The notes beneath the pieces were generated by a model. The model made no database searches, was not told where the DNA came from, and worked only from the letters and a program-made list of their open reading frames with translations. Shown one piece after another: positions 1 through 64,000 of a stretch of 64,000 nucleotides of DNA; position 1 is the stretch's first letter, and the number at the start of each line of letters is the position of its first letter. This DNA comes from Patescibacteria group bacterium. Lineage in GTDB: Bacteria; Patescibacteriota; Patescibacteriia; Magasanikbacterales; GWA2-37-8. Position numbers and translations under genes: made by a program. The DNA is taken from contig SCQK01000014.1 of the NCBI GenBank assembly GCA_004321885.1, positions 95,464 to 159,463 of the forward strand, given 5' to 3'.

Positions 1-339
1 CGGCGAGGCGCTGACGGATAATTTCGCCAAACCGTATTCACGCGCCTTGCCCGATTCAACGCGCCCGCCAAAAAAATCTGCCATCAACTGATGCCCGTAG
101 CACAGACCCAAAATCGGCGCGCTGAGCGTAAAAATTTTTTTATCAAAAGGCAAACGCGCGTCGCGCACCAGCGAACGCGGACCGCCGGAAAGGATGATTC
201 CACACGCGTTTTTCAATCGTTCGGCTTTGACGTTATTCGGGTAAATACGTGAAATAACGCCCAGTTCGCGCACGCGACGGGCGATGAGATGGGTGTACTG
301 GGAACCGAAATCAAGGATGGCGATTTCACTTTTTGGCAT
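1..339 (-). CDS. guaA: GMP synthase (glutamine-hydrolysing), N-terminal class-I glutamine amidotransferase domain; gene continues beyond window start (partial)
   Basis: Reverse-strand translation from ATG at 339 reads MPKSEIAILDFGSQYTHLIARRVRELGV...GIILSGGPRS...LGLCYGHQLM, which matches the GuaA GATase N-terminus. It is not in the ORF track because it is cut by the window edge. It is divergent from guaB. Confidence 0.8.
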   Translation of the reverse strand, partial: MPKSEIAILDFGSQYTHLIARRVRELGVISRIYPNNVKAERLKNACGIILSGGPRSLVRDARLPFDKKIFTLSAPILGLCYGHQLMADFFGGRVESGKAREYGLAKLSVSASP

Positions 340-394
340 ACTTGCAATAAAATCGGCTATACTATACCATACAACCAATTTACAGCCAATATTT

Positions 395-1858
395 ATGCGT
401 GAAACACTTACATTTGATGATGTTTTGCTGGTGCCGCAGAAGTCCGACGTTCTGCCCAAAGACGCCCATCTGACCAGTTTTTTAACACACGAAATCAAAT
501 TGAATTTGCCGTTTTTGAGCGCGCCCATGGACACGGTCACCGAACACGGTATGGCTATTGCTTTGGCCCTCTCCGGCGGCCTGGGCATTATCCACAAAAA
601 TTTGTCTTTGGAACAGCAGGTAGCCGAGGTGCGTTGCGTAAAAAGATTTGAAAACGGTTTTATAGAAAATCCGGTTACGGTAAAACCGGATGACAAAATT
701 TTGAAAGTTGACAAAATAAAAAGCGAGCTGGGTTTTAAGAAAGTGCCGGTCTGCGACGAAGGCGGCCGGCTGGTCGGCCTTATTTCCGACGTGGATTATT
801 ATATGCCCGACGACGCCGAGGCGCCGGTGCGGGAAAGAATGCGCCCGCTTGGCGAACTGAAAATCGCGGTGGGTAAAATTGAACTGGACGAAGCCAACAG
901 ATTATTGCGGATGTTTCGCCTCAAAACTTTGTGCGTGGTGGATGAGAGCGGCAAGTTGGCGAGCATTGTCACGCGCAAGGATTTGGAAAAAAATCAAACC
1001 TATCCATTGGCCTGCAAGAACAAGCATAAGCAATTGCGGGTGGGCGCGGCCATTGGCGCCGGCGAGTTTGCTTTGGCGCGGGCCGACGCCCTGGTGGCGG
1101 CCGGCGCCGACGCTCTGGTGATAGACACGGCCCACGGACACTCCGAGGGCGTTTTGGAAACCCTGCGCCGGGTCAAGCAAAAATATCCTTATCAGCCGGT
1201 GCTCGCCGGCAATATCGCCACCGGCGCCGCGGCCAGGGATTTGATAGAAGCCGGCGCCGACGCTATAAAAGTTGGTATCGGGCCCGGTTCAATCTGTACC
1301 ACGCGCGTTGTTTCTGGCGTGGGCATGCCCCAGCTCACGGCCATTATGGACGTGGCCGAAACCGTCAGGGCCATGGGCAGCCAAACGCCGCTCATTGCCG
1401 ACGGAGGCATTAAAAATTCCGGCGATATCGTGAAAGCCCTGGCCGCCGGCGCCAGCTCGGTGATGATGGGCAATATGTTCGCCGGCACCGACGAAGCCCC
1501 GGGCCGCGTGGAATTTTTGAACGGGCGCATGTATAAAGTCTATCGCGGCATGGGCAGTTTGGAAGCGATGGACAGGGGAAGTAAAGACCGCTATGGCCAA
1601 TGCGATGTCAGCGAAAAAAATAAGCTCGTGCCCGAAGGCGTCAGCGGCCGCGTGCCGTACAAGGGCCACGTGGCGCGCATTATTTTTCAGCTGGCCGGCG
1701 GGGTAAAAAGCGGCATGGGCTACCTGGGGGCGCGCACCATTCCAGCACTTCAGCAAAAAGCCGAATTTATAAAAATTTCTTCGTCAGGCGTGCGCGAAAA
1801 TCATCCGCACGACCTGCTTTCGTTTGACGCGGCGCCCAACTACCGCGCCGATGAATAG
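395..1858 (+). CDS. guaB: Inosine-5'-monophosphate dehydrogenase with CBS pair
   Basis: [18 protein letters not shown]-terminus, catalytic [11 protein letters not shown] loop, CBS region. The ORF-track start at 284 is probably an upstream extension; ATG at 395 fits the canonical N-terminus. Confidence 0.93.
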
Positions 1859-1860
1859 CG

Positions 1861-3237
1861 TTGACAATAATTTTTTATATGACCGAGCCAATCAATCAAA
1901 CAGAAACACCAAAGGAACAGCGTAATTTCATCAGGGTCACAAAAAAAATCGCGGCGATTTTTGTGATACTTTTGCTCATTGGTTTGGGTGCGATGCTTTA
2001 CGTGGGCGCCCAGGCCGGCCATTGGGCCTATGCTAATTTTTTGCATTGGAAAAATAAAAATGCCGGGTCGTTTATTTTTAATCCGGCGCAAAAAATAAAA
2101 GACTTGTTTCGGGCGCCGCAAAAAACCGCGCCGGCAGCCGCGCCGGCGCAAACCGTGCGCGTGGTCAGCGAGGAGTCGGCCGTGATAGATGTGGTAAAAA
2201 AAGCCTCGCCGGCCGTGGTCAGCGTCATCGCCAGCGAGGAAGTGCCCAAATTGGAGCAGTGTTTTGAGGATTACAACAGCGGCTTGCCGCCCCAGTTGCG
2301 CGATTTTTTTAATTTTGATTTCCGGGTGCCCGGCTTGTGCCAGCGCGGCACTGAAATTCAGCGGGTGGGCGCGGCCTCGGGTTTTATCGCTTCCGCCGAC
2401 GGCTATATTCTGACCAACAAGCACGTGGTGGAAAATGATAGGGCCGAGTACACCGTGGTGCTAAACGATGAGAAAAATTTCGGCAAAAAAGTGAAGGCCC
2501 TGGTGGTGGCGCGCGACCCCGCTAACGACATTGCCGTGCTTAAAATAAATTTGAGCGGACTGCCTGAATTGGATTTCGGCGATTCGGATAAATTGCAGGT
2601 GGGGCAAACCGCCATTGCCATCGGCTATTCTTTGGGGCAGTTTGAAAATACCGTGAGCAAGGGAGTGGTTTCTGGCTTGCTTCGCTCCATCACCGCCGCG
2701 GGCTCGCGCGCCGGCGCGGAAAGACTGCGCGGCCTGATTCAAACCGACGCGGCCATCAATCCGGGCAATTCGGGCGGTCCGCTTTTGGATATCGGGGGCA
2801 ATGTCATTGGCATGAATGTGGCCGTGGCCGACGCGCAAAGCATTGGTTTCGCCATTCCGATAAATGCCGTGAAAAAAGTTTACGATGAAGTGAGAACGAC
2901 CGGCAAAATCAGCGCGGCCAAACAGCCGTTTTTGGGGGTGCGCTATGTGCCGGTAAATGAAGAACTAAAAAAGAATTATAAATTATCCTACGATTACGGT
3001 ATGCTTTTGGTGAAAGGCAAAGACGTCAGCGAGCCGGCTGTGGCGCCGGGTTCTCCGGCCGACCAAGCCGGGCTCAAAGAAGGGGATATTATTTTGGAAG
3101 CCGGCGGGAAAAAGTTGGATGAAAGAAATTTGCTTGGCGATGTGATAGCCGAACGCAAGATTGGCGATGACATTTCACTTTTGGTTTTTAGCGGGGGACA
3201 AACCAGAGATATAAAAGTAAAATTGGGAGAAAAATAG
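1861..3237 (+). CDS. HtrA/DegP-family trypsin-like serine protease with N-terminal TM anchor and C-terminal PDZ domain
   Basis: GNSGGPL catalytic Ser motif, H/D/S order typical of S1C; PDZ-like GSPADQAGLKEGDIILEAGG. Confidence 0.85.
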   Translation: MTIIFYMTEPINQTETPKEQRNFIRVTKKIAAIFVILLLIGLGAMLYVGAQAGHWAYANFLHWKNKNAGSFIFNPAQKIKDLFRAPQKTAPAAAPAQTVRVVSEESAVIDVVKKASPAVVSVIASEEVPKLEQCFEDYNSGLPPQLRDFFNFDFRVPGLCQRGTEIQRVGAASGFIASADGYILTNKHVVENDRAEYTVVLNDEKNFGKKVKALVVARDPANDIAVLKINLSGLPELDFGDSDKLQVGQTAIAIGYSLGQFENTVSKGVVSGLLRSITAAGSRAGAERLRGLIQTDAAINPGNSGGPLLDIGGNVIGMNVAVADAQSIGFAIPINAVKKVYDEVRTTGKISAAKQPFLGVRYVPVNEELKKNYKLSYDYGMLLVKGKDVSEPAVAPGSPADQAGLKEGDIILEAGGKKLDERNLLGDVIAERKIGDDISLLVFSGGQTRDIKVKLGEK

Positions 3238-3263
3238 TCTATTCATTCCGAAGAATTTAAGCT

Positions 3264-3989
3264 GTGAAAATATTTATTCGCGACGACGCGGACCAAAGCG
3301 TGTATAACGAAATTTTTAAGCTGGGCGAATATCGCGCCGCGGACAAAGCCATAAAAAACGCGCGTGAACCCGTTATAGACGTCGGCGCGCACGCCGGCTT
3401 TTTTAGTTTGTATTGCCGCGCGCTCAATCCCCAGGTGAAAATTTTCGCCATTGAACCCGAGCCGGAAAATTTTAAGCAGTTACAAAAACACATCGCGGGC
3501 AACAATATTAAGGGCGTGGAGCCGGTGCCAGCCGCTTTGGCCGGCGAGACCGGGGAGAGGGAGTTGATAATATCCAAAGACAATCATAATCATCGGCTCC
3601 GATTACCCCCTCCTCGCCTCCCCCTTATAAAGGGGGAGGACAATTTCCCTCCCCTTGATAAGGGGAGGGCGAGGGAGGGGTACTGGGTCGCGGCTTTTTC
3701 CTTGGGTGATTTTTGCCGGCGTTATAAAATCAAAAACGTCGCTTTGCTCAAAATGGACATAGAAGGAGGAGAGGAAGAAACGTTCAAAAGTGCGAGCGCG
3801 TCTGATTTGGCTATGGTAAAAAACGTAATTTTGGAGTATCATGGTAATAACTTCGCGCCAATAGAACAAAAATTGCGCGAAAACGGTTTTGGAGTACAGA
3901 AATTTCCGTCCAAGTTTGATAATAAAATGGGTTTTTTGTTTGCACGCAATAAAAGGTATGTCTCACCAAGCATGGATAGTGGCGGTTGA
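3264..3989 (+). CDS. FkbM-family SAM-dependent methyltransferase carrying an in-frame palindromic-repeat insertion
   Basis: VIDVGAHAGFFSLY and KMDIEGGE FkbM motifs. Residues ...HRLRLPPPRLPLIKGEDNFPPLDKGRAREGY... are encoded by two tandem family-A hairpin repeats (3600-3685). Confidence 0.7.
   Translation: MKIFIRDDADQSVYNEIFKLGEYRAADKAIKNAREPVIDVGAHAGFFSLYCRALNPQVKIFAIEPEPENFKQLQKHIAGNNIKGVEPVPAALAGETGERELIISKDNHNHRLRLPPPRLPLIKGEDNFPPLDKGRAREGYWVAAFSLGDFCRRYKIKNVALLKMDIEGGEEETFKSASASDLAMVKNVILEYHGNNFAPIEQKLRENGFGVQKFPSKFDNKMGFLFARNKRYVSPSMDSGG
3600..3685. repeat. Family-A GC-rich hairpin repeats (two tandem units) inside FkbM CDS
   Basis: CCTCCCCCTTATAAAGGGGGAGG and CCCTCCCCTTGATAAGGGGAGGG followed by GAGGGAGGGG tail. 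Confidence 0.85.
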
Positions 3990-5283
3990 CATGGGCTATG
4001 GCCACCAGCGCGCGGCCCACCCTTTGCGCCACTTGTCGCCCACGGGCAAGGTGATTACGGCCAACAACTACGCGGGCATTCCGGTCAAAGACCAGAAAAT
4101 CTGGCAGGATTCCGAGACTTTTTACGGGCATGTTTCGCGTCTGTCCAATCTGCCGCTTATTGGCCATTGGTTATTCGGCCTGTACGATAAATTGCAAAGC
4201 ATTGCCGAGTTTTATCCGCGCCGCGATTTGTCCAAACCCAATTTTCAGCTCAAACAAATGTACCGGCTGATTGGCAGGGGCTGGGGCAAAGATTTGGTGA
4301 ATTTTTTGAACACGCGGGATGTGCCGCTTATCACCACTTTTTTCTTGGTGGCTTTTTTCGCTGAAGAACACGGCTTCAAAAACGATATTTACTGCGTGCT
4401 CTGCGACGCCGACATCAGCCGCGCCTGGGTTGGTTTCAATCCGCCCAAGAGCAGAATCAAATATCTGGCGCCCTGCCGGCGCGTAGTGGAGAGGCTGAAG
4501 CTTTACGGCGTGCCCGAGAAAAATATCTATCTCACAGGCTTTCCCTTGCCCGAAGAAAATCTGGGCGGCGCCCAGCTGCATTCTCTAAAAAGCGATTTGT
4601 CCGAGCGCATTATTAATTTGGATCCCCAAAATCGGTATCGCCAAAAATATTTCCAGACCGTGAAGCATTTTTTGAAGGACGCGAACAAGGAAGAGGCGCA
4701 CAGCCATCCGCTCACCCTCACTTTCGCCGTGGGCGGAGCCGGCGCGCAGAGAAATCTGGCCAAGGACATTTTGCGCAGCTTAAAGAAAAAATTATTGGAT
4801 GAAGAAATCAATCTGAATCTGGTCGCCGGCAATCGCAACGACGTGTATTTGTATTTCCGCGACCATATCGCCGAGACTGGTTTGGGCAAGTTGGCGGGCC
4901 GTAATCTGAATATAATTTTTGATGTCAATAAGGAAGATTATTTTACCAAGTTTAACAGTTGTTTGCGCAGTACCGATATTTTGTGGACCAAGCCGAGCGA
5001 GCTGGTGTTTTACACGGCCCTGGGATTGCCCATTATTATGGCGCCGTCTCTGGGGTCGCAGGAGGTTTTCAACCGCACCTGGCTAAAAACCATCGGCGGG
5101 GGCATTTCGCAAAACGAGCCGCGCTACACGCGCGAGTGGCTGATGGACTGGGTGGATTCGGGCTGGCTGGCCGAAGCGGCCATGGCCGGTTTTCTTGACG
5201 GCCGGCAGTTCGGGGTGTACAACATTATGGACGTGGTTTTTAACGGCGTGAGAGAGCCGGCCAAGAGCTATCAGTTGTTGTAG
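3958..5283 (+). CDS. Putative GT-B glycosyltransferase (MGDG-synthase/UgtP-like N-terminal GxGH motif); overlaps upstream methyltransferase by ~32 nt
   Basis: IVAVDMGYGHQRAAHPL resembles the N-terminal G-x-G-H nucleotide-sugar motif of the GT28/MGDG synthase family; the rest is unrecognised. Start chosen to keep the first beta-strand. Confidence 0.4.
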   Translation: MSHQAWIVAVDMGYGHQRAAHPLRHLSPTGKVITANNYAGIPVKDQKIWQDSETFYGHVSRLSNLPLIGHWLFGLYDKLQSIAEFYPRRDLSKPNFQLKQMYRLIGRGWGKDLVNFLNTRDVPLITTFFLVAFFAEEHGFKNDIYCVLCDADISRAWVGFNPPKSRIKYLAPCRRVVERLKLYGVPEKNIYLTGFPLPEENLGGAQLHSLKSDLSERIINLDPQNRYRQKYFQTVKHFLKDANKEEAHSHPLTLTFAVGGAGAQRNLAKDILRSLKKKLLDEEINLNLVAGNRNDVYLYFRDHIAETGLGKLAGRNLNIIFDVNKEDYFTKFNSCLRSTDILWTKPSELVFYTALGLPIIMAPSLGSQEVFNRTWLKTIGGGISQNEPRYTREWLMDWVDSGWLAEAAMAGFLDGRQFGVYNIMDVVFNGVREPAKSYQLL

Positions 5284-5294
5284 TCGTCAATAGA

Positions 5295-5332
5295 CCCTCT
5301 CCTATTAGGAGAGGGATACAGGGTGGGGTTTG
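5295..5332. repeat. Family-A hairpin repeat (intergenic)
   Basis: CCCTCTCCTATTAGGAGAGGG + ATACAGGGTGGGGTTTG tail. Confidence 0.8.
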
Positions 5333-5350
5333 TATTAAATAATTTTTTGA

Positions 5351-7285
5351 TTGCTTATGCCCATAAGACTTTCGCCGGAAGTCAATATACCAGAGCCGAA
5401 AATGGAACAAAAGCCAGTCTCGGAATTATCGCGATTGCGCCATGAGTTGGATTTTGCGGACAAGATAAAAGGTTTTGAGGCCGGAGTGGAAAGTCCGAAT
5501 GATGGGCGGATAATGGCCGATGTTTTGGAAAGGCGCGATTGGGGGCATTTGTTCAGGGAAGCCAAGAAAGGACGAAGAATACTCACGTTCAAGACGCCAA
5601 GCGACGAGGTTTATAATTTAAAGAAAATGAATGACAAGGTTTTGGGCCCGACCAGGGTTGATGAAATCTTTATTTTTCGGCGTAAATTAATGGATGAAGC
5701 GGCAAAGAAAATCGGGGCGAAAGTCGTCATCAATCCGGTTGTCGCCGATGTCATGATTATAGATGAAGCTCGGAAGAATATAACCGAGGATGAATTAACA
5801 GAGATTGCGCGGGAAATTAAAGAGAAAATGACAGCCAAGATTTTGGCCCTGGCCGAGTCGGCGCAAGAGCCGGGCCGTCGCGAGGCGGCCGCGGCCTTTA
5901 TAAAAGAATTTAAGAAAAGCGGGTATGAAGTCAGGTTTGGTGTGGCCGATATTGAAGGCGACGACGAAGCGGCTAAAATTTCGGCTGTCAGCCGGTCTTT
6001 GCAAGCGTGTAAAATGGCAGCCGAGGGCGAATTTGGAAGCGTGTACAATCCGGAAAAAATCCTGCAAACCTTAGAGAGGATTTCGGTTTTAACGGAAGAA
6101 ATTGATAAAGCGGGCAATGAAATTACCGATGCAAATGGCTTTTCGTATTACATTATGATACAAGGAAGCATAAACATAGATGTTTTGCGCATGGCGCGCA
6201 GTTATTCCTTGAAAGTCAAAAAAGGCGACACAGACGGGGCAAAACAGCTAAGCCGTATTTTGGAGTATCTCAGCTTGATAAATAATTTGGATAATGTCAA
6301 ACCCTTTACGATGAAAGAGGTTGACGCGGGCGAGACCAAAAAACGAATAGCCCGCCATGAAGCGTTGGCAGAGAAAGTTAGAAGCGGCGATCTATCGGAT
6401 GACGAGAGAGCCGAGGCGGCCAAAAGCATTGAGAGAGATGAAAAGGACGGCCGCTTCACCGCCAGGAGCATTTTTCACCAAAGGGCTTCCGCGATGAGCC
6501 ATTGCCATTACATATTGATAGACGTTCGCGATATCGGAGTTGAGCAGTTAAAAAAATACGAGAGAAGGACTTTGGCTATCGCCCAGTTGAAAGACGACGC
6601 CACCAAAGTTGAGGCGTATGAGCAGGCGTCATTGGAGGCGGACGATGACACTACGGAAAAATTGCGTCGTTTTAGGGATGTCATCGTGGAGACAGTCAGG
6701 GAAAAATTTTCTTTGTCCGAGGCGGAAGAAATTTTGGGTTTTGTGGGCGGGGACGAGCTTAACTTGGCGATTGACGGCGACAAGTTTGGCCAGGAAAAAG
6801 TGGATGAATTGATTTTTGCGATAAAAGCCAGGCTGGCGGCGGGCGGAGTGGAAGCGAGAATCCAGACAGTTGTTTCACAGGCCGAGAAAGACATTGACAG
6901 CGCGAGCGGCCAGGAAGAAAAATTACAGGCTCATTTTGAATCGCTTAAAATGGCCGAAGAAGGCGCGGATATCGCCAAAGCCGTGGAGGATTTGGAGCGG
7001 AAATTGAATTACTATTTAATTAGGGGAGAAGAATATCCGGAGGAAGGAGTGGCGCCGGAGCGGCTGAAGGACTTTTTGGGCGACTTGAATTGGCTTTTTG
7101 AATTTCAAAATAAGAAGTTTAAGTGCGTTGATTTTAAGGTTGAAGCGCTCGGCGATGAACGGGTCAATATTGTGGGCCGCAAATCGTCTTTGCAATATTC
7201 CAAAAAGGAAATTAAGGCAAAATTGGAGAGTTTTATAACTCCGAACGATGTGGCAAAGATGCCAAAGGAGCTGAAGATGGCGTAA
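5351..7285 (+). CDS. Large acidic hypothetical protein (644 aa), mostly helical
   Basis: Long ORF, coding-like composition, strong terminator downstream. No confident family; see finding on possible palm-like D..D / GGDE motif pair. Confidence 0.6.
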   Translation: MLMPIRLSPEVNIPEPKMEQKPVSELSRLRHELDFADKIKGFEAGVESPNDGRIMADVLERRDWGHLFREAKKGRRILTFKTPSDEVYNLKKMNDKVLGPTRVDEIFIFRRKLMDEAAKKIGAKVVINPVVADVMIIDEARKNITEDELTEIAREIKEKMTAKILALAESAQEPGRREAAAAFIKEFKKSGYEVRFGVADIEGDDEAAKISAVSRSLQACKMAAEGEFGSVYNPEKILQTLERISVLTEEIDKAGNEITDANGFSYYIMIQGSINIDVLRMARSYSLKVKKGDTDGAKQLSRILEYLSLINNLDNVKPFTMKEVDAGETKKRIARHEALAEKVRSGDLSDDERAEAAKSIERDEKDGRFTARSIFHQRASAMSHCHYILIDVRDIGVEQLKKYERRTLAIAQLKDDATKVEAYEQASLEADDDTTEKLRRFRDVIVETVREKFSLSEAEEILGFVGGDELNLAIDGDKFGQEKVDELIFAIKARLAAGGVEARIQTVVSQAEKDIDSASGQEEKLQAHFESLKMAEEGADIAKAVEDLERKLNYYLIRGEEYPEEGVAPERLKDFLGDLNWLFEFQNKKFKCVDFKVEALGDERVNIVGRKSSLQYSKKEIKAKLESFITPNDVAKMPKELKMA

Positions 7286-7299
7286 AATACTTAATACAA

Positions 7300-7331
7300 A
7301 AATAGCCTTGAATTTAGGGCTATTTTTTTGC
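7300..7331 (+). terminator. Rho-independent terminator after 5351..7285
   Basis: Hairpin ATAGCCTTGAATTTAGGGCTAT followed by TTTTTTT. Confidence 0.7.
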
Positions 7332-7419
7332 GTTTAGTTTATCCACAGGCCAGCCCTTGATTTTTTTTCGGCTTTATGCTATGTTGGTTTGTCCCTATAA
7401 TGGGGAAGAGAGGAGACCC

Positions 7420-7995
7420 TACGGATGTGTGCTCGGCGATGGTTTTTTAGAATCGCCGGGCTGAAAGTCCGGCGGGTTGCATGGGACCCGCGTTCGCGGG
7501 AACTATGCTTGGAGTTTTGTTGCAGTGAGCTTGGAAACGGAGTTTCCAGCCCACTGCTTAGCCGCAAGGTCTGGCACGGGATTTTTGGGGATTTGCGCAA
7601 GCTTATCCTCAAGCCAGACCACATAGACACGTATACGTTGAAGCCAGTGTCTATGAGGCCGTTGGTGCCGGGCAGTTTGGCGCCTGATCCCGGGGGCGAA
7701 ATGCGAGTGAGACTCGTTTTCGCCGTTGGCCCGGGCGGGGCGAGCACTGACAGGGCCGGTGCGGAAAACGCGGCCGCGTTAATAGAATGGGAGTGGCCGC
7801 GTTGGTGGCGCAAGATGCTCTTCTTTTTTAAGGGAGAAGAGCAAGCCATGAGCTTGACGCCCGTGGATGACGTTGCCGCGGACACAATCGCGGCAAACAA
7901 ATAAAATTACGCCCGACAGAGCATCAGAGCATCGCCGGGCGAGCACATCAAGGAGAAAGGAGGAAAACCCGGCAGTTCGTCTGACCGGGTTTCGT
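7420..7995 (+). ncRNA. Candidate structured ncRNA (~570 nt) with RNase P RNA-like motifs; identity unresolved
   Basis: Perfect -10 TATAAT at about 7404-7409 with a weak -35. The region is GC-rich and non-coding-looking (the ORF 7425..7904 has a nonsense-like composition). It ends in hairpin AAACCCGG-N12-CCGGGTTT plus a T-run at about 7960-7995. It contains GAAAGTCCGG (P4 5' strand-like) after a P3-like hairpin GGCGAT..ATCGCC, and GGCACGG ... GCAAG..CCA.AUAG resembling CR-III of RNase P RNA. No T-loop, so it is not tmRNA. Confidence 0.4.
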
Positions 7996-8003
7996 ATTTT
8001 TAC

Positions 8004-8052
8004 TGTCATTCCAGCCCGCCTTTAGTCCCAGCGAAAGCTGGGATGGAATCCA
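8004..8052. repeat. Family-B repeat variant (TGTCATTCC-hairpin-GGAATCCA)
   Basis: TGTCATTCCAGCCCGCCTTTAGTCCCAGCGAAAGCTGGGATGGAATCCA. Confidence 0.7.
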
Positions 8053-8060
8053 TTCGCTGG

Positions 8061-9215
8061 TCATTTTTTCTCCTGCCCCAGCCAGTAGGCCGCCAGCAAA
8101 GTGGCGATGGGCACGGATAGGGCCACGCCGATACTGCCCACCAGGGTGCGCACGATTTCCGTGGCAATGGTTTCGTTGTTTATGGCTTGGGCCCAAGAGA
8201 GCGGCGGGTCGCGTTGAATATGAAACAGCAGTAAAACAGGCAAAGACGCTCCGGCGTAGGTTAAAAACAAAGTATTGACCAAGGCGCCCAAATGCGCGTT
8301 GCCGATTTTATAGGCTGATGTAAAAACTTGCGCGGGCGACAGCGACGGATTCGCGTTTTTTATTTCCCGCACTGCTTCAATTTGCCCCACGATTACATCA
8401 TCAAGCACGCCGATGGCGCCGATAAGTATGCCGGATAGTAACAGGCCCTGAAAATTTATGGCGCCCTTGTTCGCGCCGATTAAAAACATGGCCTCTTCCT
8501 GCCCCAGGCCGGAAAGCCGCGCCAGTTTCGTGAAAAGCCAAGACAGAAAAAACGTGGCCGCCAGCGAGAGCAAAACACTGACAATGGCCAGGTGGGATTT
8601 TTTATTCCAGCCTTCGTTTAAGTAAATAATGATGGCCAGCACCGCGAAGGCGCCAAACAAGGCGATGGGCAGGGGACTGACGCCTTTCATGAGCAAGGGC
8701 ACAATTATTTTGATAATTAAAAAAAAGCTGATGGCCAAGCCGACCAGGGCCAGCAGGCCTTTTTTCTTGCCCACCAAAAGAACCACGAGCGCGAAAATGA
8801 GAGTCAGCCACAACAGGGGAGTCTGGCGCACGTAATCTACTGCGTAAAAATTTTCCGTGCCATCGCTGCGCTTGACATAATTTACCAAAACCTTGTCGTT
8901 GACTTTATAAACTCCGGACGAGAGCACATCCAAATCGGAAATGCCGCTCACATTAAATTCTTTGTCTTCCCATTTTCCCTCCAGCCCGCGCAGAAGCAGA
9001 TTTTGTTGGACGGCTTGGCGGCCGTCCGGGCGCGTCGTTTCTTTTTGTTCCAGTATTTTTATTACTTTGGCTTTGAAAACCGCTTCTGTTTCATTGGCCG
9101 CATACGTACCGGCTGGCAGAAACAAAATAAAAAACAGCGTCAAAATAAAAATAATGAATCGTTTACGTCCCTCCCTTAGGGGGAGGATAGAAGGGGTATG
9201 CATGATGTTATACAA
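8061..9215 (-). CDS. YibE/F-family polytopic membrane protein
   Basis: N-terminal signal/TM, extracytoplasmic region, then 6-7 TM helices with the YibE/F-like layout (…SGLGQEEAMFLIGANKGAINFQG…). Confidence 0.55.
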   Translation of the reverse strand: MYNIMHTPSILPLREGRKRFIIFILTLFFILFLPAGTYAANETEAVFKAKVIKILEQKETTRPDGRQAVQQNLLLRGLEGKWEDKEFNVSGISDLDVLSSGVYKVNDKVLVNYVKRSDGTENFYAVDYVRQTPLLWLTLIFALVVLLVGKKKGLLALVGLAISFFLIIKIIVPLLMKGVSPLPIALFGAFAVLAIIIYLNEGWNKKSHLAIVSVLLSLAATFFLSWLFTKLARLSGLGQEEAMFLIGANKGAINFQGLLLSGILIGAIGVLDDVIVGQIEAVREIKNANPSLSPAQVFTSAYKIGNAHLGALVNTLFLTYAGASLPVLLLFHIQRDPPLSWAQAINNETIATEIVRTLVGSIGVALSVPIATLLAAYWLGQEKK

Positions 9216-9218
9216 CAG

Positions 9219-9252
9219 TCATTCCCCCGACTTAGTCGGGGGAATCCAGTCG
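9219..9252. repeat. Family-B repeat
   Basis: GTCATTCCCCCGACTTAGTCGGGGGAATCCAGTC. Confidence 0.85.
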
Positions 9253-9256
9253 TCAA

Positions 9257-9895
9257 CTAAAACAATATCGCCGCATGCGGCATTCTCGCTTTCAAAGTCC
9301 TAATCGCGCTCTTGGGAATGGGATTGCCGATAAGGTTCAGCTCGGTCAGATTTTTTAATCCGGCGATGCCGGCGGGAACGGACGTTAATTTGTTGTAAGA
9401 AAAATCCAAAATTTGCAGTGATTTAATTTCTAAAATTTTTGCCGGGATTGAGCGGTAGGTATTTTTGGCCAGAGATAAATGTGTGAGTTTTTTCAGGTTG
9501 GCGATTTCATCGGGCATGGTGTCAATTTTGTTTTCGCCGTAGTTTAGGGTTTCCAGGTTGCCGAGCTGGCCGATTTCGGCCGGGATGCCGGTCATATTAT
9601 TATTGCTCGCGTCCAAGAATTTCAAATTTTGCAAATGGCGGATTTCGGCCGGCAAGGCGCCGGTGAGATTGTTGCCGGACAAGTCCAAAATTTCCAGCGC
9701 GGTTTTGCTAAAAATATCCATGGGTACTTTGGATAAGCCGCGCTCGCTAAGGTCAAGCTGGGTCTGGCTTTGCGGTATGCGCGGCGCGAAAGTTTTCAGC
9801 GCCCCATCCCGCGATTTGGCAAAGTATAAAATACCGGCCGCGGCCACAACGAGCAAAGCAATAATCGCTCCAAGCGTTACTTTTTTTTGAGGCAT
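9257..9895 (-). CDS. Membrane-anchored leucine-rich-repeat (LRR) protein
   Basis: Tandem LxxLxLxxNxL repeats (LDLSGNNLTG, LDASNNNMTG, LSLAKNTYRS, LDFSYNKLTS). Start at MPQKK (9895) chosen because the upstream ORF-track extension to 9994 is encoded by a family-D repeat. Confidence 0.75.
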   Translation of the reverse strand: MPQKKVTLGAIIALLVVAAAGILYFAKSRDGALKTFAPRIPQSQTQLDLSERGLSKVPMDIFSKTALEILDLSGNNLTGALPAEIRHLQNLKFLDASNNNMTGIPAEIGQLGNLETLNYGENKIDTMPDEIANLKKLTHLSLAKNTYRSIPAKILEIKSLQILDFSYNKLTSVPAGIAGLKNLTELNLIGNPIPKSAIRTLKARMPHAAILF

Positions 9896-9907
9896 ATATT
9901 TGTGGTT

Positions 9908-9987
9908 CCTCTCCCCTTTACAAGGGGGAGGCTTGTCACCACACCAAAAATTTTGGTGTGGTGACAGAGAGGGGGTAATCCTCTCAC
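9908..9987. repeat. Family-D palindromic repeat (CACACCAAAAATTTTGGTGTG core flanked by CCCCT/AGGGG arms)
   Basis: Near-identical core to 26953..27025; generates an N-terminal ORF extension of the LRR gene. Confidence 0.85.
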
Positions 9988-10232
9988 ATTTCAATATCTT
10001 TTCTCATTTCCGCGAATTGCGCTTTGGTTATTTCGCCTTTGACGTATCTCTCTTTGAGAATGGCGAGCGCGTCGGCGCGCGTTGGGCTAGTTCTGGGCGG
10101 TTCGTGGTCGCGGCGCTCGCGCGAACCCTGCACCAGTGAAACAATACCCCATATCAGCGCCATCCAAAAAAGCAGCATAAACACCGGGCCGATAATTCCG
10201 TATCCTCCCCAGTTGGTAAATGGGAACATCAT
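9984..10232 (-). CDS. SHOCT-domain small membrane protein
   Basis: One TM plus C-terminal ILKERYVKGEITKAQFAEMRKDI, the SHOCT signature. Confidence 0.7.
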   Translation of the reverse strand: MMFPFTNWGGYGIIGPVFMLLFWMALIWGIVSLVQGSRERRDHEPPRTSPTRADALAILKERYVKGEITKAQFAEMRKDIEM

Positions 10233-10240
10233 AAATTATT

Positions 10241-10275
10241 GTCATTCCGGTCGCCTGCGGCGGCCGGAATCCAGT
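10241..10275. repeat. Family-B repeat
   Basis: GTCATTCCGGTCGCCTGCGGCGGCCGGAATCCAGT. Confidence 0.85.
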
Positions 10276-10321
10276 TAATTAGCTCATTCTATCTTAACAG
10301 ATTATAATTTTTTGTCCATAA

Positions 10322-10349
10322 TTGACATTTTCGCTATTTTTTTCTATAA
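10322..10349 (+). promoter_or_regulatory. Consensus sigma70-type promoter (TTGACA-17-TATAAT) driving GIY-YIG ORF / tRNA-Asn
   Basis: TTGACAttttcgctatttttttcTATAAT seen directly. Confidence 0.65.
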
Positions 10350-10353
10350 TAGT

Positions 10354-10383
10354 TGTCATTCCGGACTTGATCCGGAATCCAGC
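10354..10383. repeat. Family-B repeat just downstream of promoter 10322
   Basis: TGTCATTCCGGACTTGATCCGGAATCCAGC. Confidence 0.85.
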
Positions 10384-10444
10384 TCCTTTGAAAATAAATT
10401 CCGGGGTAGCGCTCCGCCAGCCGGCGGAGGTAGCGCAGTTGGCT

Positions 10445-10693
10445 GTGTATACTGTTTACGCTATTTACAATCAAAAAAACGATAAAATTTATATTGGACA
10501 AACAAAAGACATGGCCGAACGATTAAGGTTGCATAATGAAAAAATCCTTCTTGGTTATACTTATAGATTTGATGGAAATTGGAAATTAATTTATAGTGTA
10601 CAGATCGAGAATAGACAAAAAGCTTTACAAAGAGAGAGACAACTTAAAAGTTTTAGAGGCAGAGAATTTATAAAACAATTTATTCCGGGGTAG
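10445..10693 (+). CDS. GIY-YIG nuclease-domain protein (stand-alone, YhbQ/UPF0213-like)
   Basis: VYTVYAIYNQKNDKIYIGQTKDMAERLRLHN is a canonical GIY-YIG motif with Arg and downstream Glu (IENRQKA). GTG start at 10445 with GGAGG 14 nt upstream; the ORF track begins at TTG 10322 inside the promoter. Its stop codon lies inside tRNA-Asn. Confidence 0.65.
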   Translation: MYTVYAIYNQKNDKIYIGQTKDMAERLRLHNEKILLGYTYRFDGNWKLIYSVQIENRQKALQRERQLKSFRGREFIKQFIPG

Positions 10694-10755
10694 CGCAGCG
10701 GTAGCGCAGAGGACTGTTAATCCTTTGGTCGTGGGTTCGAATCCCACCCCCGGAG
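10684..10755 (+). tRNA. tRNA-Asn (anticodon GTT)
   Basis: Cloverleaf by hand: acceptor TCCGGGG/CCCCGGA, D-arm GCGC-AGCGGTA-GCGC, anticodon loop CTGTTAA, T-arm GTGGG-TTCGAAT-CCCAC, discriminator G; no encoded CCA. Confidence 0.85.
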
Positions 10756-10761
10756 CAAAAA

Positions 10762-10888
10762 CAAAAATACTGGTAATATCCAGTATTTTTGCTTTTGCTC
10801 GGAATACACGAAAAAATACGAACGGATTTGGGCGAATTTTAGGGCGCGGGCGAAATTCCCTCCCCACACCCCTTCCTTTCGCCCGCGA
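10762..10888. repeat. Left terminal inverted repeat of island
   Basis: Reverse complement of 15960..16086; spurious ORFs 10625..10924(-) and 15902..16105(+) share the peptide GRGVGREFRPRPKIRPNPFV because of it. Confidence 0.85.
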
Positions 10889-11065
10889 AGCGAAACGGGG
10901 GCTCTGGTGGACAAAAACTGCCAAAGAACCCGTAAAAAATGTCGGCCGAACTTTATGTTGGCCAAAAGCAAACTTTTCTCTTTGATATTGAATTACGATT
11001 GTTAAAGTGATATAATCAAGTCAATGAGCGTCCCATTCTTGCTATCTTATGTATACTATCATACT

Positions 11066-11272
11066 ATGGAAGAAAAGAAAACAATCGGCGAAAAAATAAA
11101 AAAATGGAGAGCGAAGAAAGATTTGACACAAGACGCCTTGGCAAAAAAGGCGGATATTCCATATAGCACGATTGCTAAAATTGAATCAGATGTTATTACG
11201 AGGCCAACAATACAGACAGTGCAAAAGCTGGCCGTTGGTTTGGGTATAACACTTGATGAATTATTAAAATAG
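11066..11272 (+). CDS. XRE-family helix-turn-helix transcriptional regulator
   Basis: IKKWRAKKDLTQDALAKKADIPYSTIAKIESD is a Cro/C1-type HTH. Extended -10 promoter (TGaTATAAT) with TTGAAT -35 at about 10989-11017. Confidence 0.8.
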   Translation: MEEKKTIGEKIKKWRAKKDLTQDALAKKADIPYSTIAKIESDVITRPTIQTVQKLAVGLGITLDELLK

Positions 11273-11273
11273 T

Positions 11274-12155
11274 ATGGTTAAAGGTCACAAAGTGAAAAAT
11301 GAAAAAATCGATAAAAAAATAGCTTTTGGTTGGTATGGCGGTAAGTTTAGTCATCTTGACTGGCTTTTGCCGCTGTTGCCGGAAACCGATCATTTTTGTG
11401 AGCCGTTTGGTGGCTCTGCTGCCGTTATCATAAACAGAAATCCTTCTTTAATCGAAACATATAATGATTTAGATGGCGAGGTAGTTAATTTCTTCAGAGT
11501 ATTAAGGGAACATCCTAACGATCTTATAAGACAAATTGGGCTTACTCCATTTTCGAGGGAAGAATTCAAATATGCTATTGAACACGAAGATGATAAAAAT
11601 CTTTCAGATATTGAGAGGGCTAGGTCTTTTTTTATCCGCGCAAGGCAGGTTAGGACTGGACTTGCTCAAAAAGCTACTTCTGGTAGATGGGCAAATTGTA
11701 AATTAACTTCCAGAGCCGGAATGTCAGGTGCGGTCTCGAGGTGGTTGGGAAGTGTTGACGGGCTAACAGAGATTGCGGAAAGGCTTTTACGAATACAAAT
11801 TGAAAATGCTCCTGCAATTGAAGTTGTAAGGCGATATGATAGCCCACAGACCTTATTTTACTGTGATCCTCCGTATACACATGATTCTCGAGGTGATATA
11901 AATGCCTATAAATTTGAAATGGACAGGGATGCGCATGTCGAACTGGCCGAAACACTAAAACAGGTTAAGGGGTTAGTCGCTATATCGGGTTACGACTCTC
12001 CCCTAATGAACGAGCTGTATCAAGGATGGAAAAAAATCGCTGGGCCAGTAAAAAATGCAAATTCTATACAACAACCTAGACAAGAAATTTTATGGGTTAA
12101 TTATAATATTAATGATAAATCTTTATGGAAAAAGCAGCAAAGATCCTTGATATAA
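11274..12155 (+). CDS. Dam-family (D12 class) N6-adenine DNA methyltransferase
   Basis: N-terminal WYGGK...EPFGGSAAV (SAM-binding motif I) and catalytic DPPY (FYCDPPYTHDS). Confidence 0.85.
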   Translation: MVKGHKVKNEKIDKKIAFGWYGGKFSHLDWLLPLLPETDHFCEPFGGSAAVIINRNPSLIETYNDLDGEVVNFFRVLREHPNDLIRQIGLTPFSREEFKYAIEHEDDKNLSDIERARSFFIRARQVRTGLAQKATSGRWANCKLTSRAGMSGAVSRWLGSVDGLTEIAERLLRIQIENAPAIEVVRRYDSPQTLFYCDPPYTHDSRGDINAYKFEMDRDAHVELAETLKQVKGLVAISGYDSPLMNELYQGWKKIAGPVKNANSIQQPRQEILWVNYNINDKSLWKKQQRSLI

Positions 12156-13246
12156 TTTTGAAAAAAACTAATGGGCATCTAGAAAAACCTTTTATAAAAA
12201 ATAGGGAGATTTTGCGGAAAATAGAATTTATTTCTCATAATATTCAAAATCGAGCCGGCGTCCGCCTTATTATGTCTTGCTTACTGGCGAAACTTGACGA
12301 TCCAAAAGTTGATGTAAGAAAACCTTATACGGAGATTGGCAGTCGTGATAGTTTTTCGGGCAGAACATATGACGAGGCCTATGTCGGCAGTTTTATCACT
12401 AAACATCACTTGCCGTGTAATCCAACAACAGCGTTTTTGACGCCAGCTCTACGTAATAGAAATATTGTACTTACGCCAAAAGTAAATTTAGTCGGCAGGC
12501 CACCAGAAATTTATCAATACGTTCTCGACCTCCTAGAATTAGTATTTAAAGGATTTCTTGCCCCAGCCATTCTGCTTGCGGAAATAATGCGACAACTTGT
12601 TCTTTTACGAGATGAAAATCAAAAACGTATAAAATCTTTGTTAAAGAATCTCGGGAAAAATGGTAGTGTGCCTCTTTCGGGTGAAGACATAATAAAACTT
12701 ATTGAGCAACATTTAAATTGCAAAGGAGCCAGCAGACTTCCCGTACTTATCGTGGCCGCTGCTTACAACACTATTGGAAATTTCATCCAAGAAAAAGTAT
12801 TACCTATCTTTTCTCACAATTCTGCAGATAAACAAACTGGTGCGCTCGGCGATATACAAATTACGTTAATTAATGACGAGAATGTAGTAACTAGTTATGA
12901 GATGAAGATGAAGAAGGTCACAAAGGACGACATTGATATCGCTCTGCAAAAAATTTCGGGAGTTAAGTACAAAATAGATAATTATATTTTTATAACGACG
13001 GATATAATAGATGATTCGGTAAAAGAATATGCGAAATCACTTTATGAGCAAACCGGCGGAATAGAGATAGTTGTCTTAGATTGTATTAGTTTTCTTAGGC
13101 ATTTTATTCATTTATTCCACCGCTTCAGATTGCCATATCTTGAAGAGTATCAAAAGTTGGTGATGGGTGAAGCAGACAGCGCGGTCAGTCAGCCCCTTAA
13201 AGAGGCATTTCTTGCTCTTCGACAGGCAACAGAAAGCGCGAATTAA
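12125..13246 (+). CDS. Putative type II restriction endonuclease (PD-(D/E)xK) cognate to the Dam-like MTase
   Basis: Overlaps MTase stop (translational coupling). GD-x17-YEMKMK fits a D...ExK nuclease core. No family recognised by eye; assignment is by context. Confidence 0.45.
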   Translation: MEKAAKILDIILKKTNGHLEKPFIKNREILRKIEFISHNIQNRAGVRLIMSCLLAKLDDPKVDVRKPYTEIGSRDSFSGRTYDEAYVGSFITKHHLPCNPTTAFLTPALRNRNIVLTPKVNLVGRPPEIYQYVLDLLELVFKGFLAPAILLAEIMRQLVLLRDENQKRIKSLLKNLGKNGSVPLSGEDIIKLIEQHLNCKGASRLPVLIVAAAYNTIGNFIQEKVLPIFSHNSADKQTGALGDIQITLINDENVVTSYEMKMKKVTKDDIDIALQKISGVKYKIDNYIFITTDIIDDSVKEYAKSLYEQTGGIEIVVLDCISFLRHFIHLFHRFRLPYLEEYQKLVMGEADSAVSQPLKEAFLALRQATESAN

Positions 13247-13327
13247 TGCAATAAAATAGTAAAAATGCAACCTTTTTCGGTGTGCGACGTTATATTATTG
13301 GGAGCTAAATATGACGATTATTAAAAA

Positions 13328-13984
13328 GTGTTTATCTTTATGGATATTGAAGCCGAAAAAGAACAAATCGTGAAGGCCCAAAGTAATATCAAGGAGTTTG
13401 CGCCTTTATTTGATGAATATTACCCCCAAATACTTAAATATTTAATAGGGCGTATCCGCAGTGTGGAAATTGCCCAGGATATTGCATCTGTTACATTCTT
13501 GAAAGCCTTAGAGAATATAAAAAAATTTAACTGTCGGGGGATTAGCATATCATCGTGGCTGTACCGAATAGCTACGAACGAGGTCACTACATATTTTAGA
13601 AAAAATAAAACCCTTTCACTCGATGAGATAAGGGCATGTGAAAATTTTGATCCGCCCGCTATCGGCAACCCGTACATTGAAATTGTCCAGGCGCAGGAAA
13701 AAATTGAAAATGATAAAAAATTTTTGAATCTACAAAATGAGATTCTAAAATTACATATAAATTATCAAGAAGTCATAATGTTGCGATATTTCGAGAAAAA
13801 ACAAATAAATGAGATAGCAGAAATTTTAAATAAAAGCGAGGGGACGATTAAATCTCTCCTCCATCGAGGTTTGAAAAAATTAAAAAAAAATTTTCAACTA
13901 CACAACAGTGACGCCAGAACGCAACCTTTTCAAAATAAAAACGTTCTAAATATAGAACAGGTACTAGTACCCATAAAATTATGA
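13328..13984 (+). CDS. ECF-subfamily RNA polymerase sigma factor
   Basis: Region 2 (ISSWLYRIATNEV) and region 4 HTH (INEIAEILNKSEGTIKSLLHRGLKKLK). Confidence 0.8.
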   Translation: MFIFMDIEAEKEQIVKAQSNIKEFAPLFDEYYPQILKYLIGRIRSVEIAQDIASVTFLKALENIKKFNCRGISISSWLYRIATNEVTTYFRKNKTLSLDEIRACENFDPPAIGNPYIEIVQAQEKIENDKKFLNLQNEILKLHINYQEVIMLRYFEKKQINEIAEILNKSEGTIKSLLHRGLKKLKKNFQLHNSDARTQPFQNKNVLNIEQVLVPIKL

Positions 13985-14223
13985 ATGACCTACAGGAGTT
14001 AGAAAAAATGTTAGAGGAGATCGAGGTTCCGTCTGTGGACTTAAATATAAATAAGGAGTTGTTGAAGAGTTACCTATTTAGAAATGAGCGGGTTGAATTT
14101 GAGAGCAGCAAACAAGATAACTCCATATTTGCCCCGCAGTTTGAATTTTTACCTTGTCCGTCATTTACGTATGATTATTTAATTAATGATTTTAATTCAA
14201 CTACATATGTCCTTAGTTATTAA
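13981..14223 (+). CDS. Small hypothetical protein (80 aa), start overlaps sigma-factor stop (ATGA); possible anti-sigma/adaptor
   Basis: ATGA overlap with upstream sigma gene and 17-38 nt overlap with downstream hydrolase. No TM segment and no recognisable domain. Confidence 0.4.
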   Translation: MNDLQELEKMLEEIEVPSVDLNINKELLKSYLFRNERVEFESSKQDNSIFAPQFEFLPCPSFTYDYLINDFNSTTYVLSY

Positions 14224-15169
14224 TGTAACCACACCCGAAGGAATTGTGTTAGCAGCTGATAGTCGTCAAAGCTACCGCAACCAAAAAGGCGCAGCCCGTA
14301 TAGGCAGCGATAACGCTTCGAAACTGTTTAAATTAAACGACCGGATAGCTGTTGCAGCTACAGGCATGGCCTTTTTACCTGAAAAAGGAATGCTTAAAAA
14401 TATAAGTAAATTTATAGAACAATTTAAAAAAATTGAAATTGAAAAAATAGAAAATATATCAGTTAAGGAAACGGCAGAAAAAATTCATGAATATTTCAAA
14501 AGTATATACAAAGTAGAAGACCAGATAAGGGCAATTGAGCAGCAAATTACAAATGATATCGCAAAAAACGGGGGTAAAATATTGAGAACAGACGCTAAAA
14601 AAAATATAGTTATTGTAGAGTTTGAAGATGCAAATGGGAAAAAAGGTGTTGCCAACGTAGTTCTGGAGCCCTTGAATTTCATGGTGGCTGGTTTTAATAG
14701 CAATTTCGATTCGCACGAGGTTTACACGTGTAGAATACCGGGGGGGATAGAATTAAAAAGAAATAGTAGCGTGGATAATAAAGAGTATGGCGCCTCGTGG
14801 GAAGGGCAAAATGATGTGGTAGCGCGAATTGTCTTGGGTTTTGATCCTAGGATAGGGAATATAAAATTTGTACAAGAAGCAGCGGAAAAAATTGGGAAGG
14901 ATCAAATTAATGAACAGCTTAGAAATTTAGAATACGCAATACAATGGGGCACCATGACTTTGCAAGATGCTATCGACTTTTGTGTGTTAATTATAAAAAC
15001 AACCTCAGCCATTCAAAGATTTTCGGATGGCATTAAAGCTGATCCTGGTGCAATCCCTGGCGTGGGCGGCTCCATCGATGTGGTGGTCATCAGACCAGAA
15101 GAGGGGTTTAATTGGGTAAGTAAAAAGAAGTTATCTATCAATGAAAATTGTTCAGAAATAAATTTTTAA
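14186..15169 (+). CDS. Proteasome-beta/HslV-like Ntn threonine hydrolase (elongated, 327 aa)
   Basis: After a short propeptide (MILIQLHMSLVINV) the sequence TTPEGIVLAADSRQS...SKLFKLNDRIAVAATGMA matches the proteasome-beta N-terminal nucleophile Thr plus the Lys33 region. C-terminal GVGGSIDVVVIRPEEG matches the beta-subunit SGG...VxVI motif. About 100 aa inserted between. Confidence 0.65.
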   Translation: MILIQLHMSLVINVTTPEGIVLAADSRQSYRNQKGAARIGSDNASKLFKLNDRIAVAATGMAFLPEKGMLKNISKFIEQFKKIEIEKIENISVKETAEKIHEYFKSIYKVEDQIRAIEQQITNDIAKNGGKILRTDAKKNIVIVEFEDANGKKGVANVVLEPLNFMVAGFNSNFDSHEVYTCRIPGGIELKRNSSVDNKEYGASWEGQNDVVARIVLGFDPRIGNIKFVQEAAEKIGKDQINEQLRNLEYAIQWGTMTLQDAIDFCVLIIKTTSAIQRFSDGIKADPGAIPGVGGSIDVVVIRPEEGFNWVSKKKLSINENCSEINF

Positions 15170-15193
15170 TAAATTATTTTTAACTAATAGTTT

Positions 15194-15838
15194 ATGAAAA
15201 AACCTCTTTATATAATGCTCCATCACTCGGCTGTTTCATACGACAAAAATCCAGATCAATTTGATGCAAATAATAATTACCATAAAGCACAGTGGAATTT
15301 TAAAGGTTCCCTTGGTTTTTATCTTGGTTACAATTACGAAATATCTAAAACCGGCCTGACACGACAAGCCCGAGCAGACGGTGAAGTTACGGCAGCATGC
15401 TATCAAAAAGATATGAACGATGGTAGGTGTATACATATTTGTATGGATGGCCACTTCGATCAAGAAAAACCAACGCCAGAACAAATAGAGGCGTTAAGAA
15501 AATTGCTAAAACAAAAATTCGAGGAGCACAATATCAAAAGAGAGAACTTAATTTTTCATAGGGATTACGCCCCTAAAACCTGTCCGGGGTCTAATTTAGA
15601 CATAAAAAATATTCGCGATCTTGCCACACCGGAAGGCAATGAATTGTACGCAGCCGCATTGACGCTTATGAAAGAGAATAATTCACCAGCTATTTACTTT
15701 TTCGGTTTTGATAATATGTGGCACGGACTTGGGGATATGGATATTTTAAAATCATTAAAAGGAAACTATAATCCAGTAGAAATAATGAAAGTAGAAAATC
15801 TCCCTGATAATATTTCATTTTCAATAGGCAAACAATAA
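15194..15838 (+). CDS. N-acetylmuramoyl-L-alanine amidase (Amidase_2/PGRP fold, zinc-dependent)
   Basis: IMLHHSA ... HICMDGHFD ... HRDYAPKTCPG carries the His/His/Cys zinc ligands of the T7-lysozyme/PGRP family. Confidence 0.75.
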   Translation: MKKPLYIMLHHSAVSYDKNPDQFDANNNYHKAQWNFKGSLGFYLGYNYEISKTGLTRQARADGEVTAACYQKDMNDGRCIHICMDGHFDQEKPTPEQIEALRKLLKQKFEEHNIKRENLIFHRDYAPKTCPGSNLDIKNIRDLATPEGNELYAAALTLMKENNSPAIYFFGFDNMWHGLGDMDILKSLKGNYNPVEIMKVENLPDNISFSIGKQ

Positions 15839-15959
15839 AAAGCTGCGTTTCCGCCAAAGCCGAGCGAAGCTCGGTATCCCGCCGCAACAAGTAGCGTCGG
15901 GATGAAAAACTGGAAATCGTCATTCGTCGGAGATCCCTCCGCCCAAGGCGGGCAGGCAC

Positions 15960-16086
15960 CGCGGGCGGAAGGAAGGGGTGTGGGGAGGGAATTCCGCCCG
16001 CGCCCTAAAATTCGCCCAAATCCGTTCGTATCTTTTCATAAGTCCCGAGCAAAAGTAAAAATACTGGTAATATCCAGTATTTTTTG
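15960..16086. repeat. Right terminal inverted repeat of island
   Basis: See left IR. Confidence 0.85.
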
Positions 16087-16110
16087 TTACTATGTTAGTA
16101 AATAAAATTT

Positions 16111-16734
16111 ATGCTTGGCCTGACAAAATCCGAACTGAAAATTTTAAAAAGACTCAACACGCCCATAAAAATTCAGAATTTTTTGGATACCTTTCCGATA
16201 AATTGGGAAAAGAAAGGCGAGACATACATGTCGCCCGGCCGGTCGCTTGGCGCGCGCAAGATACATTGTTTTGAGGGCGCGCTTTTGGCGGCCGCGGCTT
16301 TGTGGATAAACGGCGAACAGCCGTTGCTTTTAGACCTAAAAGCCAAAGGCGACTTTGACCATGTGGTGGCGCTGTACAAACGAAACGGCTATTGGGGGGC
16401 GATAAGCAAAACCAATCACGCCACTCTGCGTTGGCGCGACCCGGTGTATAAAACCCTGCGTGAGCTGGCCGTGTCGTATTTCCACGAATACTTTGACAAC
16501 AAGTTTTACAAAAAACGCCTGGTCAGTTTTTCCCGGCCGTTTAACTTAAAAAAATACGGCGCCAAGTGGATGGCGGCCGAAGAAGACCTGCACGAGCTGG
16601 TGGATGCTTTGGACCACTGCCCGCACGAAAAAATCTGCCCGCCCAAAAACGCGAAATATATCCGCCGGGCGGACAAAATGGAGCGTCGCGCCGGCCGGCT
16701 GATTGAGTGGAAAAAATCTCATCCGCGTACTTGA
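16111..16734 (+). CDS. Hypothetical protein; possible transglutaminase-like/papain-fold cysteine peptidase
   Basis: KIHCFEGALLAAAAL ... DFDHVVALY ... resembles a Cys-His-(Asp) transglutaminase-like core; weak. Confidence 0.3.
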   Translation: MLGLTKSELKILKRLNTPIKIQNFLDTFPINWEKKGETYMSPGRSLGARKIHCFEGALLAAAALWINGEQPLLLDLKAKGDFDHVVALYKRNGYWGAISKTNHATLRWRDPVYKTLRELAVSYFHEYFDNKFYKKRLVSFSRPFNLKKYGAKWMAAEEDLHELVDALDHCPHEKICPPKNAKYIRRADKMERRAGRLIEWKKSHPRT

Positions 16735-16890
16735 CGTTAGTAGGCGCGTCTCCGATATGGGGCGCGCTGTTTGCGCGGAGTAAGATTTTTTGCTATAATG
16801 GAAATGAGCGAAAATAATAAATTGCTTGCAGTTTACTATTGAGCGAATGACATTATATGTGGCCGTAGGCCACCTATACTAATTTCATTT

Positions 16891-17811
16891 ATGCAAGCCC
16901 AAAGCTATCTGTTAATCGTATTCGCCGGTATTATTATCGGTTTTTTGATATTTGACCTGGGTTTTCTAAATCGTCAAAGCCACAAAATTGAATTCAAGCC
17001 CGCTTTACTTCAGTCCATTTTTTGGATCGCGGTCGCCCTTATTTTCGGGCTTTTGATTTTAAGATTCATGGACCAAACCCTGGCCGCGGAATTTTTCAGC
17101 GCCTATGTCACCGAAAAAATGCTGTCCGTGGACAATCTGTTCGTGATGATGCTCATATTCAGCTATTTCGGTCTGGAAGAAAAGTACCACCACAAGGCGC
17201 TGTTTTGGGGAATAATGGGAGCCATCATTTTTCGCGGCATTTTTATCAGCGCCGGCTCTTTCATCGTCGGCCAGTTTCATTGGGTGCTTTACATTTTTGG
17301 CGCGATTTTAATTTACACGGCCTTCAAAATTTTGAAAGACAAAAAAGAAGAGCATATTGATTTCAGCCGCAACAAAGTTATCAGGCTGGCGCGCAAATAT
17401 CTGCCCTTCACCGCCAGCCATCACGGGGGCAAATTTTTCTTCAGAGAAAAAGGCAAATTTTTCTTCACCTCGCTGTTTTTGGTGGTACTGCTCGTGGAAG
17501 CCACCGACATAATTTTCGCCGTTGATTCCATTCCGGCCGTGTTCGCCATATCGCAAAATTTATTCATCGTGTTCACCTCCAACATTTTCGCCATCATGGG
17601 TTTGCGCGCCCTTTTCTTCCTCATAGAAAACGTCTTGCACCAATTTCACCACCTGCAAAAGGGACTGTCCTTTATTTTATTTTTCATCGGCGCTAAAATG
17701 CTTTCCGGCATTTTCGGTCTGCACATCTCTTCGCTTATCTCTTTTGGCATAATCATGTTAGCCCTCGCTTTATCCATAATTCTCTCGGTTGTGTTCCCGA
17801 AAAAGATTTGA
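16891..17811 (+). CDS. TerC/Alx-family integral membrane protein
   Basis: Multiple TM helices with the TerC signature EKMLSVDNLFVMMLIF and a repeated second half. Confidence 0.8.
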   Translation: MQAQSYLLIVFAGIIIGFLIFDLGFLNRQSHKIEFKPALLQSIFWIAVALIFGLLILRFMDQTLAAEFFSAYVTEKMLSVDNLFVMMLIFSYFGLEEKYHHKALFWGIMGAIIFRGIFISAGSFIVGQFHWVLYIFGAILIYTAFKILKDKKEEHIDFSRNKVIRLARKYLPFTASHHGGKFFFREKGKFFFTSLFLVVLLVEATDIIFAVDSIPAVFAISQNLFIVFTSNIFAIMGLRALFFLIENVLHQFHHLQKGLSFILFFIGAKMLSGIFGLHISSLISFGIIMLALALSIILSVVFPKKI

Positions 17812-17919
17812 CCGCCCCGGCTTGATTATTTCGCCCTTTTGTGGTATACTGTTGGCATACCTTAATAGAAATGTCGTCAATTTCTGTTCGGTATATTTTA
17901 TTCACCAGAGAACATTTCT

Positions 17920-18120
17920 ATGAAAGGCACCATCAAGACCATCATTGCCGAGAAGAATTTTGGCTTTATCACGCCCGAAGACGGCGCCAAAGACATCTTC
18001 TTTCACGCCACTTCTTTAAGCGGCGTTGAATTCAGCCAGTTAAAGACCGGCGATGCCGTAAACTTTGATGTGGAAGAATCGGAAAAAGGCCCGCGCGCGG
18101 CCAATGTCACGTTAGCTTAA
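17920..18120 (+). CDS. Cold-shock protein (CspA family)
   Basis: GTIKTIIAEKNFGFITPEDGAKDIFFHATSL...GDAVNFDVEESEKGPRAANV has the RNP1/RNP2 cold-shock domain. Confidence 0.92.
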   Translation: MKGTIKTIIAEKNFGFITPEDGAKDIFFHATSLSGVEFSQLKTGDAVNFDVEESEKGPRAANVTLA

Positions 18121-18133
18121 CATCAAAAAAAAC

Positions 18134-18171
18134 AAACCCTGCGCCGACAAAGCGCGGGGTTTTGTTTTTTT
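18134..18171 (+). terminator. Rho-independent terminator after csp
   Basis: ACCCTGCGC-CGACAAA-GCGCGGGGT hairpin followed by TTTGTTTTTTT. Confidence 0.8.
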
Positions 18172-18270
18172 GAAAAATTGTGCTATACTATTTAGGGCCT
18201 GTCGCCGGATACGCTTTCGTGACGAAATGGTATTCGGCGACAGGCCCATTTATGAAGAAGAATCATTTGT

Positions 18271-19110
18271 ATGAAAAAAATCATTGTCTCTTTGCTCGTG
18301 CTGGGAATCGCGGTTTTGGGTTTTGTGTTGTTCAGGGAATTTAGAAAAAATTTCGGGCGCGTGGCCGGGCCCGCGGGACAGACCGGCGAAACCGCCGGGC
18401 CCGAGGCAGGGGCCTACAAAATTTCCGACGCCGCGCTTAAAGAAGACAGCGCGCGTTATGTTATCATCGCCAAGTATCCGCGCCTCTTGGGCTTGTCGCC
18501 TGCGGCCGACAAAAATTTCAATGACGCGATGTTGGCCTTAATCAATCAGAATGTCAGCGATTTTAAGAAAAATGTGGCCGAAACGCCCGACACGCAGGTA
18601 AACAGCAGTCTGGAAACCAACTTTGACATCGTGGAAGAAAATGAAAATTTTGTCAGCATTCTTTTGATTGTTGATTCGTACGTGGCAGGCGCGGCTCATC
18701 CCGCGCGCCGTCTGGCCAGCTTTAATTTTGATTTGGAAAAAGGCGCGGTGTTTGGGCTCAAAGATGTTTTCAAATCCGGCGCGCCATATTTGGAACGGCT
18801 GTCGCAATTCGCGCGCGCCGAGCTTTTAGAGTCCAACAAACAGGAGCCGTTTACCGACGAAGCCACCATCAACGCCGGCACCGAGCCGAAAGAGGAAAAC
18901 TTTCAGGTGATAAATTTTTCCGCGGCTGGCATTGCGATAGTTTTTAATGAATATCAGGTGGCGGCCTACGCGGCCGGGCCGCAAATGGTGGAGATTGATT
19001 ACGAAAGCGTGAAGGATATTTTGAACGAAGAAGGCCCGCTGGCGCTGTTTTTAGCCAAGACCGAGGAGGAAGCGGAGCCGTCGCTGGATTCAGGGTCAAG
19101 CCCGGAATGA
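18271..19110 (+). CDS. Membrane-anchored DUF4163/DUF3298-like (RsiV-like) domain protein
   Basis: N-terminal TM; YQVAAYAAGP and surrounding pattern typical of DUF3298. C-terminal residues SGSSPE plus stop TGA are encoded by a partial family-B repeat. Confidence 0.5.
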   Translation: MKKIIVSLLVLGIAVLGFVLFREFRKNFGRVAGPAGQTGETAGPEAGAYKISDAALKEDSARYVIIAKYPRLLGLSPAADKNFNDAMLALINQNVSDFKKNVAETPDTQVNSSLETNFDIVEENENFVSILLIVDSYVAGAAHPARRLASFNFDLEKGAVFGLKDVFKSGAPYLERLSQFARAELLESNKQEPFTDEATINAGTEPKEENFQVINFSAAGIAIVFNEYQVAAYAAGPQMVEIDYESVKDILNEEGPLALFLAKTEEEAEPSLDSGSSPE

Positions 19111-19139
19111 CAATAAAAATATTTTTTAATAAATAAACT

Positions 19140-19170
19140 GGATTTTCCCGACTTAGTCGGGGGAATGACA
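19140..19170. repeat. Family-B repeat 5 nt upstream of M4 peptidase start
   Basis: GGATTTTCCCGACTTAGTCGGGGGAATGACA; partial copy at 19096..19115 supplies the stop of the upstream gene. Confidence 0.85.
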
Positions 19171-19175
19171 AGTGT

Positions 19176-22052
19176 ATGCCTAAGAGAAAAAAGAGGGATA
19201 GACGCGTAAGGTACGCGTTTTTGGCGATAGTTTTGTGTTTGGCCGCGGGCGGTGCCGGCGCGGCCGTGTATTTAACATCAAAGGCCAGTTCGGCGAATTT
19301 TAGCGCGCAAATTTACGGCGCGGTTTCGCCGCGATTAAACGTTATAGACGTGGATTTTTTGCGCGACAATAATTTGAAGTTCACGCAGGACAAAAAAACC
19401 AATTTCGTGCGCTCGCTTTCGGCCCTGGGCCAGCCCATTCCTTTAAGCAAAGGAAATTTGGTCAGCGACTTGGCGGTCAGCAATCAATTTTTGAAAGACT
19501 ACGCGCGCTTTTTCGGAGTGGGCGACAGCAAACAACTCATACTGCATTCGTCCAAGAAAGACGAGCTGGGGCTAAGTCACATAAAATACCAGCAAAAAAT
19601 CGGCGGGGTGCCGGTGTTTGGCGCACAGATGCTGGTGCACGTAAAAGAGGACCTGTCCGTCAATTCAGCGGCCGGCAAACTATTGGCCAATGTTTCCATC
19701 AATACCAATCCCAAAATCACGGGGCGCGCGGCCGGCGACGCGGTGAAGCGTTCGTGGCAAAAGAGCGACAAGGCGCCCAAAGTTTCGGCGGGCAAGCTGT
19801 ATATTTTCAACAAGAACCTTTTGGACGCTCGGTTTGAAAATAAAAATCATCTAACCTGGGAGATAAAGGCCGTGGACGCGGATTCGGGCTTTTCCGAAAC
19901 CTATTACATAGACGCAACCAGCGGAGCAATTTTGCAGAAAATTTCCAATGTCAAACAGATTAGCCGTCGGATTTTTAATTGCGGCAACAATCGCAACCGT
20001 ACTACCTGCCGAAACATGCTGGGCGCCGCGGCCAGCCGGGCGCAAAACGACCGGGCCGAGGGCTGGGCCGCCGCGGGCGTGGCCGAGGTTGACAACGTCT
20101 ATCAAATGATGAACCAGGCGCATAATTATTTTCAAAACACCTTTGGCATAGACGGCGCCAACGGCCGCGACGGCATTGGCGACAACACCGACGGCCATCC
20201 GCGCACCTCCACCGACGTTTATGCTGATTGGCTTATCCCCGCCAGCTGGGGTTTTAATTGTCCCAATTCTTTCTTTTTCGAAAACAAGCTGATGTTCTGC
20301 AACAACACGGTCAATCTGCCGGTGGTGGGACACGAATACATGCACGGCGTGGCGCACTTCAACGGCCCGCCCCTCACTTACGCCTACGAGTCCGGCGCCA
20401 TTGAAGAGGCCAATGCCGACATCTTTGGCCAGGCCCTGGAAAATGCCGTGACCGGCTCTTCCAGCTGGCGCATCGGCCCCACTGGCGGAAATCTGTGGCG
20501 CAATATCGTCAATCCCGCTTCGCTCAATGACCCGGACCGGTTTTACAGCAACAATTTTTATTGCGGAGATAATGACGAGGGCGGGGTGCACAACAATTCC
20601 AATGTCATTTCACACGCCGCGTATTTGCTTGCCACCGGCGGCAGTTTCAACGGCTGTTCCATAGACAGCATCGGCCAAAACAGAATGGAAAGAATTTTCT
20701 ACCGCGCCCTGACAGTTTACCTCACGGCCAGTTCGGATTTCAATGATTTGTACGACGCGCTGGACAATGCCTGCGGCGACCTGTATTCCGACGCGATTTG
20801 CGCGCAAGTGCGCCGCGCCTTGCAGGCCGCGGAAATAGACCAGCCCGGGCGATGCAGCGGCACAGCGGCCGCGCCCAAGCCAACCTGTTTTCCGCCGTAT
20901 ATTCTTTCGGTGTCGGCGAATGCCGGGCATTATCGGGCCAATCAAAGTATTACATTGAGGTTTAAGTTTTCCAAGCCCGTGCGCACGGCCGGCGCCGTGG
21001 ATGTGTTCGCGGTCTTAAACGGCCGCACGGCCGAAAAAATTTGCTCCCTTGATTTGAGCTCGCGCGCCGACGACGTGTCATGCTCGTTTAAGGTAAATGA
21101 CGGCGACAGCGGCCGTCTGCGCGTGGACAGAATTGAGTGGGATGTCAAGAGGCCGATTTTGGACGCTGATTCAAGCGAGCTTACCGATATGGTGCCGGCC
21201 GAGCAGTTTCCCAAGGGCGACGTGATTATAGACACCGCCAAGCCAACCGGAAGCGTTACCATCAATAGCGGGGCTAAAACCACGGCCAGCCATATAGTGG
21301 AGCTGGCGCTAAGTTCAAACGACGACAAAGCCGGGTTGCTATACCGCGTTTCCAACAACGGCGTCAGTTACAGCCGTTGGGATGATTTTGCGGCAACGAC
21401 GTCGTGGAATTTGTACAACGCGGACGCGGGCGGCGGGGTGTTTCCCACCACCAACAGTGGATATCCGCGCACGGTTTATGTTCAGTTCAAAGACCAGGCC
21501 GGCAATGTTTCCGACACGTATTCGGCCAATATCACCTTTAGCCGGCTGACGATTTTAATAGAAGAGCCGGCGCAACTTGCGGTTCCAACTTCATCACAGC
21601 CGAATGGCGCGAATCTCCTACTCAATATTCCCCCCAGCGCCCTGACCATCCCCGGCGTCAATGTTACAGTTACGCAGACAAGCGCGGTGGTTCTGCCGCA
21701 GATTTCCACGACCACTGTCAATTTGAATCCGGCGATTTCTTCTTCGCTTATTGATGTTGTCAGTGTTCCGGATTTCACGATTTCCGTAAAGCAGGGCGGG
21801 CTGACAACATATTTGAGCGGCGCCATAAATTATTGGGGCAAGGGGGCAAAATGCGAGGGCCCGCGAACTTATGACGCGGTAGTAGCGAACTGGGGCGATG
21901 GCGCATCAGCCAAGCCCGCGCGCAAGGATAAAACATTCTATGCTTCGCATACTTACGCCAAGACCTTTGGCTCGTACAAGATTTTGGTAAAGGTTTACAA
22001 CAGTTGCGGTGGCAGCGCGAGCAAATCTTTGTACGTAAAGCCGCAGATATAA
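19176..22052 (+). CDS. Large membrane-anchored thermolysin-like (M4) zinc metallopeptidase with long C-terminal beta-rich extension
   Basis: HEXXH as VVGHEYMHGV; downstream EGGVHNNSNVISHAAYLL matches the thermolysin GGVHxNSGIxNKAAY active-site His region. N-terminal TM; 958 aa. Confidence 0.7.
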   Translation: MPKRKKRDRRVRYAFLAIVLCLAAGGAGAAVYLTSKASSANFSAQIYGAVSPRLNVIDVDFLRDNNLKFTQDKKTNFVRSLSALGQPIPLSKGNLVSDLAVSNQFLKDYARFFGVGDSKQLILHSSKKDELGLSHIKYQQKIGGVPVFGAQMLVHVKEDLSVNSAAGKLLANVSINTNPKITGRAAGDAVKRSWQKSDKAPKVSAGKLYIFNKNLLDARFENKNHLTWEIKAVDADSGFSETYYIDATSGAILQKISNVKQISRRIFNCGNNRNRTTCRNMLGAAASRAQNDRAEGWAAAGVAEVDNVYQMMNQAHNYFQNTFGIDGANGRDGIGDNTDGHPRTSTDVYADWLIPASWGFNCPNSFFFENKLMFCNNTVNLPVVGHEYMHGVAHFNGPPLTYAYESGAIEEANADIFGQALENAVTGSSSWRIGPTGGNLWRNIVNPASLNDPDRFYSNNFYCGDNDEGGVHNNSNVISHAAYLLATGGSFNGCSIDSIGQNRMERIFYRALTVYLTASSDFNDLYDALDNACGDLYSDAICAQVRRALQAAEIDQPGRCSGTAAAPKPTCFPPYILSVSANAGHYRANQSITLRFKFSKPVRTAGAVDVFAVLNGRTAEKICSLDLSSRADDVSCSFKVNDGDSGRLRVDRIEWDVKRPILDADSSELTDMVPAEQFPKGDVIIDTAKPTGSVTINSGAKTTASHIVELALSSNDDKAGLLYRVSNNGVSYSRWDDFAATTSWNLYNADAGGGVFPTTNSGYPRTVYVQFKDQAGNVSDTYSANITFSRLTILIEEPAQLAVPTSSQPNGANLLLNIPPSALTIPGVNVTVTQTSAVVLPQISTTTVNLNPAISSSLIDVVSVPDFTISVKQGGLTTYLSGAINYWGKGAKCEGPRTYDAVVANWGDGASAKPARKDKTFYASHTYAKTFGSYKILVKVYNSCGGSASKSLYVKPQI

Positions 22053-22063
22053 CGAGTAAAAAA

Positions 22064-22096
22064 ACAAGGCCTTGGGATAATCCCCAAGGCCTTTTG
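22064..22096 (+). terminator. Rho-independent terminator after M4 peptidase
   Basis: AAGGCCTTGGG-ATAAT-CCCCAAGGCCTT + TTTGG. Followed by a second hairpin GGCCGCCCCGC..GCGGGGCGGCC serving the convergent minus-strand gene. Confidence 0.65.
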
Positions 22097-22163
22097 GTTG
22101 TGCCTGCCCGTGGCAGGCAGGGGCCGCCCCGCGTGAAGAAGCGGGGCGGCCATGAGGCGCTGG

Positions 22164-22856
22164 TCAGGTACAACCCGGGATCGGGTTGTTTTTGCACCCG
22201 ATGCTGGGAATGCACTCGTTGGTGGTGCAGGCATTCCCATCATCGCAGAAGTCCGGACAAGAGCCGCAACTTCCGGCGATACTGGTCCAGGTGCAAAATC
22301 CGTTGACGCACCCGACTTGGGTACACCCCACGTAGTAGTTGACGCATGGGGTCGTCGGGAGCGAACAAGCGACCTTGGCGCAAGCGCCTGACACACAGTG
22401 CAGCCCCTTGTTACAGAAGCTGTTGTTGCCGCTACACTTGCCGCTGGGCAGGCAGTTGTAGCACCGCGCGCCCTCGGAGCCCTGGGCCGGCTGGACATCG
22501 GGCTTGACCACGATGCTGTCCGGCGGCGGTTTCTTGTCTGGCGCCGGCTTGTCCGGCAGTGGCTTAGTGTCGTGCGTCGGCTTGGTGTCTGGCGTGCCCT
22601 TGTCCGGGCCAAGGTCCGCGCCCAGCTCGCGGCCTGCTTCACGCTTCGGCGTGAACGCGTCAGCCGCCATGTCGGGCATGCCGCCCTCCACGCTGGCTGC
22701 GCTGTCTTGCCAGCTGTCAGCGACAGCGGCGTCAATGCCGCTGTCCAGCCGGTTCTTGTCGGCCTGGGCGTCCACCGACGCCGCCGGGTTGTAGCCAAAG
22801 AGCAGGTGGCACCCGCCGGCGCCCAGCGCCAGCATTGCGATGAAAAGAGCCTTCAT
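22164..22856 (-). CDS. Cys-rich secreted lipoprotein with Pro/Lys/Asp linker and myxococcal-type cysteine-rich repeats; very GC-rich
   Basis: Signal peptide with lipobox-like LGAGGC; PDKPAPDKKPPPD linker; 21 Cys in the C-terminal half including CDDGNACTTNEC (cf. the CDDGNxCTxDxC repeat). Local GC well above surroundings, which generates spurious overlapping ORFs in other frames. Confidence 0.6.
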   Translation of the reverse strand: MKALFIAMLALGAGGCHLLFGYNPAASVDAQADKNRLDSGIDAAVADSWQDSAASVEGGMPDMAADAFTPKREAGRELGADLGPDKGTPDTKPTHDTKPLPDKPAPDKKPPPDSIVVKPDVQPAQGSEGARCYNCLPSGKCSGNNSFCNKGLHCVSGACAKVACSLPTTPCVNYYVGCTQVGCVNGFCTWTSIAGSCGSCPDFCDDGNACTTNECIPSIGCKNNPIPGCT

Positions 22857-23055
22857 GTTCTCTCCTTTTCTTGAAGCGCCCTATCCATAAGGACGCTTGT
22901 TTGTTTTTGTCAAGTTTTGCCTATTTTGGCCAAAACTCGGGCGTATCATATCTTGCGCCTGGCCAAAAAACAAGCAGAACCTATTATTTAATACACAAAA
23001 AGCGAGAGTTGTCAACCTTGCGCCAATATGGTAAATATGGTAAAATTGTTGGCGA

Positions 23056-23084
23056 TGGATTCCGGCTCGGGGGCCGGAATGACA
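23056..23084. repeat. Family-B repeat upstream of PAP2 gene
   Basis: TGGATTCCGGCTCGGGGGCCGGAATGACA. Confidence 0.85.
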
Positions 23085-23093
23085 CGACTGGTT

Positions 23094-23630
23094 ATGTTTG
23101 AAAAAATTGTTCAGTTGGATAAATATCTAAATCAGGAGTTCGTCGGTTCCGGCGGAAAATTTTTGCAGGGATTGGGAATTTTTATTGATTCGGCTTCGGG
23201 CATGGTTGTTTTTGGCGTCATCGGCCTAATCGCGGCGCTGTATTTTTGCAAAACAAAAAAATGGCGCGAGCTGGCCTTGTTTTTCGCGGCCGGGGCCGGC
23301 GCGGTTTTTTGGGAATTATTTTTGAAATGGGTTTTTGGCCGGCCGCGCCCGGGCGCGCTGTCGCCGACCGATGGTTTTAGTTTCCCCAGCGGGCACGCGA
23401 CTGTTTCCCTGGCTGTCTTTGGCGCTATAATATATTTGTTTGCTCCGCGCATAAAAAATAAAAATTGGCGCAAGATTTTTATCGGCGCTTGCGCTCTGTT
23501 TATTCTTCTCATCGGCGTCAGCCGCGTGTATCTGGGGGTGCATTGGTTTAGCGATGTAGTGGCCGGCTTTGCTCTCGGTTTAGTTTGGCTTTGGCTGGTA
23601 ATTTTTGGCTTCAAACGATTTTGGCGATAG
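23094..23630 (+). CDS. PAP2-family phosphatase (undecaprenyl-diphosphatase/phosphatidate phosphatase type)
   Basis: KWVFGRPRP, PSGHA and SRVYLGVHWFSDV are the three PAP2 motifs. The ORF-track N-terminal extension (from 23028) is encoded by a family-B repeat. Confidence 0.85.
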   Translation: MFEKIVQLDKYLNQEFVGSGGKFLQGLGIFIDSASGMVVFGVIGLIAALYFCKTKKWRELALFFAAGAGAVFWELFLKWVFGRPRPGALSPTDGFSFPSGHATVSLAVFGAIIYLFAPRIKNKNWRKIFIGACALFILLIGVSRVYLGVHWFSDVVAGFALGLVWLWLVIFGFKRFWR

Positions 23631-23634
23631 TGAT

Positions 23635-23686
23635 ACCCCTCCCTTTAACCCTCCCCTTAATAAGGGGAGGGAGGGGTGGGGTTTGC
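23635..23686. repeat. Family-A hairpin repeat (intergenic)
   Basis: CCCTCCCCTTAATAAGGGGAGGG + AGGGGTGGGGTTTGC, then T-run. Confidence 0.85.
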
Positions 23687-23719
23687 TTTTTTAGGTTCGC
23701 GAGTATATTATAAAAATGT

Positions 23720-24829
23720 ATGGACGAGCAATTTTCCTACAAATTTTTTAATACCACCAGGACGGCCTGGGACGCGATGTACGCCGCCATTTCCCGCGCC
23801 CAAAAATCCATTTATTGGGAGGTGTATATTTTTGTTGACGATGCTTCGGGCGCGCGCTTCGTGGATTTGCTTTGCGAAAAAGCCCGGGCCGGTCTGGACG
23901 TAAAAATCGTGGTGGACGCGCTGGGTAGCAAAGGGCTTTCCAACTCGGGCATCAAGCGCCTGAAATCCAGCGGCGCGAAAGTGCTGGCGTTTCACCGCCT
24001 GGCGCCGGATTTTAATTTGCGCGGCTGGTGGAACGATGTCTGGCGCCGCACCCACCGCAAGGTGCTTATCATAGACAGCGCCGAGGCGTTTATCGGCGGG
24101 GTGAACGTGGAGCACGGCTCGGCCGAATGGGACGACCTGCTCTTGGAGCTGTCCGGAGAAAAAATCATCCGGCCGCTGGCGCGCGGATTCGCCAAAAGTT
24201 ATTTGCGTTCGGGCGGGGAGCGCAAAGACGTGCGCGAACTGCTGCACCCCAAAATCACGCGCGGCCTGGAAGAGTGGCGCGAGAAAATAAATTTTATTTT
24301 GCACTCGCCGGTAAAAGTAACGCGCCATTCGCCCCTGCAGAATTTTTACGCCAAGGCCCTGGGGGTGGCCAAAGAAAGTTTTAATTTGCTCACGCCCTAC
24401 TACGCGCCGGACCGGAATTTTTTGGAGCTGGTGTCGCGCGCGCGCAAGCGGGGAGTGAAAGTAAATATCATTATGCCCTGGCGCACCGACGTGAAGCTGA
24501 TGGAATATATGGCGCGCGCCCTGTATGGGGTTTCGGAAAAAGCCGGCGCCGCCTTTCATTTTTTGCGCAAAATGAATCACGGCAAGGCTGTTAGTGTTGA
24601 CAGCGCCCTGGGCATGGTAGGCAGCGCCAATCTCACCCCGCGCAGTTTATTTATGAACCAGGAAGCGGGCGTGGTTTTTTCCGATGCCAAAATGGTGGAC
24701 GAACTCAACCATATTTTGGACGACTGGAAAAGCCAGGCCGACCCGCTTTTGGAAGTGGGTTTCAAAAAGCGCGGCTGGGCCAAGCGGTTTAAGGATTGGT
24801 GGGTAAAAAGATTACGCGATTATGTCTAA
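23720..24829 (+). CDS. Phospholipase D-family protein (cardiolipin-synthase-like), two HKD motifs
   Basis: HRKVLIID and HGKAVSVD are HxK(x)4D motifs. Confidence 0.85.
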   Translation: MDEQFSYKFFNTTRTAWDAMYAAISRAQKSIYWEVYIFVDDASGARFVDLLCEKARAGLDVKIVVDALGSKGLSNSGIKRLKSSGAKVLAFHRLAPDFNLRGWWNDVWRRTHRKVLIIDSAEAFIGGVNVEHGSAEWDDLLLELSGEKIIRPLARGFAKSYLRSGGERKDVRELLHPKITRGLEEWREKINFILHSPVKVTRHSPLQNFYAKALGVAKESFNLLTPYYAPDRNFLELVSRARKRGVKVNIIMPWRTDVKLMEYMARALYGVSEKAGAAFHFLRKMNHGKAVSVDSALGMVGSANLTPRSLFMNQEAGVVFSDAKMVDELNHILDDWKSQADPLLEVGFKKRGWAKRFKDWWVKRLRDYV

Positions 24830-26039
24830 CGCGCCTTTGGCCGACCGCCTGCGCCCGCGCGATTTTTCCGAATTCGCGGGACAGTCGGAAATCGTCGGCC
24901 CGGACAAATTACTGCGCAAGCTGATAGAAAACGACGAGCTGTCGTCAATTATTTTTTGGGGCCCGCCGGGCACGGGCAAGACCACGTTGGCGCGCATTAT
25001 CGCCGGCGAAACCGCGGCGCGATTTGAAATGCTCTCGGCTGTGATGAGCGGCAAAGAGGAACTGCGCCGGATAATCGCCGAGGCGAAAAAATTGCTGGAG
25101 CAGGAAAAGCGCACCGTGCTGTTTGTGGATGAAATCCATCGTTGGAACAAGGCCCAGCAGGACGCGCTGCTGCCTTTCGTGGAAAACGGCACGATTATTT
25201 TAATCGGCGCCACGACCGAAAATCCGTCTTTTGAAATCATCGGCGCCCTCTTGTCGCGCTCGCGCGTTTTTATTTTGAAACATTTAAGTCGAGGGGATAT
25301 AATAAAGATAATTGAACGGGCTCTAACCGACGAAGACAGGGGATTGGGTAGATTAAAAATAAAAATGCCGGACGAGACGAAGGAATTACTGGCCGAGCTG
25401 TCGGGCGGCGATGCGCGCGTGGCCCTAAACGGTTTGGAGCTGGCGGCCAAGGCGATGGGGAATAAAAAATCCATTCTCGGCGAGGACATCAAAGAAGCCC
25501 TGCAACGCACGCATCTCATTTTTGACAAAAGGGGAGAGGAGTTTTACAATTTAATATCAGCCCTGCACAAATCCATGCGCGGGTCTGACGCCAACGCGGC
25601 GTTGTACTGGCTGGCGCGCATGCTGGAAGGCGGGGCCGATCCGCTCTACGTGGCGCGCCGGGTACTACGTTTTGCCAGCGAAGACATTGGCATGGCCAAC
25701 AGCGAAGCCCTGGTGCAGGCCAATGCGGCCTATGACGCCTGCCACAAAATCGGCATGCCAGAGTGCGCGGTGCATCTGGCCCAGGCCGTTGTTTATTGCG
25801 CCAAGTCCACAAAATCAAATTTGCTCTATGTCGGTTACGGACGGGCGGCGTCTGACGCGCGCCAGACATCGCATTTGGGCGTGCCCCTGCACTTGCGCAA
25901 CGCCCCCACTGATTTTATGAAAGATATCGGTTACGGCAAGGATTATAAATATTCCCCCGAATTCGACTATAAAGAAAAGCAGGAGTATATGCCGAAAGAA
26001 TTAAAGGGGAGAAATTATTTAAAATTCAATTCCCAATGA
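24822..26039 (+). CDS. rarA: Replication-associated recombination protein A (AAA+ ATPase)
   Basis: [12 protein letters not shown]..., Walker [12 protein letters not shown], Walker B LFVDEIHR, MgsA C-terminal domain. Confidence 0.9.
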
Positions 26040-26110
26040 CCAATGTCCAATCAATTTCCAAGTTTCAATGTTCAAAACGGACATTGGAAATTGTGATTTG
26101 GAAATTTAAA
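26037..26110. promoter_or_regulatory. AT-rich intergenic motif block (CCAATGTC...GACATTGG inverted repeat plus TTGGAAATT repeats) upstream of queH
   Basis: Shares GGACATTGgAAATTG..TTTGGAAATTT with 30630..30692; see finding. Confidence 0.4.
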
Positions 26111-26117
26111 AAATTTT

Positions 26118-26669
26118 ATGTCAATAAAATTTTTATTACATGCCTGCTGCGCGCCGTGCAGTATCGCGGTGATAGATGAGCTGAAATCAAAGTTCGTTTT
26201 GACCGTGTTTTTTTACAATCCCAACATCCATCCGGAAGAAGAATACAAAAAAAGAAAAGCCGAATTGGTGAAAGTTTGTAAAGAATGGGGCGTGCCGATG
26301 GTGGACATGGATTACGACGCAGACCGGTGGCACAAGATCGTGGGTGAAGGCCTGTCTGCCGAGGGCGAGGGCGGCACGCGCTGTTTCTTGTGTTTCAAAT
26401 TTCGTTTAGCCAAGGTGGCCGATTATGCCGCCAAAAACTGTTTTCAGTATTTCGGCACCTCGCTTTCCAGCGGCCGCAATAAAAACGCCGAGGTAATAAA
26501 CGACGTTGGCCGGTCTTTCGCGGCGCATTATAAAATAAAATACTACGCCGCTGATTGGAAAAAAGGCGGACGGCAGGAAAAGGCGCGCCAGATGGCGGCC
26601 GAGCGGGGGATTTACCGCCAGGATTATTGCGGCTGTGTTTATTCTTTTCGCGACAAGCGCGAGGAATAG
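26118..26669 (+). CDS. queH: Epoxyqueuosine reductase QueH (DUF208)
   Basis: LLHACCAPCS N-terminus, YNPNIHP, C-terminal YRQDYCGCVYS. Confidence 0.8.
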   Translation: MSIKFLLHACCAPCSIAVIDELKSKFVLTVFFYNPNIHPEEEYKKRKAELVKVCKEWGVPMVDMDYDADRWHKIVGEGLSAEGEGGTRCFLCFKFRLAKVADYAAKNCFQYFGTSLSSGRNKNAEVINDVGRSFAAHYKIKYYAADWKKGGRQEKARQMAAERGIYRQDYCGCVYSFRDKREE

Positions 26670-26673
26670 GCGT

Positions 26674-26742
26674 GCGCCCTCCTCCCCCTTTTAGAGCCTG
26701 TCCCGAACTTGTTTCGGGAGGGAGGATAGAGGAGGGAGTATG
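26674..26742. repeat. Family-A-like nested hairpin between queH and tsaE
   Basis: CCCTCCTCCCCC...TCCCGAACTTGTTTCGGGA...GGAGGGAG. Confidence 0.7.
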
Positions 26743-27245
26743 TGTATTTTTCTCTTGTTCCCTCCCGCGTATTCAATTCTGACGGTTATTATTTTCGGCC
26801 CTTGGCCGATATTTTTCAAAAGCTCTTTTATTTTCTCCGGCCACTCAATCGCGCAAATCGTATCCGGCCTGCCCAAATAATCCAGCGCGCCGATTTCCAC
26901 AAGTTCGTGCTCATTTTTTAGCCGGTAGGTATCTATATGGACGAATTTTTGTGTCCCCCTGCCCCCACACCAAAATTTTTGGTGTGGGGGCCTGCCCGAG
27001 GGGGACTTTGAGGGGGGTGGGAGCAAGTACACATTCATCAACGCGAACGTCGGACTGGTAATTTTTTCTTTGACGCCCAAGCCGGCGGCAATGCCTTTCA
27101 CCAATGCAGTTTTGCCCGCGCCCAGTTCGCCGTAAAGCAATAAAATATCGCCGCCGCGCAATTTTCGCGCCAAAGCCGCGCCAAACGCAAATGTTTCTTT
27201 TTCGTTTTTCGTGATAATTTTTTGATTGTTTTGACGGGTTGACAT
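26691..27245 (-). CDS. tsaE: tRNA threonylcarbamoyladenosine biosynthesis protein TsaE with in-frame repeat insertion
   Basis: P-loop GELGAGKT, SPTFALMN. Segment LLPPPSKSPSGRPPHQKFWCGGRGTQ is encoded by family-D palindromic repeat 26953..27025. Start at MSTRQ (27245); the ORF track extends to 27320. Confidence 0.8.
   Translation of the reverse strand: MSTRQNNQKIITKNEKETFAFGAALARKLRGGDILLLYGELGAGKTALVKGIAAGLGVKEKITSPTFALMNVYLLPPPSKSPSGRPPHQKFWCGGRGTQKFVHIDTYRLKNEHELVEIGALDYLGRPDTICAIEWPEKIKELLKNIGQGPKIITVRIEYAGGNKRKIHILPPLSSLPKQVRDRL
26953..27025. repeat. Family-D palindromic repeat inside tsaE
   Basis: GTCCCCCTGCCCCCACACCAAAATTTTTGGTGTGGGGGCCTGCCCGAGGGGGAC... Confidence 0.85.
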
Positions 27246-27519
27246 AGAAAAGCGATTACCTGTAATATATAGATGGTGGGCGCGGAGCGGCGGAAAAAAT
27301 GTTCTACAACTTTTTTTCATAGGTTCGCCAATATCTGTTTGGCCCTTGGGTCAAACGTGCGGCTTACCACCTACTATCACGGGACACGTGACGCCGCTTG
27401 CGCGCTTAACCCTTTTTTGATTTTACAGTAAAACTGAAAAAAAGCAACGGGTTATACTGCGTATAGCCCGTTCTCGCTCGGAAACGCAAAATTAAAATTT
27501 TGCGTTTCGCTCGCTCGAA

Positions 27520-27592
27520 CGGGCTATAGCGAAGTTGGTATCGCGCATGCATGGGGTGCATGAGACCGTGGGTTCAAGTCCCACTAGCCCGA
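27520..27592 (+). tRNA. tRNA-Pro (anticodon GGG)
   Basis: Acceptor CGGGCTA/TAGCCCG, D-arm GCGA-AGTTGGTA-TCGC, anticodon stem CATGC/GCATG with loop ATGGGGT, T-arm GTGGG-TTCAAGT-CCCAC, discriminator A. Confidence 0.8.
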
Positions 27593-27599
27593 CTAACAC

Positions 27600-27632
27600 A
27601 AACTACTCCGCCCGGGCGGAGTAGTTTTTTGC
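27600..27632 (+). terminator. Rho-independent terminator after tRNA-Pro
   Basis: ACTACTCCGCCCGGGCGGAGTAGT + TTTTTT. Confidence 0.8.
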
Positions 27633-27634
27633 TA

Positions 27635-27671
27635 CTGGATTCCGGTCGCCTGCGACGACCGGAATGACAAT
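27635..27671. repeat. Family-B repeat
   Basis: CTGGATTCCGGTCGCCTGCGACGACCGGAATGACAA. Confidence 0.85.
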
Positions 27672-27673
27672 TT

Positions 27674-28204
27674 TTACTCAATGCAACAGTCAATCGCTTT
27701 TTTGACCAGCGTGCGCAAACGGCCCATCAGCCCGGCCTTTTCCTCGTCGTGCCGGTTGAGAGCGTTGTCGTCTATCTTTTTAATGTCGTCGGTTTTTATC
27801 AATTTCATGTTCACGCCCCAAAACAGCGAATACAAATCATAAGCCTTTTGAAACAAATCGCGCGCCTCGTCTTTTTTGCCCATGCCCATTTGCTTGGCGC
27901 CCACTTCCATCAGGCGCATGCTGGCGGCCAGCAAATGTTTGGAAATGCACCAGACTTCGCCTTCGTATTCTTTTATAATTTTTCGCAAAAGTTCTCCCCT
28001 TATCTGCCGCACTTCTTGAAGCAAATCATAATATTCGGGCTTGCCGGTTTTGGCGCCGGTAAAGAAAAAATGCTCTTCAATGCTAATCAGGTTCATGATG
28101 GCGATGGACAAATCCTGGTCCGAAGACAAATCCAGCTTGTCCTGTTTTTTCATGCCGTCAACTTTTTTGACGAGCTCGTCCAAATTTTGAATGGGATTGT
28201 CCAT
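27674..28204 (-). CDS. Hypothetical cytoplasmic helical protein (176 aa)
   Basis: ORF only; no recognisable motifs. Confidence 0.5.
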   Translation of the reverse strand: MDNPIQNLDELVKKVDGMKKQDKLDLSSDQDLSIAIMNLISIEEHFFFTGAKTGKPEYYDLLQEVRQIRGELLRKIIKEYEGEVWCISKHLLAASMRLMEVGAKQMGMGKKDEARDLFQKAYDLYSLFWGVNMKLIKTDDIKKIDDNALNRHDEEKAGLMGRLRTLVKKAIDCCIE

Positions 28205-28207
28205 AAT

Positions 28208-28714
28208 TTAACGTGTTATAAAATAAAACAGCGCGCTGAGGGCGACCAGCGGCCCCACGGACAGCGCTATTTTTTCAAAGGGAAAATGCGCGTGCCCGTT
28301 GTTTTTAGTTTTGAGATAAAAATATAAATTGGCGCCGGCGTAAAATACCACACTGCCGATGATGATGCCGAGCAGTAGTTTGTCCATGCCCCACAGGGTA
28401 TTGTATGGATGTCCTATGACATTCATCCAGAACAGGGGAACAATGGTGAGGCCATAATAAACAATCGCGAAAACAATGCCGCTTAATTTGAAGTTTTTGC
28501 CTTTTTTGATAAGCCAGTTTTTTGTCCACATTGTCAGCGCGGCCAGCAGGCCGCCCACCCACAAGCCGGTAATGGCATCATCCACGCCCAGCCAGCGCGA
28601 CAGCCCCACGCCCGCCCCCACGGCCACGGCGCAGACAGGGCACACTGCTTTGGCCGGAGCCGCGGCGGCAAGAATGACGAGGATACTAATTAGCGACGTT
28701 TTTTTGTTTAACAT
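28208..28714 (-). CDS. Polytopic membrane protein with CPVC motif (possible thiol-disulfide oxidoreductase partner)
   Basis: 4-5 TM helices; CxxC (AVCPVCAV) in the first hydrophobic segment. Confidence 0.5.
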   Translation of the reverse strand: MLNKKTSLISILVILAAAAPAKAVCPVCAVAVGAGVGLSRWLGVDDAITGLWVGGLLAALTMWTKNWLIKKGKNFKLSGIVFAIVYYGLTIVPLFWMNVIGHPYNTLWGMDKLLLGIIIGSVVFYAGANLYFYLKTKNNGHAHFPFEKIALSVGPLVALSALFYFITR

Positions 28715-29057
28715 ACTGAAATAAATAATCTCTCACCTGGTCTTCTCCGACGTGGCAAGAAGCGCCGTCTGACAAAAACGGCACCCCCACCTGCCCGCCC
28801 GGCAGACCGCATTTTTTGGCGGCCCTGGCCATGTCCAGGGCATTGCCCTGGTCGTGATAAACTTCTTTGCGGTTGATGGTTATTTTTTCGTCCAGCTTGT
28901 TGCTTTGAATGAAAGCGTCTATGTTGGCGCAGTGCGGGCATTCGCGACCGTAATATAAAACAATCTCTCCGGCCGCGGCTGGTTTTTCGCGGAAAAGAAA
29001 AATTACGCCGGCGATGGCCGCGAGAGAAATGATGACAAGCAGGGTTGTTTTTTTCAT
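28686..29057 (-). CDS. Membrane-anchored thioredoxin/glutaredoxin-fold protein (CPHC)
   Basis: MKKTTLLVIISLAAIAGVIF anchor, YYGRECPHCANI CxxC, later VGVPFL cis-Pro region. Start at 29057; the ORF-track extension to 29222 overlaps rpmB. Confidence 0.65.
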   Translation of the reverse strand: MKKTTLLVIISLAAIAGVIFLFREKPAAAGEIVLYYGRECPHCANIDAFIQSNKLDEKITINRKEVYHDQGNALDMARAAKKCGLPGGQVGVPFLSDGASCHVGEDQVRDYLFQYVKQKNVAN

Positions 29058-29065
29058 GTTAATCC

Positions 29066-29242
29066 TTAGGCCGCCTTTTTGGCCAGAGTGCGCCGGCAGG
29101 TGGAGCAGACGCGCGCGGAAACGCCGTCCAGCTTTATCATCTGCAAGTTCGGCTTTTGGCGCCGCGGCGTTTTGATGTTGGAGTGGCTGACGCTGTTGGC
29201 GCGGGCCGCTTTTTTTCCGCACAAGTCGCAGGTTCGGGACAT
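29066..29242 (-). CDS. rpmB: 50S ribosomal protein L28
   Basis: MSRTCDLCGKKAARANSVSHSNIKTPRRQKPNLQ matches the L28 consensus (M-R-C..GK...GN.VSHSN..T.R...PNLQ). Confidence 0.85.
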   Translation of the reverse strand: MSRTCDLCGKKAARANSVSHSNIKTPRRQKPNLQMIKLDGVSARVCSTCRRTLAKKAA

Positions 29243-29327
29243 AGTGAGCAAATTATACTAAACTTGGCATTTACTGTCAAGTATGGTATTATGAAGACAA
29301 TTCATTTTTTTCATATTTTGCGTTTGT

Positions 29328-30575
29328 ATGCCGTCAAAAATTCAAAAAGAAGGGCCGTTTGAAGGGGCGCTGAAACAACTGGAAAAAACGCGCAAGCTCA
29401 TCAGCCTGGAAGAAAATATTTACGCTCAGCTCAAAGCGCCGAAGCGGTTTTTGCAAGTGTCCATTCCGGTGCGCATGGACAATGGCTCGGTGCGGGTCTT
29501 TACCGGCTATCGTTCGCAGTATAACGACAGCCGCGGGCCGTACAAGGGCGGTATTCGTTTTCATCCGGATGTGAACGAAAGTGAAGTCAAGGCCTTGAGT
29601 ATGTGGATGACTTGGAAGTGCGCCGTGGTCGGCATTCCTTTGGGCGGCGGCAAGGGCGGGGTGATTGTCAATCCCCGCGAGCTGTCGGTCGGCGAGCTGG
29701 AGCGCCTGTCGCGCGGCTATATTCAGGCCGTGTTTGCGTTTTTGGGTCCGCAACTGGATGTGCCGGCCCCGGATGTTTACACTGACCCGAAAATCATGGG
29801 CTGGATGCTGGATGAATACGAAAAATTGCTGGGTCATCACGCGCCCGGAGTAATTACCGGCAAGCCCCTTTCTATCGGCGGTTCAGCGGCGCGCGGCTAC
29901 AGCACGGCCCAGGGCGGGGTTTATGTTTTAAGCAATGCCGCGGCCAAATTAAAATTAAGCAAAGACGCCAAGGTGGCTATCCAGGGTTTTGGCAACGCCG
30001 GTTCCAATATGGCTGATTTGCTGGCCAAAAAAGGATACAAAATTGTGGCTGTGAGCGATTCCAAGGGCGCTATTTACAAGGCCAAGGGATTGGACGTGGC
30101 GGCTTTAGCGGCGCACAAACAAAAAACCGGCGGGGTGGCCAATTTTGCCGGTGCGCAAAAATTGGAAGACATCATCGGCTGTGATTGCGATATTTTGGTT
30201 TTGGCGGCTTTGGAAAATTCCGTCACTTTGGAAAATGCGAAAAGCATCAAAGCGAAATTGGTGTTTGAGCTGGCCAATGGGCCGGTTTCGCCCGGGGCCG
30301 ATGAGGTTTTGGCAGGCGACGGAGTTTCGATAATACCGGATATTTTGGCCAACGCCGGCGGAGTGGCCGTGAGCTATTTTGAACAGGCGCAAAATGCGAG
30401 CAATTATTATTGGACCGAAGCAGAGGTTTTGCAAAAACTGGAAAAGCTGATGAACGATGCTTTTGACGCGGTATGGGAAAGAAAAGAAAAATATAAAACG
30501 ACCTTGCGCCTGGGCGCGCATATTTTGGCCGTGGAGCGCGTGGCCCAGGCGATGAGGGATAGGGGATTGAATTAA
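29328..30575 (+). CDS. Glutamate dehydrogenase (Glu/Leu/Phe/Val dehydrogenase family)
   Basis: Catalytic GGGKGG (IPLGGGKGGV), NAD(P)-binding GFGNAG. Confidence 0.9.
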   Translation: MPSKIQKEGPFEGALKQLEKTRKLISLEENIYAQLKAPKRFLQVSIPVRMDNGSVRVFTGYRSQYNDSRGPYKGGIRFHPDVNESEVKALSMWMTWKCAVVGIPLGGGKGGVIVNPRELSVGELERLSRGYIQAVFAFLGPQLDVPAPDVYTDPKIMGWMLDEYEKLLGHHAPGVITGKPLSIGGSAARGYSTAQGGVYVLSNAAAKLKLSKDAKVAIQGFGNAGSNMADLLAKKGYKIVAVSDSKGAIYKAKGLDVAALAAHKQKTGGVANFAGAQKLEDIIGCDCDILVLAALENSVTLENAKSIKAKLVFELANGPVSPGADEVLAGDGVSIIPDILANAGGVAVSYFEQAQNASNYYWTEAEVLQKLEKLMNDAFDAVWERKEKYKTTLRLGAHILAVERVAQAMRDRGLN

Positions 30576-30580
30576 AATGA

Positions 30581-30692
30581 CCAATTTCAAATTACAAATG
30601 TCAAATTAATGTCAAAATTACAATGTCCAATTTGATATTAAAATTAGTCATTGGACATTGATTGGAAATTGGAAATTTGGATTTTGAAATTT
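30581..30692. promoter_or_regulatory. AT-rich intergenic motif block (TGTCCAAT-N-ATTGGACA plus ATTGGAAATTGGAAATTTGGA) upstream of yidC
   Basis: Inverted repeat and TTTCCAA-type direct repeats seen directly. Confidence 0.4.
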
Positions 30693-30696
30693 TCGT

Positions 30697-31392
30697 ATGC
30701 TGTCTTACATCTGGTTCACTTTCCTGTATCAGCCGCTGTTTAATGCCTTGGTTTGGCTTTACGTAAACGTGGCGCATCAAAATTTGGGCTGGGCTGTGGT
30801 TTGGCTGACAATTTTTTTGCGCGTTCTGCTTTTGCCGTTCACAATAATTTCTTACCGCGACGTTGGGCGCCAGGAAAAAGCCCAGCTGGAGGCCTTAAAA
30901 GCGGCGCGGGCGTACCAGGGCGATTTAGTGGCGCAGAAAGAAATTATCCGCGATATCATGAGGAAAAACCGCATTTCGCCCTGGGCCAAGGTTTTGACTT
31001 TGGGCGTTCAGCTTTTGGTTTTGGTCCTGCTCTATCAGGTTTTCGTGCGCGGCATTACCGGCGAGAAGGTCATTAAAATTCTTTACCCGAGCATTGATTT
31101 TCCGGGCAAAATCAACACTGAATTTTACGGTTTTGACATCGGCGCTAGGCATGATTTTATCTGGGCCGGCGCGGCCGCGCTCTATTTGTTTATTTCCATA
31201 ATGTTCGCCAGCCGGCATCGCAAGCATTGGGACGGCGCTTCGGCCGTCTATGTGGTGCTTTTTCCGCTGGCCACTTTTTTCGCGCTTTGGCTTTTGCCTA
31301 TGGTTAAATCGCTCTTCATTTTGACAACCATGATTTTTTCTGATACAATATCCGTGTTAAAAGCGCTTTTATTCCCCGCTAAAAAAACCTAG
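30697..31392 (+). CDS. yidC: Membrane protein insertase YidC/Oxa1 family (short form)
   Basis: NLGWAVVWLTIFLRVLLLPF first TM, amphipathic region, then 4 further TMs as in YidC. Confidence 0.7.
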   Translation: MLSYIWFTFLYQPLFNALVWLYVNVAHQNLGWAVVWLTIFLRVLLLPFTIISYRDVGRQEKAQLEALKAARAYQGDLVAQKEIIRDIMRKNRISPWAKVLTLGVQLLVLVLLYQVFVRGITGEKVIKILYPSIDFPGKINTEFYGFDIGARHDFIWAGAAALYLFISIMFASRHRKHWDGASAVYVVLFPLATFFALWLLPMVKSLFILTTMIFSDTISVLKALLFPAKKT

Positions 31393-31398
31393 TATAAT

Positions 31399-31427
31399 TG
31401 TCATTCCCGCGAAAGCGGGAATCCAGC
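31399..31427. repeat. Family-B repeat upstream of SPFH gene
   Basis: TGTCATTCCCGCGAAAGCGGGAATCCAGC. Confidence 0.85.
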
Positions 31428-31431
31428 AAAT

Positions 31432-32004
31432 ATGTCCGCCGACTCATTGGACAAACTGATGTATTCGTTCGTGATGGAGGATGTTTTGAAAGGCATTTTT
31501 ATCACAGTGCCGCCCGGGTATGTGGCGTGCGTTTACGATTACGGCCGGGGAGTGCTGAAAAAAGTTTTGACTCCGGGTTTGCATTTGAAAATTCCGTTTT
31601 GGCAGAAGGCCAAATTGTTTAACACACAGACCTTGGAATACAGCATTTCGCGCAACTTTAATCCCGAGCACGAAAAGTCTTTGGGCGATATTCCCATCGC
31701 GGCCGTAACCAAAGACAGCCAGCGCGTGGGCGTGGAAGGCACAATTTTACTTCGCCTGGACGTGCACCAGATTCCCAGCATTTGGCAGACCATTGGCGAG
31801 GATTTTGTGGTCAAGATAGTGCGGCCCAGCATACGTAGCCGCATCCGCATGGTCTTTTCGCACTATGATTTTCAGGAAATTATCACGGTGAAGCGCGACG
31901 CCGTGGAAATGGAACTAAAAAACGAGCTTGAGCGCATCTTTTACGCGCGCGGCATTTACGTGGAGAATGTATTGCTCTCCGAGATTTCACAGATAAGGCA
32001 GTAA
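31432..32004 (+). CDS. SPFH/band-7 (stomatin/HflC-like) domain protein, short (190 aa), no obvious membrane anchor
   Basis: VPPGYVACVYDYGRGVLKKVLTPGLHLKIPFWQKAKLFNTQT... has the SPFH beta-sheet core. Ends right at family-B repeat 32005..32035; possibly truncated. Confidence 0.6.
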   Translation: MSADSLDKLMYSFVMEDVLKGIFITVPPGYVACVYDYGRGVLKKVLTPGLHLKIPFWQKAKLFNTQTLEYSISRNFNPEHEKSLGDIPIAAVTKDSQRVGVEGTILLRLDVHQIPSIWQTIGEDFVVKIVRPSIRSRIRMVFSHYDFQEIITVKRDAVEMELKNELERIFYARGIYVENVLLSEISQIRQ

Positions 32005-32035
32005 TGTCATTCTGGCTCGGGAGCCAGAATCCATC
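32005..32035. repeat. Family-B repeat at 3' end of SPFH gene
   Basis: TGTCATTCTGGCTCGGGAGCCAGAATCCATC. Confidence 0.85.
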
Positions 32036-32184
32036 ATTCAATTCAAACCGGCAGTATCACTGCCGGTTTTTATTATTGACTTTTTTATGTTAGTGGTATA
32101 TTATAATGGGTCTTTTCGGATTCACGTCCGAGGGATAGTTTGAAAACCAGCCGCTTGCAAGCGGCACAACGATGGAGGGAAATC

Positions 32185-32634
32185 ATGATCGCTCTTTTTA
32201 TCGTGCTGACGCTCTGTGCCTTGGCAGGCAAGGTGTACCTCACCTTCTTCAAAGAGGAGGAATGGTGGGGGAATGTTTGTCTGTTATTCGGGCTGGTCTT
32301 TAGTGTGGTCATCGCGACGTTTCTGGCGTATAATGACCAGAAACGTGACTGGGAGAAAAAAGTGGCAAATGCTAAAACTGTTACAGGAATCGTGCAAAGA
32401 GTGTCGGTGGAGGTTGCTACTCCAAGTAACTTCGCCACCTTCTATATCTACTTGCGCGGCGACTCTAAGCTCTATCGTTTGTCGAGGAATATTTCCGACG
32501 AGCTGCCGTCCACACGTGAAGGCGACAGGGTGCGTGTGAAGTATGTGGAAGGAAAAGATGAGACGATCTACTTCGACAACCTCGATCTCTCTCCCACTCC
32601 ACCGACCTCCACGGCCTGTCCGGAAAGGCAGTGA
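32185..32634 (+). CDS. Hypothetical membrane protein
   Basis: Start at ATG 32185 with GGAGGG 6 nt upstream (the ORF track starts at 32140). Two TM helices then a soluble domain. Promoter TTGACT-17-TATTAT at about 32076-32104. Confidence 0.5.
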   Translation: MIALFIVLTLCALAGKVYLTFFKEEEWWGNVCLLFGLVFSVVIATFLAYNDQKRDWEKKVANAKTVTGIVQRVSVEVATPSNFATFYIYLRGDSKLYRLSRNISDELPSTREGDRVRVKYVEGKDETIYFDNLDLSPTPPTSTACPERQ

Positions 32635-32882
32635 TAGAGATGACGAAGCTCAGGCGGTGCATGTTGTTGGCGGTTGAGATCGTGTTCTGGACGGTTGGTT
32701 CGTTGGTTTACGTTGCGGTTGTGCTGTTTCTGGCGCCGCCGTTGCCGGTAATCACCGCTACTCTCGGCGTGTTTGGCGCCCTGCTGTCGCCGTTGGGAGG
32801 GGTCGCCTTCGGAACGGCGCTGGTTCTGGGCGCTAACAAACTTGAAGAAAGGAGGCGGAAATCAAGGCGGTTCTTTGTGTGA
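32631..32882 (+). CDS. Hypothetical small membrane protein (2 TM)
   Basis: ATGA overlap with the preceding gene; hydrophobic. Confidence 0.4.
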   Translation: MIEMTKLRRCMLLAVEIVFWTVGSLVYVAVVLFLAPPLPVITATLGVFGALLSPLGGVAFGTALVLGANKLEERRRKSRRFFV

Positions 32883-33002
32883 TTTTTCAGGAGTGTTCCG
32901 GCGCGCTAGTAGCGAGGCGCTGGGCAGAGTGGGGAAAGGAGGAAATCTCGCTACCACTCAAAAGCAGCTTTTTACAAGGCTGTTTTTGTTTTTTCCATGC
33001 TC

Positions 33003-33055
33003 TTGACATTCCTTTCGCGCGTATGATATTATCACTCGTGTAGTGAGAGTGATAA
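33003..33055 (+). promoter_or_regulatory. sigma70-type promoter (TTGACA-18-TATTAT) overlapping a CIRCE-like HrcA operator
   Basis: TTATCACTC-gtgtagtga-GAGTGATAA is a perfect 9-N9-9 inverted repeat; it differs from canonical CIRCE (TTAGCACTC-N9-GAGTGCTAA) by one G to T change per arm. Immediately upstream of hrcA. Confidence 0.8.
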
Positions 33056-33060
33056 CGGAC

Positions 33061-33095
33061 GCTGGATTCCCCCGTACTTAGTCGGGGGAATGACA
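33061..33095. repeat. Family-B repeat in hrcA 5' UTR
   Basis: GCTGGATTCCCCCGTACTTAGTCGGGGGAATGACA. Confidence 0.85.
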
Positions 33096-33107
33096 CTTGG
33101 ATAAAGT

Positions 33108-33794
33108 ATGGATACTCGCAGACAAAAACTCCTTATTTTGGTGATAGAAAACTATATTGATTCAGCCGAGCCGGTTGGCTCCAAGTTTTTGGTGTCTGAC
33201 GCGGATCTGGATTGGAGCGAAGCCACGGTGCGAAACGACCTGCGCGCCCTGGAAGAAGAGGGTTATCTGACCCACCCGCACACTTCGGCCGGACGCGTGC
33301 CCACCGAGCGCGGCTACCGTTTTTATCTGAAAAATTTGGATTTGAACAAGGTCAAAATTTCCAAGCGCGACAACGATGTTTTGGGTATGAGCATGAAAGA
33401 AGCGCGCGACGTGGAACTGCGCTACAAAAATTTGGCCAGGTCGCTGGCCGAGCTTTCCGGCGAGACCGTGCTGTTTGCTGTCTCGCCCGAGAAAGTGTAT
33501 TTTACCGGTCTTTCCAATTTATTCAGCAAGCCGGAGTTTCACGCCCTGGAGCTGATAGCCGACTTGTCGCAGATTTTGGATCACTGCGACCGCTGTCTGG
33601 ACCAGTTTTTTTCCGAAGAAGAAGTGGGCGGCGAACCTAAGTTTTTTTTGGGGCGTGAACATTCTTTCGGCGACATGCTTTCGGCGTTGGCTTTCAGTGG
33701 CGGTCCGGAGAGTTTGCTGGTGATGCTTGGCCCCATGCGCATGGATTACCGCCGCAATTACGCCTTGATGAATAAGATAAAAGAATTGTTATAA
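33108..33794 (+). CDS. hrcA: Heat-inducible transcription repressor HrcA (short form)
   Basis: N-terminal winged helix IENYIDSAEPVGSKFL...EATVRNDLRALEEEGYLTHPHTSAGRVPTERGYRFY. Confidence 0.85.
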   Translation: MDTRRQKLLILVIENYIDSAEPVGSKFLVSDADLDWSEATVRNDLRALEEEGYLTHPHTSAGRVPTERGYRFYLKNLDLNKVKISKRDNDVLGMSMKEARDVELRYKNLARSLAELSGETVLFAVSPEKVYFTGLSNLFSKPEFHALELIADLSQILDHCDRCLDQFFSEEEVGGEPKFFLGREHSFGDMLSALAFSGGPESLLVMLGPMRMDYRRNYALMNKIKELL

Positions 33795-33796
33795 AT

Positions 33797-34303
33797 ATGG
33801 CTGAAGAAGAAAAAAAAGAGATAGAGGAAAAGGAAGAGGGAGCGCCTTGTGAAAAGTGTGAAGAGCACAAAGCCAATTGGAAGAGGGCGTTGGCCGATTA
33901 CAAGAATTTGCAAAACGAGATCGCCCGATGCAAATCAGATTGGGCGAAAATGAGCGAGGCGCAGATTTTGCAGGAGTTTATTCCGGTGTATGATAATCTG
34001 AAACGGGGGCTGGCGGTTTCTCTCCCCCTGCTCGAGGGGGAGAAGCCCGAAGAACAGAGGGGGTGGGAGCAGTTGAAACAGGGGATAGAGTACGTGAAAA
34101 AGCAATTTGGAGAGGTCTTGAAAGCGCACGGAGTGGAGGAAATAAAAACCATCGGCGAACAGTTTGACCCGCGTTGGCACGAAGCCGTGGGCGAGGAAGA
34201 AGCCGATGGCGCCGAGGCGGGCGCGATTGTTCGCGAGGTGGATTCGGGATATAAAGTGGGCGACAGGGTCATAAAACCGGCGAAAGTAATCGTGGCGAAA
34301 TAG
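33797..34303 (+). CDS. grpE: Nucleotide exchange factor GrpE
   Basis: RALADYKNLQNE coiled-coil start, C-terminal beta domain GDRVIKPAKV. Confidence 0.85.
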   Translation: MAEEEKKEIEEKEEGAPCEKCEEHKANWKRALADYKNLQNEIARCKSDWAKMSEAQILQEFIPVYDNLKRGLAVSLPLLEGEKPEEQRGWEQLKQGIEYVKKQFGEVLKAHGVEEIKTIGEQFDPRWHEAVGEEEADGAEAGAIVREVDSGYKVGDRVIKPAKVIVAK

Positions 34304-34432
34304 CACCTTAAAATTAGGTCTTGACAAACGGGTGGTTAGTGTTGTATAGTAAATTCACTAAAATCACCCACTCTGCTCCCGCAAGGGAGCACAGTGGGGC
34401 TTTTATTTTATAAAGAAAAAAGAAAATAAATT

Positions 34433-34489
34433 TTCTCCCTTAATTAGGGGGAGAACGCCAAACAGTTCCCTCCCCTAAAAGGGGAGGGT
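34433..34489. repeat. Two family-A hairpins upstream of dnaK
   Basis: TTCTCCCTTAATTAGGGGGAGAA and CCCTCCCCTAAAAGGGGAGGG. Confidence 0.8.
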
Positions 34490-34505
34490 GTAAAACAATG
34501 AAATT

Positions 34506-36413
34506 ATGTCAAAAGTACTCGGAATAGATTTGGGGACTACGAACAGCTGTATGGCTGTGATTGAAGGCGGCCAGCCGAAAGTGCTGGAAAACAAGGAAGG
34601 AGCGCGCACCACGCCCTCGGTGGTGGCGGTAAGCAAAAGCGGCGAGCGGCTGGTGGGCTTGCTGGCCAAACGTCAGGCCGTCACCAATCCGGAAAACACT
34701 TTGTATTCCATCAAGCGCTTGATAGGTCGCAGATGGGAAGACCCGGAAGTGCAAAAGGATTTGCAACTGATGCCTTATAAAATCGTGAAAGCCAATGGCG
34801 GAGTGAAAGTGGCTTTGCAGACCGAAGAAAAATCGCCGCAGGAAATTTCGGCCATGATACTGCAAAAAATGAAAACCGACGCCGAGGCGCGTTTGGGCGC
34901 GACCATCACCGAAGCGGTCATCACCGTGCCGGCGTATTTTGATGACAGTCAAAGACAGGCCACCAAAGACGCGGGCGAAATCGCGGGTCTCAAAGTTTTG
35001 CGTATTATCAACGAGCCGACCGCGGCCGCTCTGGCTTACGGTTTTGACAAAAAAGCCGAACAGAAAATCGCCGTGTATGATTTGGGCGGCGGCACTTTTG
35101 ACGTTTCCATTTTAGAAGTGGCGCCCGACACGGTGCAAGTGCTCTCCACCAATGGCGACACGCACTTGGGCGGCGATGATTTTGACCAGCGCGTGATTGA
35201 ATGGATTTTATCCGAGTTCAAGCGCGATAGCGGCATTGATTTGGGCAAGGACCCCCTATCTTTGCAGAGAATAAAAGAAGCCGCCGAGAAAGCCAAGATA
35301 GAATTGTCCACTGCCCAGGAAACCGAAATCAACCAGCCGTTTATCACTTCCGACGCCTCGGGCCCCAAACATTTAATGATGAAACTGACCCGCGCCAAAC
35401 TGGAAGAATTGGTGGGCGATTTGGTGGAAAAAACCTTGGAGCCCGCGCGCAAGGCCCTGGCCGACGCCAAACTGACAGCCAATGATTTGCACGAGGTGAT
35501 AATGGTGGGCGGCATGACCCGCATGCCCTTGGTGATGCAAACCGTGGAAAAGTTTTTCAACAAGAAACCGAACATCAGCGTGAACCCCGACGAAGTGGTG
35601 GCCATTGGCGCGGCCGTGCAAGGCGGCGTGCTTTCCGGCGACGTGAAAGACGTTCTGCTTTTGGACGTAACCCCGCTTTCGCTGGGCATAGAAACCCTGG
35701 GCGGCGTGATGACAAAATTAATAGAACGTAACACCACGGTTCCCACCAGCAAGTCGCAGGTGTTTTCCACGGCGGCCGATAATCAGCCGAGCGTGGAAAT
35801 TCACGTGCTTCAGGGCGAGCGTCCGATGTCTGGCGACAACAAGACCCTCGGCCGGTTTATCCTTAGCGGTTTGCCTCCGGCGCCGCGCGGAGTGCCGCAA
35901 GTTGAGGTGAGTTTTGACATAGACGCCAACGGCATTTTGAACGTCAAAGCCAAAGACAAGGCCACTAATGCCGAGCAGTCCATTCGCATTGAGGCCTCTT
36001 CGGGTTTGAATAAAGACGAAGTGGAAAAAATGAAAAAGGAAGCCGAGGCGCACGCCACCGAAGACAAGAAAAAACAGGAATTGATAGAGGCGCGTAATTT
36101 GGCCGACACCATGATTTACACCACGGAAAAAATGATGCGCGAGGTGGATGAAAAAAAAGTGGCCGTCACTGACGAAGAAAAAACAAAAGTAGACGACGCG
36201 CTCAAGGCCCTCAAAGACGTGAAAGATAAAGAAGACGTGGAAGCCATAAAAAAGTCCGCCGAAGAATTATCCAAAGCCGCGCAAACCGTGGGCATGAAGA
36301 TGTATCAGCAGGAGCAGGCAAACAAAGGCGGCCAGGCCGGCGGCAACCCAAGCGGCGAGGGAAAAAAAGACGAAGGCCCGATTGAGGGCGAGGTGGTTGA
36401 TGATAAGAAGTAA
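34506..36413 (+). CDS. dnaK: Molecular chaperone DnaK (Hsp70)
   Basis: [36 protein letters not shown]. Confidence 0.97.
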
Positions 36414-36470
36414 AGAGAGTAGAATAAAGAGGCCCTAATTAGGGCCTCTTGAATAATTAAGATAAAACGT

Positions 36471-36923
36471 ATGTCAGAAGGGTATACTAAAAATGGCACT
36501 CACGATAGGGTTAGCCGCTTGCTTGAAACAGAGGGGCAGTTGGCAATTTTCAGGGCGGAAATAGAAACGTTGAGAAACAGGTATGGCAGTAAAGATGCCA
36601 CTTTGGCCAATGTTAAAGATGTTGAAGAATTGGATGAGAAGGATATGGAAAGCTGGCAGATTTACAAGAAAATTTTAACAAATGTTAATAATTTGGTGAA
36701 TGACCCGGAAGCAATGCTGTCGGACTGCAAAGATTTGATGGCGAGAAATTTTGTCTCAAAAACCGAATCTGTCGCAGAGTCCGGAAGACAGTCAAAGTTG
36801 TCTTTTATGAGCTGGCTTAACAACAGAAATCCTTTCTCCTGGGCACAGCTTTTCACATCTGGCGATATCAGCGCTGAAGAATTAAAACTTACACTGACTC
36901 GCGATATTGGCAGGTATTTGTAA
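36471..36923 (+). CDS. AT-rich hypothetical protein inserted between dnaK and dnaJ
   Basis: ORF with lower GC than the flanking chaperone genes, bounded by hairpins (36421-36447 and 36940-37000). Confidence 0.45.
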   Translation: MSEGYTKNGTHDRVSRLLETEGQLAIFRAEIETLRNRYGSKDATLANVKDVEELDEKDMESWQIYKKILTNVNNLVNDPEAMLSDCKDLMARNFVSKTESVAESGRQSKLSFMSWLNNRNPFSWAQLFTSGDISAEELKLTLTRDIGRYL

Positions 36924-37050
36924 AAAAACATGTCCAAGGATTATTATATGGCCTGCGGCCATATAAGCTCCTTGACTCGGAAATTGCCATTCGTGGCAAT
37001 TTCTCTCGTCTGCGTTCGCTTATAAAATTTTAGGGCAAAAATGTCTGGGT

Positions 37051-38151
37051 ATGGCAAAAGATTACTATAAAATACTGGGTATTGATAAAAACGCCTCGCC
37101 CGAGGAAATAAAAAAAGCTTTCAAAAAGCTGGCTTTGGAGCACCATCCGGACAGGCCGGGCGGCAATGAGGCGAAGTTCAAGGAAATAAACGAGGCCTAT
37201 CAGGTGCTGGGCGACGCGGAAAAACGCCAGCGTTACGACCAGTTTGGCGCGGACTTTGAACAGCAAGGCGGTTTTGGCGGCGCCAGCTGGGAGGATTTTA
37301 TGCGGGCCGCGCGCGGGCAAAACGGTTTTAGCAACGGCGGATTTTCATTTAACTTCGGGGACTTGGATTTGGGGGATATTTTCGGCGATGTGTTTGGCGC
37401 GGGCCGTTCACGCCGAGGAGGACGTGAGCGCGGCCAGGACATTCAAATTGACGCGCAAATTGATTTCAAAGAAGCGGCTTTTGGCGTGGAAAAAACTTTT
37501 TCTTTGCGCAAGAAAAGCCAGTGCGACGTGTGCGGCGGCAGTGGCGCCGAGCCGGGCAGTAAAATGGAAACCTGCAAGACCTGCGGGGGACAGGGGCAGG
37601 TGGTACGCCAGCAAAGCAGTTTTTTTGGCATGGTGCAGACAGTGGGCGCCTGTCCCGATTGCGGCGGCCGCGGGCAAAAGCCGGGTAAAAAATGCAAGCA
37701 TTGCGGCGGCTCGGGCGCGCTGGCTAAAACCAGCGATATAAATGTGAAAATTCCGGCCGGCATTGACGATGGCCAGGCCATACGGTTGGCGGGTTATGGC
37801 GAGGCGGGCGAACATGGCGGGCAGGCCGGTGATTTGTTTGTGCGGGTGCGCGTAAAGCCGCTCAAAGGTTTTGAACGCGACAGCGATGACGTCTACACCG
37901 AGAGCGAGATTAGTTTTGTTCAGGCCGCGCTAGGCGATAATATCAGCGTGGAAACATTGGACGGTTTGCTCACGATTGTGGTGCCGGCTGGCACCGAGCA
38001 CGGGCAAATGATACGACTCAAAGGCCGCGGGATAGAACGAATAAACCGCGGGGGCCGGGGAGACCATTTCGTAAAAATAAAAATCCGCGTGCCGAAAAAA
38101 TTAAGCCGCTCGGCGCGGAAGTTGTTAGATGATTTAAGAGGGGAATTGTAA
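37051..38151 (+). CDS. dnaJ: Molecular chaperone DnaJ
   Basis: J-domain DYYKILGI...HPD; G/F-rich linker; four CxxCxGxG zinc-finger repeats. Confidence 0.95.
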
Positions 38152-38157
38152 TAATCG

Positions 38158-38252
38158 CTGGCTCCATAGTTGCGAAGCACTATGGAGCTCAAATGTTGGT
38201 CAGCAATTCGGCTCCACAGCCCCGACTGGGTCGGGGACTATGGAGCCAGCCA
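38158..38252. repeat. Family-C REP-like hairpins (2 units) after dnaJ
   Basis: GGCTCCATAGTTGCGAAGCACTATGGAGC and GGCTCCACAGCCCCGACTGGGTCGGGGACTATGGAGCC. Confidence 0.85.
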
Positions 38253-38273
38253 TAGGATAACACTGGATTCCCC

Positions 38274-38295
38274 CGACTAAGTCGGGGGAATGACA
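38274..38295. repeat. Family-B repeat 2 nt upstream of ECF sigma start
   Basis: TGGATTCCCCCGACTAAGTCGGGGGAATGACA. Confidence 0.85.
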
Positions 38296-38297
38296 AC

Positions 38298-38795
38298 ATG
38301 AATAAGAAAAAATTTGAAAAATTTTACAGCGACAACATAGACAAAATTTACCGTTTTGTCTTTTTTCGCGTGGGCGGGGACAAAGACCTGGCCGAGGATT
38401 TAGTTTCGGAAGTTTTCATGAAGGCGTACAACAGCTTTGCGGTCTACGATGAAAACATCAGCAAGTCGGCCTGGCTGATTACCATCGCCCGCAACCACTT
38501 GGCCAATTACTGGCGCGATCGTAAACTGACCTCGCCTTTGCCAACGGGCGAAGACGGCGAGGAAAGCGAATCGGTCTGGCTGGATTCGGGCATCGTCAAA
38601 TTCAAGCAGGAAGAGAACGGCCGCCAGGTTTACGAACTGCTGGAAAAGCTGAATCCGGACGAAAAAGAGGTTGTAACCTTTCATTATTTATTCGGGTATA
38701 GTTACTCGGAAATCGCCCAAATGAGGGGCTCCAGCGAAGGAGCGGTCAAGGTGGCGGCCCATCGGGCGATAAAAAAGATGAGGGGGAGACTATGA
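38298..38795 (+). CDS. ECF-subfamily RNA polymerase sigma factor
   Basis: Region 2 DLVSEVFMKAYN...AWLITIARNHLANYWR; region 4 YSEIAQMRGSSEGAVKVAAHRAIKKMR. Confidence 0.85.
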   Translation: MNKKKFEKFYSDNIDKIYRFVFFRVGGDKDLAEDLVSEVFMKAYNSFAVYDENISKSAWLITIARNHLANYWRDRKLTSPLPTGEDGEESESVWLDSGIVKFKQEENGRQVYELLEKLNPDEKEVVTFHYLFGYSYSEIAQMRGSSEGAVKVAAHRAIKKMRGRL

Positions 38796-38798
38796 ATA

Positions 38799-38842
38799 CC
38801 CCTCCCGCGCCCTCCCCTTAAAAAAGGGGAGGGGCAAACTAA
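38799..38842. repeat. Family-A hairpin repeat between ECF sigma and anti-sigma-like gene
   Basis: CCTCCCCTTAAAAAAGGGGAGG. Confidence 0.8.
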
Positions 38843-38844
38843 AT

Positions 38845-39540
38845 ATGAATCTCAAAGTTAGGTACAATTTATGGAAAGAACAGCGCCGGATGTCGCCGAA
38901 TTTTAAGTTTAAGCGCGCGCTTTTGGCGCGTGTGCTGGATTCTCGCCTGCGCGGGAATGACAGCGAGGACTGGCGCGGCAAACACCCTATTAGATTTTTT
39001 GCCTATTTCACCCACTTGCGCTGGGGCGTGGTTATGGCCAGTGTTTTGTTGTTGGCTTTGCTGGCCACCGGCGCATACGCCTACAACAGCGACGAAGTTA
39101 CCGAGGGTACTGTTTTGTATCCGGTAAAACAAAAGCTGGAAGAAGTGGAGGAACTGACCAAGCGCACGCCCGAAGCCAAGGCGGATTTTTATCTGAAACA
39201 GATTAAGCGGCGCGAAGCCGAGGAGGCGGCGCTGGAGCGCCGGCGCGCCAGGATTGAAAAAGCTAAAAATCGGCTGGACATGCTGGAAAAAAACATAGAA
39301 GCGTCCGAGGAAAAAGCCGAGCGCGTGCAGACCCAGCTTGAAGAAGTAAATAAAATATTGAGCGGCAAAAACAGCGCGCAGAACAAAGAATTGCGCCAGC
39401 GCGTGCAGGCGATTTTGGAAGCCAAAAAAATAAAAAGAGAGCGCGAATTGGACAAAAAAGTGGAAATGATACGGCGGAAAGCGGAAATGATTGACAAGTT
39501 ATACGCCAGCTTGGAAGAGGAAATGGAAAAAGAAGAATAA
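38845..39540 (+). CDS. Putative anti-sigma factor: single-TM protein with long charged coiled coil
   Basis: Directly follows the ECF sigma; TM MASVLLLALLATGAYAY; rest is K/E/R-rich helical. Assignment by context. Confidence 0.4.
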   Translation: MNLKVRYNLWKEQRRMSPNFKFKRALLARVLDSRLRGNDSEDWRGKHPIRFFAYFTHLRWGVVMASVLLLALLATGAYAYNSDEVTEGTVLYPVKQKLEEVEELTKRTPEAKADFYLKQIKRREAEEAALERRRARIEKAKNRLDMLEKNIEASEEKAERVQTQLEEVNKILSGKNSAQNKELRQRVQAILEAKKIKRERELDKKVEMIRRKAEMIDKLYASLEEEMEKEE

Positions 39541-39590
39541 AATAATTAAAGGTCGAGACAAAAAGTGTGTCTATTAAAATAAACATAAAT

Positions 39591-40418
39591 TATATGTTCA
39601 AAAAAATTATAACCCTAACACTGGTGGCCGCGATGGCTCTGGCCCTGGTCGCTCCGGCGTCGGCCTCTACTTTGGACGACACCACCACTACCCTGAAAAA
39701 CAAACTGAAAGATTTGAATAGTCAGATTAAGGATGTCAGGAAACAGTTGAATAAAGTGTCTGTCTTGAAAAGAATACTCGCCCGTCCGTTTGTTTTGAAA
39801 GGCGAATTGGTTTCTGTCGCTGGTCTCACGCCTCCGACCACGCTTACGGTAAAATTAACCGGCATGTCGCCGAAAAGACCAAATGACGCCGAAGCTGTTT
39901 GGCCTGAAATTGGGAAAGAATTGACCGTAAAAATAACCGAGAAAACACAGATTGTGCGCCGCTATTGGGGCAAGAGCTCGCTGGAAGAGCTGACTCCCGG
40001 CGATAAACTGCACATTGTCGCCAAGAGGGGCGAAGACGGCGTGTTCACGGCTACGGTGGTTAAAGACGAGTCAATCCATGTTACCTTCCGCGTGCACAAT
40101 GGCAAAATTGAGTCCATTGACGCGGCGGCCCAGACCTTTGTTTTGAAGCAGAACAACAAACGGCAGGTAACGGTGAAAGTTTCCGCCAAGACAAAACTGT
40201 TCGTGCTTGGCGTAACCAATCCGACATTCGCTGATTTGAAAGTCGGCATGAGGGCGCATGTGCGCGGAGTGATAAACAACCGAACCAAGACCATAGACGC
40301 TTCGCTCGTGCGCGCCAATTGGCCGCTCGTGGAAGCGACTCCCACCAGCACTCCTACTCCGGTGCCGGCGCCTGCCCCAACACCCACTCCCGCGCCGACC
40401 TCCACCACTTCAACCTGA
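39591..40418 (+). CDS. Secreted protein with internal duplicated beta-domain and Pro/Thr-rich C-terminal tail
   Basis: Signal peptide MFKKIITLTLVAAMALALVAPASA; repeated K-T/Q-hV-x-R motifs; tail TPTSTPTPVPAPAPTPTPAPTSTTST. Confidence 0.5.
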   Translation, partial: YMFKKIITLTLVAAMALALVAPASASTLDDTTTTLKNKLKDLNSQIKDVRKQLNKVSVLKRILARPFVLKGELVSVAGLTPPTTLTVKLTGMSPKRPNDAEAVWPEIGKELTVKITEKTQIVRRYWGKSSLEELTPGDKLHIVAKRGEDGVFTATVVKDESIHVTFRVHNGKIESIDAAAQTFVLKQNNKRQVTVKVSAKTKLFVLGVTNPTFADLKVGMRAHVRGVINNRTKTIDASLVRANWPLVEATPTSTPTPVPAPAPTPTPAPTSTTST

Positions 40419-40443
40419 TTGAGAATGAACGAAAAAAGGCGGC

Positions 40444-40854
40444 CTAACGGCCGTCTTTTTTTTTATCCAATATCTGATTCACAATCTTATCCGCTTCTTT
40501 ATTTTTTTCCCGAAACACATGCCGGTAATTCACTTTTTTGAATTTGGCGGCGACGTTGTAGGCGGCCACGAACATTTTTTGCAGGGTCGGTTCTTTCACT
40601 TTGTACTCCAGTTTCATCTGCTTGGTTACCAGCTCGCTGTCCAGCACGCAATCCACGGCTTCGGCCCCCAGCTCGGCCGCTTTTTTCAGCCCGGCGATAA
40701 GCGCCGCGTATTCGGCGTAGTTGTTGGTCTGCTCGCCAAGATACTCGCCGAAAGCCGCCACGGTTTTGCCGGCCTCATTTTTTACCACTACCCCGGCCGC
40801 CGCCGGCCCCGGGTTACCCCGCGCCCCCCCGTCAGAATAAATAATCAGTTTCAT
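40444..40854 (-). CDS. rnhA: Ribonuclease HI
   Basis: IYSDGGARGNPGPAAAGVV...TNNYAEYAALIAGL...DSELV has the DEDD RNase H1 motifs. Confidence 0.9.
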   Translation of the reverse strand: MKLIIYSDGGARGNPGPAAAGVVVKNEAGKTVAAFGEYLGEQTNNYAEYAALIAGLKKAAELGAEAVDCVLDSELVTKQMKLEYKVKEPTLQKMFVAAYNVAAKFKKVNYRHVFREKNKEADKIVNQILDKKKDGR

Positions 40855-40931
40855 ATTTTCAAAATTTTAGTCAATGATTTATCATTGGCGAGCTCGACCA
40901 ATATATCCAATTCGAGCGAGCGGAACTAAAA

Positions 40932-42272
40932 TTAATATTCCAAACGCCACAATCCTTCCACATTCCCAATTTTATCCACGTAATACAGCGCCTTCTGCCC
41001 CGGGTCAGCCGCGGCCACAGCCGCGTTTCCATCCGCCAATTCATGGGTCACGTAATAATACGGAAACAAGGCCGTAATTTTATTTTTCCAGACCAGCGCC
41101 AAAGTATTGTGCTTGTCCAGCGGAAATACGTTCATTAAATTTTCGCCGGAGCGGTTTAGCAAATAGGGCTCTTCGCCCGCGCTGTATGTCCACAGCTCCC
41201 ACGGCGTCCACATCAGCCACCAATTGTTGTATGGCGAGATATAAAATTTGTCGCCGGCAAAAGCAAATTTTTTGTCTCTTGTCACGAGCATCATCTCAGA
41301 CGCGTTGTTTTTTTTCAAAAGCGCGCTGTCGCGTTCGGCGTAAAGCAGCCGCCAATCTTCCGTGTTTTCCAGTTGGCCGATTTCGGATTGAAAACCCAAA
41401 GCGTCTTTTTTGACGAGTAGATTGTGGCTGGAGGTGGCGAATGTTAGAGTCCAGAGCTGGCCGTTGTCCATATACCAGTCGTAAAAATCGCGCTCGGAGA
41501 TTTTTTGCGCGCGTCCATTGGCTGGCGAAAAGGCGAACAGCCCGTCTCGCGTTTGATAATATAAACTCGGTCTGCTGCCGTCGCCCCATTGCGTTTTGAT
41601 GATTTTTACCCCGGCGATTTTGGTTAAATTGTAAATCTTGCCCGGATTATCCGGCGCCTGCCTGCCGGCAGGCAGGCAAAACGCGTAGACAACGTCATTG
41701 CCTGTCACGGAGGCGCAATTTTTTTCCTTTGCCCACGCCAGAGACGGCAATGTTTTTGGCATGGTTGTCACGCTCGCCAGCGCTTCGGTTTTGGTGTTTA
41801 ACAACCAAATTTTCCCGTCGGCCGACGAGGCAAAAAGAATATAGCGGCCGTCGCTGGAAAGCGCCAGCGCGGCAATTTGCCCGGGGGCCGCCAAGAGCGG
41901 CCTGGCATTTTTTTTGAGCAGGCTGATTTCCTTTATATACACGGTCAGCTTGTTAAAGACCTCTATTTCTTTGTTCCAGTCCGCGTAGCCGGGCGCTGTG
42001 ATGCGCAAGCTGTATTTGGCCGGCGCGATATTGTTTAGGCGCACCGGCATCTTGCTTTTGATTTTGATGCCGTTCAAATAAAGCGCCGCGTTTTTGGGCT
42101 CCACGTCCACGCTGATGGCGCCGGTCTGTTTCAAGAAGCCGTTTTTGAAATCATAGCGATAGCCGGCGGTGTAGGCGATTATTATCGGGGAAACGACAAA
42201 AAAAAGCGCGATGAGCGCGAGCAGAAAAGCGCGCCGGAAGGCGAAAGTAAATCTGGTGCCCGGGTATTCCAT
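40932..42272 (-). CDS. Membrane-anchored PEGA-domain protein with C-terminal beta-propeller-like region
   Basis: N-terminal TM; PEGA module ISVDVEPKNAALYLNGIKIKSKMPVRLNNIAPAKYSLRITAPGYADWNKEIEV. Confidence 0.6.
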   Translation of the reverse strand: MEYPGTRFTFAFRRAFLLALIALFFVVSPIIIAYTAGYRYDFKNGFLKQTGAISVDVEPKNAALYLNGIKIKSKMPVRLNNIAPAKYSLRITAPGYADWNKEIEVFNKLTVYIKEISLLKKNARPLLAAPGQIAALALSSDGRYILFASSADGKIWLLNTKTEALASVTTMPKTLPSLAWAKEKNCASVTGNDVVYAFCLPAGRQAPDNPGKIYNLTKIAGVKIIKTQWGDGSRPSLYYQTRDGLFAFSPANGRAQKISERDFYDWYMDNGQLWTLTFATSSHNLLVKKDALGFQSEIGQLENTEDWRLLYAERDSALLKKNNASEMMLVTRDKKFAFAGDKFYISPYNNWWLMWTPWELWTYSAGEEPYLLNRSGENLMNVFPLDKHNTLALVWKNKITALFPYYYVTHELADGNAAVAAADPGQKALYYVDKIGNVEGLWRLEY

Positions 42273-42334
42273 CTGTTTTGCTTATTTTTTTGAATTATAG
42301 TATAATTTAGCAAATATATAAAGGTAAGTAAAGT

Positions 42335-43636
42335 ATGCATCTAAAAATAACCGGTGGAAAAAAATTGCGCGGAGCCATAAATAACCAGTCGGCCAAAAAT
42401 AGCGCCACGCCCATCATCTGCGCCTGCGCTATGATTAAAGGCCCGGTTACGCTCGCCGACGTGCCTGATATTGAAGATGTCAATCGTATTTTAGAACTCA
42501 TCGCCAGCATCGGCGTGAAAGTAAAAAAAACCGGTGCGCGCGAATTTTTGTTAGACGCGTCGGGTTCTTTGGACGTAAAAAAAATGAATCGCGCGGCCGC
42601 CGAGGCCAATCGGTCGTCTCTTTTTCTGCTCGGCGCTTTGGCGGCGCGGGTAAAAAAATTTTCCCTGTACAAGCCCGGCGGCTGCAAGCTGGGTGAGCGC
42701 ACCATCCGTCCGCATTTGTTCGCCTTGGCGGATTTGGGCGCGCGCATAGAGGAGCGCGGAGATTGTTTCGCGGTCAAAGCGCCCGCGCTCAAAGGCAATA
42801 AAATAATAATGTACGAAAGCGGGGACACGGCCACGGAAAACGCGGTGTTGGCCGCGGCGCTGGCCCGCGGAGAGACGACCATCAAATTCGCTTCGGCCAA
42901 TTACCAGGTGCAGGATTTGTGTCATTTTCTAAATCGCGCCGGCGCCAAAATTTCCGGCATCGGCACATCCACCCTAAAAATTATCGGCGTCAAAAAATTA
43001 AAATCCGTAAAAAATTATTCCATCATGCCCGACCCCATCGTGGCCATGACTTTTATCGCCGCGGCTATCACGACCGGCTCGCGCCTTGTTGTTAAAAATT
43101 GCCCCATGGATTTTTTGGAGTTGGAATTGTACAAGCTAAAAAAAATGGGGCAGAAGTTCAAAATAAAAAATCAGCGCTTGTCAAAAAATGGCGCCTTTGC
43201 CATTGCCGATATAGAGATTATTCCTTCGGCGCTGACGGCCTCGCAGGATAAAATAGAAAGCCGTCCGTTTCCGGGCCTGAACATAGACAACCTGCCGCTG
43301 TTTGTGCCCATACTTTTGCGGGCCAGGGGTAAAACCCTGGTGCATGATTGGGCCTATGAAAACAGGGCCGCCTACAATTTGGAATTAAACAAGCTTGGCG
43401 CTAAAATATCTTTGCTTGACCCGCACCGCGTGTGGGTGGAGGGGCCCGCCACGCTGAAAGCGGCCGACATCGCCTCGCCCGATGCCCTGCGTTCGGCCGT
43501 GGTTATTCTGTTGGTCATGCTGGCGGCCAGGGGCAAATCAATTTTGCGTAATACCCGCCCCATAGAGCGCGGGTATGAAAATTTATACGCCACATTAAAT
43601 AAAGCCGGCGCGAACATAAAAATAATAAACGATTAA
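42335..43636 (+). CDS. murA: UDP-N-acetylglucosamine 1-carboxyvinyltransferase
   Basis: KLRGAINNQSAKNSATPIICACAM N-terminus and overall EPSP-synthase-fold length and motifs. Confidence 0.8.
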   Translation: MHLKITGGKKLRGAINNQSAKNSATPIICACAMIKGPVTLADVPDIEDVNRILELIASIGVKVKKTGAREFLLDASGSLDVKKMNRAAAEANRSSLFLLGALAARVKKFSLYKPGGCKLGERTIRPHLFALADLGARIEERGDCFAVKAPALKGNKIIMYESGDTATENAVLAAALARGETTIKFASANYQVQDLCHFLNRAGAKISGIGTSTLKIIGVKKLKSVKNYSIMPDPIVAMTFIAAAITTGSRLVVKNCPMDFLELELYKLKKMGQKFKIKNQRLSKNGAFAIADIEIIPSALTASQDKIESRPFPGLNIDNLPLFVPILLRARGKTLVHDWAYENRAAYNLELNKLGAKISLLDPHRVWVEGPATLKAADIASPDALRSAVVILLVMLAARGKSILRNTRPIERGYENLYATLNKAGANIKIIND

Positions 43637-43644
43637 AATATATT

Positions 43645-44907
43645 TTGTTTATGGATAATATCCCGGAAAAAAAACCAAGAAAATACGTTTGGCTCATTTT
43701 CGCGGTTGCCCTGTTCTCTTTGTCTTTTGGCACGGGCATTGTGGTGGGCCGGGTTTGGGGCATTAAAAAAGCCATTACCGGCGAGGGCGGCAATGTGGAA
43801 ATCAGCAAGGTGATAAACATCCAGCGCGCGCTGAACAAAAGCGACGAGGTGGAGTTTTCGCAATTTTGGGACGTATGGGACAAAGTGAAAGCGAAGTTCG
43901 TGAAACAGCCGATAAAAGACGCGGATTTATTTTACGGCTCAATGCAGGGAATGGTGGCGTCGCTTGGCGACCCGTACTCGGTTTATTTGCCGCCCAAAGA
44001 GGCAAACGAATTTGCCAAGGATTTGTCCGGCGAGCTGGAAGGCATTGGCGCGGAAATTGGCATAAAGAGCAGTCAGCTTTTGATAGTGTCGCCTTTGCCT
44101 GATTCGCCGGCCGAGAAAGCAGGCCTGCGCCCGGGCGATAAAATTTTAGCCATTGATAAAGTAATCACCCTGGGCATGGACGTAAACACCGCCGTAACAA
44201 AAATTCGCGGCCCGGCCGGCACCACGGTTGTGCTCACGATTTTGCGCGACGGGCTGGCCAAAGAAAAAGAAATCAGCATTATCCGTTCCAAAATCAACGT
44301 GCCCTCGGTTACTTTTTCCATGAAGCCAGGCAGTATCGCTTATTTGCGCGTCATGCAGTTCAACGGCGAGACCATGGATGATTTTAACAAGTATGTCAAG
44401 TCAATCAGCCGCGCGGCCAAGGGCATTATTTTGGACGTGCGCGGCAATCCGGGCGGTTACCTGGACGCGGCCATAGATATGGCCAGCGAATGGGTGGAAA
44501 ACGGGGTGATAGTTTCAGAAAAGGGCGCGGACGGCCGGGGGAGAGACCACAATACCAACGGCCGGCATCGGTTGGCGAAAATAAAGACCGTGGTGCTGGC
44601 CAATCGCGGTTCGGCCTCGGCCTCGGAAATCGTGGCCGGCGCTTTGCAAGACCATAAAAAAGCCGTGGTGCTCGGCGAGAAGACTTATGGCAAGGGCTCG
44701 GTGCAGGATTTTGAACTGTTGCCTGACGGCTCGGCTCTGAAGTTGACCGTGGCCGAGTGGTTTACCCCGAGCGGCAAAAATATCAATCAGTCCGGTATTA
44801 TGCCCAATATTGAGATGAAAGAAAATTGGGAAAAAGACAAGGTGGGCGAAGATAAAATGCTGGACGCGGCTTTGGGGTTGTTCGTCAGCTCCACTTTTGC
44901 TTGGTAG
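43645..44907 (+). CDS. Carboxyl-terminal processing protease (S41) with PDZ domain
   Basis: PDZ GLRPGDKILAIDKV; catalytic region VVLANRGSASASEIVAGALQD...GEKTYGKGSVQ. Confidence 0.9.
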   Translation: MFMDNIPEKKPRKYVWLIFAVALFSLSFGTGIVVGRVWGIKKAITGEGGNVEISKVINIQRALNKSDEVEFSQFWDVWDKVKAKFVKQPIKDADLFYGSMQGMVASLGDPYSVYLPPKEANEFAKDLSGELEGIGAEIGIKSSQLLIVSPLPDSPAEKAGLRPGDKILAIDKVITLGMDVNTAVTKIRGPAGTTVVLTILRDGLAKEKEISIIRSKINVPSVTFSMKPGSIAYLRVMQFNGETMDDFNKYVKSISRAAKGIILDVRGNPGGYLDAAIDMASEWVENGVIVSEKGADGRGRDHNTNGRHRLAKIKTVVLANRGSASASEIVAGALQDHKKAVVLGEKTYGKGSVQDFELLPDGSALKLTVAEWFTPSGKNINQSGIMPNIEMKENWEKDKVGEDKMLDAALGLFVSSTFAW

Positions 44908-44931
44908 CGTTTTCTTACGATGGTTCGTAAA

Positions 44932-44969
44932 TCCCTCCCCTATAAGAGGAGGGAGAGGGTGGGGTTCGC
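44932..44969. repeat. Family-A hairpin repeat
   Basis: TCCCTCCCCTATAAGAGGAGGGAGAGGGTGGGGTTCGC. Confidence 0.8.
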
Positions 44970-44975
44970 AATTAT

Positions 44976-45734
44976 ATGGGCCATGAAAAATGGTTAATTA
45001 AACACGAAGAGGAGTGGCGCGTTAAAGACGCTATTAGACGCGCCCTGTTTGAAACCCGTAGTTCTGATACGCCTGAAAGCATATATGCCGTGATGGTCGG
45101 AGTACTTAAAGATTTGGTGTCAAAAATGGACGAAATTTCCCTGTCTAAATTAAAAAGAGGCCGCGAATACGTGCTGTCTGATAAGATGCTAAAGGATTTA
45201 GCCGATGGAATGTTGGATTATGTAATTAAGAGAAACGAGTTGAAAGTTGATGATGAGATGATAAGGCGTAGAACAGCGTTGATTTTAGAAGCGCTTAGAG
45301 AATATTCGGATGGCGTTTCGCGCTCGCTTGCCGAGCCGGTAATAAATCGGGTCGAACAAAAATTAAGGGATAATCGTTTGGAGGAACAGTCTCAATTTTC
45401 TTTATTGGATGCCGATCAGATATTTATGCGGCTTAAGAGGTTGAGCATCCCTGGCATGAGAAAAATGCTTCTTAATCCACGTAGTAGCACTTTGCATAAT
45501 TTATTATTGCAATCTATTGTTGAGACCGATTTTTCGGAAACAAATATAACCGAGTCAGCCCGTATTTTTACGGATAAGTTATTCGGTAAAATAGATAAAG
45601 AAAATCCAGAAGCTAACGCTTTTTTAATTAAAATTGAGCAATGGTTAGGTGATGAAAAGAATCAACAATCATTGCATTTATTAAAACAAGAATGGGAAGC
45701 AACGCAAAGGGAAGGCAAGCCGCCCGTAAGATAA
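44976..45734 (+). CDS. AT-rich hypothetical protein (252 aa)
   Basis: ORF only; preceded by family-A repeat 44932..44969. Confidence 0.45.
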   Translation: MGHEKWLIKHEEEWRVKDAIRRALFETRSSDTPESIYAVMVGVLKDLVSKMDEISLSKLKRGREYVLSDKMLKDLADGMLDYVIKRNELKVDDEMIRRRTALILEALREYSDGVSRSLAEPVINRVEQKLRDNRLEEQSQFSLLDADQIFMRLKRLSIPGMRKMLLNPRSSTLHNLLLQSIVETDFSETNITESARIFTDKLFGKIDKENPEANAFLIKIEQWLGDEKNQQSLHLLKQEWEATQREGKPPVR

Positions 45735-45740
45735 CGGGAG

Positions 45741-46601
45741 TTAAACCCTCTCCTGCCAGCGCGCGTCTTTTTCCACTTCCAGTTCCAGATAAACTTTTTT
45801 GTTGAGCGCGGTTTCCAGTTCTTTGCGCGCCGCGATGCCGATTTCTTTGATGGCTCGTCCGCCCGCGCCGATAATCATTTTTTTGTAGCGGCTGTCATTG
45901 GTGTAGATGACGGCTTTAATCACGAAGAGCTCGGGTTTTTCTTCCACGTCCATTATTTCCACGTGCGTGGAATAAGGCACTTCTTTACGCAGGGCTTTGA
46001 AGATTTTTTCGCGGATAATTTCCGCCAGCCAAAAGTCGCGGCCGATGTTGGTGATTTGGTTGTCGGTGTAAAGCGGTTCGCCTTCGGGCAAAAGTTCAAA
46101 AACTTTTTCCACCAAGGGCTGAACGTGACGGTTGCGCAGGGCCGACAATTCAAACATGGCCGTGAAATCCGGCGCGAGCGCTTTGTAATCGTCCAAAAAT
46201 TGTTTTTCTTCTTCTGGCAAATCGGATTTGTTGAGCACCAGCAGTTTGGGAACCGTCAAATTTCTTATCAGCGACAGGGCGTATCTTTCTTCCGCACCGA
46301 TGGAATTCGCCGGGTCAACGATGTAAATAATAAGGTCAACGTTTTTGGTGGCTTCCTTGGCGCGTTCGGTAAGCTTGCCCGACATCGGTCCTCTTTTTTC
46401 TTTGAAAATTCCCGGGGTATCAACAAAAACCGCCTGGCCTTGCGCCGAGTTCAGCACACCGTGTATAATATTTCTGGTGGTTTGGGGTTTGTCGGTGACT
46501 GCCGCCAGCTTGGTGCCCACCATGGTGTTCATCAGCGTGGATTTGCCCACGTTACTGCGGCCGATAATGGTGACAAAACCGGATTTGAAATTTGAAGTCA
46601 T
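45741..46601 (-). CDS. era: GTPase Era
   Basis: GRSNVGKST (G1), DTPG (G3), NKSD (G4), C-terminal KH domain. Confidence 0.92.
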   Translation of the reverse strand: MTSNFKSGFVTIIGRSNVGKSTLMNTMVGTKLAAVTDKPQTTRNIIHGVLNSAQGQAVFVDTPGIFKEKRGPMSGKLTERAKEATKNVDLIIYIVDPANSIGAEERYALSLIRNLTVPKLLVLNKSDLPEEEKQFLDDYKALAPDFTAMFELSALRNRHVQPLVEKVFELLPEGEPLYTDNQITNIGRDFWLAEIIREKIFKALRKEVPYSTHVEIMDVEEKPELFVIKAVIYTNDSRYKKMIIGAGGRAIKEIGIAARKELETALNKKVYLELEVEKDARWQERV

Positions 46602-46649
46602 AGTTGGTATACTATGTTATAGGAAAATGGAGGAATTGACAAGGGTGAT

Positions 46650-47090
46650 ATGAAGGTTGTCTTGGTTCAAAATGTTTCGGGCTTGGGGAAAGCCGATGAA
46701 GTGAAGGAAGTGGCCGACGGCTACGCGCGCAATTTTTTGTTTGCCAAAAATTTGGCGGTGCCGGCGACCAGCAAGATTTTGAGCGATTTGGCGGCGCGTC
46801 AGGCCAAGAAAACAAAAAACGCCGAGCAAGATTTGCGCGACCAGCAGGCGACGGCGGAAAAATTAGACGGGCGCGAAGTGTTTGTAAAAGAAAAGGCCAG
46901 CGAGAGCGGCGCTTTGTACGCGGCCGTGGGTCCGCAAAAAATCAGCGAGGCCCTGAAAAAGATGGGGTTTGCAGTGAATAAAAACAAGATAATTTTGAAA
47001 CCAATAAAAGAAGCCGGGGAGTACAAAGCCAAAATAAAATTAGGGCATGGTTTGGAAGCCGAGATCACAATCGTAGTGAATTTGGTCTGA
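46650..47090 (+). CDS. rplI: 50S ribosomal protein L9
   Basis: MKVVLVQNVSGLGKADEVKEVADGYARNFL matches the L9 N-domain consensus. Confidence 0.9.
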   Translation: MKVVLVQNVSGLGKADEVKEVADGYARNFLFAKNLAVPATSKILSDLAARQAKKTKNAEQDLRDQQATAEKLDGREVFVKEKASESGALYAAVGPQKISEALKKMGFAVNKNKIILKPIKEAGEYKAKIKLGHGLEAEITIVVNLV

Positions 47091-47122
47091 ATGCATTAAA
47101 TTATTTGTTTTCTTAATTCAGT

Positions 47123-48748
47123 ATGCGCACGAAATACATTTTTGTCATAGGAGGAGTTTTGTCGGGAGTGGGAAAGGGGATAACAACGGCTTCCATCGGC
47201 CGCATTTTCAAAAATCGAGGTTTTAATGTTTCGGCCGTAAAAATAGACCCATACATCAACGTTGACGCCGGCACCATGAATCCAGTGGAGCATGGCGAGG
47301 TCTTTGTCACCGAAGACGGCGACGAAACCGACCAGGATATCGGCAATTACGAGCGTTTTTTGGACGAAAATATTTTGTCGGTAAATTACATGACTACCGG
47401 GCGAGTATATTTGAGCGTGATTCAAAAAGAGCGCAGTATGGGGTATAAAGGGCACTGCGTGCAGGTGGTGCCGCACGTGCCCATGGAAGTGATTGAGCGC
47501 ATTAAAACCGCGGCCAAGAAAGCCGCGGCCGAAATAATGGTGGTTGAAGTGGGCGGCACCGTGGGCGAATACGAAAATATCCTGTATCTGGAAGCGGCGC
47601 GTATGATGAAGTTGGACAATCCGGACGATGTGGCGTTTGTGCTGGTGAGCTATTTGCCCGTGCCCGGTCATTTGGGCGAGATGAAGACCAAACCCACCCA
47701 GCACGCGGCTCGCGCCCTAAACAACTGCGGCATTCAGCCGGATTTTATCATCGCCCGCGGCAAGTACGAGCTGGACAAGCCCCGTCGCGAGAAGCTGGCC
47801 TTTTTTTGCTGGCTGCCCTCGCGAGAATGCGTGATTTCCGTGCCCGACATGCCCACCACTTATGAAATTCCTTTGCTTTTGGAAAAAAATAAATTTTGCC
47901 AGCTGCTGGCCAAGAAATTAAGCATTGATTTGGGTGACAAGTACGACACGCAATGGGACAAGTTCATCGCTAAAATGAAAACCGCGGAGCGCAAGATAAA
48001 AATCGCGGTGGTCGGCAAGTATTTTTCCACCGGCGATTTTACTTTGGCCGATTCTTACACCTCGGTGATTCACGCGGTCAAGCACGCCTGCTGGAAAAAT
48101 GGCGTGGTGGCGGACATGACTTGGATTGACAGCGAGGACTATGAAAAAAATCCGAAAAAAGTGAAGGAGTTGGCGAAGTATGGCGCGTTAATAGTGCCGG
48201 GCGGGTTTGGCACGCGCGGCATAGAGGGGATAATTACGGCCATCCGCTGGGCGCGAGAAAATAATCTGCCGTATTTGGGTTTGTGCTATGGCATGCAGTT
48301 GGCGAGCGTGGAGTTCGCGCGCAATGTGCTCGGCTACGCCGACGCCCATACCGTGGAATGTGCCTCGGAAAGCAAGCATTTGATTATCAACATCAACCTC
48401 ACACAGAAAGAAAACGTAAAAAATAACCGCTATGGCGGCACCATGCGGCTGGGCGCGTACAATTGCGTTTTGAAAAAGGGGAGCGCGGCGCAAAAATTGT
48501 ACGGCGAAGAAAAAATCAGCGAGCGCCACCGCCATCGCTATGAGTTTGACAACAAATTCCGCGCCGAGATGGAAGCCAAAGGGATGGAAGTGGTGGGTAT
48601 AAATCCCGAGTCGGATTTGGTGGAAATAATCCAGTTCAAAAATCATCCTTTTTTCGTGGGCACGCAATTTCATCCGGAATTCAAATCCCGCCCCTTGCGC
48701 GCCCACCCGCTGTTTGACGGTCTAATCAAAGCGGCGCTGGGGAAATAG
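47123..48748 (+). CDS. pyrG: CTP synthase
   Basis: KYIFVIGGVLSGVGKGITTASIG N-terminus, C-terminal GATase with LGLCYGMQL. Confidence 0.96.
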   Translation: MRTKYIFVIGGVLSGVGKGITTASIGRIFKNRGFNVSAVKIDPYINVDAGTMNPVEHGEVFVTEDGDETDQDIGNYERFLDENILSVNYMTTGRVYLSVIQKERSMGYKGHCVQVVPHVPMEVIERIKTAAKKAAAEIMVVEVGGTVGEYENILYLEAARMMKLDNPDDVAFVLVSYLPVPGHLGEMKTKPTQHAARALNNCGIQPDFIIARGKYELDKPRREKLAFFCWLPSRECVISVPDMPTTYEIPLLLEKNKFCQLLAKKLSIDLGDKYDTQWDKFIAKMKTAERKIKIAVVGKYFSTGDFTLADSYTSVIHAVKHACWKNGVVADMTWIDSEDYEKNPKKVKELAKYGALIVPGGFGTRGIEGIITAIRWARENNLPYLGLCYGMQLASVEFARNVLGYADAHTVECASESKHLIININLTQKENVKNNRYGGTMRLGAYNCVLKKGSAAQKLYGEEKISERHRHRYEFDNKFRAEMEAKGMEVVGINPESDLVEIIQFKNHPFFVGTQFHPEFKSRPLRAHPLFDGLIKAALGK

Positions 48749-48764
48749 GCGCCGGGATGGGTCG

Positions 48765-48872
48765 CTGGCTCCACAGTCCCCGACAAAGTCGGGGCTGTGG
48801 AGCCGAAATGCTGGCCAACATTATGGCTCCACAGCCTCGGTCGCCTGCGGCGACCTCGGACTATGGAGCCAG
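48765..48872. repeat. REP-like hairpin array (family C), upstream flank of RAYT
   Basis: GGCTCCACAGTCCCCGACAAAGTCGGGGCTGTGGAGCC and GGCTCCACAGCC-TCGGTCGCCTGCGGCGACC-TCGGACTATGGAGCC; nested palindromes. Confidence 0.8.
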
Positions 48873-48913
48873 CCGATGAACAGTCAGCGATAAAAATATT
48901 CTTCTATAAACTT

Positions 48914-49459
48914 ATGCCGACGCCGCGGATAAATGAAGCGTATGAAAATTTGACGCATTTTTTGACGATAACGGTAGTAGAATGGATTGATATTTTTACA
49001 AAGAGAGAATATTTTGAGGCGATAGCAGAGAGTTTAAAATTTTGCAGAGAAAATAAAGGATTGTTGCTCTACGAATATGTGATAATGACCAATCATTTGC
49101 ATTTAATCGTAAGGGCCAAAGAAGGTTTCAAATTATCTCAAATAATCAGTGATTTTAAAAAATACACCGCAAGAGAAATCTGTAAATTATTGGCAACAGA
49201 TAATCGCAGGTATATTTTAAATCTGCTCAAAAATAGTTTTTCCAAAAAAGAGGGTTATCAAAATCAACTTTGGCAAAGGGAAAATTACGCCGAGCCGATG
49301 ACTTCCGGTAAATTTTTGGATGAAAAAATAACCTATATTTACAATAATCCAGTAAAAAAGGGTTTTGTGGCAAAGTCGGAGGACTGGCTTTATTCATCGG
49401 CAAGAAATAGGATATTGGGTGACCATTCAATATTGCGAGTGGATGATTTGGAAGGTTAG
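48914..49459 (+). CDS. REP-associated tyrosine transposase (RAYT; IS200/Y1 HUH-family)
   Basis: HUH motif in YVIMTNHLHLIVRA; catalytic Tyr candidate in FKKYTAREI; size about 180 aa; flanked on both sides by REP-like hairpin arrays. Start could be 48863 (inside the REP). Confidence 0.65.
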   Translation: MPTPRINEAYENLTHFLTITVVEWIDIFTKREYFEAIAESLKFCRENKGLLLYEYVIMTNHLHLIVRAKEGFKLSQIISDFKKYTAREICKLLATDNRRYILNLLKNSFSKKEGYQNQLWQRENYAEPMTSGKFLDEKITYIYNNPVKKGFVAKSEDWLYSSARNRILGDHSILRVDDLEG

Positions 49460-49690
49460 CTCGCTGGCTGCACGCTGGCTCCATAGTTTTTCGCGAAGCG
49501 AAAACTGTGGAGCCAGAATGCCAGCACTATGGCTCCACAGCCCCGACTTTGTCGGGGACTATGGAGCCAGCGACAACGCCAAGATGCCGGACAGCACTAT
49601 GGCTCCACAGCCCCGACTTTGTCGGGGACTATGGAGCCAGCGATAACAAAATGCCAGCACTGCGGCAGCGATTGCTATGGAGCCAGCGAC
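49460..49690. repeat. REP-like hairpin array (family C, 5-6 units), downstream flank of RAYT
   Basis: Repeated GGCTCCA(C/T)AGCCCCGACTTTGTCGGGGACTATGGAGCC units, with variant inner loops (e.g. TTTTTCGCGAAGCGAAAA). Confidence 0.85.
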
Positions 49691-49691
49691 T

Positions 49692-51008
49692 TTATCTCCC
49701 TTTTAGCCGTATCACAACGTTTATCGTGCGCAGAAGAATCGCGAGGTCCAAGAGTGGCCCGCGGTTTTTGATGTAATATAAATCGTATTCCAATTTGCGC
49801 AGGTTTTCTTCCAGGGTGCCGTAGTAGTCGCGGCGCAGTTGAGCCCAGCCGGTCATGCCCGGCTTGATTAAATGGCGCAAATTATAATACGGCATTTGCC
49901 CTGTTAGCTGCGCCACAAACTCCGGCCGTTCCGGGCGTGGACCAATCACCGACATTTCTCCCTTCAAGATGTTTATAAACTGCGGCACTTCGTCCAGCCG
50001 GGTTTTGCGCAAAATTTTACCCACGCCCGTTACTCGCGGGTCGTCCGTGGCGGCAAAACGCGGGCCTTCGGTTTCGGCGCTGCCGTCGGCTGAGAGCGCT
50101 TTCATAGTGCGGTATTTATAAACGGTAAATTCGCCGCCCAGCCGCCCCACCCGTTTTTGCTTGAAAAATATGGGCCCGGGCGAAGATAGCTTTACGCCGA
50201 GCGCCACCAGCGGAAATGAAATTATAAAAATCGCGCCGATAACAAAAGCCGCCAGATAGTCAACCAAAATCCTAAATCGGTCCCAGATTTTTTTCTGCTG
50301 TTCCTGCAGGTGTGAAATAAACCAGGACTCGGAAAAAGTAAAGGGCGGGATGCGGCCAAACACCGCGGCGTAAAAATCAGCCAGCTCCATCACGCTTGTC
50401 TGCGCGAACAGGCTGTCGTACAGTTCTTTCAGCAGTTCGTTGTTTTTTTCCAGGCCCGGCGCCAGCACAATGATGTCGGCGCGCTCGTTGGATTGTTTTT
50501 GTATAGTCCTAAATCCTCGTTGTGGTTCTTTATTAAAAATATCTATTAACTCTTGCACCTCGGGCGTATAACCCATGAAAATAACTTTTTGCGCTAAAAA
50601 TTTCACGGAAACAAATTGGTTGTAGAGGTATCGCCACAAATACATCAGCCCCACGCCGAGCGCGAAATTCAGGCCCAAAATGGTTTTTGGGGTAACTAAA
50701 TTGCGGTAAGAGGCAAAGTAAAAATAAATGAAACCGGCGAATAGCCAAATGGCGCCGGCGATGGCGATTTGAATGAAGTATCCTTTGCTGTTTTTGATTT
50801 TGAACAAATCATAAAGCCCGACAATGAAGTTTATGACCGCGGCCAGCAAGAACAAAAAAGTCATGGGCCTTAGCAAAATCAAAAGTTGTTCGCCGGGAAA
50901 AGACAGGTAACGCAAAAAAATGGCAAAATACAGGCCGATGTACAGGCAGGCCAGGTCGCCGGCTAGCAGGGTGAGTTGTTTAACGCGGTACATAACAGCA
51001 ATTTCCAA
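49692..51008 (-). CDS. Polyprenyl-phosphate glycosyl-1-phosphate transferase (bacterial sugar transferase, WbaP/CpsE-like)
   Basis: C-terminal FKQKRVGRLGGEFTVYKYRTM...DEVPQFINILKGEMSVIGPRPERPEF...YYIKNRGPLLDLAILLRT; N-terminal TM bundle. Confidence 0.9.
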   Translation of the reverse strand: MEIAVMYRVKQLTLLAGDLACLYIGLYFAIFLRYLSFPGEQLLILLRPMTFLFLLAAVINFIVGLYDLFKIKNSKGYFIQIAIAGAIWLFAGFIYFYFASYRNLVTPKTILGLNFALGVGLMYLWRYLYNQFVSVKFLAQKVIFMGYTPEVQELIDIFNKEPQRGFRTIQKQSNERADIIVLAPGLEKNNELLKELYDSLFAQTSVMELADFYAAVFGRIPPFTFSESWFISHLQEQQKKIWDRFRILVDYLAAFVIGAIFIISFPLVALGVKLSSPGPIFFKQKRVGRLGGEFTVYKYRTMKALSADGSAETEGPRFAATDDPRVTGVGKILRKTRLDEVPQFINILKGEMSVIGPRPERPEFVAQLTGQMPYYNLRHLIKPGMTGWAQLRRDYYGTLEENLRKLEYDLYYIKNRGPLLDLAILLRTINVVIRLKGR

Positions 51009-51028
51009 TTTCCAATTTTTGATGTATA

Positions 51029-53017
51029 ATGACAGGGCAAAATATGCCTCAATGTTACTCTAAAATTCTTAAAAAATCAACTATAACGGGTTTGCTGACA
51101 TTTTTTATATTTACTCAAAACGCCGCGGCCATTGTGCCCAATGACGCCAGTTACGCTTATCAAAGCAAAATTTGGCAGCAGGTGGGCGCCGAGGCGGCTT
51201 GGGAAAAAACCACCGGCTCGGCCGATGTGGCGCTCGCCGTAATTGACACCGGGTTGGACGCCAGGCACGCGGATTTGGCCGGAAATTTGTGGCAAAATCC
51301 GGGTGAAATCTTGAACGGCGAGGATGATGATAATAATGGTTTTGTGGATGACATAAACGGCTGGAATTTTGTCGAAGAAAACAACAACATTGAAACCCCG
51401 ACCACGGACGCCGGCGATGACCCGGGAGCGGTGCACCACGGCACGGTTACGGCCGGCCTGGCCGGCGCTGTCGGCAACAACGGCCTGTACGGCACGGGCA
51501 TAAATTGGCAGGTAAAAATAATGCCTTTGCGGGCCATAAAAAATAACGGCAGCGGGTCGTTGCTTAATGTGGCCAAAGCCGTGGATTACGCCATGAAAAA
51601 GGGCGCGGATGTGATTAGTTTGAGCCTGGTGGGAAGCGACCAGGATGAATTTTTGGAAAAAACATTGCGGCGCGCCTATGACAAGGGCATTGTGCTGGTG
51701 GCCGCGGCCGGCAACAAGCGCAAAGAAGGAGAGGGTAATTTGGATGAGTATCCAATTTACCCGATTTGCGCTGATTTAAGCGCGGCGGGGAGTGTCGGCT
51801 CTGTTGGCGAAAACTGGCTGCTCGGCGCGACTTCGGTGGATGGATTTGACAGGCTTAGCGACTTTGCCAGTTATGGAAAGTGCGTTGATTTGGCTGCGCC
51901 CGGGGAGGGTATTTACAGCACTGAAAGATATTCGCCCGCAGCTGGCTACAACGAGCAATTTGGCGGGGCCTGGGGCGGCACTTCTTTTGCCGTGCCCATC
52001 GTGGCCGGGGCCGCGGCCCTGGTAAAATCCGCGCGTCCCGAGTGGCGGGCCAAAGAAATTATTAACGCCCTGCTTTCCACGGCTGATAAAATTGATGCGC
52101 AAAATCCCGGGTTCGCGGGCAAATTGGGGTATGGCCGGTTGAACATCGCGAAAGCGGTGGACGAAGCGTTGAAGCCAGGGGCCTTGGCCGACCAATTCCG
52201 CGACGTGTATTTTATTTCGCAAAACGTTGTGTATCGGCGCGATTTGGCCGGTGATTCACAAACCATTGTTTCCAAAGTGGGCGAGGCGCGCGCCCTGTCG
52301 CTGGCCATGCTGGATACAGACGCTGACGGCGCCAGGGAAATCGCGGTTTTATTGCAGAGAGGGAAGTTTTATTATATTCGTTTGATGTACGCGAACGGCG
52401 CGTTCATCAGGGAATTTTCTTTGCCGCCTGAGATAGAAAAAAAGCCGGCCGTGGCCGTGGAAATAAAGGCTTACCCGGCCGGGTCGGGGATTGTGGCGCG
52501 TATGCGCAAGAATGGCGATGGCAACGACAGGTTTTATTTGTTTGATTTAACGGGCAAACAAAAATTGTCCGTGAAAGCAGCGCGATCGGCCGCGTGGGAG
52601 ATGACATCAGCGGGCGAGCTGGCGCTGGCGTATGCAAACAAAGGAAAGATGCGTCTGGAAATTCGGGATTGGAAAGGCAAGCGCGCGCAGTCGTGGAATT
52701 TGAACCGCGGCGCGAACAAGATATGGTCTCTGCAACGGGCGAACTTGTGGGGCGAGGGCGCGCAGTGGGCGCTTGTCACCGCGCGTGGAAATGACATTGA
52801 ATATACCGTCGCTGATTTTGAAAATAGCAGTTTTTTTACCGCGTCAATCGGGGAGAACAAGAAAGGGGTGAGCTGGGGAATGATGATTGGGCCATTGGGT
52901 ACGTTGGTTTTGCCGTATAATTCGGCCGGCGGCGCTTTCGGCGCCCTGGACGGCCGCGCCAACGGCTTGAAATATTTTGAATTGCCGGCAGGGATGGGGA
53001 GCGCGGCGGCGGATTGA
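51029..53017 (+). CDS. Secreted subtilisin-like serine protease (S8) with large C-terminal extension
   Basis: Asp VAVIDTGLD, His HGTVTAGLAG, Ser GTSFAVPIVAGAAAL; signal peptide. Confidence 0.85.
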   Translation: MTGQNMPQCYSKILKKSTITGLLTFFIFTQNAAAIVPNDASYAYQSKIWQQVGAEAAWEKTTGSADVALAVIDTGLDARHADLAGNLWQNPGEILNGEDDDNNGFVDDINGWNFVEENNNIETPTTDAGDDPGAVHHGTVTAGLAGAVGNNGLYGTGINWQVKIMPLRAIKNNGSGSLLNVAKAVDYAMKKGADVISLSLVGSDQDEFLEKTLRRAYDKGIVLVAAAGNKRKEGEGNLDEYPIYPICADLSAAGSVGSVGENWLLGATSVDGFDRLSDFASYGKCVDLAAPGEGIYSTERYSPAAGYNEQFGGAWGGTSFAVPIVAGAAALVKSARPEWRAKEIINALLSTADKIDAQNPGFAGKLGYGRLNIAKAVDEALKPGALADQFRDVYFISQNVVYRRDLAGDSQTIVSKVGEARALSLAMLDTDADGAREIAVLLQRGKFYYIRLMYANGAFIREFSLPPEIEKKPAVAVEIKAYPAGSGIVARMRKNGDGNDRFYLFDLTGKQKLSVKAARSAAWEMTSAGELALAYANKGKMRLEIRDWKGKRAQSWNLNRGANKIWSLQRANLWGEGAQWALVTARGNDIEYTVADFENSSFFTASIGENKKGVSWGMMIGPLGTLVLPYNSAGGAFGALDGRANGLKYFELPAGMGSAAAD

Positions 53018-53066
53018 TTTTGTGCCGGAAGAATGGTAAAATAAATATAATTGAAAATTTTTATAT

Positions 53067-54095
53067 ATGGACACCCCTATTTTTGAGAAAAAAAACGTGG
53101 TCGTTACCGGCGGCGCCGGCTTTATCGGCTCGCATTTGTGCGAGCGCCTGCTTAAAGAAGCCAAGGTAATTTGCCTAGACGATTTTTCCAATTCAGACCC
53201 GGCCAACATCAAGCACCTCTTGCAGTATCCGGATTTTGAGTTTATAAAATTGGACGTGAATCAGCCCATTGATTTGGAAAAATTTGACGAGCTGGAAAAA
53301 TTCAAGGTGAAATTTCAGGGCGTGCAGGAAATTTATCATCTGGCCTGCCCCACCAGCCCCAAGGATTTTGAAAAATTGAAAATGAAATCGCTGTGGGCCA
53401 ACTCGGCCAGCATGCTTTATACACTGGACTTGGCCGTGAAGTACAAGGCCAAGTATGTGTTTACTTCCAGCTCGGTGGTCTATGGCGAGGCGCCCGGGGA
53501 AAACGCGCTTCTGCCGGAAACTTTTCAGGGCGTGGTGGACCATCTGACCCCGCGCGCCTGCTATGACGAGGGCAAGCGGTTTGCCGAGACCTGCGTGGAA
53601 ACCTATCGCCAGGTATATGGCGTGGACGCCAAGATAGCGCGCGTGTTCACCACCTTTGGGCCGCGCATGAAACTGTTTGAGGGCCAACTGATTCCGGATT
53701 TTATCATCAACGCGCTGGAGGGCAAAGACCTGGTGATTTACGGGGATGAGAATTTTTCCACCTCGCTGTGTTATATCTCCGACACGATAGACGGTTTGGC
53801 GCGCCTGATGGCGACTGGGCCCGAGGTGAAAATCGTGAACCTGGGTGGTGATATTATTTACAAGATGAAAGATGTGGCGCAAACGATAATTGACATTACC
53901 AATTCTGAATCAAAAATTATTTTTGAAGCCCCGCTGTTGTTTTTAACCAAAAAAGGCGCGCCGGATTTGCACTACACCAAAGACGCGCTGGGCTGGATGC
54001 CGCTGGTGCGTTTGCCAGACGGCTTGCAGAAGACCGTGGATTACACCATCGCCAACAAGGAAGCGCTGATGTTTGGCAATCATTTGTCATCTTGA
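53067..54095 (+). CDS. NAD-dependent nucleotide-sugar epimerase/dehydratase (UDP-glucuronate decarboxylase-like SDR)
   Basis: VVVTGGAGFIGSHLCERLL Rossmann motif; catalytic YDEGKRFAE (YxxxK). Confidence 0.85.
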   Translation: MDTPIFEKKNVVVTGGAGFIGSHLCERLLKEAKVICLDDFSNSDPANIKHLLQYPDFEFIKLDVNQPIDLEKFDELEKFKVKFQGVQEIYHLACPTSPKDFEKLKMKSLWANSASMLYTLDLAVKYKAKYVFTSSSVVYGEAPGENALLPETFQGVVDHLTPRACYDEGKRFAETCVETYRQVYGVDAKIARVFTTFGPRMKLFEGQLIPDFIINALEGKDLVIYGDENFSTSLCYISDTIDGLARLMATGPEVKIVNLGGDIIYKMKDVAQTIIDITNSESKIIFEAPLLFLTKKGAPDLHYTKDALGWMPLVRLPDGLQKTVDYTIANKEALMFGNHLSS

Positions 54096-54111
54096 ATTAA
54101 GCGCGCGGCCG

Positions 54112-54189
54112 GATGTGTTCTCGCTTTCCTCGGCCGCGAGGCCTCGGCCATCCCGACTGAGTCGGGATAAGGCGCTACGAACACATCCA
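54112..54189. repeat. 78-bp inverted-repeat element, left copy, flanking glycosylation cassette
   Basis: Reverse complement of 57577..57653 (about 70/78 matches). Internally partly palindromic (GGATGTGTT...AACACATCC ends; core CCCGACTGAGTCGGG). Confidence 0.85.
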
Positions 54190-54208
54190 GCCGCGTTTAT
54201 CTTTCGCT

Positions 54209-54880
54209 ATGATTTGCATCGTTGTCCCAGCGTACAATGAAGAGAAAAAAATAGGTCGCGTGGTGCGCGGCCTTTTTGAACATGGGTTTGAAAATGTGGT
54301 GGTGGTTGACGATGGGTCGGATGATCGAACGGCCGAGGAGGCGCTGGCTGCCGGAGCGACGGTTTTGCGCCACGAGTTAAACCGCGGACAGGGCGCGGCT
54401 TTGCAGACGGGAAATGAGTACGCGCTGGCGCGCGGCGCGGAGATGGCGGTGCATTTTGACGCCGACGCCCAACATAACCCGGCCGACATCGGGCCGGCCA
54501 CAGAGACCCTGCGTCAGAGCGGGGCGGATATTTTGCTCGGTTCGCGTTTTTTGGACAATCGTTCCAAAATGCCGTGGTTTAAAAAACATGTTTTACTACC
54601 CGTCGGCCGATGGATAAATTATGTGTTCACCGGTTTGAAGCTGTCGGACGCGCACAACGGCTTCAGAATTTTGACGCGCCGCGCTTTGGAAAAACTAAAC
54701 ATCACCCAGGACCGCATGGCGCACAACACCGAGCTGGTGGCGCAGATAAAAAAGCACGGATTAAAGCACATTGAATTTCCGGTGGAGGTGACGTACCATG
54801 AGTACGGGCAAAGAGCGGGGGACGGGTTTAAGATTATAGGGGAATTATTGTTGGAATCGTTTGGCAGGAAAAAGATGTGA
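54209..54880 (+). CDS. GT2-family glycosyltransferase (dolichyl/polyprenyl-phosphate sugar synthase-like)
   Basis: IVVPAYNEEKKIGRVV, VVVVDDGSDDRT, ILLGSRF. Confidence 0.85.
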   Translation: MICIVVPAYNEEKKIGRVVRGLFEHGFENVVVVDDGSDDRTAEEALAAGATVLRHELNRGQGAALQTGNEYALARGAEMAVHFDADAQHNPADIGPATETLRQSGADILLGSRFLDNRSKMPWFKKHVLLPVGRWINYVFTGLKLSDAHNGFRILTRRALEKLNITQDRMAHNTELVAQIKKHGLKHIEFPVEVTYHEYGQRAGDGFKIIGELLLESFGRKKM

Positions 54881-54883
54881 GGT

Positions 54884-54932
54884 TTGAATTTCCAATTACC
54901 AATTTCCAATAAATTTCCAATTTCCAAATTTA
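54884..54932. promoter_or_regulatory. TTTCCAATTTCCAA direct-repeat block downstream of GT2 gene
   Basis: GAATTTCCAATTACCAATTTCCAATAAATTTCCAATTTCCAAATTT; related short copy at 51001..51020. Confidence 0.35.
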
Positions 54933-55142
54933 AAACTCGCCATACGATTATGAAAATCGCTTTGTGTCACAGCATGCAGTTTGCCGAAAAGGCAAAAGAG
55001 GTACAGGATTGGTTCGCGGCCAATAGAAAATTGTGATGTGGCTGCCGATTTATTTGCTCAATCCAATTCCGGCCATGCCGTATTACGAAACAGAGATTAT
55101 CGCCATGAAACCCATAATAATAAACAGTGATTTAAATAAAAT

Positions 55143-55511
55143 ATGTTGATACAAATTTTTCTGGTTATCTTCTTCGTTTTCGCCATGGTGAAAGTGATCG
55201 GGCGATGGCGCGGAGGAGAGTTAAGCGCTCGCGCGGCGGTTTTGTGGATTTTGTTTTGGCTGGCTGGCGTCGTAGTCGTGATTTTGCCCCACAGCACGTC
55301 ATACTTCGCCAATTTGTTGGGCGTGGGGCGCGGCGTTGATTTGGCTGTTTATTTGTCCGTGGCGCTATTGTTTTTCGCGGTGTTTAGATTGACAGTAAGA
55401 ATAGAGCGGTTGAATAAAGACATAACGAAGTTGACGAGGAGGACGGCGCTAGAAGAAAAAGAATTACCCCTCTCTAACTCTCCCCTTATAAAGGGGAGAG
55501 AGAACCTATGA
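55143..55511 (+). CDS. Small membrane protein (DUF2304-like, commonly paired with GT2)
   Basis: 3 TM helices; the C-terminal 10 aa are encoded by a family-A repeat. Confidence 0.5.
   Translation: MLIQIFLVIFFVFAMVKVIGRWRGGELSARAAVLWILFWLAGVVVVILPHSTSYFANLLGVGRGVDLAVYLSVALLFFAVFRLTVRIERLNKDITKLTRRTALEEKELPLSNSPLIKGRENL
55466..55506. repeat. Family-A hairpin encoding C-terminus of DUF2304-like ORF
   Basis: CCCCTCTCTAACTCTCCCCTTATAAAGGGGAGAGAGAACC. Confidence 0.8.
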
Positions 55512-56731
55512 AAATAGCTCACGTTATTTCAACGTTTCCGCCGCGAATCGGCGGAATGGGAAAAGTGTGTTTTGAAGAGGCGAAGGAATTGGCCAAGCGC
55601 GGGCACGATGTGACCGTGTTTACTTTGAGGTATGCGGATACCCCCTCCTCTGTCCCCCCCCTAAGAGGGGGAGGAATAAATGTGGTGCGAATGTGGCCGG
55701 TGGTGAGGGCAGGCGACGCGGGTTGGGCGCCGCAATTATTTTGGAAGTTGAAAAATTTTGACATCGTTCATTTACACTATCCGTTTTACGGCGGGGCGCA
55801 TTGCGTGTTGTTGGCCCGGCTTTTTCGGAAGCAAAAATATGTGCTCACGTATCACATGGACGCTCGGCCCGCAGGATTGTTAAAAAAATTTTTTCAAAAA
55901 ATTTACGATTTTATTTTCGCGAAAGCGATTTTGAGGAACGCGGAGAAAATGATTGTGATGGATAGGAAGTATTTTGAGGCCAGCACAAATACGACCGTTG
56001 GTTCCATAGTTCCCGACTCAGTCCGGACTGTGGAACCCAATGCCGGCACTTTGGCTCCACAGCCCCGACGTAAAGTCGGGGACTATGGAGCCAGCGTGAT
56101 AGAAATCGCGCCGGGCGTGGATGCGGAGATCTACCAGCCGTCAGGTGGCTGGCCTCAAGGGGGCCACTTCGGGGCCGGGAAAAAAACAATTTTGTTCGCG
56201 GCCAATCCCATGCCGTTGAAGCGGTTGGATTTGTTACTGAAGGCGTTGCGGTTGATGAACGAAGATGTTTCGCTTTTAGTGGTGGGAGGCGGTTACGCGC
56301 TTGAGGATTACAAAAAAATGGCCGAGGAGCTGGGGATAAAAAACAAAGTGGTTTTCGCCGGCCGGTGCGACAGCGAACAAAAAATGGCCGAGTATTATAA
56401 CTCCGCTTCTTGTCTGGCCATACCATCGCAATCCGAATCGTTTTCTTTGTCAGCGATTGAAGCAATGGCTTGCGGTTGCCCGGTGGTGGCGCGTGATATG
56501 CCGGCTATGGCCGGACGCGTGACACACGGAGTTGATGGTTGGCTGGTAAACAGCGATAAGCCCGAGGATTGGGCGCGCGTTCTTCGCGAAGCTGTGGGAC
56601 TTACCGCGGAAGAGCGCGAGCGCATAGGCGCGGCGGGCAGAAAAAAAGTCGTGGAAAATTATGATTGGAATAGACATGTGGATGAATTGGAGAAAGTGTA
56701 CAGTATGGATTCCGGCTCAAGGCCGGAATGA
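55508..56731 (+). CDS. GT4-family glycosyltransferase with two in-frame repeat insertions
   Basis: ESFSLSAIEAMACGCPVVA is the GT4 E-x7-E region. Family-A repeat (55640..55677) encodes DTPSSVPPLRGGG; family-C REP pair (56000..56096) encodes ...SIVPDSVRTVEPNAGTLAPQPRRKVGDYGAS... Confidence 0.8.
   Translation: MKIAHVISTFPPRIGGMGKVCFEEAKELAKRGHDVTVFTLRYADTPSSVPPLRGGGINVVRMWPVVRAGDAGWAPQLFWKLKNFDIVHLHYPFYGGAHCVLLARLFRKQKYVLTYHMDARPAGLLKKFFQKIYDFIFAKAILRNAEKMIVMDRKYFEASTNTTVGSIVPDSVRTVEPNAGTLAPQPRRKVGDYGASVIEIAPGVDAEIYQPSGGWPQGGHFGAGKKTILFAANPMPLKRLDLLLKALRLMNEDVSLLVVGGGYALEDYKKMAEELGIKNKVVFAGRCDSEQKMAEYYNSASCLAIPSQSESFSLSAIEAMACGCPVVARDMPAMAGRVTHGVDGWLVNSDKPEDWARVLREAVGLTAEERERIGAAGRKKVVENYDWNRHVDELEKVYSMDSGSRPE
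55640..55677. repeat. Family-A hairpin inserted in-frame in GT4 gene
   Basis: CCCCCTCCTCTGTCCCCCCCTAAGAGGGGGAGG. Confidence 0.8.
56000..56096. repeat. Family-C REP-like hairpins (2 units) inserted in-frame in GT4 gene
   Basis: GGTTCCATAGTTCCCGACTCAGTCCGGACTGTGGAACC and GGCTCCACAGCCCCGACGTAAAGTCGGGGACTATGGAGCC. Confidence 0.85.
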
Positions 56732-56733
56732 CA
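56706..56733. repeat. Family-B repeat providing the stop (TGA) of GT4 and the start (ATG) of MTase
   Basis: TGGATTCCGGCTCAAGGCCGGAATGACA; ATGA within GGAATGACA. Confidence 0.85.
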
Positions 56734-57555
56734 ATGATGTGTATGGCGTTTGATTACGAACAATCAATTTGGGGAGCGGGCGAGGCTACTTTGCACTACG
56801 CGGACCCGGCCAGTTTTCGTTTGCTTCAGGCGCTGGACGCTTTGGCGCGTGTGAAAGAAGGCCGGGTGCTGGAAGTAGGTTGCGGGGCCGGACAATTTAT
56901 TCGCGCCATCAAAAGAGCGCGGCCGGAATTGGAATGTTGCGGGTGTGATATCAGCGCTGCGGCTGTAGCCAAAGCAAAAGAAACCGGCGAAGGCGTGCGT
57001 TACGACCAAAGCCTCGAAGTGGAACTTCCATATGTGAATGTTTGTTTTGACGCTGTGCTGGTGTTTGACGTTTTGGAACACGCGCAGAACACAGACGCTT
57101 TGTTGGCCGAGATAAATCGCGTGCTGGCGCCGGGCGGGGTGTTTTATTGCTTTGTGCCGTGCGAAGGCGACTGGCTGTCGCTCTGGAATTTGCTTAGAAA
57201 ATTAAACATCAAACCCGACTTAACAAAAAAATACGCTGGCCACATAAATTATTTTTCCCGTTGCTCGCTGTATGATTTGCTGAAAAAAAATAATTTCCGC
57301 TTAAAACAACTTCGCTACAGTGAACACAGTCTGGGACAAATACTTGGCGTACTGACATTTATTTTAATGGCTCGGGCCGCCAAAAAACAAAATATCTCGC
57401 AGATGAACAATGAAGCGTTTTTCGCGCGAATGAAACATGGCTCCAAATTTTATTCCGCGCTAAAAAAAGTAGTGAATTTTTTGGTAAATTTGGAGTCAGT
57501 GCTTTTGTGCCGCGTTCCATCGCCGAATGTGCATGTAATTTCCATTAAGAAATAG
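56728..57555 (+). CDS. Class I SAM-dependent methyltransferase
   Basis: VLEVGCGAGQF motif I, VLVFDVLEH, LAPGGVFY; start/stop ATGA overlap with the GT4 gene, supplied by a family-B repeat. Confidence 0.8.
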   Translation: MTMMCMAFDYEQSIWGAGEATLHYADPASFRLLQALDALARVKEGRVLEVGCGAGQFIRAIKRARPELECCGCDISAAAVAKAKETGEGVRYDQSLEVELPYVNVCFDAVLVFDVLEHAQNTDALLAEINRVLAPGGVFYCFVPCEGDWLSLWNLLRKLNIKPDLTKKYAGHINYFSRCSLYDLLKKNNFRLKQLRYSEHSLGQILGVLTFILMARAAKKQNISQMNNEAFFARMKHGSKFYSALKKVVNFLVNLESVLLCRVPSPNVHVISIKK

Positions 57556-57576
57556 GTGAAACAGCGCGCGGCGGTC

Positions 57577-57653
57577 GGATGTGTTTGAACGCCTTATCCC
57601 GACTCAGTCGGGATGGCCGAGGCCTCGCGGCCGAGGGAAGTGAGAACACATCC
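57577..57653. repeat. 78-bp inverted-repeat element, right copy
   Basis: See 54112..54189. Confidence 0.85.
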
Positions 57654-57679
57654 GACCGTCGCGAGCGATTCAACGAGTG

Positions 57680-57711
57680 TGGATTCCCCCGACTAAGTCG
57701 GGGGAATGACA
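57680..57711. repeat. Family-B repeat
   Basis: TGGATTCCCCCGACTAAGTCGGGGGAATGACA. Confidence 0.85.
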
Positions 57712-57717
57712 AGTGAT

Positions 57718-58278
57718 ATGAAAGTAGTTCACATAATTCCATCGGCCTTCCGCTACTTTGACGACATCCGCGGCAAGGCCTTTGAATTAGTTGAAGAACT
57801 CTCTGATTTAGGCGTGGAAACGGAGGCGTTTACAATTCAGTACGGCGATACGACTAGAGCCATCAAAAGTGAGGTAAGCGGAAAAGCCCCGTCGCGTAAA
57901 TTCATGGGCAACGCGGATTTGGCGCGCGCCCTGGCCGGGCTGGGGGTCGGCGATATTGTCCACGTCCATTGCCCGCTTTTTGGCGCGGCCGGGCCGGTTC
58001 TGCGGCTAAAAAAGAACAAGCCGCAAATTCCTTTGCTGGCCACTTTTTACCGTCCCGCGCGCCTGCCTGATTTTTTTTCTTTGCTCATCAAATTTTATAA
58101 TGGCTATTATTTGCCCAAAATTTTTGGAGCGGCCGACGCGATTTTCTCTTATGCGCCAGCTGTCCACTTGACTCGCTGGGCCAATAAGGTACAATTAATA
58201 GACATAGCGCGGCCGGATTCGCCGCGGCCGATTGATTTTTATAGTGATTTTTTTAATAATCCGTATGCCAGAGAATAA
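57718..58278 (+). pseudogene. Orphan GT4-type N-terminal (GT-B Rossmann) domain only; likely truncated glycosyltransferase remnant
   Basis: MKVVHIIPSAFRYF... VHVHCPLFGAAGPVLRLKK resembles the Glyco_trans_4-like N-domain, but no C-terminal E-x7-E domain follows; the next ORF overlaps its end. Confidence 0.35.
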
Positions 58279-59140
58279 TGTCGGGCCACAGGGCGGGCCA
58301 GTCGGAGGCAACAAAACTTTTTTTGAAAGCTTGCGTCCCAAAAGCGCGTTTATGGTCGGCGTCGCGGCCGGAGTGCTCATTATCGGCACGGTCGGATTTA
58401 TAGTTTTGGGAGTAATGGTTCTAAAGGGTAAAATCGCTCCGGGCGGCAAAGCCGGCGCGACGACTCAAAACGCGCCTGTGGCCGCGGCTCCGCCAAACCA
58501 GCAGCCAACGCCGGCCGCGGTTCCAAAAACGTCAAGGCCCAAGGCTGAGCTGTTTGTGATGTCCTATTGCCCTTATGGCTTGCAGATGGAAAAAGCCTAT
58601 CTGCCGGTGATGTCGCTTTTGCGAGAAAAAGCCGACCTGGAAATCAAATTTGTTTCTTATGCCATGCACGGCCTGAAAGAAATTGAAGAAAACACCAGGC
58701 AATACTGCATTGCCGCCGAGCAAAGCGACAAGCATATCGCCTATATGAATTGTTTTACCATGAAAGATGATTACCAGGGTTGTTTGACTGTTGCCAAAAT
58801 CAATCAAAGCAAGTTGAATTCGTGCGTGGCGGCGACAAACAAAAAATTCGGCGTCATGGAAAAATATAATGACCAGAGTACCTGGCTAAGCGGCCAGTTT
58901 CCATTGTACCCGGTGCATCAAGACTTAAACGCGCAGTACAATGTGCAGGGTTCGCCCACGCTGATAATAAACGGGGTGGAGGTACAGACGGCCAGGAGTC
59001 CGGAGGCGGTAAAGAAAGCCGTGTGCGACGCGTTTGAAAAGGCGCCGGCCGAGTGCGGCCGGGCGCTGGAAGCTAACCAGGCATCCCCCAGCTTTGGCGC
59101 CGGCGACGGGCACAAAACCGGCGACGCGACTTGCGGATAA
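58232..59140 (+). CDS. Membrane-anchored DsbA/thioredoxin-fold thiol-disulfide oxidoreductase with Pro/Ala-rich linker
   Basis: TM, linker APVAAAPPNQQPTPAAVP, then ELFVMSYCPYGLQ (CxxC) and GSPTLIING cis-Pro region. Confidence 0.6.
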   Translation: MIFIVIFLIIRMPENNVGPQGGPVGGNKTFFESLRPKSAFMVGVAAGVLIIGTVGFIVLGVMVLKGKIAPGGKAGATTQNAPVAAAPPNQQPTPAAVPKTSRPKAELFVMSYCPYGLQMEKAYLPVMSLLREKADLEIKFVSYAMHGLKEIEENTRQYCIAAEQSDKHIAYMNCFTMKDDYQGCLTVAKINQSKLNSCVAATNKKFGVMEKYNDQSTWLSGQFPLYPVHQDLNAQYNVQGSPTLIINGVEVQTARSPEAVKKAVCDAFEKAPAECGRALEANQASPSFGAGDGHKTGDATCG

Positions 59141-59162
59141 TTTAAAAAATAACTTATTTCGT

Positions 59163-59471
59163 ATGGGCAGATTCAAAAAAGGATTATTACTCGGCGGGTT
59201 GGTGGGCGCGGCCCTGGTGTGGCTGAATTTAAGCCCCAAGGGCAAAGAGATGCGCGACAAAATGAAAGAACATCTGGAAAATCTTTTCGCGCAACTCAAA
59301 GAAAGCATTAAAAAATTGGAGGGGCCGACGCGCGAAATGTACGACGCGCTGGTGGAGCGGGCCGTGGAAGAATACGCGGCCAAAAAAGAGCTGGCCATAG
59401 AATGGAAGAACAAGCTGGTGAAGGAGTTGAAGAGAAAATGGGAAGACGTGGAAGACGAATTAAGGCGCTAA
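59163..59471 (+). CDS. YtxH-like small protein (glycine-zipper TM + coiled coil)
   Basis: MGRFKKGLLLGGLVGAALVWL followed by charged helical EKxxE repeats. Confidence 0.5.
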   Translation: MGRFKKGLLLGGLVGAALVWLNLSPKGKEMRDKMKEHLENLFAQLKESIKKLEGPTREMYDALVERAVEEYAAKKELAIEWKNKLVKELKRKWEDVEDELRR

Positions 59472-61252
59472 GTTTTTCTTAAATCTTCCACTTTCATTTC
59501 CAGCTGGCGGTTTCCGTTCCATTCGTTTGCGCCGATGGAAAACACCAGGTCTATTTTGTCGCCGATATTCAGGCGCGCCCGCCAGTCATCCGGGTGGCGG
59601 TTCACATCGCCCAGGCCAAAGCCGATCATCTTGTGGCAAATATGGGAATTGTGGCGCACAGTCAGACGCAGGTGTTTGCCGTCCTGGCCGATCGGTTCAA
59701 TATTTACGACAGAGAGGCCGGCCGCCAGGTAGCGCGGCTCCTCGTTGAACTGGCCAAACGGTTCAAATTTTTGCAATAAATCGTAGAGCTTCCAGTCTAC
59801 TTCATCCACGGAAATTTCGCCGTCAATGATAATTTGCGGCGCCAGTTCAACGCCGGCCGTGTCGGCCGCGCATTTGGCGGCCAGTTTTTTTTTGAACTCT
59901 TCCAGCACGGACGGTTCTTTCAGGGTAAATCCGCAGGCCGCCGGATGCCCGCCGAATTTATCAAACATTTCCGGCATGGATTGCAAAGCCGCGATTAAAT
60001 TGAATTCGCGGATACTGCGGCCCGAGCCGTTTATTTCGTCGCCGGCGGCGTTCATCACGAGCGCCGGCTTGTAAAATTCGTCTTTGATTTTGCCCGAGAT
60101 AAGCCCGAGGATGCCGGTGGGCCAGTCACTGCCCAAGACAAAAATAAGCGGATTTTTATTCTGGGCTGTTTCTTTGATTTGTTTTCTGGCTTCGGCTATG
60201 TATTGTTCGGTGAGCCGCTGGCGGTCGGAGTTGTTTTTGTTGAGTTGTTCTGATAGTTCGGTCGCTTCTTTTTCATCTTTGGCGACCAGCAGGGCAAGGG
60301 CGGTGTTGGCGTGGTCCATGCGCCCGGCCGCGTTTAACCGCGGGACTATCTGAAAAGACAGCGTGGCAGAATCATAGCTTCCGCGTCTGGGCCGGCCGTT
60401 TTCATCGGCAATGCCGGCCGCGCTCAATAATTTTTTCAGTCCGATATTGCGGGTTTTGTTTAGCACAGTCAGCCCATAGCGCGCCAAAGTGCGCGATTCG
60501 CCCAGGAGAGGCACCATATCGCCGACCGTGGCGATGGCCACCAAATCCAGCATCCATTTTTCAAAGGCTTCGGGCGATTGGCCGTCTTTTAGTTTATTTC
60601 CCAGCGCGGCATTTTTTTTGAGCAACCCCTGCGTCAGCTTGAAAGCCACCGCCCCGCCGCACAGGCCCTTGTCCGGATATTTTTCGCCTTTGACCAGCGG
60701 GTGAATGATAGCGTCGGCCGGCGGCAATTTGGCCGGCACTGTATGATGGTCAGTGACTATTATTTTCATGCCGGCTTTTTTGGCGGCCTTTACTTCTTCA
60801 ACGTTGCTGATGCCGCAGTCGCAGGTGATAATCAAATTCGCGCCACGGTTTTTCAAAAATTCCACTGTTTTCAAGTTCAAACCATAGCCGTCTATTTCGC
60901 GATGGGGGATAAAGACGTCCACATTTTCCGCGCCCAGATTTTTTAAGCACAAAATAAGCAGAGCCGCCGAGCAAACCCCGTCCGCGTCATAATCGCCGTG
61001 CACGATGATTTTTTCTTTTTTGTCAATGGCCCTAAAAATCAAAGACGCGGCTTTTTCCATGTCTTTGAAGAGAAACGGGTCGTGGATGTCGGCCGAGTAG
61101 TCCGGGTTTAGGAATTCGTCAATCTCTTCCTGGGAGCGCAAATTTCTATTCCAAAGCAGGCGCGCGATAATGGCGGGCAGTTCGGGGTGAGAGTTTAGAA
61201 ATTCTTTTGGGGCCTCGGGCAGAACAATCCATTTTTTCGGCATATAATGCAC
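59468..61252 (-). CDS. recJ: Single-stranded-DNA-specific exonuclease RecJ
   Basis: DHH motifs HGDYDADGVCSAA, ITCDCG, IVTDHH; DHHA1 GGHPAACG. Confidence 0.92.
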   Translation of the reverse strand: MHYMPKKWIVLPEAPKEFLNSHPELPAIIARLLWNRNLRSQEEIDEFLNPDYSADIHDPFLFKDMEKAASLIFRAIDKKEKIIVHGDYDADGVCSAALLILCLKNLGAENVDVFIPHREIDGYGLNLKTVEFLKNRGANLIITCDCGISNVEEVKAAKKAGMKIIVTDHHTVPAKLPPADAIIHPLVKGEKYPDKGLCGGAVAFKLTQGLLKKNAALGNKLKDGQSPEAFEKWMLDLVAIATVGDMVPLLGESRTLARYGLTVLNKTRNIGLKKLLSAAGIADENGRPRRGSYDSATLSFQIVPRLNAAGRMDHANTALALLVAKDEKEATELSEQLNKNNSDRQRLTEQYIAEARKQIKETAQNKNPLIFVLGSDWPTGILGLISGKIKDEFYKPALVMNAAGDEINGSGRSIREFNLIAALQSMPEMFDKFGGHPAACGFTLKEPSVLEEFKKKLAAKCAADTAGVELAPQIIIDGEISVDEVDWKLYDLLQKFEPFGQFNEEPRYLAAGLSVVNIEPIGQDGKHLRLTVRHNSHICHKMIGFGLGDVNRHPDDWRARLNIGDKIDLVFSIGANEWNGNRQLEMKVEDLRKT

Positions 61253-61313
61253 CTTAGTTTTGTGGGCCTCTGTCCGCCTTTGGCGGAAGGGGAGAGATAG
61301 AGAGGGGTAAATT

Positions 61314-61706
61314 TTATTTCCTAAACATTGTCTTTAATGTAAGCGCCCGAAAATCCCAGTAAGAGTCGGCCAACAGCAGAGTGAAGGCGATAAACAGGGC
61401 GTTGGAAGACCAAAAGTCTTTGGCCGGAATGGGCGCGGCGTAAGTGGCGAACAAGGCGACGCCGAGCGCTATCCAGTAGGTTAGCGATTTGGCGCAGACG
61501 CTGCGCTGTTCTGATTTGTTGATTTTAGCGCGCAATTCCAAAAGATAGCCTGCGAAAAGCGCGAGCAAAGGGCCGGCGATATACCATTCGTAATCGTGCG
61601 GGTCCAGACCCAGGCCTTGTATGATATAAAAACTTATCCAGGCAATGAGCATGAAAGCGAAAAACAAGAACACGATGTCCAGTTGGTACTTGCGCAGGGG
61701 AGACAT
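61314..61706 (-). CDS. Hypothetical membrane protein (4 TM)
   Basis: Hydrophobic ORF; operonic with the upstream 31-aa peptide. Confidence 0.5.
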   Translation of the reverse strand: MSPLRKYQLDIVFLFFAFMLIAWISFYIIQGLGLDPHDYEWYIAGPLLALFAGYLLELRAKINKSEQRSVCAKSLTYWIALGVALFATYAAPIPAKDFWSSNALFIAFTLLLADSYWDFRALTLKTMFRK

Positions 61707-61712
61707 ATTCCT

Positions 61713-61808
61713 ACTGGAAAGCGGGCAGGATGGTGAACAAGAGCATGGCCAAAATGCCGATGAGCGCCACCACCACCCATAGTTGTTTTATTGTTTTTGG
61801 TTTCATAT
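61713..61808 (-). CDS. 31-aa single-TM peptide (MKPKTIKQLWVVVALIGILAMLLFTILPAFQ)
   Basis: Hand translation of the reverse strand; its stop is 7 nt before the next gene's ATG. Below the ORF-track length cutoff. Confidence 0.35.
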
Positions 61809-61826
61809 TGTTATGTTTGAAAAATA

Positions 61827-63701
61827 TTATCTTTTCAATACAGCCAAATACGTCTCGGCCGGTATGTCAATTTTTCCGTGCGAAAGCAGGCGTCTCTTAC
61901 CTTTTTTCTGCTTTTGCAAAAGTTTCATCTTGCGCGTGTAATCGCCGCCGCTCATTTTGGCCAGCACGTCTTTGCGTAAAGCCGACAGCCGTTCGGCCGC
62001 GATAATTTTTCCGCCCACCGCCGCCTGGATTTTAAGCACGAATTGTTGGCGGGGAAGCGAATCACGGAGTGACTCCACGACTTTCTTCCCGGCCTTGTAG
62101 GCCTCGTCGCGCCAGACCAGCGTGGCCAGGGCCTCCACCGGTTCTTCGGCCACCAGCACGTCCAGTTTTACCACATCGGTTGGTTCGTAATCAATGTATT
62201 CGTAGTTCATGGAAGCGTAACCCGACGTGACGGTTTTAAGTTTATCATAAAAGTCGGTAATAAGCGAGGCCAGGGGAATTTGGTAATGCAACATGGCGCG
62301 CTGGTCGGCTCCGGCGCTTAAATATTCGGTGTTGACATAGCGCCCTTTGCGTTCGGACACCAGTCCCATGATATTGCCTACGAAGTCCTTGGGCGTGATA
62401 ATATCCAAGTCCATCCATGGTTCGGTGATGGATTTTATTTCCGCCGGCGAGGGCATTTCCTGGGGGCCGCGGATTAAAATATTTTGCCCGTTGGTTTTTT
62501 CGGCTTTGTACACCACGCTCGGCACGGTGATGATAATTTCCAAACCGTGTTCGCGCTTGAGTCGCTCCTGAAAAATATCCAGATGCAAGAGACCCAAGAA
62601 ACCGCAGCGAAAACCGAATCCCAGCGCCTGCGAATGCTCGGGTTCGTAGGTCAAAGAAGAATCGCTTAAGCGCAGTTTGTCTATGGCGTCGCGCAGTTCG
62701 CCGTAGGCATCGCCTTCTTTGGGAAAAATGCCGGCGAATACCATGGGCTTTACCTCCTTGTATCCCGGCAACGGTGTCTCGCTCATTGGGCATTGCTCAT
62801 TGGGATTTGGGATTTTCGCGATGGTGTCGCCCACGCGACAGTCGCGCACTTCTTTGAGTCCCGTGACCACGTAGCCGATCTCACCGTTCAAGAGTTTTTC
62901 CGCCGCTTTGAATTTGGGCGTGTAGTATCCCAATTCCAATACCTCGGCCGGCGTTTTGGTGGTCATCAAAAATATTTTGTCGCCTTTTTTCAATTCGCCG
63001 TCGGACACGCGTACTGAAGCCACCACGCCTTTGTATTCGTTGAACTCCGAATCAAAAATCAGGGAGCGCGTCGGTTTGCCGATGTTGTCCTTCGGCGCCG
63101 GCACGCGCTCTATCACGGCGGTTAAGATTTCTTCCACGCCCTGGCCGGTTTTGGCCGAAGCCAAAATTATTTCCTCTTCTTTACAGCCCAACAGGTGGAT
63201 TATTTCTTCTTTGGTTTTTTGCACGTTGGCGATGGGCATGTCAATCTTGTTGATGACCGGAATGATGGTCAGATTTTGCTCAATCGCCAGATACAAGTTG
63301 CCTATGGTTTGCGCCTGCACGCCTTGGGTGGCGTCCACGAGCAAAATAGCGCCTTCCACGGCGGCCAAAGAACGCGAAACCTCGTAGTTAAAATCCACAT
63401 GCCCGGGGGTGTCTATCAGGTTCAGGATGTATTCACTGTCATTGCGAGCGCCCGCAGGGCGCGTGGCAATCTCATTCTTGTTTGGGATTGCTTCGCTCTG
63501 CTCGCAATGACACTTGTACGACATGCGCACGGGCGTGAGTTTGATGGTGATGCCGCGTTCGCGTTCCAGGTCCATGCTGTCAAGCAGTTGCGCTTTCATG
63601 TCACGCTTGTTCACCGTGCCCGTGAATTCTAAAAATCTATCCGCCAATGTGGATTTTCCATGGTCAACATGACTTATGATGCAAAAATTTCTGATGTTCA
63701 T
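61827..63701 (-). CDS. lepA: Elongation factor 4 (LepA) with in-frame palindromic-repeat insertion in the G domain
   Basis: NFCIISHVDHGKSTL, DTPGHVDFNYEV, C-terminal LepA domain. About 27 aa (CHCEQSEAIPNKNEIATRPAGARNDSE) inserted between ...RMSYK and YILNLIDTPGH, encoded by two opposed family-B repeats 63427..63501. Start at MNIRNF (63701). Confidence 0.9.
   Translation of the reverse strand: MNIRNFCIISHVDHGKSTLADRFLEFTGTVNKRDMKAQLLDSMDLERERGITIKLTPVRMSYKCHCEQSEAIPNKNEIATRPAGARNDSEYILNLIDTPGHVDFNYEVSRSLAAVEGAILLVDATQGVQAQTIGNLYLAIEQNLTIIPVINKIDMPIANVQKTKEEIIHLLGCKEEEIILASAKTGQGVEEILTAVIERVPAPKDNIGKPTRSLIFDSEFNEYKGVVASVRVSDGELKKGDKIFLMTTKTPAEVLELGYYTPKFKAAEKLLNGEIGYVVTGLKEVRDCRVGDTIAKIPNPNEQCPMSETPLPGYKEVKPMVFAGIFPKEGDAYGELRDAIDKLRLSDSSLTYEPEHSQALGFGFRCGFLGLLHLDIFQERLKREHGLEIIITVPSVVYKAEKTNGQNILIRGPQEMPSPAEIKSITEPWMDLDIITPKDFVGNIMGLVSERKGRYVNTEYLSAGADQRAMLHYQIPLASLITDFYDKLKTVTSGYASMNYEYIDYEPTDVVKLDVLVAEEPVEALATLVWRDEAYKAGKKVVESLRDSLPRQQFVLKIQAAVGGKIIAAERLSALRKDVLAKMSGGDYTRKMKLLQKQKKGKRRLLSHGKIDIPAETYLAVLKR
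63427..63501. repeat. Two opposed family-B-like repeats inside lepA
   Basis: TGTCATTGCGAGCGCCCGCAGGGCGCGTGGCAATC and GGGATTGCTTCGCTCTGCTCGCAATGACA. Confidence 0.8.
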
Positions 63702-63936
63702 ACCCAAAATTCTATCACAGAGCATTACAATATTCAATGGCTGGCAAAAACAAAAACAGCCTTTGAAAAAGCTGCTTTTGTAATAGTGCGAACCTCCCTG
63801 TTCCTCCAAATCTTGCCCGGCGGCTTCGCACAGCGCGCGCCGGGATGAATGTGCGATTGATTACGCTGGGAGCGTGGAGGTGGTGTGTACCCCGTATACT
63901 GTACACATATTCTCGTTTCGCCTATCATAAAGGGAT

Positions 63937-64000
63937 ATGGCCAAACAACACGATCTATCGCTCAAGCACGAAGTGCTTACAGCGATCAAAAACGGCACGA
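63937..64000 (+). CDS. Start of an ORF (MAKQHDLSLKHEVLTAIKNGT...) running off the window end; function unknown
   Basis: ATG at 63937; only 21 codons visible. Confidence 0.25.
   Translation, partial: MAKQHDLSLKHEVLTAIKNGT

Follow-up and report, generated by a model that had tools for sequence, protein, structure and literature searches.

A candidate large structured non-coding RNA in the longest intergenic gap of a Patescibacteria genome segment

The window analysed here is a 64,000-nt stretch of contig SCQK01000014.1 from a Patescibacteria group bacterium. Within it, a gap of 775 nt separates two convergent genes, one encoding a 644-aa protein at 5351-7285 (+ strand) and the YibE/F gene at 8061-9215 (- strand). 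This gap ranks as the largest among the 64 intergenic gaps in the window, whose median length is 48.5 nt. An earlier note, made by reading the letters alone, had placed in this gap a stand-alone large structured RNA with RNase P RNA-like motifs, and the convergent orientation of the flanking genes is confirmed. The note had also called the interval much more GC-rich than its neighbours. GC content is indeed higher (57.6% in 7411-7995, compared with 49.4% in the window and 46.9% and 50.0% in the two flanking genes), but "much more" is an overstatement. The upstream 644-aa gene ends at its own terminator (7298..7327, + strand), a 13-bp hairpin followed by a T-run that was listed by the terminator scan and folds at -13.5 kcal/mol (z -3.48); thus, the candidate RNA would be a separate transcription unit.

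Several families of palindromic repeats occur in the spacers of this genome (3-9 copies per 64 kb), and a diverged copy of such a repeat at 8003-8052 adjoins the candidate RNA region. The interval 7411-7960 is free of all palindromic repeat families of the window, and the candidate sequence is unique, with no paralogue in the window. A cluster of repeat elements was therefore rejected as an explanation of the region. A link to known defence systems was also rejected after a PADLOC search of the neighbouring proteins, and no phage or mobile-element context of the locus was found.

A promoter-like site lies at 7373..7401 (+ strand), with TTTATG at 7373-7378 as the putative -35 element, a 17-nt spacer and TATAAT at 7396-7401 as the putative -10 element. 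The perfect TATAAT and the weak -35 at 17-nt spacing are as previously described, except that the -10 box occupies 7396-7401 rather than about 7404. Because the -35 element matches the consensus at only 3 of 6 positions, the consensus promoter scan did not report this site. At the other end, a terminator-like element (7965..8001, + strand) comprises a hairpin at 7965-7992, with a free energy of -16.6 kcal/mol and a z-score of -3.45, followed by CGUAUUUUU with its interrupted T-run at 7995-8001. The downstream hairpin and T-run reported earlier are thus present, and were missed by the terminator scan because of a bulge and the interruption of the T-run. The element is bidirectional: read on the - strand, the hairpin loses nothing in stability (-16.9 kcal/mol, then UUUUCC), and there it probably also serves as the YibE/F terminator. 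The -10 box and the terminator stand in the correct order and orientation around the folded core, and their positions suggest a primary transcript of about 590 nt (7408..8001, + strand), running from about 7 nt past the -10 box to the T-run. Just upstream of the terminator hairpin is an unpaired purine tract, AAGGAGAAAGGAGGA (7950..7964, + strand), with a second exact copy at 32846; the AGAAAGGAGG within it (7954-7963) resembles a Shine-Dalgarno (SD) sequence, and no start codon follows. The weak -35 element and the failure of simple scans to catch either the promoter or the terminator were counted against the reading preferred below.

The 536-nt core at 7418..7953 (+ strand) is predicted to fold with a minimum free energy (MFE) of -264.3 kcal/mol and 182 base pairs; its nested domains contain about 10 hairpins. 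With dinucleotide shuffles as background, the fold reaches a z-score of -9.8 for the + strand and of -9.25 for the - strand. An independent control yielded a z-score of -8.8, whereas 12 further segments of the window, each of 536 nt, ranged from +0.4 to -5.8; those among them with strongly negative values have repeat-family palindromes or a cold-shock-gene hairpin inside them. The MFE fold is closed by an 18-bp terminal helix, in which GAUGUGUGCUCGGCGAUG (7424..7441), containing the AUG of the open reading frame ORF159, pairs with CAUCGCCGGGC-GA-GCACAUC (7930..7949) at probabilities of 0.97-1.0. The earlier note had found no P1 pairing, which this helix, with a probability of about 1.0, shows to be wrong. 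Stable RNAs that resist nucleases, among them RNase P RNA, 6S RNA and tmRNA, are commonly built in this way, with a terminal helix holding their two ends together.

Within this helix, all on the + strand, the predicted fold begins with a hairpin bearing GAAAGUCCGG (7453..7475; MFE probability 0.93), followed by hairpins H1 (7479-7508) and H3 (7522-7557), which have probabilities of 0.74-1.0 and enclose between them the 5' strand of a long-range helix (7510-7521 / 7915-7926). Domain 1 (7562..7764), closed by the helix 7562-7566 / 7760-7764, holds H4 (7568-7620; a 9-nt bulge ACGGGAUUU and a GCAA loop), H5 (7622-7655; a 16-nt loop with the palindrome GUAUAC) and the branched H6 (7657-7757). It is followed by H7 (7767..7803; probability 0.99), which has an 11-bp GC-rich stem, a 15-nt loop GUUAAUAGAAUGGGA and a 5' arm, AACGCGGCCGCGUU, that is a palindrome in itself. 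Domain 2 (7805..7914) contains H8 (7816-7843; 12 bp), H9 (7846-7866) and H10 (7873-7896), with an A-rich single strand (7897-7909) after H10. For loop-loop pseudoknots, nothing beyond 5-bp matches was found in the predicted fold.

The 5' core has a near-isoenergetic alternative. Its fold is predicted at -260.5 kcal/mol compared with -265.8 kcal/mol for the MFE, a gap of 5.3 kcal/mol; 7431-7440 and 7452-7461 form a hairpin, the 10-mer GAAAGUCCGG is left single-stranded, and CGCCGGGC (7933-7940) can be paired with 7467-7474. When the 57-nt 5' fragment is folded in isolation, it adopts the alternative hairpin. The region also contains internal direct repeats, namely 13-nt pairs at 7449/7928 and 7735/7934 and two copies of GGCCGCGTT, and a tandem 8-nt duplication, AGAGCATC. 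These repeats were counted against the preferred reading as well, since the hairpins could reflect recent mutation and not selection. The two strands differ in folding energy by -37.5 kcal/mol and in G-U pairs (22 on the + strand, 6 on the - strand). Shuffles of the same composition give the same asymmetry (energy difference -32.2 +/- 7.8 kcal/mol; G-U 13.4 +/- 5.1), and a + strand call from G-U pairs and energy was accordingly rejected. The strand is not settled by thermodynamics, and this reproduced asymmetry, together with the lack of a homologue, was also weighed against the preferred reading.

We also examined the coding potential of the locus. ORF159 (7425..7904, + strand; 159 aa) is annotated in GenBank in a 103-aa form as hypothetical protein TAN32707.1 under locus tag EPN28_04285, and gene callers predict it both in GenBank and in the Logan assembly. 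The ORF and its lack of a Pfam domain are as reported earlier, although it is not the longest in the region, because a 173-aa ORF runs along the - strand at 7379-7900. A six-frame Pfam search of the whole region was blank too, and a pseudogene was rejected on this basis. The codon score of ORF159 is -0.03, compared with 0.295 for genes and -0.02 for spurious ORFs, which places it 1.5 sd below genes; its second-codon-position GC is 0.50, against 0.34-0.45 in genes. Single-sequence AlphaFold2 (AF2) gave inconsistent models, one of five with an alpha/beta topology at pLDDT 56 and pTM 0.53 and the remaining four at pLDDT 29-39, and the best fold match in the PDB reached only E 0.066 and a TM-score of 0.24. 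AGGAG at 7411-7415 sits 9 nt 5' of the AUG at 7425, a textbook ribosome-binding arrangement that was likewise counted against the preferred reading. In the predicted fold this AUG is buried in the 18-bp terminal helix, so the RNA is unlikely to be translated. Taken with the searches described below, ORF159 is probably spurious and its GenBank annotation probably wrong.

The motifs that had suggested RNase P RNA are present: the 10-mer GAAAGTCCGG at 7463-7472, GGCACGG at 7573-7579, GCAAG at 7597-7601 and CCACAUAG at 7619-7626. The 10-mer occurs only once in the window as an exact match; at up to one mismatch, 6 matches are found there, compared with 4.7 expected. In RNase P RNA, CR-I reads (A)GGAAAGUCCGG and spans J3/4 and the 5' strand of P4. 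Such a block is found here as GAAAGUCCGG at 7463-7472, and the region around it agrees with the RF00010 consensus AGGAAAGUCCGGg at 10 of 13 positions. The block is non-specific, as GAAAGUCCGG also occurs in a cobalamin riboswitch. Moreover, it does not directly follow a hairpin as had been claimed: in the MFE fold it makes up the loop and 3' arm of the hairpin 7453-7475, and it follows a hairpin only in the alternative fold. As for P4, with its bulged U and CR-V (ACAGAAnCCGGCUUA) beside the 3' strand of P1, GUCCGGCG at 7467-7474 can pair with CGCCGGGC at 7933-7940, 2 nt from the 3' strand of P1, only in the fold lying 5.3 kcal/mol above the MFE, and the U is wobble-paired to G7939 instead of bulged. 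Near the 3' strand of this P4-like helix, CAGAGC is the only resemblance to ACAGAAC, and Rfam had no match in 7895-7955. CAAGCC..ACAUAG lies inside the strong local helices 7613-7620 and 7622-7630. Hand-threading on the RF00010 consensus and structure line found no P5, P7-P11 cruciform, P15, CR-II (ACAGAAA) or CR-III (GGGUGAAA), and only a 4-bp chance-level match for P2. The P2 and P5 candidates, of 4 bp each, clash with local helices of 8 bp (probability 0.98), and neither ACAGAAA nor GGGUGAAA occurs between the candidate P5 strands.

Family searches gave a similar picture. Rfam at gathering thresholds returned no RNase P family (the gathering score of RF00010 is 100 bits, and E. coli rnpB, the positive control, scored 318.6 bits). 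At E<=10, RF00010, RF00011, RF00373 and RF00009 were absent from all four slices scanned (7250-8080, 831 nt; 7415-7960, 546 nt; 7420-7520, the 101-nt 5' core; 7895-7955, the 61-nt 3' core), with E-values scaled by 4227 families so that matches below roughly 10-20 bits would stay hidden. Three queries, namely the RF00010 consensus, E. coli rnpB and a profile of these two sequences, were run over the whole window by nhmmer --max and gave 18 chance-level matches (E 0.9-100) and none in 7380-8000; the RF00010 consensus search ranked the candidate region below random sites of the window. With neither Rfam nor nhmmer signal, and with all motifs except one 10-mer in differing structural contexts, the RNase P flavour of the earlier proposal is not upheld. 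None of the other Rfam 15 families, in a library including 6S, SRP, riboswitch and intron models, matched beyond chance level; the matches at E<=10 scored 12-26 bits and were to unrelated short sRNA or terminator-like models. The Rfam check that the note had suggested therefore gave no match beyond chance level to RNase P, tmRNA or any other family, even at E<=10. The exclusion of tmRNA is confirmed, ARAGORN having found only tRNA-Asn and tRNA-Pro in the window.

Homologues were sought in several ways. No related locus was found in the genome contigs queried with both flanking proteins: on the contigs of YibE/F orthologues (~60% identity) synteny is lost and nhmmer was blank, and no RNA homologue was found beside the one distant homologue that the 644-aa protein has. 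Near the latter, in L008, a GC-rich island was rejected as ordinary coding sequence with codon structure. In a k-mer search over 5.8 billion clustered proteins, ORF159 retrieved only itself, and an exhaustive HMMER protein search with ORF173 retrieved no homologue. A protein-coding homologue, named in the earlier note as an observation that would refute the RNA, was therefore found for neither long ORF. Scans of metagenome and viral contigs seeded with six peptides from each long ORF, blastn against phage and plasmid records, and an exact 19-mer in viral contigs also gave no homologue. Over metagenome contigs, a DNA pattern of three motifs, taken from those of the earlier note, had 5 matches (rough pre-scan chance estimate, ~3), all of which were rejected as unrelated: three copies of one sequence, one other high-GC sequence and one cobalamin riboswitch. 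By our own reading, the triplicate sequence looks like a coding region. The sole other copy of the region, in Logan contig L015 (SRR8426592), is 100% identical; the organism is a singleton, and the RNA is known from a single copy.

These observations are best explained by an orphan, independently transcribed structured non-coding RNA, to which we would give about an even chance. Its core idea agrees with that of the earlier note, stripped of RNase P, and rests on fold stability, the uniqueness of the sequence in the window, the gap, the plausibly placed flanking signals and the lack of protein evidence. The alternatives deserve to be weighed against it. It is unlikely that the region is a functionless hairpin-rich spacer, produced by local duplication or template switching, or decayed acquired DNA in which only the end hairpins act, as terminators. 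The direct repeats (7449/7928, 7735/7934, GGCCGCGTT twice and the tandem AGAGCATC), the length and near-perfection of many stems, the palindromic families in the spacers of this genome with a diverged copy next door at 8003-8052, and the lack of a homologue, which leaves conservation without support, would all fit such an origin. The 644-aa gene next to it is itself accessory and rare, having just one distant homologue, so that the entire locus may be a recent acquisition. Against this, no repeat family of the window is found inside 7411-7960, an 18-bp helix spanning 500 nt with nested domains is not the product of independent local palindromes, promoter-like and terminator-like signals flank the fold exactly, and 775 nt of idle DNA would be exceptional in this genome. 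Patescibacteria genomes are tiny and gene-dense, so a non-coding gene of 0.6 kb would be costly and presumably functional. An orphan protein-coding gene, in which ORF159 is translated from AGGAG 7411-7415 and the RNA structure is incidental or regulatory, would have a canonical layout (-10 box, AGGAG, 9 nt, ATG, 159 codons, TAA, terminator), the backing of two gene calls and one AF2 model in five with an alpha/beta fold. We consider it very unlikely in view of the absence of any homologue among 5.8 billion proteins and of any Pfam domain or convincing PDB match, the four poor AF2 models, the codon score at the level of spurious ORFs, the raised second-position GC and a start codon locked inside the 18-bp helix; an equally long ORF on the opposite strand is expected for GC-rich palindromic sequence. 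That the - strand is the functional one, with the region forming either an extended structured 3' UTR of the YibE/F gene or a product of read-through from it, appears highly improbable. The region lies directly downstream of that gene, its - strand z-score (-9.25) is nearly as extreme, and base composition explains the energy asymmetry; however, a good YibE/F terminator (7992-7965, then UUUUCC) precedes the structured core, the promoter scan found no - strand promoter-like site, and the YibE/F orthologues have nothing similar downstream.

Quite unlikely, too, is an extremely diverged RNase P RNA, such as has been described from Candidate Phyla Radiation (CPR) bacteria, with the alternative fold functional, that would cleave tRNA 5' leaders. 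In such a molecule, P1 would be 7424-7430 / 7943-7949, the P3-like hairpin 7431-7440 / 7452-7461, J3/4 UGAAA, and the P4-like helix GUCCGGCG 7467-7474 / CGCCGGGC 7933-7940. Class A RNase P RNA (RF00010, including CPR forms) and the candidate are both stand-alone, GC-rich and structured, each a unit of its own between promoter and terminator, with a terminal helix coupling both ends; such an arrangement would suit an rnpB gene. GAAAGUCCGG, some 40 nt from the terminal helix's 5' end, exactly matches the most conserved RNase P block, where RF00010 has GAGGAAAGUCCGGg. In the alternative fold only, a hairpin, UGAAA and a long-range helix 2 nt from the 3' strand of P1 follow one another as in RNase P RNA. 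This fold costs just 5.3 of 265 kcal/mol and is taken by the first 57 nt alone, and CAGAGC stands 2 nt 5' of the 3' strand of the P4-like helix, at the place of the canonical ACAGAAC of RNase P. Diverged CPR forms are known to escape Rfam thresholds: in 10 of 35 complete CPR genomes, RNase P RNAs scored below them, had missing helices or large helix extensions, and were accepted at lower scores (Lui et al. 2021, PMC8172020). On the other side, none of the RNase P families of Rfam came up at E<=10 on the 831-, 546-, 101- and 61-nt slices, all three nhmmer queries skip the region, and covariance-model and profile signal are both missing from a candidate of ~540 nt compared with a 367-position model. 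P2 (beyond 4 bp), P5, P7-P11, CR-II, CR-III and P15 are lacking, CAAGCC..ACAUAG is held within two strong local helices, the 10-mer recurs in a cobalamin riboswitch, the U is wobble-paired, unlike in every known P4, and the RNase-P-like fold lies above the predicted ground state.

Returning to the stand-alone structured RNA, we propose that it is encoded between the 644-aa gene and the YibE/F gene, most likely on the + strand. A transcript of ~590 nt would result, starting a few bases past the TATAAT at 7396-7401 and ending at the hairpin with its T-run (7965-8001). According to the thermodynamic model, its middle 536 nt would fold into about ten GC-rich hairpins in nested domains, with the 18-bp helix tying the 5' to the 3' end and burying the only SD-preceded AUG. 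Since the segments 7431-7440, 7452-7461, 7466-7475 and 7930-7940 have two predicted pairings of nearly equal energy, the 5' core may alternate between two structures, or may fold stepwise as it is transcribed. The RNA may owe its activity to its fold and not to a coded peptide, either scaffolding a protein partner or serving as a catalytic or ligand-binding RNA. It founds a family of which no second member is known to date, and it cannot be recognised as an RNase P RNA. More tentatively, and with clearly lower probability, it might be the first example of a new class of structured RNAs in Patescibacteria that are large (>500 nt). Its 5' core would toggle between near-isoenergetic pairings, one of them mimicking the P1/P3/P4 junction of RNase P; it could then be a new RNA unrelated to RNase P, or else an RNase P so radically rewired that it has neither P2 nor a specificity domain that can be recognised.

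Large structured RNAs are rare in bacteria. The "ornate" non-coding RNAs OLE, GOLLD, ROOL, HEARO and raiA, whose functions are unknown or only recently studied, are 500-800 nt long, and the candidate resembles them in size class, nested hairpin domains, stand-alone transcription and the lack of a coding function. As in these RNAs, palindromes occur (GUAUAC and AACGCGGCCGCGUU), which could in principle allow self-association. Ornate classes are defined by covariation across many genomes; unlike them, the candidate has no Rfam match at E<=10 apart from those chance-level ones, a single known copy and no phage or mobile-element context found. It shares with the REP/MITE-like elements of its own genome, one of which adjoins it at 8003-8052, near-perfect GC-rich intergenic hairpins, but these elements occur in 3-9 copies per 64 kb, whereas the 536-nt core, with its long-range helices, occurs once.

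To our knowledge, each new class of large structured RNA in bacteria has so far pointed to new biology. The locus is carried in GenBank as hypothetical protein TAN32707.1, an annotation that is probably mistaken. If it proved to be an RNase P RNA, no bacterial form known so far would be more divergent, and it would show that an essential gene can slip past current models entirely. If the proposed RNA is real, it would add a large structured RNA from a lineage with almost nothing known about its non-coding RNA.

In this uncultured Patescibacteria (CPR) genome, two genes converge on the region of the candidate RNA: on the + strand a 644-aa gene of no recognised family (5351-7285), on the - strand one for a YibE/F membrane protein (8061-9215). 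At 775 nt, the gap between them exceeds all others among the 64 intergenic gaps of the window (median 48.5 nt), and, as the earlier note had claimed, its GC content is raised (57.6% in 7411-7995 versus 49.4% for the window). RNAfold gives -282 kcal/mol for the + strand of 7411-7995 (z -9.8); all 100 dinucleotide shuffles were less stable. In our own control, the 536-nt core (7418-7953) had a z-score of -8.8, compared with +0.4 to -5.8 for 12 further segments of the same length taken from the window. The other strongly negative segments contain either members of palindromic repeat families, whose elements account for their scores, or a cold-shock-gene locus that includes a hairpin of 18 bp. Thus, the thermodynamic signal in the largest non-coding gap of the window is genuine and unusually strong.

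The intergenic DNA of the window carries GC-rich palindromic repeat elements of at least three families, for example TGGATTCCCCCGACTAAGTCGGGGGAATGACAA, CCCTCCCCTTATAAGGGGAGGG and ATGGCTCCACAGCCCCGAC..GTCGGGGACTATGGAGCCAGCG (tandem at 49517-49647). A 33-nt family lies at 9218, 19139, 33064, 38264 and 57680, and further elements at 3604-3679, 5294, 23636, 34467, 38797, 44931, 55465 and 55639, and at 38180-38256, 48795-48874, 49517-49647 and 56039-56096. None of these families has a member inside 7411-7960, and the core has no paralogue within the window. A diverged palindromic element (TGTCATTCC...GGAATCC, 8003-8052) is located between the terminator of the RNA and the YibE/F stop codon; in the independent Logan assembly of this organism, a contig ends within it (window 8033). 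The second-largest gap (17812-18270) contains an unlisted cold-shock-protein-like 66-aa ORF (17920-18120), a terminator and a perfect 18-bp hairpin near 18200-18250. In 10322-10756, a 123-aa ORF with what by eye may be a GIY-YIG-like N-terminus has its stop at 10693, inside tRNA-Asn (10684-10756).

The minimum-free-energy fold of the core is closed by an 18-bp terminal helix (7424-7441 / 7930-7949, 2-nt bulge, pair probability ~1.0); a terminal 'P1' pairing, which the earlier note had failed to find, is therefore present. This helix encloses a hairpin carrying the 10-mer GAAAGTCCGG (7453-7475) and two further hairpins in the 7479-7557 region. Also enclosed in the prediction are a long-range helix (7510-7521 / 7915-7926), a three-branch domain of 203 nt (7562-7764), another hairpin at 7767-7803, whose loop has 15 nt, and a domain of three hairpins (7805-7914). 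Short internal direct repeats (AUCGCCGGGC, GGGCGAGCAC and GGCCGCGUU, each present twice, and a tandem AGAGCAUC duplication) lie at 7431-7475 and 7930-7940, 7918-7933, 7735-7747 / 7934-7946, and 7772-7803. Because of these repeats, the 5' core has two mutually exclusive predicted pairings, 5.3 kcal/mol apart, which could be a conformational switch or the trace of a recent duplication.

Upstream of the core, the perfect TATAAT reported earlier was found at 7396-7401 (+); its putative -35 element, TTTATG at 17-nt spacing, matches at three of six positions, so the site is missing from a consensus promoter scan. The reported 3' hairpin and T-run likewise exist (7965-7992, -16.6 kcal/mol, z -3.45, followed by CGUAUUUUU). 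The hairpin is equally stable on the - strand (-16.9 kcal/mol, then UUUUCC) and hence probably terminates transcription in both directions, serving YibE/F as well; the 644-aa gene is followed by a separate hairpin and T-run terminator (7298-7327). On the + strand, the -10 box is 22 nt before the terminal helix and the terminator just after it, and this layout of signals, with the - strand terminator and the lack of a - strand promoter-like site described below, is all that favours + strand transcription. The strand asymmetry in folding energy (+ minus -, -37.5 kcal/mol) and in G-U pairs (22 versus 6) was dropped as an argument, because shuffles of the same composition (G 180, C 130) reproduce both (-32.2 +/- 7.8 kcal/mol; G-U difference 13.4 +/- 5.1). 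Unpaired purine tracts (7411-7415 and 7954-7963) lie on either side of the terminal helix. The second, AGAAAGGAGG, would pair along its whole length with a 16S rRNA 3' tail of the B. subtilis type; it has no start codon after it and a second exact copy at 32846, and may simply be a Shine-Dalgarno-like string.

No relatives of the locus were found through both flanking proteins in 185,579 species-representative genomes; the nearest YibE/F orthologues (Magasanikbacteria, Falkowbacteria and similar) are ~60% identical, and their loci show neither synteny nor the RNA. Nothing related emerged when metagenome, viral, phage and plasmid collections were scanned with ORFs or DNA patterns, and the only other copy of the region is an identical Logan contig (SRR8426592). 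The organism is so far a singleton. Among 5.8 billion proteins, the 644-aa protein has a single distant homologue, at 28% identity, with no such RNA alongside, and neither Pfam nor PADLOC gave a match for it; by eye, the C-terminal half of the 644-aa protein contains a possibly GGDEF-like 'FVGGDELNLAI' preceded by 'ILIDVRDIG'. That homologue adjoins a coding sequence, not an RNA, of 60% GC in a ~36% GC genome (contig L008, 3350-4137), apparently gained by horizontal transfer.

The RNase P RNA-like character suggested earlier did not stand up to testing. Rfam 15 at gathering thresholds detected two tRNAs only in the whole window, and at E<=10 RNase P, tmRNA and any other large-RNA family were absent from 7250-8080, 7415-7960, the 5' 101 nt (7420-7520) and the 3' 61 nt (7895-7955) (control: E. 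coli rnpB, 318.6 bits; RF00010 consensus and structure line supplied). Searches by nhmmer --max with the RF00010 consensus, E. coli rnpB and a two-sequence profile gave chance-level matches in the window and none in the candidate region. However, in 10 of the 35 complete CPR genomes studied by Lui et al. 2021 (PMC8172020), the RNase P RNA scores below Rfam thresholds and shows missing or much extended helices; the sequence was therefore threaded by hand. An alternative fold (-260.5 versus -265.8 kcal/mol), which the first 57 nt alone adopt, has a P1 (7424-7430 / 7943-7949), a hairpin (7431-7440 / 7452-7461) followed by UGAAA, and GUCCGGCG (7467-7474) paired with CGCCGGGC (7933-7940), 2 nt off the P1 3' strand. 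This predicted likeness to the P1/P3/J3-4/P4 junction is real; four segments there pair both ways, and the coexistence of both pairings is left unexplained by either reading. Otherwise nothing matches: candidates for P2 and P5 span 4 bp and are incompatible with strong local helices, no P7-P11 cruciform, CR-II, CR-III or P15 was found in the candidate RNA, and the U bulged in all P4 helices forms a wobble pair in this one. The motifs claimed are all present (GAAAGTCCGG, 7463-7472; GGCACGG, 7573-7579; CCACAUAG, 7619-7626), but the 'CR-III-like' string is buried in two helices (probability 0.98-1.0), and the 10-mer is not diagnostic, since a cobalamin riboswitch (59.5 bits) on metagenome contig L013 (848-991) carries it. 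RNase P identity was not assigned, and a radically diverged RNase P RNA appears distinctly unlikely.

An orphan protein gene, the 159-aa ORF at 7425-7904 (+), deserves attention because AGGAG stands 9 nt before its ATG. The ORF clusters with GenBank TAN32707.1 ('hypothetical protein EPN28_04285, Patescibacteria group bacterium') and, contrary to the earlier note, is not the longest; a - strand ORF of 173 aa (7379-7900) is longer and has no homologue among 1.84 billion representatives. Nevertheless, the 159-aa ORF matches only itself among 5.8 billion clustered proteins and, as stated before, contains no domain (no Pfam match, nor any in the remaining reading-frame fragments of the region). Its codon-usage score (-0.03 bits per codon) is that of spurious overlapping ORFs (-0.02 +/- 0.23) rather than window genes (0.295 +/- 0.21), its second-codon-position GC is 0.50 versus 0.34-0.45 in genes, and its start codon is within the terminal helix. 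Of the AlphaFold2 models built without alignment, one reached pLDDT 56 and four stayed at 29-39; a fold search of the PDB with the best of them gave no match (top result E 0.066, TM-score 0.24). A coding role is thus improbable. A - strand 3' UTR of YibE/F would fit the - strand fold (z -9.25), but a good terminator separates YibE/F from the core and the promoter scan found no - strand promoter-like site, which makes this reading very improbable. A hairpin-rich spacer without function, moulded by local duplications, draws support from the internal repeats and from the complete lack of conservation evidence for this one sequence, for which no homologues were found; we consider it unlikely, if less so than the others.

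We put at about even chances that the region encodes an orphan, independently transcribed, stable structured RNA: transcription on the + strand would yield a stable RNA of ~590 nt, which would act through its fold. The region probably represents an RNA gene not described before, which GenBank wrongly lists as a hypothetical protein.

Follow-up and report, generated by a model that had tools for sequence, protein, structure and literature searches.

Positions 10398-10756 of the window, the whole 64,000-nucleotide stretch of Patescibacteria DNA analysed here, are one copy of a widespread three-part cassette. The three parts are a GIY-YIG nuclease made of its catalytic domain only, an intact tRNA gene into which the 3' end of the nuclease ORF runs, and a disabled copy of the same tRNA. 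Hundreds of ultra-small bacteria show this arrangement. Judging from the sequences, we consider it probable (roughly 60%) that this is a selfish cassette in which a Slx1/UPF0213-like nuclease, a working tRNA and a palindrome-disabled tRNA copy are co-transcribed from the tRNA promoter. Full-text literature searches returned no description of such a cassette, and its layout seems to be undescribed so far.

Organization of the tRNA-Asn locus

All the elements of the locus lie on the + strand. The intact tRNA-Asn (anticodon GTT) was located at 10684-10756 by both ARAGORN and Rfam (RF00005, 73.4 bits), and part of its 5' half is found again upstream. An exact 15-bp direct repeat covers 10398-10412 and 10682-10696; it consists of TTCCGGGGTAGCGC with a preceding A, and TTCCGGGGTAGCGC itself has two exact occurrences in the 64 kb, at 10399-10412 and 10683-10696. 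The initial annotation had described this duplication as a 14-bp repeat of the tRNA-Asn 5' end at 10400-10413 and 10683-10696. The sequence is indeed duplicated and its right-hand member is indeed the 5' end of tRNA-Asn, but the left-hand member starts one base earlier, the exact repeat is a 15-mer and the wider copy corresponds to tRNA nt 1-35. The repeat is derived from the tRNA, as had been proposed, and is not a member of the GTCATTCCGG hairpin repeat family of the window.

The upstream copy (10400-10446) aligns with tRNA-Asn nt 1-35, given a 13-nt net insertion. Its first part (10398-10412), which is the left member of the 15-bp repeat and the best preserved stretch of the copy, is made of AT followed by tRNA-Asn nt 1-13 and covers the acceptor 5' strand, U8, A9 and the D-stem 5' strand. 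The D-loop is then split by a 16-nt palindrome at 10413-10428 (TCCGCCAGCCGGCGGA, called hp1 below), a hairpin with a 6-bp stem and a 4-nt loop that replaces D-loop nt 14-16. The second part (10429-10446, GGTAGCGCAG TTGGC TGT) equals tRNA nt 18-35, covers the D-loop GG, the D-stem 3' strand, the anticodon-stem 5' strand and the loop to U35, and overlaps the GTG start codon of the nuclease gene; its anticodon-stem strand is GTTGG versus GAGGA in the resident tRNA-Asn. The string GGAGGTAGCGCAGTTGGCT, previously taken for a second tRNA-5'-like sequence, is present at 10426-10444, but it belongs to the half-copy just described, of which it forms nt 18-35, and is not another tRNA 5' end. The disabled copy of the window is thus a 5' half only, reaching to the anticodon loop, with a GC-rich, subfamily-specific palindrome in its D-arm. 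Neither ARAGORN nor Rfam called a tRNA in the half-copy, and half-copy and hairpin matched no known RNA family in Rfam at E up to 1.

The nuclease gene (10445-10693; 82 aa, GTG start, TAG stop at 10691-10693) bridges the half-copy and the intact tRNA-Asn. The final 10 nt of the ORF are tRNA-Asn nt 1-10, and the TAG stop is formed by nt 8-10 (U8-A9-G10), confirming that the gene ends inside the tRNA. We rejected a longer ORF from TTG 10322 (123 aa) as an over-call: the homologues and an identical protein, P0001, start at the equivalent of GTG 10445. The GGAGG of the hairpin is unlikely to be a ribosome-binding site because it lies anywhere between 14 and about 45 nt from the start codon, depending on the locus. 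The hairpin arms were also considered as a tRNA-Asn acceptor mini-helix (U1-A72 plus G73), a candidate that was dropped because the acceptor stem of the local tRNA shows no co-variation with them. The 64-kb window holds no other GIY-YIG copy, and its tRNA-Pro has none beside it.

Upstream of the half-copy, a sigma-70-type promoter (TTGACA-17-TATAAT, 10322-10350) matches the consensus at 12 of 12 positions, as noted earlier. This is probably the promoter of the tRNA-Asn unit, now driving half-copy, ORF and tRNA. A terminator scan of the locus detected no convincing terminator upstream of tRNA-Asn; it did detect a terminator-like hairpin followed by a T-rich tail at 10753-10800 (inverted repeat with 21-nt arms, 95% complementary), which overlaps the final 4 nt of the tRNA and may mark the end of the transcription unit. 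Promoter, terminator-free interval and downstream terminator fit one transcript, in agreement with the initial view that the tRNA is co-transcribed with the nuclease and processed out of its mRNA. Across loci, -10-like hexamers stand just upstream of the half-copy in 60/80 cases versus 145/240 control windows, too common in the controls to single out a conserved promoter at this place. Between promoter and half-copy of the window lies a leader hairpin repeat (TTGTCATTCCGG..CCGGAATCCAG, 10354-10382), one of five copies in the window, another of which is found at 10240-10274. It is missing from the cassette consensus of the other loci and is neither tRNA-derived nor part of the conserved cassette. 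A restriction-modification system is located immediately downstream of the window cassette.

The nuclease is predicted to be of the Slx1/UPF0213 type

The assignment of the ORF to the GIY-YIG nucleases was upheld by Pfam PF01541 (59.8 bits for a cut-off of 22.6, E = 3.3e-16). Among 46 homologues, Y5, Y16, R26, H30 and E64 (the GIY Tyr, the YIG Tyr, Arg, His and Glu) are invariant, and the first four align with Y6, Y17, R27 and H31 of I-TevI. The structure model (pLDDT 96.6) shows a three-stranded sheet (strands 2-9, 14-20 and 46-54), and the top PDB matches of its alpha/beta fold are GIY-YIG domains. EF2693 (1ywl, E = 6.6e-4) and BH0048 (1zg2, E = 6.9e-3) are the best sequence matches among solved structures, while Foldseek placed BH0048, a UPF0213 protein, at rank 1 and Slx1 at ranks 2-8. 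The modelled fold is close to the UPF0213/Slx1 nuclease domain (TM 0.62-0.69, rmsd 2.0-2.6 Å), compared with a TM of 0.46 for I-TevI. From sequence and predicted structure, the protein is therefore assigned to the Slx1/UPF0213 (YhbQ-like) type, with the catalytic domain only.

This domain spans all 82 aa and no DNA-binding domain was found in the protein, so that it is not a homing endonuclease of the I-TevI type. Its catalytic motif aligns with that of I-TevI, and the cassette family shows comparable signs of gain, decay and loss, but the window protein lacks both linker and DNA-binding domain, its gene lies outside any intron and its target stands intact beside it. The group I intron endonuclease model TIGR01453 gave 24.4 bits for a cut-off of 56, over residues 3-32 only, and matches to PHROG 'homing endonuclease' families were weak.

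The best relatives in sequence and fold are thus UPF0213/YhbQ-like proteins (COG2827), whose bacterial members are domain-only as well, and Slx1, which differs in needing Slx4 and in having an extra zinc-finger domain. Neither group has been described with tRNA genes or cognate palindromes, and we know of no established function or genomic context for the bacterial UPF0213 proteins. Homologues of the window protein number 518, nearly all of 82-83 aa and ending in ..IP-x-stop. Domain-only GIY-YIG proteins as a whole form 788 clusters (50% identity) at E up to 1e-10 and 9711 at E up to 1e-3, a family that to our knowledge has no assigned function.

The same architecture recurs throughout Patescibacteria

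For comparison, 84 copies (from 80 Patescibacteria genomes plus the window) were picked by protein similarity alone. The window geometry of repeat, ORF and tRNA was found in at least 72 of them; the TAG stop falls on nt 8-10 of a tRNA or tRNA-like 5' end in 72/84, and the stop codon is TAG in 79/83. Since the geometry recurs in 72 of 84 independent copies, chance is excluded. The initial annotation had interpreted the locus as one local insertion of a homing-endonuclease gene in the tRNA-Asn leader, with a 14-bp target duplication and a second, acquired tRNA fragment. An exact 15-bp direct repeat does flank the ORF, and the ORF does encode a GIY-YIG nuclease, but the same architecture is present in at least 72 of the 84 copies, which come from 80 other genomes, and the cassette was therefore not created in the window genome. 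Moreover, what is duplicated is not a 14-bp target: the duplicated stretch spans tRNA nt 1-35, with a palindrome breaking it up, and the supposed second fragment belongs to this half-copy as well, which makes a local insertion very unlikely.

The palindrome itself is conserved: hp1 (consensus TCCGCCAGCTGGCGGA), or a variant with a different loop or compensatory stem, is present in 80/84 copies, with compensatory changes in three stems. It occurs once in the 64-kb window, which discards the idea of a genome-wide repeat or uptake signal. Viral contigs gave 55 hp1 matches; most of them fall within GC-rich coding sequence, and chance probably explains them.

Within the family, half-copies begin at tRNA nt 1 (+/-2) and end between nt 22 and U35, the similarity extending at most 2 nt beyond U35. 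Their acceptor segment equals that of the local tRNA at 7/7 positions in 38 of 46 parsed loci, versus 8% for non-self pairs, and it still matches while the 3' part of the half-copy decays. The D-stem variants, GCGC or GCTC, likewise match between half-copy and local tRNA.

Nakagawa et al. (2026, PMC13011429) described group I introns in the same phylum and the same gene, at position 35/36 of the tRNA-Asn of Patescibacteria, and the tRNA-Asn half-copies stop at or before U35, precisely at that anticodon-loop position. The half-copy could accordingly be read as an old 5' exon, the ORF as the relic of an intron ORF and the intact tRNA as a later intron-less replacement; in a variant, a free-standing endonuclease would home together with an intron at 35/36. 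In line with this, 10/84 copies adjoin a tRNA with a group I intron at 35/36 (Rfam 51-88 bits), which lies downstream of the ORF. Several results nevertheless make an intron origin improbable. The window has no ribozyme, a search of 10150-10900 for RF00028 having given nothing at E up to 1, and tRNA function is kept there by a second copy rather than by splicing. The genes inside the published tRNA-Asn introns are HNH and not GIY-YIG (PMC13011429), and the text of that paper contains none of the strings 'GIY-YIG', 'duplicat' or 'hairpin'. Half-copies on other tRNAs end anywhere from nt 33 to 37, and an intron leaves the palindrome unaccounted for. Finally, introns are not enriched at cassette loci: their frequency there, about 12%, does not exceed the published one of 15 in 95 complete genomes (PMC13011429), and cassette and intron therefore look independent.

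Outside the cassette, conservation stops. Among 1035 locus pairs, just 8 have both flanks in common, and neither flank of the window was found at any other locus, so the flanking genes are not conserved. Among close relatives, no empty-site allele was found; the nearest relatives of the YibE/F flank are about 60% identical and their neighbourhoods differ. Since tRNA genes are common targets of islands, we also considered the scar of an integrase-type island that used tRNA-Asn as attachment site, the repeat being the att duplication. Partial copies of the tRNA 3' end do lie 60-900 nt downstream in at least 12 other loci, and the restriction-modification system just downstream of the window cassette would fit an island. 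The window repeat is, on the contrary, a 5' half, no second copy of the tRNA-Asn 3' end was found in the window with 3 mismatches allowed, the repeat encloses nothing but the 82-aa nuclease gene and the architecture recurs with unrelated flanks; an island scar is extremely improbable.

Sister cassettes, a second subfamily and decaying copies

The same layout was found on tRNA-Lys, -Thr and -Phe, and sister cassettes on tRNA-Arg and -Met, Bacteroidota included. A second nuclease subfamily carries another palindrome, hp2 (CCTGCCTGCCGGCAGGCAGG), in 9/9 independent loci and hp1 at that place in none of them, showing that each palindrome type pairs with one nuclease subfamily. The hp2 palindrome is placed at nt 21/22 or 9/10 of the disabled tRNA copy. 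It tolerates a G.U wobble on the sense strand only, which hints at folding of RNA or of single-stranded DNA.

Occurrence of the cassette appears patchy, with degenerate and lost copies, as in a homing cycle. One locus (L249) has an internally deleted ORF, 22 of about 120 hairpin loci are ORF-less relics, and tandem half-tRNA-plus-ORF units are present. Full-length palindrome-disabled tRNA copies stand beside the intact one in L223, L246 and L264, and L270 is without the disabled copy that L267-269 carry. Elsewhere, the disabled copy may be downstream, inverted or kilobases away.

These data bear on the rather unlikely possibility that the nuclease is a domesticated, vertically inherited host gene serving tRNA-Asn (e.g. 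in repair, processing or copy-number control), with the half-tRNA as a regulatory leader; in one variant, the half-tRNA mimic would balance tRNA release against ORF translation through pairing with the tRNA 3' half. The nuclease protein clusters partly track host class and tRNA acceptor type, a pattern that fits long vertical inheritance as well as mobility. The constant position throughout the phylum, the match of the acceptor strand to the local tRNA despite decay of the 3' part, the conserved palindrome with its compensatory stems and the sense-strand wobble of hp2 all speak for a host gene of this kind. Conversely, the ORF-less relics, the deleted ORF and the tandem arrays indicate a dispensable and unstable gene, and the same cassette is found on 5-6 other tRNAs and outside the phylum. 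The D-stem variants match between copies although pairing with the 3' half would not need this, and the disabled copy can be downstream, inverted or kilobases off. The initial annotation had raised a conserved YhbQ-like orthologue at the same place in all relatives as an argument against its own reading. A homologue does occupy the identical tRNA-Asn position in at least 72 of the 84 Patescibacteria copies, but it is not an ordinary conserved orthologue, because neighbourhoods differ, decayed, tandem and relic copies exist, and sister cassettes are found on other tRNAs.

A candidate mode of action

In the selfish-cassette reading that we favour, the element would be driven by its nuclease, acting on tRNA-gene DNA with recognition probably by D-arm structure. 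The cassette would duplicate or replace the tRNA in the manner of phage SegB, and could persist with the linked tRNA as the functional copy, the other copy being disabled by the palindrome. For the window, this predicts a single RNA that starts from the tRNA promoter and runs through half-copy, ORF and tRNA. RNase P, in releasing the tRNA, would sever the last 10 nt of the ORF from the mRNA; this cut would strip the stop codon and so keep nuclease output low. Two observations complicate this scheme. Mature sequence is shared between the disabled copy and the intact tRNA next to the gene, and the scheme does not account for the escape of the latter. The other is L264, where the ORF terminates within the disabled copy and the intact tRNA is found upstream of it; the rule that the linked copy is the working copy is therefore not universal.

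Slx1 cleaves branched and stem-loop DNA in a structure-specific manner. The palindromes lie at D-stem/loop boundaries, and these positions may provide circumstantial support for structure-specific cleavage of branched or stem-loop DNA; by analogy, Slx1-like cutting would fit both the association with a palindrome and the stem/loop boundaries of the D-arm. A more speculative extension, which we propose only tentatively and rate as doubtful, is that the palindrome-bearing tRNA copy is the cognate partner of the nuclease, each subfamily reading its own palindrome as a DNA or RNA hairpin, and that the two together act as a cleave-and-rescue drive directed at essential tRNA genes. In that case the nuclease, being structure-specific, would attack tRNA-gene DNA at the D-arm, and unlinked tRNA copies would be disabled by the palindrome, leaving the cell dependent on the nuclease-fused copy. 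In an extreme and purely hypothetical version, the half-tRNA transcript would guide the nuclease.

The closest known case is phage SegB. According to the available part of the report on T4/T6 (PMC13096335), SegB is a free-standing GIY-YIG homing endonuclease encoded in a tRNA cluster, cleaves tRNA-gene DNA and yields tandem tRNA-segB units, in which microhomology links the 5' end of the tRNA to the 3' end of segB. Here too, the 3' end of the ORF coincides with the 5' end of a tRNA and tandem units of half-tRNA plus ORF occur. The two systems differ in that SegB has a DNA-binding part and is phage-borne, whereas the window protein is a catalytic domain of 82 aa encoded on a chromosome; neither a palindrome-disabled tRNA copy nor a stop codon inside the tRNA is reported for SegB in that part of the source (PMC13096335).

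Implications for domain-only nucleases and genome annotation

Two subfamilies of domain-only GIY-YIG proteins share a fixed grammar of nuclease, working tRNA and palindrome-disabled tRNA copy. This suggests how a selfish nuclease could settle in an RNA gene that is both essential and single-copy with no help from a ribozyme, a spare copy replacing self-splicing, and the grammar defines candidate substrates, namely the tRNA gene, the palindrome and the D-arm boundaries. If the cleave-and-rescue extension is true, the domain-only GIY-YIG proteins of the UPF0213/YhbQ-like kind, a large orphan family, would gain a function. The cassette may also be an added driver of the unusual tRNA-gene biology reported in Patescibacteria.

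Annotation of these genomes is affected through over-extended ORFs, assembly breaks and tRNA pseudo-copies that are possibly miscalled. Gene callers run ORFs through the half-tRNA, producing spurious 'VALRQLAEV' or 'SPPAGGG' N-termini, and assemblies often break at the cassette.

The nuclease ORF ends within tRNA-Asn and follows a disabled half-copy of it

In the window, tRNA-Asn(GTT) is present at 10684-10756, as judged by ARAGORN and Rfam (73.4 bits), and is followed by a terminator-like hairpin (10753-10800). The upstream promoter reported in the initial annotation, TTGACA-17-TATAAT (10322-10350), matches the consensus at 12/12 positions. The GIY-YIG identity of the ORF is confirmed by a Pfam match (E = 3e-16), and its TAG stop (10691-10693) indeed falls inside the tRNA, on U8-A9-G10. 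From GTG 10445 this ORF encodes 82 aa. A 123-aa ORF from TTG 10322 was rejected as an over-call, since homologues and an identical database protein start at the codon equivalent to GTG 10445.

A 14-bp direct repeat of the tRNA 5' end had also been described. The repeat TTCCGGGGTAGCGC does occur exactly twice in the 64 kb, at 10399-10412 and 10683-10696 (an exact 15-mer once the preceding A is included), the first coordinate having been off by one base. Alignment of 10396-10456 with the tRNA indicates instead that the repeat is part of an upstream half-copy of tRNA-Asn (nt 1-35), named E1* (10400-10446): nt 1-13 are identical, a net insertion of 13 nt follows, identity resumes over GGTAGCGCAG, and similarity persists as far as CTGT (U35). 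A 16-nt palindromic hairpin, TCCGCCAGCCGGCGGA (hp1, 10413-10428), forms the insertion and takes the place of D-loop nt 14-16. Because it interrupts the D-loop of a single half-copy, the string taken for a second tRNA 5' end is the continuation of E1*, namely the D-loop GG, the 3' strand of the D-stem and the 5' strand of the anticodon stem. The last two bases of E1* are overlapped by the GTG start codon. Its anticodon-stem strand is GTTGG versus GAGGA in the resident tRNA; GTTGG is the tRNA-Asn allele of other lineages (loci L024, L048 and L066), i.e., foreign to the window tRNA. This architecture, hereafter the cassette, is established: a nuclease ORF, an intact tRNA fused to its 3' end and a palindrome-disabled copy of the same tRNA. 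Overall, what the initial annotation observed was borne out, and its interpretation, a nuclease gene inserted into or duplicated with a tRNA leader, is supported in part only.

The tRNA-Asn cassette recurs in Patescibacteria

The 518 homologues of the window protein are nearly all from Patescibacteria, with 82-83 aa and a C-terminus ..F-I-P-x-stop. A protein-profile scan of one genome per species gave 217 relatives, and 80 of those loci were fetched; with the window, they hold 84 copies, chosen by protein and thus unbiased for hairpin presence. Recurrence, tandem forms included, is established by this set. The TAG stop lies on nt 8-10 of a tRNA or tRNA-like 5' end in 72 of the 84 copies (86%), which is an intact tRNA-Asn in 55, a tRNA-Asn interrupted after CTGT in 10, the next tandem unit in 4, tRNA-Lys in 1 and, in 2, a tRNA whose 5' part is visible at the contig end. 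TAG accounts for 79/83 stops. Neighbouring genes are not conserved: both flanks are common to only 8/1035 locus pairs, and the window shares none. The closest relatives of the window's flanking YibE/F gene are only ~60% identical and differ in neighbourhood, which leaves no close relative for an empty-site comparison.

The hp1 hairpin precedes the ORF in 80/84 copies, as the perfect palindrome TCCGCCAGCTGGCGGA in 58, with loop-only differences in 19 and with compensatory stem changes in 3. Across the family, the start of E1* corresponds to tRNA nt 1 (plus or minus 2) and its end falls anywhere from nt 22 to U35, the overrun never exceeding 2 nt. Its acceptor strand is that of the local tRNA in 38/46 parsed loci versus 8% of non-self pairs, and the anticodon-stem part is mostly eroded, from the 3' side.

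Several further features were noted at these and other loci. Many contigs stop at the tRNA or within it, no more than ~70 nt beyond the nuclease gene (L019, L032, L057, L059, L061, L072, L079 and others); the cassette seems to be a break point for assemblies, in line with repeated or polymorphic sequence. In ~15/80 loci (L039, L053, L055, L056, L058, L071 and others), a TATAAT-like hexamer stands upstream of the nuclease ATG, its end 6-7 nt away (exactly 6 nt in 11 cases), pointing to a leaderless mRNA with its own promoter in those loci; the window copy lacks such a hexamer. In L071, L076, L233, L029, L009, L216, L178, L210, L172 and L170/L198, part of the tRNA 3' end (T-loop to 3' terminus) is repeated 60-900 nt downstream of the intact tRNA, with a TCCGCC..GGCGGA-type hairpin in or beside the remnant in L029 and L170/L198; these partial copies may derive from the 3' half of the old gene or have been left by integrase events. 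Eight more hp1 copies without half-tRNA context occur among the fetched loci. Several database ORF calls for homologues (P0003, P0004, P0010, P0019, P0020, P0067, P0072, P0084, P0113) run through the half-tRNA and palindrome, so that false peptides ('VALRQLAEVE', 'SPPAGGG' and the like) appear at the N- or C-terminus.

The nuclease resembles UPF0213 proteins and the Slx1 nuclease domain

Five residues are invariant, Y5, Y16, R26, H30 and E64; all but E64 align with I-TevI catalytic residues. By sequence, the closest solved structures are the UPF0213 proteins EF2693 and BH0048, then the I-TevI catalytic domain. The confidently predicted structure (pLDDT 96.6) is nearest to BH0048 and the Slx1 nuclease domain (TM 0.62-0.69, rmsd 2.0-2.6 A), whereas I-TevI is less near (TM 0.46). 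The 82-aa protein has no DNA-binding domain and scores well under the cut-off of the group I intron endonuclease model. The wider family is large, comprising 788 clusters (50% identity, E up to 1e-10). Clustering of the nuclease proteins at the cassette loci partly follows host class, so that long vertical inheritance of the nuclease is possible.

Cassettes occur on other tRNAs and decay to relics

When metagenomes were scanned for the hairpin together with GGTAGAGC, at least 120 loci were obtained, and these establish that cassettes sit on further tRNAs and occur in decayed and relic forms; being selected by the hairpin itself, they give no estimate of its frequency. A nuclease gene follows in ~80% among the matches listed, most on tRNA-Asn. 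The same stop-in-tRNA geometry was observed with tRNA-Lys (TTT or CTT; at least 8 cases). One tRNA-Phe occurs among the matches listed, its stop lying deeper within the tRNA, and cassettes were found on tRNA-Thr(CGT) (L188, L207, L246). At least 22 copies lack the ORF and consist of E1* with hairpin, a 10-70 nt spacer and an intact tRNA, which among the matches listed is usually Thr or Asn, in a few cases Lys and once Gly. Some of them are simple deletion relics, with an internally deleted ORF (L249) or with ATG-TTT-CCC-CTG-TAG only (L173/L239). Full-length hairpin-disabled tRNA copies were also found: that of L246 is divergently oriented, and that of L223 has a T-stem mismatch, with an intact tRNA-Asn, preceded by a different GIY-YIG gene, at a distance of 4.8 kb.

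A second nuclease subfamily is paired with another palindrome

The L223 nuclease belongs to a subfamily at best ~40% identical to the window protein (subfamily 1), with 83 homologues in Patescibacteria and Bacteroidota. All nine independent subfamily-2 loci examined, Muricauda sp. included, adjoin a tRNA gene (Phe, Asn, Arg(ACG), Arg(TCG) or Met(CAT)), and in 9/9 a different perfect palindrome, CCTGCCTGCCGGCAGGCAGG (hp2), is found in a disabled copy of the same tRNA, inserted at nt 21/22 or 9/10, which establishes the palindrome-subfamily pairing. Both hp1 and hp2 sit at D-stem/loop boundaries, and nested palindrome-in-palindrome copies exist. A recurrent hp2 variant has a G.U pair on the sense strand only. 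Layouts vary: L264 has intact tRNA-Arg upstream and an ORF ending within the disabled copy, L267-269 have the disabled copy downstream of the intact tRNA, and L270 is without one. In L260 (Muricauda sp. SCSIO 64092, CP095413.1:2443294-2444933), a Bacteroidota chromosome carries the same layout on tRNA-Met(CAT), with a nested insertion elaborating hp2 and part of the tRNA 3' end repeated downstream. In L014 (~960-1050) and L213 (~9880-9935), one half-tRNA has hp2 at nt 9/10 as well as hp1 in the D-loop, and L016 holds two unlike cassettes in tandem, hp2 with subfamily 2, then hp1 with subfamily 1.

Half-copies of tRNA-Asn end at a group I intron site

A group I intron was detected in the tRNA beside the nuclease gene in 8/10 loci tested (Rfam RF00028, 51-88 bits), with the exon junction CTGT|...G|TAA, i.e., position 35/36. 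Nakagawa et al. 2026 (PMC13011429) described and validated this tRNA-Asn intron site and found HNH genes in long introns; the text of that paper has no mention of GIY-YIG, duplication or hairpin. Half-copies of tRNA-Asn, which end at or before U35, thus end at the intron site. Introns are not more frequent at cassettes, ~12% of the loci versus 15/95 in the published genome set (PMC13011429), and an Rfam search of window positions 10150-10900 found no ribozyme. One hp1 copy lies within the group I intron of a tRNA-Asn gene (L004:3337-3352).

The cassette as a candidate selfish element

From these comparisons we infer that the cassette is a selfish element whose core is a nuclease of the structure-specific type, putatively acting on tRNA-gene DNA. 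Of the two tRNA copies that the element would leave, one works and is usually fused to the element's own 3' end, and the other is disabled by the palindrome. In the window, a single predicted transcript would begin at the consensus promoter, span E1*, the ORF and the tRNA, and end at the terminator. By what is established about RNase P and trans-translation, freeing the tRNA at 10684 would deprive the mRNA of its last two sense codons and stop codon, so that full-length nuclease would come only from unprocessed RNA.

The nearest precedent is phage SegB, a free-standing GIY-YIG nuclease that cleaves tRNA-gene DNA and yields tandem tRNA-segB units via microhomology of the tRNA 5' end with the segB 3' end (PMC13096335). 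The cassette would be of a known kind, the free-standing nuclease elements at tRNA genes. The window locus is a member of a widespread, apparently undescribed family of tRNA-linked GIY-YIG cassettes, no description having been found in full-text searches that covered the smaller part of the subscription-journal literature.

Other features of the window

A hairpin repeat, TTGTCATTCCGG-(loop)-CCGGAATCCA, has five copies in the window, at 10240-10274 and 10354-10382 (+) and at 23050-23081, 27630-27666 and 56700-56730 (-). These are mostly at gene ends, with two in the cassette leader, and are not tRNA-derived. The tRNA-Pro terminator hairpin (27594-27630) has a CTCCGCC..GGCGGAG stem like the hp1 arms, possibly by coincidence. 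Directly 3' of tRNA-Asn, 11024-13246 holds what is probably a type II restriction-modification module: an HTH (C-protein-like) gene, a D12-class N6-adenine methyltransferase and a weakly SacI-like restriction endonuclease.

Follow-up and report, generated by a model that had tools for sequence, protein, structure and literature searches.

Background

ECF sigma/anti-sigma pairs can be placed under regulated proteolysis, as exemplified by sigmaW-RsiW with PrsW/RasP and sigmaE-RseA with DegS/RseP. A related principle operates in switches composed of a repressor and a dedicated protease, such as LexA/CI self-cleavage, ImmR-ImmA of ICEBs1 and DdrO-IrrE, in which a DNA-binding regulator lies beside, or is fused to, the peptidase that inactivates it. 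Among proteasome-like enzymes, HslVU combines a compact subunit of ~175 aa with the AAA+ ATPase HslU encoded next to it, and the Anbu operon includes ATP-grasp and transglutaminase-like genes. Fuchs, Alva & Lupas (2021; PMC8665760) catalogued uncharacterised proteasome homologues "with multiple insertions" (PMI) from "other bacteria" (candidate phyla) and Euryarchaeota. In PMI-3/PMI-4, represented by OGZ26396.1 and HDY66466.1, a long insertion follows H1/H2 and a second one lies between H3 and H4; no informative gene context was reported for the new homologues. Here, we describe the context of a hydrolase that appears to belong to this class, encoded in a 64-kb stretch of DNA (hereafter, the window) from an uncultivated Patescibacteria genome.

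Results

An AT-rich island at tRNA-Asn

The tRNA-Asn gene of the window is followed by a segment of foreign composition: its 5.1-kb interior has a GC content of 0.372, compared with 0.505 for the remaining window, and is the sole 5-kb stretch of the window with a GC content below 0.42. Seven tightly packed ORFs, all in the same orientation, lie between two inverted-repeat arms separated by 5072 nt. The original prediction of a tRNA-adjacent, AT-rich segment bounded by inverted repeats and carrying seven co-oriented genes is thus supported by the tRNA call, the repeat search, the GC content and the domain searches. Its accessory nature was also supported by the comparison with relatives, to which the gene content of the island is not common and in which no synteny of the segment was detected. 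The borders comprise the following features:

10684-10756, + strand: tRNA-Asn (GTT), left border of the island (ARAGORN; Rfam RF00005, 73.4 bits)
10753-10800, no strand: AT-rich, terminator-like hairpin with a 21-bp stem (inverted-repeat search; RNA fold)
10763-10887, no strand: left inverted-repeat arm, 125 nt, 90% complementary to 15960-16084
10798-10911, + strand: left copy of a GC-rich structured dispersed repeat, 85% identical to positions 2333-2447 of L099 (another genome)
15904-16049, - strand: right copy of the dispersed repeat, 85% identical to L099 over 146 nt
15960-16084, no strand: right inverted-repeat arm, 125 nt, with a hairpin copy (16057-16084) at its outer end

The arms show the anticipated identity of ~90%, although they are 125 nt rather than ~115 bp long. 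The 64 kb contain exactly two copies each of the 35-nt repeat core and the 28-nt hairpin AAAAATACTGGTAATATCCAGTATTTTT, with zero occurrences expected from shuffled sequences. The hairpin at 10753-10800 covers the last 4 nt of tRNA-Asn and encloses a terminator-like site (10762-10791), and its inner 38 nt form the outer end of the left arm. A 41-nt direct repeat with the tRNA 3' end is only apparent and is explained by this palindromic hairpin inside the inverted repeat.

The repeats contain a dispersed structured element: their GC-rich part occurs singly in another genome, and the homology of this unit reaches further inwards than the arms (10798-10911 and 15904-16049). In the left copy, an 11-bp GC stem carries a C-rich loop of 21 nt; the folding z-score of the left arm is -5.2, and no Rfam family matched the dispersed repeat. 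Pfam/family profile and PHROG searches detected no integrase, transposase or invertase domain in the island, and no target-site duplication was found at its flanks (...CAAAAAC on the left, TGTTACT... on the right). No empty site was found, nor were any relatives found in IMG/VR or among sequenced phages and plasmids. Given the lack of a transposase, an integrase and a target-site duplication and the dispersed nature of the GC-rich part, the view that the inverted repeats delimit a mobile unit was not supported. A composite element bounded by transposons or MITEs was discarded, as the inverted repeats are present but the flank duplication and a transposase domain are absent.

A restriction-modification cassette and an amidase gene

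Four of the seven genes and one promoter fall outside the unit that is conserved in other genomes (see below):

10988-11016, + strand: sigma-70-like promoter, TTGAAT-17-TATAAT with extended TG (consensus match alone, 10/12, best of the region)
11024-11272, + strand: XRE-type HTH protein, probable controller (C) protein (PF01381/HTH_3, E = 3.6e-16; PADLOC "control protein", 1.1e-08)
11274-12155, + strand: type II Dam/D12-class N6-adenine DNA methyltransferase (PF02086, 4.6e-21; PADLOC MTase_II, 2.3e-54)
12125-13246, + strand: candidate restriction endonuclease (weak RE_SacI match, E = 5e-05, 23.8 bits against a cut-off of 19.3)
15194-15838, + strand: Amidase_2 (T7-lysozyme/PGRP-type) N-acetylmuramoyl-L-alanine amidase (PF01510, 2e-16; PHROG endolysin, 2.1e-15)

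The first three genes, preceded by the sigma-70-like promoter, have the domains and layout of an ordinary type II restriction-modification (R-M) system with a controller protein. The order of C protein, methyltransferase and nuclease, in one orientation and with overlaps, is that of known systems, and nothing is unusual except the weak nuclease assignment. The anticipated XRE regulator and Dam-class methyltransferase were recovered by their domains, while the nuclease is a candidate on account of its weak RE_SacI match and its overlap with the methyltransferase gene.

A terminator-free gap of 24 nt separates the amidase gene from the hydrolase gene, and the amidase gene is probably co-transcribed with the sigma trio in this genome. 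Since neither the amidase nor the XRE, methyltransferase and nuclease genes have a homologue in any of the ~85 other hydrolase loci, the "four-part" module is a case of local juxtaposition, in which the trio lies beside an amidase of endolysin type and an ordinary type II R-M cassette with a C protein. An ORF just outside the right arm, at 16111, had been considered as a possible transglutaminase-like partner. An Anbu-like link of this kind was rejected: the ORF has the GC content of the backbone (0.508), matches no Pfam family and has no homologue in the other fetched hydrolase loci. Moreover, no HslU/AAA+ gene was seen beside the hydrolase gene in the inspected loci, and no ATP-grasp or transglutaminase-like genes were seen in the inspected neighbourhoods.

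The conserved sigma trio

The remaining genes and their putative promoters are as follows:

13266-13294, + strand: P1, ECF-type promoter TGCAACCTTTT-N12-CGTTATA upstream of the sigma gene, kept in all four genomes
13340-13984, + strand: ECF (group 4) sigma factor, 214 aa (Sigma70_r2 and r4_2; TIGR02937, 86 bits against a cut-off of 42.9)
13921-13948, + strand: P2, ECF-type promoter GCAACCTTTT-N12-CGTTCTA, at an identical position in every trio locus
13981-14223, + strand: 80-aa ORF, candidate soluble truncated anti-sigma-like partner, family of four genomes only
14207-15169, + strand: 320-aa Ser1 proteasome-fold (Ntn) hydrolase with two large insertions (AF2; PF00227)

Only these three genes form a conserved unit, which was found in four genomes (among 5.8 billion proteins). 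The shared region with L014, L015 and L016 is restricted to 13328-15169 and includes neither the other four genes nor the repeats. The expected co-occurrence of hydrolase homologues with an ECF sigma factor was therefore found in three other genomes, and of the proposed module of sigma factor, small ORF, hydrolase and amidase, the first three members recur there, while the amidase is found only here. The predicted gene overlaps are also present, with the sigma stop and the small-ORF start sharing ATGA at 13981-13984 and the hydrolase gene overlapping the small ORF by 17 nt. Together, recurrence and overlaps show a conserved module whose genes are predicted to be translationally coupled.

Two of the three other trio copies belong to phage-like integrative elements, where they occupy the end nearest the tRNA. 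Genes for a ParB-MTase, TerS, TerL and a serine integrase precede the trio in L096 and L001, and the trio borders directly on a tRNA there. Thus, the 5.3-kb segment 10763-16084, with its foreign composition, its gene content absent in relatives and no integrase of its own, is probably a horizontally acquired remnant island at tRNA-Asn and probably phage-derived, the evidence for the latter consisting of the two phage-like elements in the other genomes.

The predicted ECF identity of the sigma factor was upheld by all three domain matches. The protein has regions 2 and 4 only and is a member of a large Patescibacteria ECF family. ATG 13340 is its most likely start, in agreement with the public annotation; GTG 13328 is also possible. 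The promoter motif TGCAACCTTTT-N12/13-CGTT occurs twice per trio copy, before the sigma gene and in its 3' end, where P2 lies ~35 nt upstream of the small ORF. In the form GCAACCTTT-N12-15-CGTT, it is present exactly twice, on the + strand and at the two fixed positions, in every trio locus and is absent from every other hydrolase locus among 102 loci. This DNA motif is conserved despite an identity of only ~50% among the trio sigma proteins. In the window, P1 is the sole match to GCAACC-N14-19-CGTTA in 64 kb, and P2 has a degenerate -10 region (CGTTCTA). The GCAACCTTT motif is also located ~45 nt upstream of the gene that follows the sigma/anti-sigma pair in L100, which encodes a homologous sigma factor. 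The duplication of the motif is evident; activation by the sigma factor itself, with autoregulation from P1, is predicted.

The 80-aa ORF has no Pfam family, lacks the zinc anti-sigma motif (HxxxCxxC) and has four family members among 5.8e9 proteins, but its place behind the sigma gene suits an anti-sigma factor. In ordinary members of this sigma family, the next gene encodes a single-pass membrane protein of 266-292 aa. The N-terminal ~35 aa of the small ORF align with the N-terminus of this membrane protein, which is its best non-self match among 3987 ORFs, albeit a weak one (E = 0.009, 12-14 bits). Because of this resemblance to the membrane partner of related sigmas, the ORF is probably a truncated, soluble anti-sigma factor that would bind the sigma factor.

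The hydrolase and its family

The start of the hydrolase had been placed at 14186 (327 aa); alignment moves it to ATG 14207 (MSLVIN..., 320 aa), the MSL start being present in 39/39 aligned homologues. The ATG directly precedes the nucleophile position in 82/82 loci. This position is occupied by Ser in 80 of the 82 loci and by Thr in two, so that the earlier name "threonine hydrolase" is inaccurate for this protein; distant relatives likewise retain Ser or Thr. The nucleophile sits exactly 16 residues ahead of Asp in all 82 loci, and S2, D18 and K39 are invariant across the 39 aligned sequences, which share more than 100 invariant columns and come from several phyla. The lysine is offset by a 5-6-residue loop insertion; therefore, its equivalence to Lys33 is an assignment by alignment. 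With this qualification, the alignments show the putative catalytic geometry of the enzyme.

The PF00227 match is marginal (25.2 bits against a gathering score of 22.4) and covers the N-terminal 50 residues only, and a PDB profile search with the hydrolase reached an E value of only about 0.2. The AF2 model (pLDDT 78) has the four-layer alpha-beta-beta-alpha arrangement of the Ntn/proteasome fold, with helices 66-120, strands 124-152 and extra helices at 202-247. The Ntn fold proposed for the 327-aa protein is thus supported. Neither the hydrolase nor the small ORF has a PADLOC match, and the Pfam matches of the hydrolase are not toxin families.

In the wider family, a LexA-type winged-helix gene lies directly upstream of the hydrolase gene in 17 of 80 species-level loci (18 with L004). 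These partners have the LexA DNA-binding domain without the S24 peptidase domain and the same orientation as the hydrolase; the distance between the two genes varies from -17 to +18 nt, several classes share an identical 17-nt overlap, and the loci are spread over several hydrolase subclades. Regulator genes are enriched next to the hydrolase gene. Other partners are a TPR protein in 10 Atribacterota loci and a small membrane protein in eight, and many loci have unrelated neighbours or no recognisable partner; in L005, the gene lies between the housekeeping genes ftsZ and nrdR. The family is scattered patchily over phyla and domains at 50-74% identity, one MAG carries two copies (L055, L058), and R-M genes, integrases or tRNAs are often nearby. 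No profile similarity was found between the 80-aa ORF and the LexA-type partners, and therefore a common substrate motif is not established.

Discussion

Comparison with known systems

We rejected the view of the hydrolase family as wholly unknown, since it appears to fit the class catalogued by Fuchs et al. 2021 (PMC8665760), to which it was matched by the published description. As described there, PMI-3/PMI-4 share with our protein a proteasome-beta core with Ser/Thr1, Asp17 and Lys, the lack of a propeptide and of an AAA+ partner, and an occurrence in candidate phyla and Euryarchaeota; the insertions in the AF2 model are consistent with those described there. While no informative context was reported for them, the context here is an ECF sigma factor with a mini anti-sigma or a LexA-type winged-helix protein. 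In contrast to HslV, Anbu, BPH and Connectase, the hydrolase carries two insertions that add ~140 residues, has Ser in place of Thr as its nucleophile, and shows no HslU, ATP-grasp or transglutaminase neighbours; at 320 aa and with no AAA+ neighbour, it differs from HslVU.

The locus resembles the sigmaW-RsiW and sigmaE-RseA systems in its autoregulated group-4 sigma factor, its AAC...CGT-type promoter and its translationally coupled downstream partner, which a protease is proposed to remove. However, the partner here is an 80-aa soluble protein that has neither a zinc motif nor a transmembrane segment; the candidate protease is of the proteasome fold, encoded in the same operon and itself predicted to be sigma-dependent, and the unit lies on phage-like mobile DNA. 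With LexA/CI, ImmR-ImmA and DdrO-IrrE, it shares a DNA-binding regulator and an adjoining peptidase, whose cleavage of the regulator is here presumed. It also shares with such switches of mobile elements a position beside an integrase at the tRNA-proximal end, seen in two genomes, and with LexA/CI the LexA DNA-binding domain in partners of the wider family. The enzyme is an Ntn Ser1 hydrolase, unlike the S24 Ser/Lys peptidases and the metalloproteases of these switches, and has no homology to ImmA/IrrE. The resemblance to a type II toxin-antitoxin (TA) pair is confined to gene architecture.

Interpretation of the locus

Is the hydrolase a component of a regulatory circuit, or is it the output of that circuit? 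It could be an effector, i.e., a toxin-like, abortive-infection or lysis protease, with the product of the upstream overlapping gene as its antitoxin or repressor. The partner would be a variable-tailed LexA-type protein; here it would be the small protein, and the sigma factor would supply transcription. The whole would resemble a type II TA or small defence cassette on mobile DNA, with the amidase serving lysis in this genome. The layout is typical of TA modules, in that a short gene for a DNA-binding protein precedes the enzyme gene with an overlap of 4 or 17 nt, and the patchy distribution, the two copies in one MAG, the mobile-element neighbours and the amidase directly downstream agree with this reading; because the only detectable sigma targets are its own operon and that of the hydrolase, the latter looks like the circuit output. 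However, PADLOC recognises neither protein, many loci lack a plausible antitoxin or hold the gene amid housekeeping genes, more than 100 invariant columns in several phyla are unusual for conflict effectors, and the amidase is present in this genome only. We consider this reading rather unlikely, though the strongest of the alternatives.

The original prediction of one repeat-bounded defence or lysis system, i.e., seven genes and two inverted repeats forming a single mobile, transposon-like or invertible unit, is improbable. The 125-nt repeats are perfectly placed around an AT-rich interior of co-oriented, tightly packed genes, and the repeat may itself be mobile because its element also exists in another genome; but the island has no transposase, integrase, invertase or target-site duplication, the hairpin accounts for the apparent direct repeat, and the three other genomes carry the trio without the remaining genes or repeats. 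Least probable of all is an adjacency without functional meaning, in which a housekeeping peptidase of small-genome prokaryotes lies beside regulators by chance of compactness. The diverse contexts, the many loci without a recurring partner and the uninformative context of the new homologues in Fuchs et al. 2021 (PMC8665760) would suit it, but a domain that is rare in any genome lies directly upstream, in the same orientation, in 17/80 loci, the 17-nt overlap is identical across several classes, the sigma-type promoter is duplicated within coding sequence in four genomes, and the distribution is patchy across domains.

The best explanation, to which we assign a probability of roughly 0.45, is an acquired, probably phage-derived remnant island with two unrelated cassettes: an ordinary type II R-M system and a self-contained ECF sigma circuit whose hydrolase would act on the neighbouring regulator. 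The sigma factor would use P1 to transcribe its own gene and P2 to transcribe the genes of the 80-aa protein and the hydrolase, to which the endolysin-type amidase gene is added in this genome only. The 80-aa protein, as a truncated soluble form of the anti-sigma-like membrane partner, may keep the sigma factor inactive. The hydrolase would be cytoplasmic, its Ser1 nucleophile exposed once the initiator Met is removed, and most likely serves as a dedicated protease on the neighbouring regulator: here the small anti-sigma, in other lineages perhaps the LexA-type proteins without a peptidase domain of their own. Positive feedback via the protease and negative feedback via the anti-sigma could make the circuit a switch, with expression of the cell-wall amidase as its presumed output in this genome. 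The earlier suggestion that a signalling protease acts through the small protein to control the sigma factor thus stands as the best mechanistic reading, with presumed sigma binding and a presumed substrate.

The adjacency of regulator and hydrolase is consistent both with a protease acting on the regulator and with a regulator that merely controls the protease gene. On the best reading, the hydrolase unit is a regulator-coupled protease switch of mobile-element origin, in which the regulator would probably be cleaved. The gene context described here, an ECF sigma factor with a mini anti-sigma or a LexA-type winged-helix protein, is new for a family previously without informative context and provides the first usable functional clue for these uncharacterised proteasome-like enzymes.

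Structure of the island beside tRNA-Asn

The layout of the island was borne out by ARAGORN, Rfam, a repeat finder, GC content and domain searches: as in the original prediction, an AT-rich interior bordered by tRNA-Asn and inverted repeats contains seven co-oriented genes with the domains proposed there, while the repeat arms, estimated there at about 115 bp, are in fact 125 nt long. The features referred to below are as follows.

Features of the island and its immediate surroundings (window coordinates)
10684-10756: tRNA-Asn(GTT) (ARAGORN and Rfam)
10763-10887 and 15960-16084: inverted-repeat arms, 125 nt, 90% complementary, 5072 nt apart (repeat finder)
10798-10911 and 15904-16049: copies of the GC-rich unit of the repeats
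13266-13294: P1, putative ECF-type promoter upstream of the sigma gene
13340-13984 (+): ECF sigma factor
13921-13948: P2, second copy of the putative promoter, within the 3' end of the sigma gene
13981-14223 (+): small ORF, 80 aa
14207-15169 (+): proteasome-fold hydrolase
16111-16734: ORF of 207 aa outside the right repeat

The 35-nt core of the repeat and a 28-nt hairpin are each present in exactly two copies in the 64 kb and in none of the shuffles. At 0.372, the GC content of the island interior lies below the 0.505 measured outside it, and the window has no other such trough. The seven ORFs encode an XRE HTH regulator, a D12/Dam MTase, a weakly matching RE_SacI-like nuclease, an ECF sigma factor with regions 2 and 4, the 80-aa product without a family, the hydrolase, whose Pfam match (Proteasome) is N-terminal and marginal, and an Amidase_2 protein. 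The sigma gene overlaps the small ORF by ATGA, and the small ORF in turn overlaps the hydrolase gene, as read in the sequence.

Each repeat arm is composed of an AT-rich hairpin, which in the left arm doubles as the terminator-like hairpin of tRNA-Asn, and a GC-rich unit of ~130 nt, which has an 11-bp GC stem and a C-rich 21-nt loop. Between the two copies, the stem shows one compensatory change from A-T to G-C. The arms matched no known RNA in Rfam at gathering or E-value thresholds. A search of 241 million metagenome records with the 23-nt core of the GC-rich unit gave one further match. It lies between genes in another genome (L099, 2333-2466), in an unrelated context, and is 85% identical to the unit over 115-146 nt. 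On account of this further copy, we consider the GC-rich unit a dispersed structured repeat and a candidate miniature mobile element or small RNA. The metagenome search brought up no empty site of a sister genome. The inverted repeats were not found in the other hydrolase loci, and neither a target-site duplication at the repeats nor a transposase in the island was detected. A 41-nt direct repeat with the tRNA 3' end was considered as a possible attL/attR pair; this was not accepted, as the repeat follows entirely from the palindromic hairpin within the inverted repeat, which makes the tRNA end appear directly repeated.

On the other side of the intact tRNA-Asn gene, its 5' half (acceptor, D arm to anticodon stem) is copied at 10393-10453 with 73-79% identity and a 17-nt insertion, and a small AT-rich GIY-YIG ORF (GC 0.358) directly follows this copy and runs into the intact gene (10393-10693). 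This looks like a GIY-YIG cassette that was inserted at tRNA-Asn and duplicated the 5' half of the gene.

The conserved unit is a trio of genes

Neighborhoods were examined for nine homologues and for 80 species-level hydrolase loci. In translated comparisons, positions 13328-15169 (sigma factor, small ORF and hydrolase) were the sole part of the window common with the three closest loci (L014/L094, L015/L001 and L016/L096). Neither the XRE, MTase, nuclease or amidase gene nor the ORF at 16111 accompanies the hydrolase in the other loci compared, where the only matches were distant ones, at least 1.5 kb away, for XRE in three loci and for the MTase in one. The family of the small ORF has four members in the whole database of 5.8 billion proteins. 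Since the shared span is limited to these three genes and the small ORF family to four members, the conserved unit is a rare trio. The module of the original prediction is narrowed to the sigma factor, a putative miniature anti-sigma and a Ser1 proteasome-fold hydrolase, and the amidase, a homologue of which lies near no other hydrolase, is no longer part of it. The restriction-modification genes form a cassette of a controller protein, a type II MTase and a nuclease, and the amidase is of the endolysin type according to its PHROG match; both are local additions to the trio. As a whole, the island is an ordinary mosaic of acquired cassettes.

The 207-aa ORF had been proposed as a possible transglutaminase-like partner similar to that of Anbu. 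This proposal was abandoned: the ORF has no match in Pfam, NCBIfam, PHROG or PADLOC, has the GC content of the backbone and never co-occurs with the hydrolase in the other loci compared. Its product has a Cys...His...Asp pattern (IHCFEGALL ... DHVVALY) that recalls transglutaminase-like or papain-like folds.

Several further observations concern these loci. The 80-aa ORF of the window is recorded solely by automated (Logan) gene calls and is apparently unannotated in the NCBI record of the genome. In L094, a second, divergent ECF sigma factor (7178-7738, minus strand; 186 aa, 26% identical) lies back-to-back with the trio and has a 269-aa gene downstream. A TerC-family membrane protein gene is located less than 2 kb from the trio, in opposite relative orientation, both in the window (16891-17811) and in the Magasanikbacteria locus L001 (9345-10265), with 74.5% identity between the two.

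Association with integrative elements and tRNA genes

Two of the other trio loci contain phage-like integrative elements, some 7-8 kb long, that end at a tRNA gene.

Phage-like integrative elements carrying the trio (coordinates of each locus)
L096, 1858-9945: ParB-MTase, small and large terminase subunits TerS and TerL (PHROG E 3e-72), large serine integrase, trio, abutting tRNA-Arg
L001, 2239-8963: ParB-MTase, TerS, integrase, trio, tRNA-Leu

TerL is present in L096 only, and the size of both elements suggests a Patescibacteria satellite or a cryptic prophage. In addition to all four sigma-class loci, at least seven of 60 scanned loci (L025, L029, L033, L036, L046, L052 and L086) have a tRNA gene no farther than about 300 nt from the hydrolase cassette; such adjacency appears to exceed chance expectation. 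Judging from these two elements and the tRNA adjacency, small phage-like integrative elements seem to have the trio as their regulatory end. The island of the window has no integrase and looks like a remnant. Relatives of the hydrolase were absent from IMG/VR, from the INPHARED phages and from the PLSDB plasmids, and BFVD contained distant proteasome-like folds only; carriage of the hydrolase by phages or plasmids thus found no support in these collections.

A Ser1 family of proteasome homologues

The predicted proteasome-type fold was upheld, while the nucleophile is Ser rather than the Thr originally assumed. The start of the hydrolase had to be moved from 14186 to the ATG at 14207 (MSLVIN..., 320 aa, 17-nt overlap), in agreement with 39/39 aligned homologues. 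The residue located 16 positions before a conserved Asp is Ser in 80 and Thr in two of 82 loci, and an ATG immediately precedes it in all 82; the Thr1-Asp17 spacing of proteasomes is thus reproduced, and the nucleophile becomes exposed once the Met is removed. Ser or Thr is also retained in more distant relatives, one of which has a signal peptide ahead of that residue.

A search of 5.8 billion proteins returned 1429 relatives of the window hydrolase (TAN32715.1), the best 120 of which are about 320 aa long with about 58-74% identity and include few named entries, mostly from Patescibacteria. An exhaustive profile search yielded 1371 cluster representatives at 50% identity, including shorter forms of about 270 aa without the first insertion. 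At 90% identity, the family falls into at least 1,400 clusters, from Patescibacteria, Atribacterota, methanogens and others, and the 80 species-level loci (48-74% identity) are patchily distributed over Patescibacteria, Atribacterota, Methanobacteria, Omnitrophota, Planctomycetota and other groups. Bacteria and archaea possess many proteasome-like proteins without known function; Fuchs, Alva and Lupas (PMC8665760) catalogued 22 proteasome homologues in 2021 and found no informative genomic context. By description, the present family fits their 'PMI' homologues, with two insertions, occurrence in candidate phyla and Euryarchaeota and no AAA+ partner.

Genes upstream of the hydrolase

Clustering of the genes directly upstream revealed one dominant class, found in 17 of the 80 species-level loci and in L004; one locus, L063, entered it through a Pfam match. 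In the encoded proteins, a LexA-type winged-helix DNA-binding domain at the N-terminus precedes a variable region; some of them have a C-terminal membrane helix, and none has an S24 peptidase domain. These loci are spread over several hydrolase subclades, and the distance between the two genes ranges from -17 to +18 nt. About a fifth of the species-level loci show translational coupling of the hydrolase gene to an upstream LexA-type gene whose product lacks a peptidase domain. A LexA DNA-binding domain without peptidase next to a separate Ser/Lys-type hydrolase suggests a 'split' repressor-protease pair, which would be comparable in its logic to LexA/CI self-cleavage, ImmR-ImmA or DdrO-IrrE. 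A full-text literature search found no paper connecting proteasome homologues with LexA-type or sigma regulators.

Ten Atribacterota loci (L034, L037-L040, L044, L045, L047, L049 and L051) have, upstream at a fixed gap of 27-28 nt, the gene of a roughly 392-aa TPR protein, and in eight other loci a DUF5518-like membrane protein of about 118 aa precedes the hydrolase. The TPR and small membrane proteins are lineage-specific alternative partners; the remaining upstream neighbors look incidental.

A C-terminal motif common to the product of the small ORF (..NNFNSTSYVSSY) and to the LexA-type partners (..NNNFTNYVFSN) was considered and dismissed: profile comparison showed no similarity (probability 0.2), and the 17-nt overlap with the conserved MSLVIN codons limits what the last residues can be. 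In the Saccharibacteria locus L003, a 491-aa fusion of a LexA DNA-binding domain, an S24 peptidase and an N6/N4 DNA methyltransferase is encoded divergently beside the hydrolase (6161-7636, minus strand).

Promoters and the small ORF of the sigma trio

The regions upstream of all four trio sigma genes have in common the motif TGCAACCTTTT-N12/13-CGTTATA, which would represent a typical ECF-type -35/-10 pair. Each of the four genomes has a second copy in the 3'-terminal part of the sigma gene, some 35-50 nt ahead of the small ORF, and the DNA motif is kept despite an identity of only about 50% between the sigma proteins. In the 102 loci compared, each complete trio locus contains exactly two copies of GCAACCTTT-N12-15-CGTT, on the coding strand, and the other hydrolase loci contain none; the motif occurs once more in L100/L101, a locus with a homologous sigma factor, just upstream of the gene that follows the sigma/partner pair, and a near-variant precedes the sigma gene of L102.

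The trio sigma factors belong to a large Patescibacteria ECF family (620 hits; 44-56% identity among the matches listed), whose ordinary members are followed by the gene of a single-pass membrane protein of 266-292 aa. The N-terminal ~35 residues of this membrane partner align with the N-terminus of the 80-aa product (42% over 38 residues), and the partner is the top non-self match of the small-ORF profile (E 0.009 in 3987 ORFs). Such similarity makes it possible to suggest, tentatively and at slightly less than even odds, that the small ORF encodes a truncated, soluble anti-sigma-like partner.

A proposed regulatory switch

In four genomes, then, an ECF sigma factor, a putative miniature anti-sigma and the hydrolase are arranged in one operon with a duplicated putative sigma-dependent promoter. 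Through P1 the sigma factor would drive its own gene, and through P2 the small ORF and the hydrolase; in the genome of the window, P2 may also drive the amidase, which begins 24 nt after the hydrolase with no terminator between them. Transcription of the hydrolase probably depends on the sigma factor. We consider a sigma-driven switch the most likely mechanism, whereby the hydrolase would act on its adjoining regulator, and we assign a probability of about 0.3-0.35 to cleavage of that regulator. At odds well under even, the Ser1 family as a whole may represent a new class of dedicated trans-acting regulator proteases, a 'split LexA' that cuts the regulator encoded directly upstream and serves as a mobile switch; the substrate would be the peptidase-less LexA-type winged-helix protein or, in the four phage-like elements, the miniature anti-sigma. 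The main rival, itself less likely than not, is that the hydrolase is the effector of a toxin-antitoxin-like or lysis cassette. The sigma-driven switch would be of the same kind as known regulator-plus-protease switches and ECF/anti-sigma proteolysis, with a peptidase fold unprecedented in such a role.

These data provide a large orphan family of proteasome homologues with its first gene-context clue, in the form of two contexts, the sigma trio operon of four genomes and the coupling with LexA-type genes, and turn 'function unknown' into a testable question, namely, whether the Ser1 hydrolase cleaves or binds the adjoining regulator. If the 'split LexA' reading is true, it would amount to a mobile genetic switch that uses the proteasome fold and to the first assigned function among the 22 homologues of the 2021 catalogue. 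Cleavage or binding of the adjoining regulator, if it occurs, would represent a new way of building a proteolytic transcription switch and, in candidate-phyla bacteria, a device for regulation used by mobile elements, a subject about which very little is known.
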